Assembly: GCA_030668875.1 (NCBI GenBank)
Contig: DAOVER010000017.1
Coordinates: forward strand, 29,171-61,170
Direction of reading: 5' to 3'
Length of the DNA stretch: 32,000 nucleotides
From: Candidatus Heimdallarchaeota archaeon
Lineage (GTDB): Archaea; Asgardarchaeota; Heimdallarchaeia; Heimdallarchaeales; Heimdallarchaeaceae
A program made the translations under genes and the position numbers. The notes beneath the pieces were generated by a model. The model had not been told where the DNA came from. It saw only the letters and a list, made by a program, of their open reading frames with translations, and searched no databases. Shown here one piece after another: positions 1 through 32,000 of this stretch; within the stretch, counting starts at the first letter, position 1; each line of letters opens with the position of its first letter.

Positions 1-1
1 T

Positions 2-1111
2 GGAGGTGCTGGTAGGTCGACCCACAGCTTAGGTCAAGAAACAAGTATGCTTACTGAGGAAGCAAGAGTGAATATGGCAAGTTTCATTAACGCGACCTCT
101 CCCAACGAAATAATCTGGACACGTAATGCTACTGAAGGTTTAAACATTGTAGCCGCTACCATACCGCTCAATAAAGAAGAAAATGTTGTGACAACGACAT
201 TAGAACATCACAGTGGTATGCTTCCGTTCTATAAGAGATGTCAAGAAACTGGAAGCGAAATGAGATTAGTCCAAGCTGGTAAGGATGGTACATTAGATCC
301 TGCTGAGTTTGAAAAACAAATTGATGATAAAACTAAGATTGTCTCGTTTGTTCATTCATCCAATTTAACCGGAACTATAGCTCCCTTAGAAGAAGTAGTT
401 GAAATAGCTCATAATCACGGTGCTTTAGTAGTCTCCGATGAAGCTCAATATGCTCCACATAACAAACTAGATGTCAAGAAAATTGATGTTGATTTTAGCG
501 TTTTAAGCATCCACAAAGCTTGTGGTCCTACTGGAGTTGGTGTTCTGTATGGAAAATATGATCTTCTTGAAGAATTGGACATGTTCCTAGTTGGTGGAGA
601 TGTAATAGAAGATGTAGTTTACAAAGATGGAAAAATCTTTCCCAAGTATCTTCCTCCTCCACATAAATTTGAAGCAGGGTTGCAGAATTATGGTGGGATG
701 ATGGGTGCAGGAGCAGCTGTAGAATATCTGCAAAAAATAGGTATGGATAATGTTCATAGAAGAGAACAAGTTTTTTCCCGAAAGCTCTTAGAAGGGATTC
801 TTGAACTTGAAAAGTTCGAAGTACTGGGACCTTTGGATTATAAACAAAGAGCAGCCCTTGTTTCGTTTAGACCAAAGTCCGGAAGTGTAAATCATAATGA
901 TATTACTGAGTATTTCAATGAAATGATTCCAAACCATAAGATACTGATGAGGTCTGGAAATATGTGTGTTCACCCCTTCCAATATCAAATTGGATTGAAT
1001 CCTGGCAAAGGTGAGGGTATAGTTCGAGCTTCACTTTATATCTACAATACAATGAATGAAATTGAGATATTCTTAACTGAACTAGAAAACTTTGCTAAGT
1101 TAATAGATTAG
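2..1111 (+). CDS. sufS: Cysteine desulfurase, SufS/class V PLP aminotransferase (5'-partial; the frame is open to the window edge)
   Basis: TRNATEGLN, LEHHS, SDEAQ, PLP-lysine motif SIHKACGPTGVG, KFEAG and catalytic Cys motif RSGNMC. The frame stays open upstream of ATG 47 (GGAGRSTHSLGQETS), so the gene starts before the window. Confidence 0.88.
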   Translation, partial: GGAGRSTHSLGQETSMLTEEARVNMASFINATSPNEIIWTRNATEGLNIVAATIPLNKEENVVTTTLEHHSGMLPFYKRCQETGSEMRLVQAGKDGTLDPAEFEKQIDDKTKIVSFVHSSNLTGTIAPLEEVVEIAHNHGALVVSDEAQYAPHNKLDVKKIDVDFSVLSIHKACGPTGVGVLYGKYDLLEELDMFLVGGDVIEDVVYKDGKIFPKYLPPPHKFEAGLQNYGGMMGAGAAVEYLQKIGMDNVHRREQVFSRKLLEGILELEKFEVLGPLDYKQRAALVSFRPKSGSVNHNDITEYFNEMIPNHKILMRSGNMCVHPFQYQIGLNPGKGEGIVRASLYIYNTMNEIEIFLTELENFAKLID

Positions 1112-1245
1112 TTTAATGGAAACCTGTACAAAGCCTTTCATTTACCAATCACTTTTTCTAATTTTTTATTCTAATCAACCGAAAGCATTAAAAAATAGAT
1201 GTGTTTTGAAGATATTGGATAAAATTTTTCACAGAGGTTTTTAGA

Positions 1246-1521
1246 GTGAGTGATGAAACCCTCGAGCAGGTAAACGAAGCAATTCAATTGTTGGAAAGAA
1301 TAAGCGAGGATACAACTGTACCCCGAAATATAAGAAGAGCTGCAACAAACTCTCTTGAAATCATAAGAGAACTTGATCCTGAATTGAGTTTGGCAGTCAA
1401 AGCAAATAATGCAATAGAAATACTAGATGAAATATCTCAGGATCCTAACTGTCCTGCTCATGCAAGGACGATGCTGTTACAGATAATAACTCTTCTAGAG
1501 ATAACAGACTACGATTACTAA
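1246..1521 (+). CDS. UPF0147 family protein
   Basis: DTTVPRNIRRAA and LDEISQDPNCPAHART match the archaeal UPF0147 signature (DTSVPRNIRRAA / DPNMP.HART). Confidence 0.88.
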   Translation: MSDETLEQVNEAIQLLERISEDTTVPRNIRRAATNSLEIIRELDPELSLAVKANNAIEILDEISQDPNCPAHARTMLLQIITLLEITDYDY

Positions 1522-1574
1522 CCTTGAGTGTTAGTCAATTGTGACTATTCCATCTATTGTTCTCTTTTTTTTAG

Positions 1575-2813
1575 CTATTTACTCTCTTTATTGTCAGATA
1601 TGTAATCATCTCTAATTGTTGTTCCGGGTGCGACAATGGAATTGGTGGGTATTTTTCTTCCAGCAAAGATGAGTGTATTTACTCCTATATCACAATTATC
1701 CCCAATTATGGCTCCAAGTTTTAAAAGACCCGTATTTACTTTCTTGCCATTAATATTCATAGAAACTTCTTTCATACTTGTTTCTGTAATAACAGTCATA
1801 ACCCCCGATGATATACATGTTTTTTGACCTATCACACTGTTCCCAACATAACACAACCGGAAAATTTTAGTTTCATTAAATAGGACAGAATTCTTTATCT
1901 CACTTCCAAATCCAATAAGAGACCCCTTTCCTATTGAACAATGGTCTCTGACTAAAACATTGTTTCCAATATATGTGTTCGCACCAATATATAACGGGCC
2001 GTTAAGAACAGATCCAGAACTTATTTCCACATTCTCTTCGATTATCACTGCGTTTTTTAATTCCACATTAGATGCGATTGACACATCCTTGGCTATTCGT
2101 GATTCTTGTATATTTGATAACAACAACCTATTCGCTTCGATAATATTCCATGGTTTTCCAATATCAACCCATTCTTTTTCCCATATCGCCGCTGACACTT
2201 TATCTCCCTTCTCTATCCTCGCATTTATTGCTTGACTCAATGATTGTTGTAATCTAATCTCATCAAATAAGTCGGTTCTAATAATAAAACAACCCGCATC
2301 AACATATTTGCTCTCAGATGTTTGCTCAATTTTCTTTATACCAGCTTTTTTTACTAATCCCATAGAATCTATCTCAACAATGCCAAAATCTCCAGTATCT
2401 CCTCGCAAAGTTAGGGTCATTGTCATATCAGCTTGTGTATTCTCAAAAGCATTCAATGCTCGTTGCATCAAACCCTTTTCTGGAACAATATCACCAAAAA
2501 GCAATAAAAATTCTGAATCATTTTTAACAAATTCTTCGGATGCTAATAGTGCTGATTCAATTCCTTCCTTCTCGCCTTGGTCTGCATATTGAATGTTAAC
2601 ATTGAAGTCTGTTCCTTTCTTGAAATATTCCCTAATTTGTTCTCCTTTATATCCAGTGACAATAATGATATCGGTTAAACCCATGCCCCGTAGTTCTTCA
2701 ATCAAATATTGCAAAATAGGTTTACCTAACAAAGTAATCATGGGTTTAGGTCTAGTTTCAGTTAATGGATACAAATCTAAGCCCTTGCCACCAGCTAATA
2801 TTACTGTTTTCAT
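1575..2813 (-). CDS. GlmU-like sugar-phosphate nucleotidyltransferase fold plus left-handed beta-helix, with degenerate catalytic motifs
   Basis: MKTVILAGGKGLDLYPLTETRPKPM N-terminus, WVDIGKPW, hexapeptide repeats and KLGAIIGDNCDIGVN. ATG 2813 is preferred over 2894 because a TATA-like box lies immediately upstream of 2894 and the family begins at MKxVILA. Confidence 0.85.
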   Translation of the reverse strand: MKTVILAGGKGLDLYPLTETRPKPMITLLGKPILQYLIEELRGMGLTDIIIVTGYKGEQIREYFKKGTDFNVNIQYADQGEKEGIESALLASEEFVKNDSEFLLLFGDIVPEKGLMQRALNAFENTQADMTMTLTLRGDTGDFGIVEIDSMGLVKKAGIKKIEQTSESKYVDAGCFIIRTDLFDEIRLQQSLSQAINARIEKGDKVSAAIWEKEWVDIGKPWNIIEANRLLLSNIQESRIAKDVSIASNVELKNAVIIEENVEISSGSVLNGPLYIGANTYIGNNVLVRDHCSIGKGSLIGFGSEIKNSVLFNETKIFRLCYVGNSVIGQKTCISSGVMTVITETSMKEVSMNINGKKVNTGLLKLGAIIGDNCDIGVNTLIFAGRKIPTNSIVAPGTTIRDDYISDNKESK

Positions 2814-2895
2814 TCTATTCCTAGACACTATCTCATCACCAATATATCTCTTTTTTCCTAAACTTTCTTTTCCTAATGTTTTGATTGCACCCATG

Positions 2896-2909
2896 CTTTT
2901 AAACTTTTC
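2896..2909 (-). promoter_or_regulatory. Putative BRE/TATA promoter of the GlmU-like gene
   Basis: Minus strand reads GAAAAGTTTAAAAG (purine-rich BRE followed by TTTAAA). Confidence 0.4.
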
Positions 2910-3017
2910 ACTACATTTAACTCAAAAAAAGTAAATTTCTTTTTCATTTTTGGTGTTCTTCAATTGGCGACGAATAGTAATTAATGTTACTACTGTAGCA
3001 ATAGACCCCGGGTCAAT

Positions 3018-3500
3018 TTAATATACAGTCGAATCTTCTCGAGTGTCTTTTCTTCTTCTTAGAGGTTTTACAAAAAACACAGAAACTGAAGAAATTAAAG
3101 GTGAAAATAAAGCTAATTGCGATCCAATGCCGAACGGAGCCCACAACCCACTTAAAACCCACCCTACCAAACATATTCCAAAAGATATCCATCTTACAAT
3201 AATCACTGCTTTTGGTTTTGGAAACACAAAGAAGATGTAGAGTAAAGAATTGGTCAATCCAATTAGACTGAAAGCTGCTAATATTATGATTTCCCAGAAC
3301 TTAAGAGAAATGTAGTAACCCTCAACTTGTGGATACATCGTCTCCCAATAGTTTACAGCTATCAAACTATAACCAGCAATAAAACCCATCAACACAACTA
3401 TTTCACTTACTAGGCTGTAATTACAAAGACCCTTGTTTGCCCCTCGACAAGCATTTCCTTCAGAACGAATTGTTTCTTCTTGTTTCTCTGCTTCTGTCAT
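3018..3500 (-). CDS. Hypothetical membrane protein, about 4 TM helices
   Basis: Four hydrophobic segments and a basic C-terminal tail (KPLRRRKD). ATG start is preceded by a GAGGGG-like RBS. No family recognised. Confidence 0.65.
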   Translation of the reverse strand: MTEAEKQEETIRSEGNACRGANKGLCNYSLVSEIVVLMGFIAGYSLIAVNYWETMYPQVEGYYISLKFWEIIILAAFSLIGLTNSLLYIFFVFPKPKAVIIVRWISFGICLVGWVLSGLWAPFGIGSQLALFSPLISSVSVFFVKPLRRRKDTREDSTVY

Positions 3501-3619
3501 AACTAGTTCCCCTCTGTTAGTACACTCTTATACGATGAGTTTAATATTTTTAACTAAAATAAGTTATTCGGTTTTCACTGAAGATTTTTCTTACCTTTAT
3601 ATGCCATTTTGTTTATTAT

Positions 3620-5170
3620 ATGGTAAGAATGAGCGTGCTTACATGGGAGAAGAGAGTAGCTAAAGGAAATAGTAAGGGAACGGGATGGTTGCCTATACCA
3701 AGGGAACTGGAAGAAAGAGTGGAATTAGGCACATATTATGATATTTCTATACATGAGAAAGAAATGGTGCCTCTTGATATCACTACCAAGTTAGTTGAAT
3801 ATAGTGGATATTGGGGATTTTATATTCCAAAAGCGATATGTGAAAAACATTCACTAATAAGAAAGAGAGTAGAGATAATGATTGAAGAATCGGAGTATTT
3901 TCCTGCTCAAATATCTGCAGACAAACGAATTTACTTACCTTATTCCTATGTTGTTGAAAATGAAATTAAAGAAAATGAATTGTATGAAATAGAAATAGTT
4001 GTAGATGGTCTAGCTTTTGGGGAAGTGGTGTTAATCTCTAAGACGGATAGATCAAAAATATCTCGTCTAGATGAATACATTATTACTATACGTTTGTGTG
4101 CAATTCCTAAAAAAGTCCGAGCTAAAGTGAAGTTCATCAGAAAAATTAAGGTCCTTTCACCTGTAAAACCACCCCTTCCTGAGGAATACTTTTACCTTCC
4201 TTCACTTTTTCATGGAGCAATAATGGGGAAGATAGATCCAAACGAAATGATAATTTTCAAGGGAAATCATGTACCGATAATCACTCCTATTACAGTAAAA
4301 TTGGAAGAATATATTCACTATTTTGGATGTTATTATGCAGATGGAACAAAAGTAGGACCAGGGTGGAGTACAAGTGCATCCACACCAGAACAAGCAACGT
4401 ATTTCATTGAACGATATGAGAAATTAGTTTTCAATGATATACTGGATTATGTTTTGATATATAGCCAAAAACCATCAGACAAGAGGACAGAGGAGGAAGT
4501 AAGGAAAGATTTACAAGAATACTGGAAAAGAGAAGCAAGCATAAACATAAAGAGAAAAAAGATTAAGATTCGAGTAACGAAACATGACAATCCATTGAAA
4601 TGGAATAAGTGTGGGTCATTACGTATTTGCTCATACAAAGCACAAGTGTTAGATTTGCATATGGGGTTATTAGGGGAAATAGTTTATTACTTGAACGGAA
4701 GTGAGAATAGAGCGCATCTATGGCAATTCCTTTTTGGAATTTTAGAGGGAGATGGAAGCGTTTGTGGTGGTATAAAGAGGTTTGGAATCGGTTTTGCTTT
4801 TCATAAGGGTGATCAGGTTATTCGAGAATTACTTGATAAATTAGAGGTTAAATATTCAGTCGATTTATCTAGAGTCAAAAACAAAACTGGTTCTGGAATA
4901 TTCGCATCAATTTGGTTATTTGAAGTTTTGCTGAATTTGAAAATACTATCACAAAACATCTTTATTTACTACCCAAAAAGAAGAAAAACGTTTATTGAGA
5001 GACTTCTAAATCAACCAACTGTTAGGTTTATCATGGGTAAAAATACACATCTGGCTCCAATTTCTGAGAACTTTTTTATGGAAAATGACTTTAATCTTGA
5101 AGATATAGAGCAAATACTCTATTCTCTTACTTTAGAACTAAGTAATATTAAACTTGAAACAAAAATATAA
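3620..5170 (+). CDS. Free-standing double-motif LAGLIDADG (intein/DOD-type) endonuclease-like protein with N-terminal AbrB-like repeats
   Basis: Motif 1 PITVKLEEYIHYFGCYYADG and motif 2 WQFLFGILEGDGSV. N-terminal repeats GWLPIPRELEERVELGTYYDISI / GFYIPKAICEKHSLIRKRVEIMI / KRIYLPYSYVVENEIKENELYEIEI. The start may be ATG 3629. Confidence 0.75.
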   Translation: MVRMSVLTWEKRVAKGNSKGTGWLPIPRELEERVELGTYYDISIHEKEMVPLDITTKLVEYSGYWGFYIPKAICEKHSLIRKRVEIMIEESEYFPAQISADKRIYLPYSYVVENEIKENELYEIEIVVDGLAFGEVVLISKTDRSKISRLDEYIITIRLCAIPKKVRAKVKFIRKIKVLSPVKPPLPEEYFYLPSLFHGAIMGKIDPNEMIIFKGNHVPIITPITVKLEEYIHYFGCYYADGTKVGPGWSTSASTPEQATYFIERYEKLVFNDILDYVLIYSQKPSDKRTEEEVRKDLQEYWKREASINIKRKKIKIRVTKHDNPLKWNKCGSLRICSYKAQVLDLHMGLLGEIVYYLNGSENRAHLWQFLFGILEGDGSVCGGIKRFGIGFAFHKGDQVIRELLDKLEVKYSVDLSRVKNKTGSGIFASIWLFEVLLNLKILSQNIFIYYPKRRKTFIERLLNQPTVRFIMGKNTHLAPISENFFMENDFNLEDIEQILYSLTLELSNIKLETKI

Positions 5171-5185
5171 TCAATTAGACAAACA

Positions 5186-7012
5186 TCAAAGGACCGTCAC
5201 AGATTTTGAAAGATTGCGGGGGTACGAAGGGTCTAAGCCTTTTTTCACTGCTGTATAGTATGCTAGTAATTGCATCGGTATCACATATGGTATTGTTGTT
5301 ATCATTTCTGAGTACCCTTTTGGTATCTCCATTTTCCACTTCACCAGCTCTCCTATCTCTTTGTCTCCTTTCTCTATTACTCCTATTGTTGTTGCTCCTC
5401 TCGCTTTCATTTCCATTATATTCCCTATTATCCTCTTATGTGTTTGATCTTTTGGTGCTATGAAAACTACTGGATAATCCTCTTCAATGAGTGCAATTGG
5501 TCCATGTTTTGATTCTCCTGCAGGATACGCTTCGCTATGAATGTAAGCTATTTCTTTCATCTTCAAAGCACCCTCTTTTGCTGTTTGAAGGTTTAATCCC
5601 CGTCCTAAGTAAAAACTGCTGTTCTTTTCAGCGAACCATGAAGCTATTCGGTTAGCAAGCGCTTCACTACGTACTATTGTTTGTTTCACAACTGAGGGTA
5701 TTTTATTGTAGAGTTTTCGCGCTTCATCGTATTCATTGTTCCCTAGCTCTCCTGAGATTCTGCCAATTTCAAGACCGATATCCCACATAGACAATGTTTG
5801 GGCGGTATAAGTTTTAGTTGCTGCTACTCCGATCTCAGGTCCTGCATAAAGATACAATACATCATCAGAATGACGAGTGATTGAGCTCCCAATAACATTA
5901 ACAGCTGAAAGTATTTTTGCACCAGATTTTTTAGCATCCTTAATCGCCATTATAGTGTCCATTGTTTCTCCGCTCTGACTAACTGGCAGAACAATTGTAT
6001 CTTCATCAATCAGAGGACTAATTGAGTCATATTCTGAAGCAATTATGGAAGTGCAAGGTTTCTTAGCATATTTACGAATAAGATTTTCACCGGTTAATGT
6101 GGAATAATGAGCTGTTCCAGCGGCTAAAAGAAAAACCTTCTTAGCATCATAAACCTTTTCTGATATTTTATGTAGGGACGGTTGTTTTATCCGAATATAA
6201 TCTGCTAATGAACTAGATTGCTCGTGTATCTCTTTGAGCATGAAATGAGGAAAACCACCTTTTTGTGCCATTTCTGGTTTCCAAGAAACAATGTATGGTC
6301 TTCGTTCAACCCTTTTCATATTTGTAAAGTTAATTATTTCGTAACCATCGTGTGATAGAGTAACAAACTCATCGTCATGTAGTAGAACAACTTGTCGTGT
6401 GTGAGAAAGAAAAGCTGGGATGTCAGAAGCACAGAACATTCTATCTGAATTTATACCAATAACAAGTGGACTATCTCTTTTTGCACAATAAATTTTATCT
6501 GGATCCAAACTAGAAAGAACACAAATTGCAAATGTCCCCTCTAATTTCCTAATTGTATGGATAATGGCATCTTTTAGTGCCATCTGCTCTTTCTGTATAA
6601 ACTGTTCAATCAGATGAGGAATAATTTCAGTATCTGTCTCTGATTGAAAAACGTGTCCTTGGGTAACTAAGTCCTTTTTTAGTGACTGAAAATTCTCTAT
6701 GATACCATTATGAATTACAGCAATTTCATTTTTGCAATCTATATGAGGATGAGAGTTTTCCTTGCTTGGGGGACCATGTGTTGCCCATCGTGTGTGCCCA
6801 ATAGCAATTTTTCCGTGTAAATCATCTAATTGTATTTTTTCGATAACTTCAGTGATTTTTCCTTCTTCCTTTGATACTTTAACTTGATTATTTTCTATAG
6901 TTGCTACGCCTACGCTGTCATAACCTCGATACTCGAGTTTTTTCAAAGAATCAATGATATTCTTACCGATTTTATTTGTGTCTCGCTGTACTATTCCTAC
7001 TATCCCACACAT
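5186..7012 (-). CDS. glmS: Glutamine--fructose-6-phosphate aminotransferase (isomerizing)
   Basis: MCGIVG (Cys1), GHTRWATHG, HNGIIEN, SETDTE, SQSGET, VAATKTY, KEIAYIHSE, PRNLSKSVT. Confidence 0.97.
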   Translation of the reverse strand: MCGIVGIVQRDTNKIGKNIIDSLKKLEYRGYDSVGVATIENNQVKVSKEEGKITEVIEKIQLDDLHGKIAIGHTRWATHGPPSKENSHPHIDCKNEIAVIHNGIIENFQSLKKDLVTQGHVFQSETDTEIIPHLIEQFIQKEQMALKDAIIHTIRKLEGTFAICVLSSLDPDKIYCAKRDSPLVIGINSDRMFCASDIPAFLSHTRQVVLLHDDEFVTLSHDGYEIINFTNMKRVERRPYIVSWKPEMAQKGGFPHFMLKEIHEQSSSLADYIRIKQPSLHKISEKVYDAKKVFLLAAGTAHYSTLTGENLIRKYAKKPCTSIIASEYDSISPLIDEDTIVLPVSQSGETMDTIMAIKDAKKSGAKILSAVNVIGSSITRHSDDVLYLYAGPEIGVAATKTYTAQTLSMWDIGLEIGRISGELGNNEYDEARKLYNKIPSVVKQTIVRSEALANRIASWFAEKNSSFYLGRGLNLQTAKEGALKMKEIAYIHSEAYPAGESKHGPIALIEEDYPVVFIAPKDQTHKRIIGNIMEMKARGATTIGVIEKGDKEIGELVKWKMEIPKGYSEMITTIPYVIPMQLLAYYTAVKKGLDPSYPRNLSKSVTVL

Positions 7013-7136
7013 ATGTAACCCTGATCTTTTTATTTTCCGAGAAGAACGATGATGGTTTTCACTGATTTTTACTCTATTTTAGTAAAAACATTTATCCTTT
7101 TAAATTTTCTGATTGCTTTGCCGCATTTTAGATTTA

Positions 7137-8276
7137 TTAAAGAACTTCTTTTTCAATATCCTCTAGTAAGTTATGTTTTGCTTTTAGAGAATGCTTTATT
7201 TTATCTATGCTTGGTGTAATTGAGGGATCTATTTCGTGAAGGATTCCTAGATAAATACTTATGAAATCTACAAGAAATGTTGAGCTAAGCTGTTTTGCTA
7301 GTTTTGATTTTCCTTGAGGAAATATCTCTAGAACCTTCTCAGACTTATTAGAAGCTAACTTTTTCACTTCTTCAAATCTTGTTGTTATATTTTTTGGTTC
7401 TTCTTTATCATGCAGAAAGATGAAGGCGATATCATTTAACGAAACATTCGGGTTATCAAAAATAACAACCCCGTTGTGATTTTGTTCAGGAAGAGTCTCT
7501 GATATTGCGATAACCTTGCTATTTTCATTCAGTTGTGTTTTGGCTCTATAAGCAATTGGAGCATATGTACCATACCCAATAAAAAGAGGAATGGAATTGA
7601 ATATACCATATGAAATTTCTTTTGCAATATTTTCTTTAATAGGCGATTCTTGAGAATATTCAATAGCTAATTTTTTCAAGACCTTTACAACTTCTTCAAA
7701 CTGTTGTTCAACGCCTCCAATTAAATCCAAAATCTCAAAGATTGTTATAATGGCAGTATATATTAAGGGAAAAGCTGTTCTTGGGGGAATTCCTGCACGA
7801 ATTTTGACATGTGGAGTGCCTATTTTTGTTGCGAACTTCTCTAGTAATCCTGCTGAAGAAATAGAAACAATCATTGATTTTCTTTTAAGAGCTTCATGAT
7901 ATCTTGAAAGTGTTTCTTCTGTATTTCCTGAATAACTTATGCAGATTACTAGTGATTCACTGTCAATAAACCTGGGAAGACTATAGTCTCTATTGACTAT
8001 AACGGGAATACTAAGTTCATTTTCAAATAAACTAATAAAATAATCCCCAGCAATGGCTGATCCTCCCATGCCACAAATAATAACGTTTTTTGGTTGTTTA
8101 TATTCCAAAGTAAGATTATTCCACTTAACTTTGGAAGGAATTTGTAACTTCTTGCTCTGATCTCTAGCTTCTTTAACGAGTTCACCCCATTTTGACATTG
8201 ATCCTAATTGATCTGAATTATCAATTTGTGCAAGTAGTTCTCTATCGTCTAAATTTATCATTTTATTCACTTTCAA
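7137..8276 (-). CDS. Bifunctional phosphoglucose/phosphomannose isomerase (archaeal PGI/PMI, SIS fold)
   Basis: GMGGSAIAGD, SYSGNTEETL, QLNENSK, PEQNHN. Confidence 0.92.
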   Translation of the reverse strand: MKVNKMINLDDRELLAQIDNSDQLGSMSKWGELVKEARDQSKKLQIPSKVKWNNLTLEYKQPKNVIICGMGGSAIAGDYFISLFENELSIPVIVNRDYSLPRFIDSESLVICISYSGNTEETLSRYHEALKRKSMIVSISSAGLLEKFATKIGTPHVKIRAGIPPRTAFPLIYTAIITIFEILDLIGGVEQQFEEVVKVLKKLAIEYSQESPIKENIAKEISYGIFNSIPLFIGYGTYAPIAYRAKTQLNENSKVIAISETLPEQNHNGVVIFDNPNVSLNDIAFIFLHDKEEPKNITTRFEEVKKLASNKSEKVLEIFPQGKSKLAKQLSSTFLVDFISIYLGILHEIDPSITPSIDKIKHSLKAKHNLLEDIEKEVL

Positions 8277-8309
8277 ATAATTCTGATTTTCAATTTTACT
8301 AACTGTTTC

Positions 8310-9104
8310 TCAACTTTTGCCCCATAGATATTCGAAGTTATTTGAGAAAATTTCTATTATGCCTGAATTTGAGGAGAAATGAGGGCGATAAACATATTTT
8401 TCTTGTTTAACAGGAGAAACCCATATAACAAAAACAACTTGCTCGTTATCCACAAGAGTACCACGAGCAAGAACCGATTCATTTGTTATTTCTTTAACTT
8501 TAGCTCCAATTTCCCGTAGCTTTTTAGCGTATGACTTTGAGATTTCATCATCAACATTCATTAGAACTCGAACTGCAACATCCCTTAATACAGCCTCCTT
8601 CAAAGCTTCTTCAACATGTTCAAACCAGTAGAATACATTAGTAAAAATACAAATTTCTTTCTTTGATTTATTTATTAGATCAATTGTTTTTACTTGCATC
8701 TCCCCTAAAGAGGAGTAAGCTGCTATTAATTCATCAGGTTTAATGACTAATTGAGATTGATAGATTGGATCATTTAAAAGTGCAAGAATATGATCAGAAA
8801 TTTTAGTCATTTTGCTTAATTCATCTTTGAATTCTGATTCTTTAAATCCAAGAAAATTTTTCAATCCTTCCTCAAGGTTAAGAACTTCAAATCTCTTAGG
8901 ACGACCTGTAATGGTTCTAACAAGTCCTTTCTTTTGCAAACTCTCAATGGTATCATAAATACGTGGTGTAGGAATGTCAGTTTGTTTATGAATTTCTTCA
9001 GCAGTGGAAGCTGAAAGAGCTATAAGGGTTTTGAGAGTTTTAACTTCATACTGTGTTAAACCAAGGGATTTTAACTTTAAATCAATTTCATCAAGTTCAG
9101 ACAT
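8310..9104 (-). CDS. TrmB family transcriptional regulator
   Basis: LGLTQYEVK...IPTPRIYDTIESLQKKGLV...GRPKRF winged-helix domain plus a PLD-like effector domain. The start is probably ATG 9104 (track gives 9125). Confidence 0.9.
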   Translation of the reverse strand: MSELDEIDLKLKSLGLTQYEVKTLKTLIALSASTAEEIHKQTDIPTPRIYDTIESLQKKGLVRTITGRPKRFEVLNLEEGLKNFLGFKESEFKDELSKMTKISDHILALLNDPIYQSQLVIKPDELIAAYSSLGEMQVKTIDLINKSKKEICIFTNVFYWFEHVEEALKEAVLRDVAVRVLMNVDDEISKSYAKKLREIGAKVKEITNESVLARGTLVDNEQVVFVIWVSPVKQEKYVYRPHFSSNSGIIEIFSNNFEYLWGKS

Positions 9105-9186
9105 AAGTTGTGCTCCAAGTAGCATGATATGAAGATAAATATTTAAATTACTCGTAAAGGAAGGAAATTTAGGTAAAATTCATTAA

Positions 9187-9200
9187 CCAAAAACTTAAAT
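9187..9200 (+). promoter_or_regulatory. Putative BRE/TATA upstream of tRNA-Val
   Basis: CCAAAAACTTAAAT about 40 nt upstream of the mature 5' end. Confidence 0.35.
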
Positions 9201-9240
9201 TAAAAATAATTACGAAAAGAAATGAAATAAACAAAAACTT

Positions 9241-9320
9241 GGGGCAGTGATCTAGCTCGGTTTAATGATACCACTCTTACACAGTGGAGGTCAGCGGTTC
9301 AAATCCGCCCTGCCCCACCA
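9241..9320 (+). tRNA. tRNA-Val(UAC), CCA encoded
   Basis: Acceptor stem GGGGCAG/CTGCCCC, anticodon arm CCACT-CT TAC AC-AGTGG, T loop TTCAAAT, 3' ACCA. One A-C mismatch at the base of the T stem. Confidence 0.95.
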
Positions 9321-9448
9321 CTTCTACAAGAGATTTAAACACCTTTCTACTTACATTTTCTTCCAATATGGTTCTTTTTATCAATGAAATGCTACCAAAA
9401 CAAGTTTTTATACTGCTAAATATGTGCATTTTACAGTAGTGATGTAAA

Positions 9449-10339
9449 ATGAAAGAAGTGAATTTACCCCTATTTTTACATGTAACTGATCCCCTTGCAC
9501 TAATAGTAATTAATGATGTTTTAATAGTTCGACAAAGGTCAGCAGGCTCTGTTCTTTATCCTTTTCGAGCACTAGAATTATTGTTACAATTATATTCTAA
9601 TCCTGTTGGAAAAATGGTTATCCCCAAAAGATTGCATACTTATCTTGATGACAAAGAGCTTCACTCAATAGTTCGAAAATCTAATTGTCTTATAGGGATT
9701 GATGAAGAACTTGAACCTGATGTATTGTATCTGTGTTTTAATTTTGATATGTATATTACACAAGAACAAGACACTCCTATCTTTTTGAAGAATTTCTCTT
9801 ATAACAAAGAAAATCTGAATTATGAACTCAAACTCTCAGCTTCAGACATATTTCATATTCTTGCAAATATTTGTGTAGAACAACAATCGCACCGTATTTT
9901 TTCTCACTCTGATTTATTCGAAAAGCCAATTTTTAACAGTGATATGTTCATCTATTCTGACGATTCTGCAAACACAAGATTCTTTAGGTTTATTGGAGAA
10001 TATATCGATTTTATGCGAGAACAAATAATTTCTGGCACAATGAGTCTTTTTGATATTTTAAAGTTAGGCGGTATCCCTATTTTTGAAGTTTTATATGGAA
10101 TTACTGAGGTTTATGATTTTATTAATAATTCTGTTGGAAAACTCATGGAAAATTATGAAGAACTCTCTAGAACTGAAAAGATATTGTTTTACGCCTTAGC
10201 AAGATGTATGTGGACTCATTCCCAAACGGAATTTAGCAATGTTGAAAAATTATTTCTCTATAATAAAAAGGTGCTAAAGAAAATTTTATACGAACTCTGG
10301 CCTAAGTATCCTTCTTTATTATCTGATTGGTTAGAGTGA
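9449..10339 (+). CDS. Hypothetical protein (296 aa)
   Basis: Long uninterrupted ORF with an upstream AAAACAAGTTTTTATA promoter-like element. No motif recognised. Confidence 0.6.
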   Translation: MKEVNLPLFLHVTDPLALIVINDVLIVRQRSAGSVLYPFRALELLLQLYSNPVGKMVIPKRLHTYLDDKELHSIVRKSNCLIGIDEELEPDVLYLCFNFDMYITQEQDTPIFLKNFSYNKENLNYELKLSASDIFHILANICVEQQSHRIFSHSDLFEKPIFNSDMFIYSDDSANTRFFRFIGEYIDFMREQIISGTMSLFDILKLGGIPIFEVLYGITEVYDFINNSVGKLMENYEELSRTEKILFYALARCMWTHSQTEFSNVEKLFLYNKKVLKKILYELWPKYPSLLSDWLE

Positions 10340-10348
10340 TACCTAAAA

Positions 10349-11125
10349 TCATAATTCTATAACTCTTTTCGGTACTTGAGCACCTATTTTTGCTCTACCT
10401 AGATATGAACCTAATTCAGGAATTAACCCATCAGCTCTAGTCCCTCTTTTACAAACTAGCCTATATTCTAACAATCCTATTCTTTCAAATTCCTCTATAT
10501 CCTCCATATGTTTACTCTGGATAAGAGCTTGTTTAATTGATCTTCTTGTTGTTCCACATATAATTAGAGCTTCTTTGTTCGCCTTATATGGCTCTAAAAA
10601 CCACCTTAAAGAGTCATCTTCAATCTTTACCCATAGTTTTGATCCAAGCACTTTCTTATCAATAATTTCGAACTTTAGAGGTAAGTTTTCAACAATTCCA
10701 AAAGCTCTAATTGTGTTAACGAGAGATGATTTCTTCCCCCCAGCTAACTGATTTCTCATTTCAAATAAGGGGTATAGTGCATCAATTTTCTGTGTTGAGG
10801 TTACAATTCCAGCATCTACAAATAGACCAAACTTTACATTCCCTACATCTCTGAAACGTCCATAAATAATATCCCCAATCTGAAGCTCTGCAACGCTTCT
10901 CTCAGTTGATCCATATTTTTCTATTATGAATTTCTTTGCTATATTCTCGTCTTCCCCATCTATAGTTACTACTGCATATCGATCTTTTGTAAAAGTTACT
11001 TCCACTATTTTTACATCTAGATCTTTTAATTCCTCACTTAAGATATAATTTAGAGCTTTAGCTGAGCTATGTTTTGCTACGTTGTATGTTTTTTCTAAAA
11101 CTGTTATTTTCAACATATTTTTCAC
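10349..11125 (-). CDS. DUF2110 family protein
   Basis: ITVLEKTY N-terminus, GRFRDVGNVKFGLFVD, ERIGLLEYRLVCKRGTRADGLIPELG. Overlaps the trm56 stop (GTGA), a known archaeal neighbourhood. Confidence 0.8.
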   Translation of the reverse strand: MKNMLKITVLEKTYNVAKHSSAKALNYILSEELKDLDVKIVEVTFTKDRYAVVTIDGEDENIAKKFIIEKYGSTERSVAELQIGDIIYGRFRDVGNVKFGLFVDAGIVTSTQKIDALYPLFEMRNQLAGGKKSSLVNTIRAFGIVENLPLKFEIIDKKVLGSKLWVKIEDDSLRWFLEPYKANKEALIICGTTRRSIKQALIQSKHMEDIEEFERIGLLEYRLVCKRGTRADGLIPELGSYLGRAKIGAQVPKRVIEL

Positions 11126-11661
11126 TCTTTGTTCTTTTGTTTTGTACTTTTTCCCCTCTCCATTGGAATAATCTCAACATTTGCATTCGAGTGTTTCTCT
11201 TTTCTAGCCTTACCTGCTGTTAATCGATCTAAGAAAACAGCTAAGGCTGCTACTTCACTATGTGGTTGGTGACCAATAGCTATGTTGTAATCTGCTAATT
11301 GATATATGGCACTTGGAACTTTAGTTCCACCTACAATAACTAAGAGATTTTCGTTCAATTTTTGCTTCAGCTCAACTATTTTGTCTCCAAGTTCAATACC
11401 AAACATAGTTAGATGAACAATAATCCCGCCTTCTTGTTTCCACTTCTTTATGAAAGACAACTCATTTTCTCTATGATTGATGTGGAAATTACCCCCCCAG
11501 TCTTCTGTTATTCTACCAATACTTTCCTCAAGAGAACTATCATGACTACCTGTATAGAATAATTGCTTTGCTCCGAATGCCCGAGCAGTTAAAGCAATGT
11601 GGGTAGACATACGTTTGTCACGCATAAGTCTATGGAATAATCTGAGAACAACTAGAGGCAT
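11122..11661 (-). CDS. trm56: tRNA (cytidine(56)-2'-O)-methyltransferase (SPOUT)
   Basis: LRLFHRLMRDKRMSTHIALTARAFGA, VHLTMFG, VGGTKVP, QPHSEVAALAVFLDRL. Confidence 0.95.
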   Translation of the reverse strand: MPLVVLRLFHRLMRDKRMSTHIALTARAFGAKQLFYTGSHDSSLEESIGRITEDWGGNFHINHRENELSFIKKWKQEGGIIVHLTMFGIELGDKIVELKQKLNENLLVIVGGTKVPSAIYQLADYNIAIGHQPHSEVAALAVFLDRLTAGKARKEKHSNANVEIIPMERGKSTKQKNKE

Positions 11662-11803
11662 ATATTCTGTTCTAAAAAATGAACACTTAAGTTTGATGAT
11701 TTTGTTGTAAATCTCTTTTTGTCGATTTTATATCTTGACATAAATAAACTAACACTTTCTCCATTTTGCAGTATTTGGCTATCTAACGCTTGAGTATACC
11801 ATA

Positions 11804-11818
11804 TAAACGCTTTTATAT
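11804..11818 (+). promoter_or_regulatory. Putative BRE/TATA of pan
   Basis: TAAACGC-TTTTATAT about 35 nt upstream of GTG 11854. Confidence 0.45.
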
Positions 11819-11853
11819 TCTTAGAGATTAGAAAATATTGAGAAAAATAAAGG

Positions 11854-13056
11854 GTGCTGAAACTGGCAAAAGAGAGGTCCGAACCTGATCAAAATGACCC
11901 AGCTTACTTAATTTCTTATGCTAATCATCTTGAGAGACAAGCGCGTCAACTAGAGACTGAAAAGCAAATGGTGGAGAGTGAAAGGCTACGCCTTCAGAGA
12001 GAGGTCAACAATCTTAAAGTTGAACTTGAACGCTTGAGATCTCCCCCCCTATTTATGGGTTATATTGTTGAAGTTCTTGATAATAAGACAGCTGTTGTTC
12101 GAAGTACTACTGGTCCCAACTTAGTTGTTACTATATCACGCCATGTTGAAATCAAAGATTTGATACCTGATACAAGAGTTGCTCTTAATCAAAGAACATT
12201 TGCTATTGTAAATATCTTACCTACAACTCAAGATCCAATGGTTCAGAAGATGGAATTGCTTGAGCGACCAACTGAAACGTTTAAAGATATAGGCGGGCTC
12301 TCCTCACAAATTCAAGAATTGAAGGAAACAGTTGAACTACCTTTATTGAAACCTGAGTTATTTGAAAAGATAGGGATTGATCCACCTAAGGGTGTACTTT
12401 TGCAAGGTCTACCAGGAACAGGTAAAACATTACTTGCCAAAGCGGTAGCTAATGAAACCCAAGCAGTTTTTATTAGATTAATAGGAAGCGAGCTAGTTCA
12501 GAAGTTTATCGGAGAAGGAGCCAGACTTGTAAGAGAAATTTTTGAGTTTGCTCGAGAAAACGCACCTAGTATTCTTTTTATTGATGAACTAGATGCAATT
12601 GGAAGTCGTAGATTAGATTTAGCTACAAGTGGTGACAGAGAAGTACAAAGAACTTTGATGCAATTGCTCTCTGAATTAGATGGATTTAATCCAAGAGGAG
12701 ATGTGAAGGTAATCGCAGCTACTAACAGAATAGATATTTTGGATCCCGCAATGCTTCGACCAGGAAGGTTCGATAGAATAATTGAAATTCCCATCCCAAA
12801 CGCTGAAAGTCGACTTGCCATCTTCAAAATACACGTTGCTGAAATGAATCTAAAGGGCGATGTTGATTTTGATTACTTAATCCAAATGACTGAAGGTGTA
12901 AGTGGTGCTGCAATTAAAAATATCTGTACAGAAGCAGGTATGTTTGCAATTCGCTCAGAAAGAGATCACGTAATTAATGATGATTTCACAGATTCTATTA
13001 AGAAAATAACTGGAGAAAAGGAATCAACAGCAAAACAAACTACCGGTTTTATTTAG
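11854..13056 (+). CDS. pan: Proteasome-activating nucleotidase (AAA+)
   Basis: N-terminal coiled coil, OB domain, Walker [17 protein letters not shown] pore loop, Walker [16 protein letters not shown]-terminal HbYX-like GFI. Confidence 0.96.
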
Positions 13057-13076
13057 TTCTCATTTTCTTCCTCTTT

Positions 13077-13604
13077 TCAGATGTTTTTCATTATTATTTT
13101 TTCAATAAATTCTTTTTGTCTGAAGAACCCCCTCACAACATGGGAATCTTCTCCAAATTTACTAATGAAATTATTCAATACTTCATCAAAGGAACACTCT
13201 CTGCTACCACAAGCTAGATTATCAGAATAAGAAACAATTATTTCTTCAGTAGTTTTTGGGATGTAGTCATCAAGAGGTAATCCTAATTTTGTTGCCTCAG
13301 TTTCAGTTATTCCCGTTCCTATGTGTTTTTTAACAATTAATATAAGTAGTTGGTCTAGATTCTCGCCTTCTAATATTTTTACGCCTTCAATGGCATGAAA
13401 AATAGAGTGCTCCTTTGAACGTCCGATATCATGTAGCATCGAAGCTGCAATCACCAGCTTTGTGTTTACATTGTCAATTTGCGCGCAAAATCTTTCTGCT
13501 ATTTTTGTAACAGTAAGACAATGATCGATTACCTGAGCTGGCGTATTATATTTTCTAAGAATTGCTAAGCACTTTTCTTTAGTAGGTATTTTATGTGCTT
13601 TCAT
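13077..13604 (-). CDS. HD-domain phosphohydrolase (archaeal HDIG/TIGR00295-like)
   Basis: HCLTV, MLHDIGR, HAIEG, HIGTGIT, SYSDNL. Confidence 0.88.
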   Translation of the reverse strand: MKAHKIPTKEKCLAILRKYNTPAQVIDHCLTVTKIAERFCAQIDNVNTKLVIAASMLHDIGRSKEHSIFHAIEGVKILEGENLDQLLILIVKKHIGTGITETEATKLGLPLDDYIPKTTEEIIVSYSDNLACGSRECSFDEVLNNFISKFGEDSHVVRGFFRQKEFIEKIIMKNI

Positions 13605-13670
13605 AATTCAATACTTATTTGGATCCCACTTTTTTATCTTTTACCTAAGAATTGTCAAAAAACACTGAAA

Positions 13671-13685
13671 CAAAAGTTTTTTAAG
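13671..13685 (+). promoter_or_regulatory. Putative BRE/TATA of eL38
   Basis: CAAAAGTTTTTTAAG ending about 29 nt upstream of ATG 13715. Confidence 0.45.
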
Positions 13686-13714
13686 AAAAATTTAGAGAGA
13701 CATCTCGACGGAAA

Positions 13715-13927
13715 ATGCCAAGTGAAATTACTAAAGAGAAACTTGAAGAGATTGTTCAATTAACTATTGACCAAGGTGGAGAACTCCGAACAAAGAGAAG
13801 TAAGGATAAAATTAAGCTCAAATTTAGAACAAAGAAACGACTTTACACAATAAAATTACCCCTTAAAGAAGCTGAAGCTTTAATTAGCGAATTATCTTCC
13901 AAGCTTACTGTTGTGTCGTTTTCATAA
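13715..13927 (+). CDS. rpl38e: Ribosomal protein eL38 (L38e)
   Basis: MPSEI...KRSKDKIKLKFRTKKRLYTIKL...EAEALISEL aligns by eye with eukaryotic eL38 (MPRKI...[22 protein letters not shown]...KAEKLKQSL). Length 70 aa. Confidence 0.82.
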   Translation: MPSEITKEKLEEIVQLTIDQGGELRTKRSKDKIKLKFRTKKRLYTIKLPLKEAEALISELSSKLTVVSFS

Positions 13928-13944
13928 AAAAGGACTAAGGAAAC

Positions 13945-14472
13945 TTATTCCTCATCTTTCTTCTTCTTAAGCACTACAACATCTCCCAGAGTTCGAAATG
14001 CTGATCCTTTCTTCTGATCCTTTGGACTATAGGTTGTAACAGTTTCTGTAATTTTAATATTGAAGAATTTCTCTAATTTTGCAATTATCGCGTCGGGGGG
14101 CCTCATTTTTCCTGTTTCAATACTTTGCAATTCTTGAACAGAAATTTTAGTTTGAATGGACACATCTTTCTGTGTCATTCTCTTCTTCTGTCTGGCTAAT
14201 CTTATGCGTTCATGATAATCTGAAGCGAGTTCCTTGGAATCATCTTCTGAACGACCTCTATATGGTTTTGAAGTTGGCCGTCTGGTTGAGGTTCTACTTT
14301 GCAAAGATGGGGTTGTTCTTGTTCCACTGAAACCGGTTTTCTTTGGTTTGGGTTTTGTGACTTGTTTCCCGTGCTTAGCACAAGAAGGGCAAACCGATAG
14401 AACGGCACCCTCTATTTCAATAGTTATGGGTCTTGAATAAATCTCTCTACCGCACATTTCACATGTTGCCAA
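13945..14472 (-). CDS. mbf1: Archaeal multiprotein bridging factor 1 (Zn ribbon + HTH)
   Basis: CEMCG...IEIEGAVLSVCPSCAKHG zinc ribbon and YHERIRLARQKKRMTQKDV HTH domain. TTG start. Confidence 0.93.
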   Translation of the reverse strand: MATCEMCGREIYSRPITIEIEGAVLSVCPSCAKHGKQVTKPKPKKTGFSGTRTTPSLQSRTSTRRPTSKPYRGRSEDDSKELASDYHERIRLARQKKRMTQKDVSIQTKISVQELQSIETGKMRPPDAIIAKLEKFFNIKITETVTTYSPKDQKKGSAFRTLGDVVVLKKKKDEE

Positions 14473-14604
14473 ATATGTTCACCACTTTATTCGGTTTTTG
14501 TTTTATAAAACAAGTTAAATTCAAAAACATTTTTCTATTAGCGTAAAAAGAAAACAATATTAACTTCAAGTATTGTCTTAACAATAACATAAAGGTGAAC
14601 TATC

Positions 14605-14949
14605 GTGGACTTCTGCCCAAGTTGTGGTAAACTATTACATACTGAGAAGGATAAAAAAGGTAAAACAATCTTTATATGCTTAAAATGTGGTTTCAAGCGC
14701 GATTTAGAAACAAATGAACAAGTGGCATTTACTGAAAAAATAGAACATAATCTTATAAGAGAATTGACTACTGTCATGGATGAAAACGATATTGATACTA
14801 CTAAACCCACAAAAGAGATGTATTGTCCTAAATGCAAAACAAAACAGAAGGTGAGTTTTTGGATGGTACAAACAAGAAGTGCTGATGAATCTCCTACAAG
14901 ATTTTTCAGGTGCACTGCCTGTGGAGAAACTTGGCGAGAATACGATTGA
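14605..14949 (+). CDS. tfs: Transcription factor S (TFS/RpoM-like cleavage factor)
   Basis: FCPSCG and CLKCG N-terminal ribbon; CPKC...QTRSADE...RCTACG C-terminal ribbon with the intact acidic DE tip. AGGTGA RBS before the GTG. Confidence 0.95.
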   Translation: MDFCPSCGKLLHTEKDKKGKTIFICLKCGFKRDLETNEQVAFTEKIEHNLIRELTTVMDENDIDTTKPTKEMYCPKCKTKQKVSFWMVQTRSADESPTRFFRCTACGETWREYD

Positions 14950-14963
14950 CGGAAGTTGTAAAA

Positions 14964-15326
14964 ATGAGTAACAATGATTCTAGTTTTCAAGACTTTTCAT
15001 CTGAAAGAAAATATTTACGGAATAAGCCATATTGTGAGATTAATCTTTCTGAATTGTCTAAACCTGGCAAATATAGAATTGTAGGTACAGTTACTAGCGT
15101 AACAGGTGATACTTTCACTATCAATGATGGCTCTGATCAGATAGAGGCCATTCTTACTACTCCACAAAATTTGGAAGTTAAGGAAGGAATTCTGTTGCGT
15201 TTATTTGGTTTCGTAGAATTTGAACCGAAAAAACAAATAAAAGTGTCCATTGCCCAATCCCTTAGTGATGTAGACATAGATATTTACAACCAAATAAAAG
15301 AATTAGAACAATCACTAATTAAGTAG
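14964..15326 (+). CDS. Single OB-fold protein, RPA14/RPA3-like small replication protein A subunit
   Basis: YRIVGTVTSV..FTINDGSDQI..LLRLFGFVE..AQSLSDVDIDIY pattern of the small RPA subunit (OB fold plus C-terminal helix). ATG 14964 is preferred over the track start 14910, which overlaps tfs. Confidence 0.65.
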   Translation: MSNNDSSFQDFSSERKYLRNKPYCEINLSELSKPGKYRIVGTVTSVTGDTFTINDGSDQIEAILTTPQNLEVKEGILLRLFGFVEFEPKKQIKVSIAQSLSDVDIDIYNQIKELEQSLIK

Positions 15327-15446
15327 GATTCAGAAACCTCAATGGGCGATTGTTTTATATATTAAAATAATAAAGGACTAAAAGAAGATATTTCGTGATT
15401 ATAACCTCGAAATAACTTATTATTAAAACATAAATGGGGTAGAATA

Positions 15447-16232
15447 ATGACCTTTGAAATGGTATTAGAAGACGCAAAATTAATGGCAAATATCTGTTCT
15501 ATCATAAGTTCAATAGTTGCAGAAAGTAGTGTTAATATCGCAGAAGATGGTATTCGAATAAAAGCTTTTGACGCAACTCGCATTTCGATGATTGATTTTT
15601 TCCTAAAAAAGGAAGCCTTCAAAAAATATGATCTCAAAGAAAATGCAATCTTGGGCCTGAGTTTAGAAACTCTCAATACGATATTAAAAACTGCTAGAAC
15701 CAACGAAAATCTGCGAATGGCTCTTGATGATAAAACTAAAAGATTCGTTGCTGAGTTTATAGGTAAAAATCAACAAAGAAAATTTGCATTATCTTTAATT
15801 GATATCCCTGAAGAAGGAAACATTCCTGATTCAATTCATATTGACTTTGACACAAACTTCGAGGTAAAAGCCTCCTTTATTCAACAGGTTCTCAAAGATG
15901 CTGAGATGGTTAGTGATTATCTGCGAATCAAGGCAAAAGAAGATGGTATTTACTTTGGAGCAGAAAGTGATACAAAAGAAATGGATACATTCATAGAGCC
16001 TAAAAGCGAAGAAATGGACACAACAACTTTTCAAGTTGTAGATGAATCAGAAGCTGTTTATTCATTAGACTTTCTGTCAAACTTCTTAAAAGGAATACGA
16101 TCTTCAGATTATGTTAGATTATCCTTCAATCAAGAACAACCCATAAGAATTGTTTATGAGTTAGAAGATAAAGGCCACTTAATTTACTTTGTAGCACCAA
16201 GAATCGAAGAAAGCGAAGAGATAGAAGACTAA
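15447..16232 (+). CDS. pcn: PCNA sliding clamp
   Basis: DGIRIKAFDATRISMIDFFL, AVYSLDFL, EQPIRIVYEL...LIYFVAPRIEE. Confidence 0.93.
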   Translation: MTFEMVLEDAKLMANICSIISSIVAESSVNIAEDGIRIKAFDATRISMIDFFLKKEAFKKYDLKENAILGLSLETLNTILKTARTNENLRMALDDKTKRFVAEFIGKNQQRKFALSLIDIPEEGNIPDSIHIDFDTNFEVKASFIQQVLKDAEMVSDYLRIKAKEDGIYFGAESDTKEMDTFIEPKSEEMDTTTFQVVDESEAVYSLDFLSNFLKGIRSSDYVRLSFNQEQPIRIVYELEDKGHLIYFVAPRIEESEEIED

Positions 16233-16295
16233 GATTAGACTTAAAATGAGGGAGAATAGAGCCTTTTTCATTCTTAATAGCGGTGGTGTAATAAA

Positions 16296-16868
16296 GTGTT
16301 TGAAAAAATTCAAGATAAATGGAAAGACGAGCGCGGAAGTGAAAAACTAACTCCCATAGATGTGATATTTTACAGTGCTATGAGAGAACTTCTGAAGAAA
16401 CGTACAATAAAAATAGAAAAGGAAATCAACCCTCATATTAGAAAGATTCAGGAAACCAGATTGGATAGAATCAAATATGTAATTAATGACTTGATGAGAA
16501 TACGAACAGCAAAGTTAATTGAAATGGTAATGAATAGAGAAAAAGTATCTGTTAACTTAGCAAGAGAAGAGCAGGATTTTTACGATAGATTTTCGCAAAT
16601 TTATGAATTATATAGGAAAGAGGTATTTTCACCAAAAGATGTAGCATATGTTGATATTAACAAATTAATTGGGAAAGAAATTGAGGAAGAAGGGGAAGAA
16701 GAAATAGATTATGTCGCTATTAGATTTATAAAGAAAACAAAAGCCCAAATCCAAGGTTTGGATGGAAAAACCTATGGGCCATTTGAACCAGAAGATGTTT
16801 GTTTAATACCCAAAGAAAACGCTATTGGCTTAGTTAGAAAAGAGATTGCTGAAAATATAGAGATATAA
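16296..16868 (+). CDS. GINS subunit, Gins15/Gins51 (Psf1/Sld5-like, A-B domain order)
   Basis: Helical A domain (W..E...EKL, RIRTAKL, LAREEQDFY) plus B domain VAIRFIKK..GLDGKTYGPFEPEDVCLIPKENA. Follows PCNA. Confidence 0.85.
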   Translation: MFEKIQDKWKDERGSEKLTPIDVIFYSAMRELLKKRTIKIEKEINPHIRKIQETRLDRIKYVINDLMRIRTAKLIEMVMNREKVSVNLAREEQDFYDRFSQIYELYRKEVFSPKDVAYVDINKLIGKEIEEEGEEEIDYVAIRFIKKTKAQIQGLDGKTYGPFEPEDVCLIPKENAIGLVRKEIAENIEI

Positions 16869-16875
16869 AACAATA

Positions 16876-17061
16876 TCAAGAAAGTACTTCTAAGACTTCA
16901 CCAAGAATTTTAGCCTTTCCACCTTTTGGTTCAGTTAAATCTGAACCGCAAACATTGCATTTTACAACTATTTTTGCTGAATCAAATACAACTTGTTCAT
17001 TATTGCAACTTTCACACTTAACTTTAAGGAACTTAGTGGTAGGTTGAGGTACTTTAGACAT
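16876..17061 (-). CDS. rps27e: Ribosomal protein eS27 (S27e)
   Basis: 61 aa MSKVPQPTTKFLKVKCESCNNEQVVFDSAKIVVKCNVCGSDLTEPKGGKAKI. True start is ATG 17061; the track's 105-aa version runs into the tRNA. Confidence 0.95.
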   Translation of the reverse strand: MSKVPQPTTKFLKVKCESCNNEQVVFDSAKIVVKCNVCGSDLTEPKGGKAKILGEVLEVLS

Positions 17062-17139
17062 GATTGAAGCAAACAGAGTGAATTTAAATATTTTTTGATA
17101 AAAGGGTAAAAAAAAGTAACATGAAAAATAAAAGGAAAA

Positions 17140-17264
17140 TGGTGCGGGGAGAGAGATTCGAACTCCCGTACCACTAAGGATCCGGTTCCTCATCTAGCCC
17201 TTGAGTCAAGGATTTTTAATCCACATCTTGAGCCGGACGCCGTTGGCCGCTTGGCTATCCCCGC
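17140..17264 (-). tRNA. tRNA-Leu(CAA) with a 40-nt canonical 37/38 intron (17187-17226), CCA encoded
   Basis: Acceptor stem GCGGGGA/TCCCCGC, anticodon stem TCCGG/CCGGA, CT-CAA-G then intron, long variable arm, T arm GGGAG-TTCGAAT-CTCTC. BHB central helix CTCA/TGAG with 3-nt bulges. Confidence 0.92.
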
Positions 17265-17306
17265 CTAGTTTTACATTTTTCAATTGAGAAGTTTTTCCGT
17301 ACTTAT

Positions 17307-17576
17307 TTAATCTTTTCTTTTTTTAGCTCTTTTCCGAAAAATTGCGACGGATAAGATAAGAATGGAAAAGACTGAGAACTTGTAATCAAATGGAACTGTT
17401 TCTGTTTCTAAATCACATCTTACAAGAGTTGATTTTAGTTTTGTATTTCCCCAAACATCGTAAACAGACAGAGAAACATTGTATTCACAACTAGGCTCAA
17501 CAGATAATGTATATGTGAAGCTCCACGAATTTGACACAGTAGCCTCATGATGACAAGCGAGTAGAATGGTGAACCC
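17307..17576 (-). pseudogene. C-terminal fragment of a membrane-anchored surface protein
   Basis: YNVSLSVYDVWGNT (Ig/PKD-like final strands), then TETVPF, a hydrophobic helix and RKRAKKRKD. No signal peptide; the frame is closed by TAA shortly upstream of GTG 17537. Confidence 0.4.
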
Positions 17577-17733
17577 TTAAGGAATCTTCCTATAGAATAC
17601 AAATTTGAGGAAGAAGACATACTCATTTAGGGCCTAAGAGACAATCTGATAACGTGCAAGAGTACCTAATCTAAAATTCTTCTCAAATTTTTCTTTTTCT
17701 TCTTTCTCTTTTTCTACTTTTCTCCTATACAGT

Positions 17734-18915
17734 TTATAGTTTTAATAGAGGTAATTCGAGTTGCCTAGCTGAAAGGAATTCACAACCATCTGTAGTAACG
17801 AGAACATCTTCCTCGATACTACAATAACCATGGTTTTCAACGTAAACATGAAGCTCCAGTGTGAAAGCTTGATTCTCCTCAACAAGCATATGAGGTGAAT
17901 TACAATACTTTTCCCATCGAGGGCCTAAAAGACACCCAGAGTCGTGAACGTTGCGACCTATCTGATGTCCTAGTGCATGCATGAATTCTTTATATCCTGC
18001 TTTTATTACAATATCTCTTGCTATTTTGTCAACTTCCCATCCATATACTCCCGGTTTCAGTTTTTTTGCACTAGCGGTTATTGCTTTAACTACTGTTTCA
18101 AATGCTCTCATAACCTCAGTTGGTGGCATGTCTTCTCCTTCTCTTAATACATAATTCATCCTTTGAAGATCTGATGCATATCCTTCATAAAATACGCCAT
18201 AATCAACATTTATGAGATCTCCCCTTTTGACTCTAATATCTGGGTAAGCTTTTCCATGCCCTATGGAAGTTGTGGGACCCACATGAATTAATGGTGGATA
18301 AGAGACAGTGACACCTTTTTCTTTTGTGAATTTCAGTAACATTTTTTCTATATCTTCTTCACTCATTCCAAGCTTAGTAAATTCGGTGACTTTTTTATGT
18401 CCATTTTCACTTATTTCGACCGCTTTTTTTATCTTGTTGATTTCCAAATCTGTCTTTCTCCCTCTTAAAGCGGCAAGCAGTTTTTCAGAGGAAACTAGTT
18501 TTCCAAGGTAAGGTGTACCCTCTAGAAACTTGTTTAATCTTAACCACATTCCATGGGTTAAACCGTCTGCTGCTACGTTATCTATTGAATAATTTATTGC
18601 TATAGAGCTGGGGTCTATTTCATCCAGTATTTTTATTAAATCAGCTTTTATGCTTTCATCGTAACCAATAATTGTGTCATAAACACCCATTTTCTCTAAG
18701 TTTGGAACATCATAACGACCACAAATCACTATCTTTTTTCCAGTTTTTGTAATTAAAAGAACTGTTTGCCAAGTTAACCATGAATCTTCCATAAGGAAAT
18801 ATAGACTAGGGTCATGTATCTCTGAAGTTTTTCTGACATAAGTTAACCAAATATCTATGTCGAGTTCTTTCAGAATGCTTATGGCTTGATCTGTTTTTTG
18901 TTTCACTAGGTTCAT
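17734..18915 (-). CDS. M24 family Xaa-Pro aminopeptidase/dipeptidase
   Basis: Metal-ligand motifs DYG..YASD, HALGHQIGRNVHD, FTLE, IEEDVLV, plus an N-terminal creatinase-like domain. Start at ATG 18915 or 18927. Confidence 0.92.
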   Translation of the reverse strand: MNLVKQKTDQAISILKELDIDIWLTYVRKTSEIHDPSLYFLMEDSWLTWQTVLLITKTGKKIVICGRYDVPNLEKMGVYDTIIGYDESIKADLIKILDEIDPSSIAINYSIDNVAADGLTHGMWLRLNKFLEGTPYLGKLVSSEKLLAALRGRKTDLEINKIKKAVEISENGHKKVTEFTKLGMSEEDIEKMLLKFTKEKGVTVSYPPLIHVGPTTSIGHGKAYPDIRVKRGDLINVDYGVFYEGYASDLQRMNYVLREGEDMPPTEVMRAFETVVKAITASAKKLKPGVYGWEVDKIARDIVIKAGYKEFMHALGHQIGRNVHDSGCLLGPRWEKYCNSPHMLVEENQAFTLELHVYVENHGYCSIEEDVLVTTDGCEFLSARQLELPLLKL

Positions 18916-19104
18916 TATGATTTGCAATTATATAGTTTATATTTGAGTTTTACTCAATTCTCAAACATGTTGCTACACATGTGTTTATTTACATCATAGA
19001 CATATTCAAAAACGATTTACCCAAATAAGATAAAGTTAAAGAAGCTTTAAATACATAACATTATTGTCTGCTGTTATCAAAAAACCTACATAAGAGAGGC
19101 CATC

Positions 19105-19719
19105 ATGTCAAAAGATGAAATTAATGGAAAGGAGAAAGGAGAGGGCGTTAGTAACTCTAAAATGGCGTCAAAAGTTGATATCTCTGAAAGACAAAGGCAA
19201 ACACTCATTGAAGTAGTGGATGATATAGCTGGGGAAGAAGTAAAAAAAGTAACTCTAGTATTATTGAATGCAGATGAAGAAACCACAGATGAAGAGATCT
19301 CAGAAAAATTAGATATGAGACTTAATCAAGTGAGAAAATCTTTATACAAATTGTATGATTTACAATTAGCCACTTTTAGAAGAATAAGAGATAAATCAAC
19401 TGGTTGGTTTGTTTATTTTTGGACTTTACATCCTGAGAGAATAGATGTCTTTGTGGAGAAAAAACAACTAGAAGTTTTAGAAAAACTCCAAACTCGTTTG
19501 CTTTATGAAACTTCTAATATGTTCTTCACTTGTGATAATCCTGATTGTCCTCGTGTAATATTCCAAGAAGCAATGGATAATAACTTTGAGTGTGAAACAT
19601 GCAAAGGACGATTGGAGGCCTTTGAGAACGAACAATTAATTAAAGTATTAAAGGAAAAAATAGTTGAACTTGAAGCAATCCGAGAAAAAACACAGAAGAT
19701 TATGAATGGTGAGAAGTAG
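19105..19719 (+). CDS. tfe: Transcription factor E (TFEalpha)
   Basis: TDEEISEKLDMRLNQVRKSLYKLY..RIRDKSTGWFVYFW winged helix, zinc ribbon CDNPDC..CETC. Confidence 0.94.
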   Translation: MSKDEINGKEKGEGVSNSKMASKVDISERQRQTLIEVVDDIAGEEVKKVTLVLLNADEETTDEEISEKLDMRLNQVRKSLYKLYDLQLATFRRIRDKSTGWFVYFWTLHPERIDVFVEKKQLEVLEKLQTRLLYETSNMFFTCDNPDCPRVIFQEAMDNNFECETCKGRLEAFENEQLIKVLKEKIVELEAIREKTQKIMNGEK

Positions 19720-19733
19720 AAATCTACTCTCTT

Positions 19734-20417
19734 TTAGCTAAGACGTTTTTGAACAGATTCACTCTCTAATTCCCTTATTGCATCTTTAGCAACCCATCTT
19801 CCTACTGTGGAATCTAGTTGAGCTATTACTTTTGCAACTTTTATAGCTTCTTTATTGAGTTTAAGATTTCTTTTTCCAATCTGTCTCAATGCCCAGTTAA
19901 CAGCTTTTTTCACCATGATTCTAGAGTCTATAGAACCCTTCTCGATTAGTTGGAAGAACTGAATAAAAGATTGATTTTCTGCCTTTTCGTCGCTTACAGC
20001 TAGTCTTGCTATCATTACATAACCAGCTCTTTTGATGAACTCTTTTTCGCTATCACACCATTCAAAAGCTTTAGTGTAAGCAAATTCTGTTTTCTCGAAG
20101 AGATTCATTATAGTTTGATCACAGATTTCCCAATAATCAAAATCACTAACCCATTTCTCTAGTTGCTCTTCAGTTACTTGTTCTGGAATGTCGATCATGC
20201 TAGCTAAAATCATTGTTTCCCGATAACCTAACTCCCACAATTTGTGAGCTAATTCTCTATCTTTTCCTATTCTCTTTGCCATTTTTCTAAGTTCTGGTAT
20301 CCTTATTCCATAAGTTTTGTCAGGAGTAATACCAAATCTCGCCATCCCTTCGATTGATTCAAGATTAGATTTAGATTTGAATTCGCAAATTATTTCATCA
20401 AGTTGCATTGTATTCAA
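19734..20417 (-). CDS. DNA alkylation repair protein (AlkD-like HEAT repeat)
   Basis: GIRIPELRKMAK, LWELGYRETMILA, DYWEICDQT, VKKAVNWALRQIGKRN. Confidence 0.88.
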   Translation of the reverse strand: MNTMQLDEIICEFKSKSNLESIEGMARFGITPDKTYGIRIPELRKMAKRIGKDRELAHKLWELGYRETMILASMIDIPEQVTEEQLEKWVSDFDYWEICDQTIMNLFEKTEFAYTKAFEWCDSEKEFIKRAGYVMIARLAVSDEKAENQSFIQFFQLIEKGSIDSRIMVKKAVNWALRQIGKRNLKLNKEAIKVAKVIAQLDSTVGRWVAKDAIRELESESVQKRLS

Positions 20418-20644
20418 AATAAAGATAATATTTAACCTTAAAAATTTGTATAGTTCACATGTAACTCTTTTGCAAAAAATTGTTCTTTCAGTAAAATATT
20501 ATAGAATATATTCAATGGTTTGGTGACTTTGGTGGTTTTTTCACTCCTTCTAATGTTGGTAAGTTGATGAAATCAACTGAAAAGTTAGGCGAAGCTTAGG
20601 ATATTGTGAAAAAACTTATCTTTACAAAATTTTATCCGTATATC

Positions 20645-21160
20645 ATGAAGAAGTTACTTGATAATGTTTCGGCAGGTCTTTATCCTAATCCTGTTTTGCT
20701 AGTGTCATCTGAATATCTAGGAGAGGGGTCGATAATTACCTTATCTTGGGCTGGCAACAGTTGTTCTAATCCTCCCATTATGTCACTTGGAATAAGAAAG
20801 GAAAGACATTCTCACAACATAATTAAACAATCTATGGAATTTGTCATCAACATTCCAACAACAAATATGCTTGATAAGGTTGAAATATGTGGTACAAAAT
20901 CTGGAAAAGACATAGATAAATGGAAAGAATGCAATTTTACAAAAGGACAGAGTAAAGTAGTTAATGTATCACACATCGAAGAATGTCCTGTTAGTCTGGA
21001 ATGCAAAGTGATTCAGATTATTGAATTGGGATCTCATGACCTATTTCTAGGTGAGGTTGTTGCAATCCATATGGACGAGAAATGGAAATCTGAACAATAC
21101 CCCGATCTTCTAACATATGTTAGAGGAATTTACAAGAAATGCAATGAGTTACAAGATTAG
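20645..21160 (+). CDS. Flavin reductase-like family protein
   Basis: LYPNPVLLVS, TLSWAG, EFVINIP, ICGTKSG..IDK, ECPVSLECKV..LGSHDLFLGEV. Start at ATG 20645 or GTG 20606. Confidence 0.9.
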   Translation: MKKLLDNVSAGLYPNPVLLVSSEYLGEGSIITLSWAGNSCSNPPIMSLGIRKERHSHNIIKQSMEFVINIPTTNMLDKVEICGTKSGKDIDKWKECNFTKGQSKVVNVSHIEECPVSLECKVIQIIELGSHDLFLGEVVAIHMDEKWKSEQYPDLLTYVRGIYKKCNELQD

Positions 21161-21172
21161 TTACAGTAAAAA

Positions 21173-21249
21173 TGGTGGCAGGACAGGGATTTGAACCCTG
21201 GATCCTTTACTCCCGAAGCAAAAATCTTACCAAGCTAGACCATCCTACC
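21173..21249 (-). tRNA. tRNA-Pro(CGG), CCA encoded, unusually AT-rich
   Basis: Acceptor stem GGTAGGA/TCCTGCC, anticodon arm TTTGC-TT CGG GA-GTAAA, T arm CAGGG-TTCAAAT-CCCTG, 3' ACCA. Confidence 0.85.
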
Positions 21250-21356
21250 TTTATTTTGTCTATATTAGGGTTTTTAATTAAAAAAATTCCGGCATCTCAT
21301 AATTTTGTCTATTTGCCAAAGAAAAGTATAAATCTCCACCTTGTTAGAAAAATATA

Positions 21357-22118
21357 ATGAAAGTAAGGGTTATTAGCACTTTTTCTTTTGCAAAATTAAA
21401 AAAGAAGAAAAAAGCAGTTTTTATTGTTATTGACACGTTTCGTGCAACTAGTTCTATTGTGACTTTGAAGAATTCAGGAGCGTCAAGTATCTATATTACA
21501 GACAATGGAGATAATTCGAAAAAATTGAAAGTGCTACTCTTTCCGGATGCTCTTTTAATTGGAGAAAGCAAAGGAATAATGATTGAAGGTTTCGACTATG
21601 GGAACACTCCTTCTATCTTTTCGAGGAAAAGTTTCAAGGGAAAAGACATCATTTTTACCTCTTCTAGTGGTGCTAAAGCCATTACTGGCTTGAAAGCTCA
21701 AAATAATGTTTTTCTTGGATCACTGTTAAATCTTAATTCAATAACAACAAAAGTAGCAGAAATAGCAGAAAAAGAAGAATGCGATATATTTATTCTTCCT
21801 TCAGGAAGTGCATGGGATGAAACAATGTACGTTATTGAGGATTGGTTAACTGGGATTTTAATGGCAAATAATCTATCTACAAGATTTGGTTTTGTTGATA
21901 TCTCTGAAGGCAATTTTTACTCTAAAACAAAAGAGATTATTGAGGATGAGTACTCTCTAAGTTATCTATTGAAAAACTCACCTAATGGTAAAGCACTATT
22001 GGAACTTGGTTTTGAGGATGATGTAGATTTTGCAACTAAACTTAGTAAAATGAAAAATGTTCCAAAAATAAAGGAATTTAGAGAGAAGGATGGAATATCC
22101 TTTTGTGTGATTAGTTAA
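21357..22118 (+). CDS. comB: 2-phosphosulfolactate phosphatase (ComB) family protein
   Basis: IVIDTFRATSSI, LLIGESKG..IEGFDYGNTP, FTSSSGAKAI, LGSLLN, IEDWLTG. Confidence 0.8.
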   Translation: MKVRVISTFSFAKLKKKKKAVFIVIDTFRATSSIVTLKNSGASSIYITDNGDNSKKLKVLLFPDALLIGESKGIMIEGFDYGNTPSIFSRKSFKGKDIIFTSSSGAKAITGLKAQNNVFLGSLLNLNSITTKVAEIAEKEECDIFILPSGSAWDETMYVIEDWLTGILMANNLSTRFGFVDISEGNFYSKTKEIIEDEYSLSYLLKNSPNGKALLELGFEDDVDFATKLSKMKNVPKIKEFREKDGISFCVIS

Positions 22119-22135
22119 CCACTTCTCTATTATCT

Positions 22136-23587
22136 CTAAACGTCTACACTATTGAAGTTAGCTTTTTTGTCTCTCTTATCTGGATGAAACTTATCGATGT
22201 ATTCAGCTGGAATACGCTTTAGAACTCTGTAGGGATCATCAAAAACGCTCAAGAGTTCCCATCCAATGTCGAGTGATTCAAAGATAGATCTATTTTCGTG
22301 ATAGTCTTGATTAATGAATTTCTGTTCAAATGATATTGCAAACTCAAGGATCTTTTTATCAGTCTCAGTAAGAGACTCATCTCCTACTACTGCAACAAGA
22401 TCCCTTAAATCTCGACCTGTGGCGTACAATGCATAAAGTTGGTCAGCAACATATTTGTGATCGCCCCTTGTAGATCCTTTACCTATTGTATCTTTCATCA
22501 ATCTAGAAAGAGAGGGTAATGGATTAATTGGGGGATAAAGACCCTTGCGATATAGTCCTACATCTATAAACACTTGTCCTTCTGTAATGTACCCTGTTAA
22601 GTCTGGAACTGGGTGTGTAATGTCATAATTAGGAAGTGTTAGAATTGGTAATTGTGTGATAGAACCTTTTTTATCAAAAATTCTACCAGCTCTTTCATAT
22701 ATTGTAGAAAAGTCAGAATACATGTAACCAGGATATCCTCGTCTACTTGGCACCTCGCTTCTTGCTGCTGCAACTTCTCGAAGAGATTCTGCATAGGCAG
22801 TGATATCTGTAAGAATAACTAGAACATGGTATCCAAGTTCGTAGGCCAGATGTTCAGCTGTTGTTAGTGCTAATCTTGGTGTTAAAAGACGTTCAATCGC
22901 TGGATCATCTGCTAGATTGAGGAACAATACAACTTTATCTAATGCACCTGTTTCTTCAAAATCATCTCTAAAGAAACGAGCTTCATCTGCAGTGATTCCC
23001 ATTGCCGAAAAGATAACTGCAAATTCTTCATCAGTACCGAGAACTTTAGCTTGACGTGCAATTTGAGCAGCGAGCATATTGTGAGGAAGACCGCTCCCAC
23101 TGAATAGAGGTAATTTTTGCCCTCTCACCAGTGTAAGAAGCGTATCAATTGTACTTACGCCTGTTTCAATAAACTCCTTAGGATATTGTCTTGCTGAAGG
23201 ATTAATAGGCGCTCCGTTAACGTCTAATATCTTCTCAGGGACTATGTCACCACCACCATCAATTGGAACACCTCTTCCATTGAAGACTCTCCCCAACATT
23301 TCTCGGCTCACACCAATTTTCATTGTTTCTCCTAAGAATCTGCAGATTGTGTCCTTTGTCTCTAACCCTGATGTTCCTTCAAAACATTGAATGATTGCTA
23401 AATCCTTGGAAACATCTAAAACCTGTCCTCTTCTTCTTTCTCCTGTAGTTGTTTGAATTTCAGCCATCTCTCCATATGAAACACCACCCATCCCTTTCAA
23501 ATCAACAAACATTAGAGGTCCAGAAACTTCAGTTACTGTTTTGAATTCCCTTGCTTCGTATGTCTCTTTTATTGTCATCATCATCAC
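22136..23587 (-). CDS. atpB: A/V-type ATP synthase subunit B
   Basis: [65 protein letters not shown]. The exact start among the four consecutive start codons is uncertain. Confidence 0.97.
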
Positions 23588-23590
23588 CTA

Positions 23591-25378
23591 TTACTTGTCT
23601 TCTTCTATTCCAAATTGCTGAGGTGTTAGACCATCAATTTCCTTCATCAGTTCATTTAAACTAGTTTCAATTTCGTTTCTGTCAACATACTTCATTCTAG
23701 CAATTTTGACTACTGCATCATGACTGAAGATATCTGTAACTATCGCACCTTTTCTGTAGAGATCTGATGCTTTCTCATAAAATCGAAGTATTGTTTTTAA
23801 CATTAGGTATTGTTTTTCAAGACTACAGAAACTATCTATTTCATGGAATGCATTTTGTTGCAGGAAATCTTCCTTAATCATTCTGGCTGTCTCTAAAATT
23901 ATTTTTTCACTTGGGGGTAAAGCATCAGGTCCCACTAAAGCAACAATGTCTTGAAGTTCCTTATCTTTCTGTAATAGAGCCAATGCCTCAGAACGTAGTT
24001 TTGGAAATTCACTATTTACGTTTTCTATATAATGGTCTTCTAATGCCGACCAATATAATGTGTAACTTAATAAGTAATCAATAGCTGGAAAATGCCTTCT
24101 ACTTGCAAGATCTTTCGATAAAGCCCAGAAGACCTTTACTATACGTAATGTGTTCTGTGTTACTGGCTCGCTGAAATCCCCACCAGGAGGACTAATTGCT
24201 CCTACAACGGTGATACTTGATTCTCTTGGTATTGAACCTAGAGTCATTACTCTTCCTGCTCTCTCATAATATTGAGCAATTCTTGAGGCAAGATATGCTG
24301 GGAACGATTCTTCTCCAGGCATTTCCTCTAAACGACCTGAAATTTCTCTCATAGCTTCTGCCCATCTAGAAGTACTATCTGCCATCATGGCCACGTCATA
24401 TCCCATGTCACGGAAAAATTCAGCTAAAGTGATTCCAGTATATACACTTGCTTCACGAGCAGCAACTGGCATATTAGAGGTGTTTGCAATTAGTACTGTT
24501 CGATCCATTAATGGACCACCTGTATATGGGTCTACAAGCTTTGGAAATTCTCTGAGGACATCAGTCATTTCGTTACCTCTTTCACCACACCCTACGTAAA
24601 CAACTATCTTTGCATCAGACCATTTTGCAAGTTGATGTTGACTAACTGTTTTTCCTGTTCCAAAACCACCTGGAATTGCACCTGTTCCACCCTTTGCAAT
24701 TGGAGCAAAAGTATCGAAAATTCTTTGTCCAGTTATTAATGGAACGCTTGGGGGTAATCTTAAATGAAAAGGTCTAGGTTGTCTAACTGGCCATTCCTGA
24801 TAAAACTTCAAATCTACTTTGTCCCCACTAGGGGTTACAATAGTTGCTGAAGTATCATCAATTGTATAATCTCCTCTTTTTGCTATAAACTCTAATTTTC
24901 CTTTTATGTTTGGTGGGACTATAAGTTTAAAGTCAACTGTTGGAGTTTCGGGAATCTCACCTAAAATATCCCCCCCTGTAATTTTGTCTCCAACTTTCAC
25001 AGAGGGTTCAAAATCCCATATTTTTTTATGATCTAAACCAGGGATCTCAATACCTCTTGCAATAAAATCTCCTGATTTTTCTCTAATGACAGGTAAAGGT
25101 CTCTGAATCCCATCAAAAATCTGTCGAATAAGACCGGGTCCTAATTCTACTGACAAAGGTGAATGCGTCAGATATACAGGTTCTCCTGGGGTTAGACCTT
25201 CAGTACTCTCATAAACTTGAACTGTAGCTATGTCGCCTGTTAGTCTGATGATTTCACCCACTAACTTCTCTTCACCTATTCTTGCCACATCATAAAGCTT
25301 GGATCCTAACATATTAGAAGCCTGGACTACAGGTCCCGCAATTCTATCTATAATACCAATTTGTTCAGAACTAGCCAT
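23591..25378 (-). CDS. atpA: A/V-type ATP synthase subunit A (catalytic), no intein
   Basis: [68 protein letters not shown] 25378 is preferred over GTG 25390. Confidence 0.97.
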
Positions 25379-25403
25379 GGGTAAACACACTGCGAATATT
25401 TCT

Positions 25404-25418
25404 AATTAAAAATTTTTG
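25404..25418 (-). promoter_or_regulatory. Putative BRE/TATA directly upstream of atpA
   Basis: Minus strand reads CAAAAATTTTTAATT about 25 nt upstream of ATG 25378. Confidence 0.45.
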
Positions 25419-25609
25419 CATTTCTATCCCTTTAAATAATCTATCTTTATCTTTAAGATATAAAAACACTATAAGACAAGAATAGCTCTAGAAGAGCATC
25501 TTTCAGCTCTGTCATCAATTTCTTCAAGTTTAAATAGCAATCTGTGAATCAGATTAATGAGATTCTGGTCTCTTATTAAATCAGTTATTGATTTAGTAAT
25601 TTAGCAGCC

Positions 25610-25763
25610 GCTGAAAGACCTAGGAGACAGAATGAATAAAAAAAACAAATCAATGGTTCCAAATTGATTGTTTGGGTTGGTTGTTGTTCCCAATCCCGAA
25701 ACATGTTTAATTATATCTTAACCTCCTAAGATAAAAAAACTCTGTCCAAATAGGTCTTTCGGC
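25610..25763 (+). other. Multi-hairpin non-coding element closed by imperfect terminal inverted repeats
   Basis: GCTGAAAGACCTA (25610-22) pairs with TAGGTCTTTCGGC (25751-63), GACAGA pairs with TCTGTC, and three hairpins lie inside. Confidence 0.4.
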
Positions 25764-26108
25764 ATTCTTTCTTTAAAAAATTTAACTTGCTTTCTTAACA
25801 ACTATTAACACTGAGATTTTTCAATATCGATATATTATCTATGGTTGTGATCTTACGTCTTCAAATCCTTCTCCAAGATATATTTTTAAGCATTTTTTTG
25901 AACACTTACCCATGATTGGGATAACGAAAATGAAGTAGTTCATTGACAATTGAACAATTTCCTTGAAGCAAGTTTTAATTGTACCCAAAGATTCAAAATA
26001 ATCAATCTGCTCCCTATTATGTAAGCAAGAATGTGCTCGTTTGACATAATGGACTTCCTCAAGGCTTTGTTTATTTCTTCAATTCCTTGCCATATACTAG
26101 AATACACT

Positions 26109-26861
26109 TTACGACACTAAACATCTGTCATCTAGTAGGAAAGAGAAAGTAAGATTTAGAATTGCTTCTGTTTCTCTTCTAGTCAATATCTCTTCCTTCG
26201 CATGAGCAGAAATTATTCTATATTTATTACATAATTTTAACAGAGAGTCATATTTGGTTGGTATTATTGAGTTGAATATCTTTTTGTTTAGTATATATAG
26301 ATCAACTAGTTCCCCAAATGAAAAGTCTAATTTTTTCCGTTTTTCCTTTAGGAAAGATTCATTTGCATCTTTTAATAAATGCATTAGTCTTTCTTCTATA
26401 GAAACCACAGCATTAATGATTGAAGAGAAGTGACATTGTCTGACAGAACTATAAAAAGCTTCGTTCAATCTGTTTCGTTCATACTCTGACAGTTTTAAGA
26501 CTTGATGAGTTAGCTCTGTCTGTTGAGGTAAAAGATACTTCTCTATTCCTGTAAAGTTTTCTTTTATACCATCTAAACCATTTTGAAGATTCTTATGATT
26601 AAATAACTAGGGAAATATGAATTCAATATGGATTTTTACATCTAAATAGCTTGCTAGTGCAATTATATTATCCATTTCTTCTTTAAAAAATACAAAAATA
26701 TATCCTGAAATAGTTAGGTAACTTGAAAGTATTTCTGGAACATGAGACATCTGAGATGCAATATCAAAATGATCATTATAGAATTTAACAAATTGTTCTT
26801 CCCAGTCTTTTAACCATTTATCTAAATTTAGTAAAGTAGTAAAATAATCTTTTAAATACAT
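26109..26861 (-). pseudogene. HEPN-like (DUF4145/Abi-type) protein of about 250 codons, interrupted by one in-frame TAG
   Basis: Track ORFs 26607-26861 and 26109-26468 share a frame, with 46 open codons between them. C-terminal NEAFYSSVRQCHFSSIINAVVSIEERL...NKYRIISAH (Rx4H). Confidence 0.6.
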
Positions 26862-27051
26862 TAGATAAAATACTTATGGAGGTTTATATCACTTCTTATG
26901 AAAATCTAAATATTCATGTTTTAGGCAATTCACAGTTTCATTTGAATTACTAAACTGATGATTAAACAAAGAAGGAAGTAAAATAGAAAAATTGACATGT
27001 ATATAGTTCAAGAGAAGGAAATGAGCAAATTAGGATTAATGATGAATCTGC

Positions 27052-28569
27052 TCAATTTTCTAGACTTTTTCGCGTTTTTTCTTCTGAGTAGTTATTTTGT
27101 TTGAGTAAAGACCAGAAATCTTTCAATATTACTCTGATTATTTCCTTTGTTTCATAATAAATTTGAATTGTTGTGAAACTCGCTCTTTTAAAAATAACTT
27201 TTCCCAAAAAATCAATTGTTTCCTGTTTGACATATCCTTCATGTGCTTTTTCATTTCTAATTTCCTTGAGGGCTTCTATCGCTCTCCAGTAATGTTCAGG
27301 ATAAGTATTCATTCTGAGGAACTTTTTTACTCTTCTATTGAAAGCTCTAGACTTCTCTCTTGGTATTGTAAAATCACTAGCAAAGAGGATTTCAAGAGCT
27401 TTGAAATAGTTAAAGAAAATAGAATCAAAAGGATGGTTTTGAGTATCGTAAAGGAGGAAAATAACATCATTGAGGTCTTCTGTATCGAAAACGTGACCAT
27501 AGAAATCTTTCCAGAACTCTATAAAATCAAAAAATTCCTCTTCGCTCATGATATAAGGGATGTGTAGTTTATTGAAATCTTTCTTTTCGAGAGAAAATAG
27601 AGCTCGTTTAGGTGTCTTATCGTTAAACGTCCCCCCACGTAATATTCCAAATATTCTCACATCTCCTTGTTTATAGAGCTTTAGACCCATCTCAATACAC
27701 ACATCTATCTGTCGAGTAAGATCAACAAATTCATGAAGACATTCATTTGGTATACTCCTTAATTCATCAAGTTTATCTTTGGAAAAAGTGAATCCACTAC
27801 CATCTTGCATGGGAATAAGTTGTTTTCCTTCTCGAAAATCAATAATCCCCGCTGTTTTTTCTAATTCACATTCCTCCATTTCCTCAAAAGAATAGTTATA
27901 ATGAAATTCAATAACGTGAGAAGAAAGCAGACCTATTTTAGAATTAAATCCAACCATTTTAGCTGTGAAAGACGAATCAGTTATGGGTTGTTCTCCTATG
28001 TGTTGGATTAAATAGTAATAATATTCCTCTTGATCAAGATTAACAATTCTACAAGTAATGTTATCCTTGCTAAGTTCTTTACCTAGTAAATAGAAATTAC
28101 AGAGAGGTACTCTAATGAAACTTGTTAATTTGTCAATTGTTAAAAGATAGGCATGTGTGTTCCATACCTTATCAAAAGCATTATCCCTGAAAATGAAATC
28201 TTGATTTTGCTCAAAATATGTGTGAATAAAAATAATTGTAAAATGGGATTGATGAACAGTTTCTTGTAAATTAAGATATAATTGCATAAATTCTGTTTCC
28301 TTAAAGACATATTCGTAGAGCCATGTGAATAGATCCATTTCCATATTTTGAATCGATTCTTCAATAGAAAAATTAGGGGGAGATTCTAACCATTCCTCGA
28401 TGTTTTTCTCGTTTTTATTAATTCCATTAATCTCTTCTACAATTGAGCCTTTAATTGAATAAGCTGGTTTTTTTAAAGGAGGGTTAGAATTCTTATAAGA
28501 TTGTAATTTCTCACAAAACTCTGAGAAAAGATGTTTGAACTTCTCTTTCATCTCATTTTTTGATATCAT
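27052..28569 (-). CDS. HEPN domain protein, ApeA-like
   Basis: C-terminal FFNYFKALEILF...LKEIRNEKAHEG (Rx4H followed by G), and a long N-terminal domain with PLCNF. Confidence 0.75.
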   Translation of the reverse strand: MISKNEMKEKFKHLFSEFCEKLQSYKNSNPPLKKPAYSIKGSIVEEINGINKNEKNIEEWLESPPNFSIEESIQNMEMDLFTWLYEYVFKETEFMQLYLNLQETVHQSHFTIIFIHTYFEQNQDFIFRDNAFDKVWNTHAYLLTIDKLTSFIRVPLCNFYLLGKELSKDNITCRIVNLDQEEYYYYLIQHIGEQPITDSSFTAKMVGFNSKIGLLSSHVIEFHYNYSFEEMEECELEKTAGIIDFREGKQLIPMQDGSGFTFSKDKLDELRSIPNECLHEFVDLTRQIDVCIEMGLKLYKQGDVRIFGILRGGTFNDKTPKRALFSLEKKDFNKLHIPYIMSEEEFFDFIEFWKDFYGHVFDTEDLNDVIFLLYDTQNHPFDSIFFNYFKALEILFASDFTIPREKSRAFNRRVKKFLRMNTYPEHYWRAIEALKEIRNEKAHEGYVKQETIDFLGKVIFKRASFTTIQIYYETKEIIRVILKDFWSLLKQNNYSEEKTRKSLEN

Positions 28570-28594
28570 CTATGTTAACCTTCTAATCTTGCCC

Positions 28595-30397
28595 TTATTC
28601 CGAATTATCATTTGTTAAGGAATTTTGTTTATTTTTAATATGGTATAAAACCCAAAGAAGAGTTGAAATGACTTTAATGTACTTTTCTTCAATTCTATCC
28701 ATCAACAAATAAAGCGTTTTTGAAGGAGATTCATTTTCTAAGCCAATTTCTTTTAATACTTTCTGAGTGTCTTCTCTTTTATGACCACATACTTTATGAC
28801 GAAAATCGTTTAAATCAAAGAAAAATTTGAAATCTTTAGTAATTTGAGATAAAATAGAATCATGTTGCTCTACTAATTCATTATTAATAGTTGAATTAGA
28901 TAATATCTCTCGAGAATTGAGAATTATCTTACTAGTTTCTTCAGATGCATTTTCTATTCCTTCATCCACTTGAAATTTATATAGACTAAAATATTCAACT
29001 AGTGTGGTTAAAAGAAAGAGAGATCCCATTTCATCTTTGTTTTTGTTTTTAAAAGTTAAATCTGAGTTTATTTTTGTTAAATAATTTTTCAGATTTTTCT
29101 TTGCTATTCGGTCATTAAAAAGCATCCAAAGATTGCAGATTCTGTCTTTGATGGAGTTGAAATTCGCATCTTTTGGAATTTGCCATAATAAATCAGACCA
29201 GATATTATCATCATCTGGACTTTCCGAGAACAATACATCACTAAGGACTTCTCTTGAAACAACTTGTATATTATTATAGAGATCTCTTAATTGCTTTGTT
29301 TTTTCTTCAAATGTGCCCAAATCCGAGAGCTTTTTCTTTTCTTCTAAATTTGGTGGTTGTTCATTATAATCTTTCCATGAGGTCCATAATTCTGGTGGAA
29401 TTCCCTCCCAAAAATCTCCTAAATTGCATATGATCATCGATAATCCTAGTTTCCTGAATCTTCTAAAAGTTTCCCAATAAGAACCTCTGAAGACATAACC
29501 ATCATGAGTGACACTTATAGATTTTTTTAACCTTAATTCATCTAGAATACCCACATCAAAGTACATGTTCGCTAGAAAATAATCTTCAGGTTTTTCATCA
29601 GAATTTAGAGAATATTTAATCACTTTCTTTCAATATTCAACTAAAAATTCAATTTCATAAGGTGTTTCTAACATTGGTTTGACTATTTTAAAACCTTCGA
29701 ACCTCATTATTCGTTTTTTCTTTCCAGAAGACCTTTCATTGTAGGAATATACCTTTAATTCAATTCTTTTGTTTTCTTCATTAATTATTTCAAATACATC
29801 TTCCAAATCATCAGTTTTTTCTATATCATATGTTTCTTCATACCAGAATGATACTATCAGATTTTTCTTAAAATTCAATAAAAAATTGTTTAACAATTTC
29901 TTATCAATTTCCAGACTCGCCTTCGAGTATTTTGACTCCTCCACTTCCTCATGAGTATGTAACGATTTTATAATTGTTTTTCCTGAACTTGGTTCAACCC
30001 ATTCCTTTCTTTCTTTATCGAATCTTTCTAGTCTTAAGTCATAAAATGAAATAAAAGTATTTACTGGGATATATTCAAGAGAAATATCATGATCATCTAA
30101 ATAACCTTGTTCAATAGCTAAAGGTTCAAAGTGGACATCCTTTCCAAGAATGCTACACTCAAATTTTAAATCACCCTTTCTATCAAAATATCCTTTTCCA
30201 AAATCTCGAATATCCGTTTGAATTCCTGTGGGGATATCTTCTAAGTTTATTTCTGGTTCAATTAATGCAGACCTCACTAACCAGCTTTTTTCAGGATTCT
30301 TAATCTCTTGATCAAATTCAAATACTTTAACAAAATCCAAATCAAAATTACCCCAATTATGAATAGTTGAAGAAATTTTTTCTTTTAGATCTTCCAT
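28595..30397 (-). pseudogene. About 600-codon protein with a C-terminal HEPN-like motif, interrupted by one in-frame TGA (or two coupled genes)
   Basis: ORF 29630-30397 ends TAT TGA AAG AAA GTG and continues in frame into ORF 28595-29623. C-terminal DLNDFRHKVCGH (Rx5H). Confidence 0.55.
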
Positions 30398-30404
30398 ATC
30401 AAAA

Positions 30405-30410
30405 CCTCCT
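30405..30410 (-). promoter_or_regulatory. Shine-Dalgarno AGGAGG
   Basis: AGGAGGTTTTGATATG immediately after the M48-like stop codon, indicating operonic coupling. Confidence 0.7.
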
Positions 30411-30412
30411 TA

Positions 30413-30682
30413 TTAAATACTATCTTTGAGATATGTTATCAACATTTGTTTAAACATCTTCCCATGATTTGGATAACGTAAATGAAGGAGCTCATGAACA
30501 ATCGATTTATCCTGAAAATCCATATCTCTTGTAAGTATATCTGGATCAAATGTTAATCTCCCTCTAGTTGAACAGGAAGCCCATTTCCTTTTCATATGCC
30601 GAAAATGGATTTCCTTATAATCAACACCAATTTTTGTGCTCCACCTTTCTACTCTTTCTGTGAATTCTTCTCGGGAAGCCAT
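30413..30682 (-). CDS. Small YgjP/DUF45 (M48-like) metallohydrolase associated with type I R-M loci
   Basis: MKRKWASCSTRGRLTF, IVHELLHLRYPNHGKMF (HExxH). Starts 1 nt after the hsdR stop. Confidence 0.85.
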   Translation of the reverse strand: MASREEFTERVERWSTKIGVDYKEIHFRHMKRKWASCSTRGRLTFDPDILTRDMDFQDKSIVHELLHLRYPNHGKMFKQMLITYLKDSI

Positions 30683-30683
30683 C

Positions 30684-31685
30684 TTATTCCTCCTTTAACA
30701 CCTTCATAATTTGCTTAACTACATCCATCATCTTATCTTTATTACTAATTAATGTCTTATAAAGCGCTTTCCTCATCTCTGCTTCATGTTGTTTACTTGT
30801 TTTCCAATGTTTATAAACACCCATAACTTTGCTTACTTCAATTGCTTTATCCTCAGGATTTTCTATTCCATTCTGTTTCATAATCCAATAGATAGTAAAA
30901 GCTTCTTTGGGAATACCTTTCTCTTCTTCTTCAGTCCTAGCTTCATTCATTTCGGTAACAATTTTCTTTAGATCTTCAAGAACTTCTTGAGAACTTTTTT
31001 GACGTTTCATAAACAAGGAAATGACATTCTCTGCTCTTTCTCCAATTGGAATGAGATAGGGGGCTTGCATCAATCGTAGATGAATCTCGATAATGATGCT
31101 TTTAACAAGATTGAAGACTTTCTCAATCTCTGAAACAGTACTCTCCTCAATCTTTTGGAGAGTGTGTTCATTTATTTTGTAAGTTCTTCTTGCTGCTAGA
31201 ATATCTCCCCCTTTAGTGTGTTCTCTAACTAACTCAGCAGTTTTTCTGGAAAACTCTCGATCAACTTTAATACCAGGTTCATAAGATTCTTTGAGAATTT
31301 TATACATTCGTGTTAGTTTGTCATAATCTTTATGGAATTGAACAAGGAACTTATCAGGAGCAATAATATCAAACTCTTCTTCTATTTCTTTGTAGAATTT
31401 GTAAAACTCCTTTCTCTTCTCCTCATCAATGAAACTATCTAAAATAGCTTCAACAGCTTTATCTCTTGTCTTTCCTTTAATGATTACAAGATATTTCTCT
31501 TTAGCATATTCCATGTCTTTCTTGAATTTCTTTTTAAGCAATTCAATATCATCTAGCACTCCCTCATAATCAGCAGAATCAAAAGCTAAAGCCTTCTTCA
31601 AGTAACCGAAAACACCAACAAAATCAAGAATAAAACCACAAGGTTTCCTTCTTCCCTTATCTTCATTACCCTCTGTAAAACAGGC
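30684..31685 (-). pseudogene. hsdR: 5'-truncated type I restriction endonuclease R subunit (C-terminal region only)
   Basis: EDKGRRKPCGFILDFVGVFGYLKKALAFDS is the segment that follows helicase motif VI in HsdR. The upstream frame closes at TGA 31686-31688, so no nuclease or DEAD motifs remain. Confidence 0.8.
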
Positions 31686-31876
31686 TCAGTCACTTTTTAT
31701 ATAAAATGTATGTGTTTTCGACATCTGATAGAAGAAGGTTATACAAGTTACAAATTTATAGTGTAAGTACTAAGTGTTAAGGAAAGATTAAATATGTAAT
31801 AAACATTGTTTAAGTAGTATATACTGTTTGTAGAAAAACAAAATTGAAAAACAGTATAGACGGAGGAAATTAAACT

Positions 31877-32000
31877 ATGAAAACGAAAAAGAATAAGTTT
31901 ACATTTTTTGTTTTCTTTACAATTGTACTTTTTAGTAGTACAATGTTCATGAAAGAAGTAAGAGCTACATCAACCACTATCCAGAAACCTACTAATGGGC
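31877..32000 (+). CDS. Secreted protein, N-terminal fragment (runs off the window)
   Basis: GGAGG RBS at 31862-31866, then MKTKKNKFTFFVFFTIVLFSSTMFMKEVRATSTTIQKPTNG: basic N-region, hydrophobic core and a VRA cleavage-like site. Confidence 0.7.
   Translation, partial: MKTKKNKFTFFVFFTIVLFSSTMFMKEVRATSTTIQKPTNG

Follow-up and report, generated by a model that had tools for sequence, protein, structure and literature searches.

A Free-Standing LAGLIDADG Protein with Tandem AbrB-Related Barrels at the 3' End of glmS: A Candidate Homing Endonuclease of Asgard and DPANN Archaea

Introduction

Free-standing LAGLIDADG homing is known from organelles, introns and inteins. The chromosome of an Asgard archaeon raises the question of what role is played by a protein with two LAGLIDADG motifs that is encoded in a spacer between cellular genes. 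The gene, whose product is designated P0001, lies in a stretch of 32,000 nucleotides from a Candidatus Heimdallarchaeota archaeon (assembly GCA_030668875.1, contig DAOVER010000017.1, positions 29,171 to 61,170), which is called the window here and to which all positions refer. From the letters alone, it had been predicted to code for a LAGLIDADG endonuclease fused to tandem AbrB-like repeats, being either a selfish nuclease which controls its own promoter or a domesticated regulator in the manner of WhiA. The analysis described here followed up this original prediction by structure modelling and by a survey of homologues and their gene neighbourhoods.

The P0001 Gene and Its Flanking Regions

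For P0001, an intact open reading frame of 516 amino acids was identified at 3620..5170 on the plus strand, the sole long frame in that region. The gene has its own start and its own stop codon and is flanked by spacers on both sides, 119 bp long upstream and 15 bp long up to the stop codon of glmS. Translation probably begins at the ATG at 3629, which would give a leaderless gene for a protein of 513 amino acids, because the N-terminus in close homologues begins with MS.LTWEK and a TATA-like TTTATATG is located at 3596-3603.

The upstream spacer (3501..3619) is 92% identical between the genomes G000 and G153. A conserved operator was not found in it, and direct repeats were not found upstream of the gene. 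A single 8-nt inverted repeat was identified (3588-3595 / 3622-3629), the first arm of which is not kept in G153, and scans for sigma-70 promoters and terminators gave scores no better than those of shuffled sequences. Self-regulation via the promoter at 3500-3620, as originally proposed, gained no support, since a conserved operator was not found there.

Divergent from the P0001 gene, P0176 (3018..3500, minus strand) encodes a protein of 160 amino acids with about four transmembrane segments. It belongs to the insert in G000 and G153, and is absent in G074 and in an X5 contig which joins position 2936 to 3588. P0176 is no obligate partner of the P0001 gene.

Neither a Hint or splicing domain nor an extein was found at P0001, and Intein_splicing was matched by none of 33 family members. 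With its own start and stop codons and AbrB-like barrels at the N-terminus, P0001 was ruled out as an intein, which bears out its description as a free-standing protein outside any host gene. Escape from an intein of glmS was also rejected, as a comparison by hhalign with the L066 glmS intein gave E 0.11 with similarity at the level of the motifs only. A transposase domain was found neither in P0001 nor in the neighbouring genes.

Domain Architecture and Predicted Fold

P0001 alone gave no match to Pfam, NCBIfam or the PDB (phmmer), and LAGLIDADG proteins in the PDB showed no sequence-level match to the family. In the ESM Atlas, the only match was a Nanobdellota cluster of 497 amino acids with a score of 0.86. 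The structure described here is an alignment-based AlphaFold2 model with a pLDDT of 92.4 and a pTM of 0.87; a single-sequence run, which reached a pLDDT of 30 only, was left unused. In the model, two single-chain AbrB-related barrels are followed by a short beta linker, a double-motif LAGLIDADG domain and a helical tail.

Barrel 1 (residues 5-91; 3632..3892, plus strand) is a beta barrel composed of half-repeats 1 and 2 (GWLPIP..., GFYIPK...) and was aligned by VIA to PG0164 (2d9r) with Z 10.6 and an rmsd of 2.2 over 82 residues. Barrel 2 (residues 92-180; 3893..4159, plus strand) is RIFT/AbrB-like, contains half-repeat 3 (KRIYLP...) and a degenerate fourth, and was aligned to PhS018 (2glw) with Z 10.6 and an rmsd of 2.0 over 79 residues. 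Three N-terminal repeats, possibly four, had been predicted. In a profile-profile comparison of the four half-units, three were significantly related (h2-h3, E 1e-5; h1-h2, E 6e-4; h1-h3, E 2e-3) and the fourth was unrecognisable by sequence; in the AlphaFold2 model, the four pair into the two barrels.

AbrB and MazE barrels are homodimers. Membership of the repeats in the AbrB superfamily, as had been predicted, is supported by matches of 7/33 family members to PF04014 (best E 1.8e-6; P0001 alone without a match) and by the match of the family profile to PhS018 (E 5e-4), with AbrB, SpoVT and Sso7c4 weaker and AbrB-family chains at E 0.02-0.6. The predicted swapped-hairpin arrangement, however, was not recovered: in the model, each of the two barrels is of the PhS018 (RIFT) / PG0164 type, formed by a pair of half-repeats within a single chain and not by a hairpin-swapped homodimer.

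The beta-rich linker (residues 181-224; 4160..4291, plus strand) overlaps the region preceding the nuclease domain in alignments to intein endonucleases, which begin within it (7qsu, residue 188; 2cw8, residue 187; 1jva, residue 188). For the double-motif domain (residues 225-446; 4292..4957, plus strand), the LAGLIDADG fold was confirmed by the AlphaFold2 model, by VIA and by Foldseek matches to this fold in the PDB and AFDB. The Z values in VIA were 13.7 for PI-PfuI, 12.6 for the TliVMA intein, 12.1 for E-DreI, 11.9 for I-Tsp061I and 11.5 for I-DmoI, and the matches to PI-PfuI, I-DmoI, I-Tsp061I and E-DreI span residues 225-~500.

Both motifs, YFGCYYADG (residues 234-242; 4319..4345, plus strand) and FLFGILEGDG (residues 370-379; 4727..4756, plus strand), terminate in Asp-Gly and keep the acidic residue. 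The candidate catalytic residues D241 and D378 are invariant in alignment A1. Among roughly 140 representatives clustered at 50%, the eighth position of motif 1 is D in 132/136 and E in 3/136, and that of motif 2 is D in 139/140. In principle, an invariant Asp in these motifs could also be structural or bind metal without catalysis, which would count against homing.

The same domain also matches WhiA in VIA (8dy9, Z 11.1; 3hyi, Z 9.9), and AbrB-type domains are classic modules of transcription factors. Both observations would fit a domesticated regulator resembling WhiA, in which barrels and saddle only read DNA at glmS, at the genes of UDP-GlcNAc synthesis (glmU, glmM) or at the protein's own locus, and in which the longer family members described below would be membrane-tethered one-component sensors. 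We regard this explanation, the foremost alternative, as doubtful. The catalytic Asp of both motifs, which is lost in WhiA, is kept in about 99% of the family representatives, and the missing operator upstream of the P0001 gene also speaks against it.

The C-terminal helical extension (residues 447-516; 4958..5167, plus strand) gave weak fold matches with Z about 5. It carries an invariant basic motif, YYPKRRK (residues 450-456; nt 4967-4987), and may contact DNA. HTH-type Pfam matches were obtained for single family members (E 0.009-0.025).

A paper combining LAGLIDADG with AbrB was not found in the literature, and nothing relevant was found on LAGLIDADG in Asgard archaea. Judged by its sequence, the P0001 family is a putative LAGLIDADG nuclease family with a new architecture for which no published description was found, in agreement with the original prediction, in which the architecture had not been recognised.

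Position at the 3' End of glmS

A linkage to glmS, absent from the original prediction, emerged from the survey of homologues. The glmS gene, coding for glutamine-fructose-6-phosphate aminotransferase, is located at 5186..7012 on the minus strand with its stop codon at 5186-5188, and the GlmS protein ends with ...PRNLSKSVTVL. The junction at 5171..5230, which consists of the 15-bp spacer (5171-5185) and the conserved 3' end of glmS, is proposed as the recognition and insertion site.

In 52/55 named genome loci, the family gene directly adjoins the glmS stop codon, and two of the three remaining loci are contigs which end too early. The same adjacency was identified in 9/9 metagenome contigs and in 11/11 genome copies which share a contig with glmS. 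The family gene is convergent with glmS in Heimdallarchaeota and co-directional in DPANN archaea, so that both deep clades occupy the same place in either orientation; it was never found upstream of glmS. In Asgard genomes, it interrupts a glmS-glmU or glmS-glmM transcription unit in antisense orientation. In DPANN archaea, the gene order is glmU-glmS-X-glmM, in which the family gene (X) looks co-transcribed in the operon; this is as expected of a pathway regulator and counts against homing.

The absolute linkage to glmS, often extended to glmU and glmM, is a further point for the WhiA-like regulator, whereas the constant 3' position in either orientation and the antisense placement within Asgard transcription units are not in its favour. 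The separation of glmS from glmU or glmM in Asgard archaea and the location within the operon in DPANN archaea would also agree with a combination of both roles, in which a mobile nuclease bound to the glmS end modulates read-through like a roadblock or terminator, or represses itself as in I-TevI. Such a combination, which is quite unlikely in our estimation, is suggested by AbrB-like domains pointing to stable DNA binding beyond the needs of cutting and by the conservation of the upstream spacer between G000 and G153; the lack of an operator in this spacer argues against it.

Distribution, Gain and Loss, and Exchange

The family gene was identified in 14/200 Asgard genomes and in 8/15 genomes of the genus; G000 contains a single copy. 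A full copy is present in 1/81 genomes of a Woesearchaeota-type (DPANN) order. Members of the family were identified in Heimdall-, Hod- and Helarchaeota as well as in five phyla of DPANN archaea, and some contigs, among them L089 and L099, are labelled as CPR bacteria. Pseudogene copies, with in-frame stops or truncation, were identified in G111, G003 and G156.

Gain or loss of the single gene is seen between G074 and G026, two closed genomes of one genus which are collinear at 85-91% nucleotide identity. Here, 1,679 bp with only the family gene in G074 correspond to 161 bp in G026, and homology stops at the glmS stop and at the start of a glmU-like gene. Empty genomes of the same genus have the order glmS-55..65 bp-glmU, and a cold-seep contig from an independent run joins position 2879 to 5238 of the window. 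Since the G074/G026 indel holds one gene only and a transposase domain is lacking, identity as a Tn7-like element was ruled out. Occupied and empty alleles coexisting within one MAG were also considered; the glmS ends in question are 77% identical in G115 and 91% in G213, so that each of these bins contains different lineages.

Exchange relative to glmS was identified for G210. Its GlmS groups with that of G000 and G153 (89% identity, support 97/100), whereas its family protein groups with that of G080 (69% versus 44% identity). An AU test rejected the congruent clade in both trees, of the family and of glmS (p 3.3e-5 and 3.8e-4), for groups which were picked after the pairwise identities had been seen. 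A co-conversion tract was not visible inside G210 glmS, which is G000-like up to the stop codon, and the exchange is therefore not yet tied to double-strand-break repair.

The family thus behaves as a mobile gene: its site is fixed, it is present in some genomes and absent from others, it has been exchanged horizontally relative to glmS, and some copies have decayed. The extreme sporadicity, the pseudogenes, the single-gene indel and the tree conflict with glmS are all points against a WhiA-like regulator. The pseudogene copies, together with the cycle of invasion, decay and loss through which LAGLIDADG genes pass, are what would be seen if P0001 were a relic, namely a former homing endonuclease which no longer cuts and persists by chance or linkage. 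This is highly improbable, as the window copy is intact with a model of pLDDT 92, 22 positions are invariant among copies of about 25% identity, the motif Asp is kept in about 99% of copies, and exchange between lineages has been recent.

Long Forms of the Family

Several genomes of this genus encode the module as the C-terminal portion of a protein of ~1,450 amino acids, which carries a signal or anchor sequence, an ectodomain and 5-6 transmembrane helices and whose gene adjoins, divergently, a MacB/FtsX-type ABC transporter. In these long forms, an internal Met is located about 20 codons ahead of the module. A different, soluble N-terminal extension is present on the module in P0065. Neither the C-termini of the long-form paralogues nor the P0065 extension gave a Pfam match. 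For a homing nuclease, it would be unusual to form part of a membrane protein of this size encoded beside an ABC transporter, and this counts against such a role.

The fusion to a membrane part and the extension of P0065 both count in favour of the WhiA-like regulator. However, in G198, stop codons interrupt the membrane part and the module is intact, and the fusion is therefore dispensable. The window gene was rejected as a truncated long form, since a tblastn search against the window revealed no remnants of the G045 long-form N-terminus or of the ABC transporter; P0176 is likewise unrelated to both.

Proposed Function

Of the two alternatives in the original prediction, selfish nuclease or WhiA-like regulator, the selfish nuclease is favoured by the strict placement of the gene at the 3' end of glmS, by its patchy occurrence, by the indel of a single gene, by the conflict between the family and glmS trees and by the catalytic Asp residues, which are invariant. 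On balance we consider it probable, if by no wide measure, that P0001 is a free-standing homing endonuclease for which the conserved 3' end of glmS serves as a safe harbour, in the way that attTn7 does for Tn7.

As a monomeric, two-motif LAGLIDADG endonuclease, P0001 would have both its home and its probable target in the DNA at the extreme 3' end of glmS. A single long site, including the strongly conserved codons with which glmS ends (...PRNLAKSVTV-stop), would be read jointly by the barrels and the LAGLIDADG saddle, perhaps together with the basic tail at the C-terminus. With metal bound by D241 and D378, the protein would cleave chromosomes without the gene at the stop codon or immediately behind it, and the occupied chromosome would then serve as template for recombinational repair, by which the gene would be copied in. 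As an element located behind the stop codon does not disrupt glmS, the cost to the host should be low; the same logic applies to Tn7, with TnsD at attTn7.

In a wider version, which we consider unlikely, the family would be an archaeal equivalent of the attTn7 system: a single-protein element homing to the glmS end, spread between Asgard and DPANN archaea, and captured in some lineages as the DNA-binding output of a membrane sensor or as a modulator of glmS-glmU/glmM. This would be a nuclease in the middle of domestication, parallel to WhiA.

If P0001 cuts as proposed, free-standing LAGLIDADG homing would extend to the chromosomes of cellular archaea, with a safe harbour behind an essential gene, a strategy previously known for bacterial Tn7-type transposons. 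Tandem AbrB/RIFT-type barrels would represent a new way to lengthen the recognition site of a meganuclease. The protein would be a natural single-protein site-specific nuclease whose target sequence is shared by almost all archaea and bacteria, which is of practical interest because few genetic tools exist for Asgard and DPANN archaea. It would also be a marker of gene flow between these two groups. Were the regulator instead to be correct, P0001 would be the first candidate for a transcription regulator acting on amino-sugar synthesis in archaea and would represent a second, independent domestication of a LAGLIDADG nuclease.

Comparison with Known Systems

With the archaeal monomeric LAGLIDADG enzymes (I-DmoI, I-Tsp061I) and the intein endonucleases (PI-PfuI, Tli VMA intein, PI-SceI), P0001 shares the two-motif pseudo-dimeric fold (Z 11.5-13.7), the acidic residues of both motifs and a sporadic distribution. 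In contrast to the I-DmoI/PI-PfuI group, its gene is free-standing in a chromosomal spacer, outside an rRNA intron or intein, and the protein contains additional AbrB-related barrels of about 180 amino acids at the N-terminus and a basic helical tail. PhS018 and PG0164, on which the barrels superpose (Z 10.6, rmsd 2.0-2.2), are small stand-alone proteins like AbrB, MazE, SpoVT and Sso7c4, whereas in P0001 tandem single-chain barrels are fused to a nuclease domain.

WhiA and YvcL (DUF199) also combine a LAGLIDADG scaffold with an extra DNA-binding module (Z 9.9-11.1). According to Knizewski and Ginalski (2007), as cited in PMC10986989, the catalytic acidic residues were lost in WhiA. The additional module of WhiA is a C-terminal HTH, while in the P0001 family both Asp are kept and the barrels are N-terminal. 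WhiA is widely conserved among Gram-positive bacteria, with vertical inheritance, whereas the P0001 family is of sporadic occurrence and has been passed between lineages. A genetic link exists between WhiA and GlmR, a regulator of GlmS (PMC10986989); apart from this paper, the literature found on glmS together with LAGLIDADG consisted of editing reviews.

In T4-type phages, free-standing endonuclease genes are located between conserved genes, a situation termed 'intronless homing' (PMC2988022, PMC2790892). The seg and mob genes of T4-like phages resemble the P0001 gene in this respect, and spread by cutting near their own insertion site in genomes without the gene. However, they code for GIY-YIG or HNH enzymes of phages, while P0001 is a LAGLIDADG protein whose gene is located in the chromosomes of cellular archaea, at a single universal site.

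Tn7 is directed to its insertion site immediately downstream of glmS by TnsD, which binds the conserved terminal part of the glmS coding region (PMC2918618). The P0001 family resembles Tn7 with TnsD at attTn7 in that a mobile element is always located just downstream of glmS, with the conserved coding end as its address. Tn7, however, is a bacterial element with the transposase TnsABC and the TniQ-family protein TnsD, while P0001 is a single archaeal LAGLIDADG protein; the strategy is shared, without homology between the two systems.

Domain Architecture and Active Site

P0001 is encoded by the sole long frame at its locus (window positions 3620-5170, plus strand, 516 aa), which has its own start and stop codons. 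Both LAGLIDADG motifs named in the original prediction were found in its translation, YFGCYYADG at residues 234-242 and FLFGILEGDG at residues 370-379. The gene has the GC content of its surroundings, is preceded by a spacer of 119 bp, and has its stop codon 15 bp away from that of glmS, which is convergent with it. Since the N-termini of close homologues align as MS.LTWEK and a TATA-like TTTATATG is present 5' of the frame at 3596-3603, the true start is probably ATG 3629 on a leaderless mRNA.

As a lone query, P0001 gave no matches in Pfam, NCBIfam or the PDB sequences. An AlphaFold2 model was built from an alignment of 33 family members (pLDDT 92.4, pTM 0.87), and both AbrB-related barrels and a LAGLIDADG fold, as originally proposed, are present in it. 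In an exhaustive structural comparison, barrel 1 (residues 5-91) was matched to PG0164 (2d9r; Z 10.6, rmsd 2.2 Å, 82 residues aligned) and barrel 2 (residues 92-180) to PhS018 (2glw; Z 10.6, rmsd 2.0 Å, 79 residues aligned). The LAGLIDADG part (residues 225 to about 500) matched PI-PfuI (Z 13.7), the Tli VMA intein (12.6), E-DreI (12.1), I-Tsp061I (11.9), I-DmoI (11.5) and WhiA (11.1 and 9.9). The tail (residues 447-516) is helical and carries an invariant YYPKRRK, and its fold matches were weak. A Foldseek search concurred on the nuclease part and matched the model to one full-length AFDB cluster without a name (TM 0.82).

According to PMC11258233 and PMC4333400, where these cite Coles et al. 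2006, PhS018 is a RIFT barrel formed by one chain, has internal two-fold symmetry and shares homology with the AbrB-type swapped-hairpin barrels. The family profile matches both halves of PhS018 at E 5e-4; its matches to AbrB, SpoVT and AbrB-family chains are weaker. Comparison of the half-repeats gave E values of 1e-5 (h2-h3), 6e-4 (h1-h2) and 2e-3 (h1-h3), with no recognisable similarity of the fourth half-repeat to the others. Model and half-repeat comparison together identified what had been read as three, possibly four, repeats as the four halves of two barrels. Among the 33 members, Pfam matches were obtained to PF04014 in seven, to LAGLIDADG_3 in seven and to the double-psi barrel UFD1_N1 in three.

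One database divides the family into 62 clusters, and clustering at 50% identity in another leaves 130 representatives; family members are named "hypothetical", "AbrB/MazE/SpoVT family..." or "LAGLIDADG family homing endonuclease, partial". In the 33-member alignment (23-79% identity to P0001), 22 columns are invariant, including Y234, G236, D241-G242-T243, S254-T255, Q258, E376-G377-D378-G379 and F448...Y451.K453-R454-R455. In the canonical motif register the acidic residue that binds metal stands at position eight (I-CreI LAGFVDGDG, catalytic D20), which makes D241 and D378 of P0001 the candidate catalytic residues. When 158 family sequences, all 150 aa or longer, were aligned to the family HMM, about 136-140 covered the two positions; the first is D in 132 of 136 and E in three, and the second is D in 139 of 140.

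Position at the glmS 3' End

The gene order in the window is GlmU-like, P0176, P0001, glmS, PGI-type SIS protein and TrmB-family protein. The GlmU-like gene (NTP_transferase and hexapeptide; 1575-2894), the P0176 gene (3018-3500) and glmS (5186-7012) all lie on the minus strand; P0176, a 160-aa membrane protein with about four TM segments and no match in a Pfam search, is encoded divergently from P0001. A more conventional candidate regulator of the sugar operon is encoded upstream of the PGI-glmS genes, at 8310-9125 on the minus strand: an HTH of the TrmB family joined to a PLD-like/inactive HKD domain.

The survey of homologue neighbourhoods suggested with the original prediction found that the distant homologues all adjoin glmS. 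On Hodarchaeales and Helarchaeota contigs the family gene is followed by a convergent glmS, and a 983-aa form whose N-terminal extension differs is likewise convergent; one further clade is co-directional, and DPANN-type contigs have the order glmU-glmS-gene-glmM on a single strand throughout. In the phylum sample, 14 genomes matched, and the copy abuts the glmS 3' end in all 11 that have both on the same contig. Scanning a single genome from each species yielded 55 named loci. At 52 of these the family gene immediately adjoins the glmS 3' end, in convergent orientation at 15 Heimdallarchaeota loci and co-directionally at 37 DPANN-type loci. Of the three exceptions, two are contigs ending within about 300 bp and one is a partial Parvarchaeota copy with no glmS within 2.7 kb. 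The GlmS C-terminus, ...PRNL[AS]K[SA]VTV[LEKR]-stop, is conserved across the glmS loci, and the family gene is always found the same few base pairs behind this coding end. The opposite orientations at one position in Heimdallarchaeota and DPANN fit insertion on two occasions with target specificity retained.

Family copies beside glmS were also seen in bins labelled as CPR bacteria, namely Patescibacteria, Saccharibacteria, Nomurabacteria, Yanofskybacteria and Peregrinibacteria (L089, L090, L093, L099, L110, L121); the explanation is either misbinning of DPANN contigs or transfer across domains.

The operon-like placement in DPANN, the AbrB-type domains and the precedent of WhiA/GlmR (PMC10986989) would suit a regulator of amino-sugar synthesis, of the WhiA-like kind originally considered as the other option. 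WhiA, however, is a domesticated relative that kept DNA binding alone (Knizewski & Ginalski 2007, as cited in PMC10986989), whereas the Asp residues of both motifs are retained here. A regulator also fits poorly with a gene found at the glmS 3' end in either orientation and sporadically distributed, and no conserved operator was found upstream of the P0001 gene, so that this role, the main rival reading, is considered less likely than homing.

Gain, Loss and Exchange

In its distribution the family gene behaves as a mobile gene would. It is single-copy in the window's own genome (G000). Of the 200 genomes sampled from the phylum 14 carry it, as do 8 of the 15 from the genus and 11 of the 20 from the taxonomic family, and in the order of a Woesearchaeota-type carrier a full copy is present in one of 81 genomes, the carrier itself; incompleteness of the MAGs weakens these counts without accounting for them. 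Decay was observed in G111, with three in-frame stops, and in a truncated copy with stops common to G003 and G156.

Ca. Heimdallarchaeum endolithica PR6 (G074) and G026 belong to the same genus and are single-contig, collinear and 85-91% identical in nucleotides. From the start of the GlmU-like gene to the glmS stop, G074 has 1,679 bp with the family gene alone and G026 has 161 unrelated bp, and the two flanking genes mark exactly where homology returns. In the window's genus, six genomes with an empty site have 55-65 bp between glmS and the GlmU-like gene; in empty-site relatives the GlmU-like gene comes straight after glmS, apparently in one operon. A separate study of a cold seep provided an independent run, in which a contig linking window positions 2879 and 5238 represents the empty form. 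Another contig, linking 2936 and 3588, contains the family gene without P0176, which places P0176 outside the unit of gain and loss. P0176 is present in G000 and G153; because it is absent from the related cold-seep population and from G074, it was assigned to an independent indel.

Exchange is indicated by G210, whose GlmS is 89% identical to that of G000 and whose family protein is 44% identical; towards G080 the values are 77% and 69%. In maximum-likelihood trees, GlmS of G210 groups with G000 and G153 (support 97/100) and its family protein with G080 (100/99). For both trees the alternative grouping was rejected by the AU test (p 3.3e-5 and 3.8e-4); the groups tested had been picked after the identity table was known. 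The G210 glmS is G000-like as far as the stop codon, and the breakpoint therefore lies at or past the stop, as in the G074/G026 indel.

Long Forms

Several genomes of the window's genus encode a longer form, an open frame of about 1,450 aa in which the AbrB-LAGLIDADG module makes up the C-terminal third; this frame is again located at the glmS 3' end and is divergent from a MacB/FtsX-type ABC transporter. An N-terminal hydrophobic anchor is followed by about 560 hydrophilic, presumably external, residues, a membrane part with 5-6 TM segments at residues 590-780 or so, and a linker of about 165 aa. The anchor, ectodomain and TM part, about 900 aa at the N-terminus of the long form (long form at L019:5995-10374 in G045; paralogues L059-L062), are shared by a large family of paralogues in this genus. 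Its open frames run from 600 to 2,280 aa and end in other C-terminal domains, which gave no Pfam match. G000 holds two such paralogues (contigs C24 and C55). An additional copy of barrel 1 (profile positions 2-88) stands in frame ahead of the module in some long forms, which then have a run of three barrels (G115:C113:7080-7343, G127:C182:1991-2248 and G150:C163:844-1104).

The long forms do not fit a homing endonuclease well. They could be accidental in-frame fusions of an incoming with a resident gene; an internal Met lies about 20 codons ahead of the module, and in G198 stops interrupt the membrane part and leave the module intact. They could equally be a real domestication, with the module as output of a membrane sensor.

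Proposed Homing and Comparison to Known Mobile Elements

Since the active site is kept, the distribution is sporadic across phyla, the site is fixed, and gain or loss as a unit, decay and exchange were all found, the family is best explained as a predicted free-standing homing endonuclease, whose target would include the glmS 3' end. The AbrB-related barrels may be additional heads for reading DNA, and an autorepressor role is also possible.

Other LAGLIDADG elements occur near glmS. On L066, two unrelated ones exploit a single DPANN glmS gene (859-3957), which contains an N-terminal intein (Intein_splicing, HTH_3 and LAGLIDADG_3, residues 19-513) and has an AbrB-LAGLIDADG family gene right behind its stop (4001-5455). 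On L024, a 331-kb DPANN contig, a 325-aa LAGLIDADG_3 frame is wedged between a glmU LbH gene and glmS, and a 58-aa MazE/AbrB gene divergent from a 296-aa LAGLIDADG_2 and HTH_3 gene, adjoining rpS9/rpoN, is a split analogue of the fusion; these genes lie at L024:157-1279 and L024:3212-4189. Free-standing LAGLIDADG genes among housekeeping genes seem common on this contig.

A literature search found no paper on LAGLIDADG and AbrB together and none on a LAGLIDADG gene tied to the glmS 3' end, and the ESM Atlas cluster of the family carries no name. What is new is not the class of enzyme but the domain architecture, the presence in chromosomes of cellular archaea and the universal glmS safe-harbour site. 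The family is predicted to cut DNA at a target that includes the glmS 3' end. For homing without an intron, the free-standing endonuclease genes documented in T4-type phages are a precedent (PMC2988022, PMC2790892). For the choice of site, the exact bacterial precedent is Tn7, whose protein TnsD binds the conserved coding end of glmS and so directs insertion to the DNA immediately downstream (PMC2918618).
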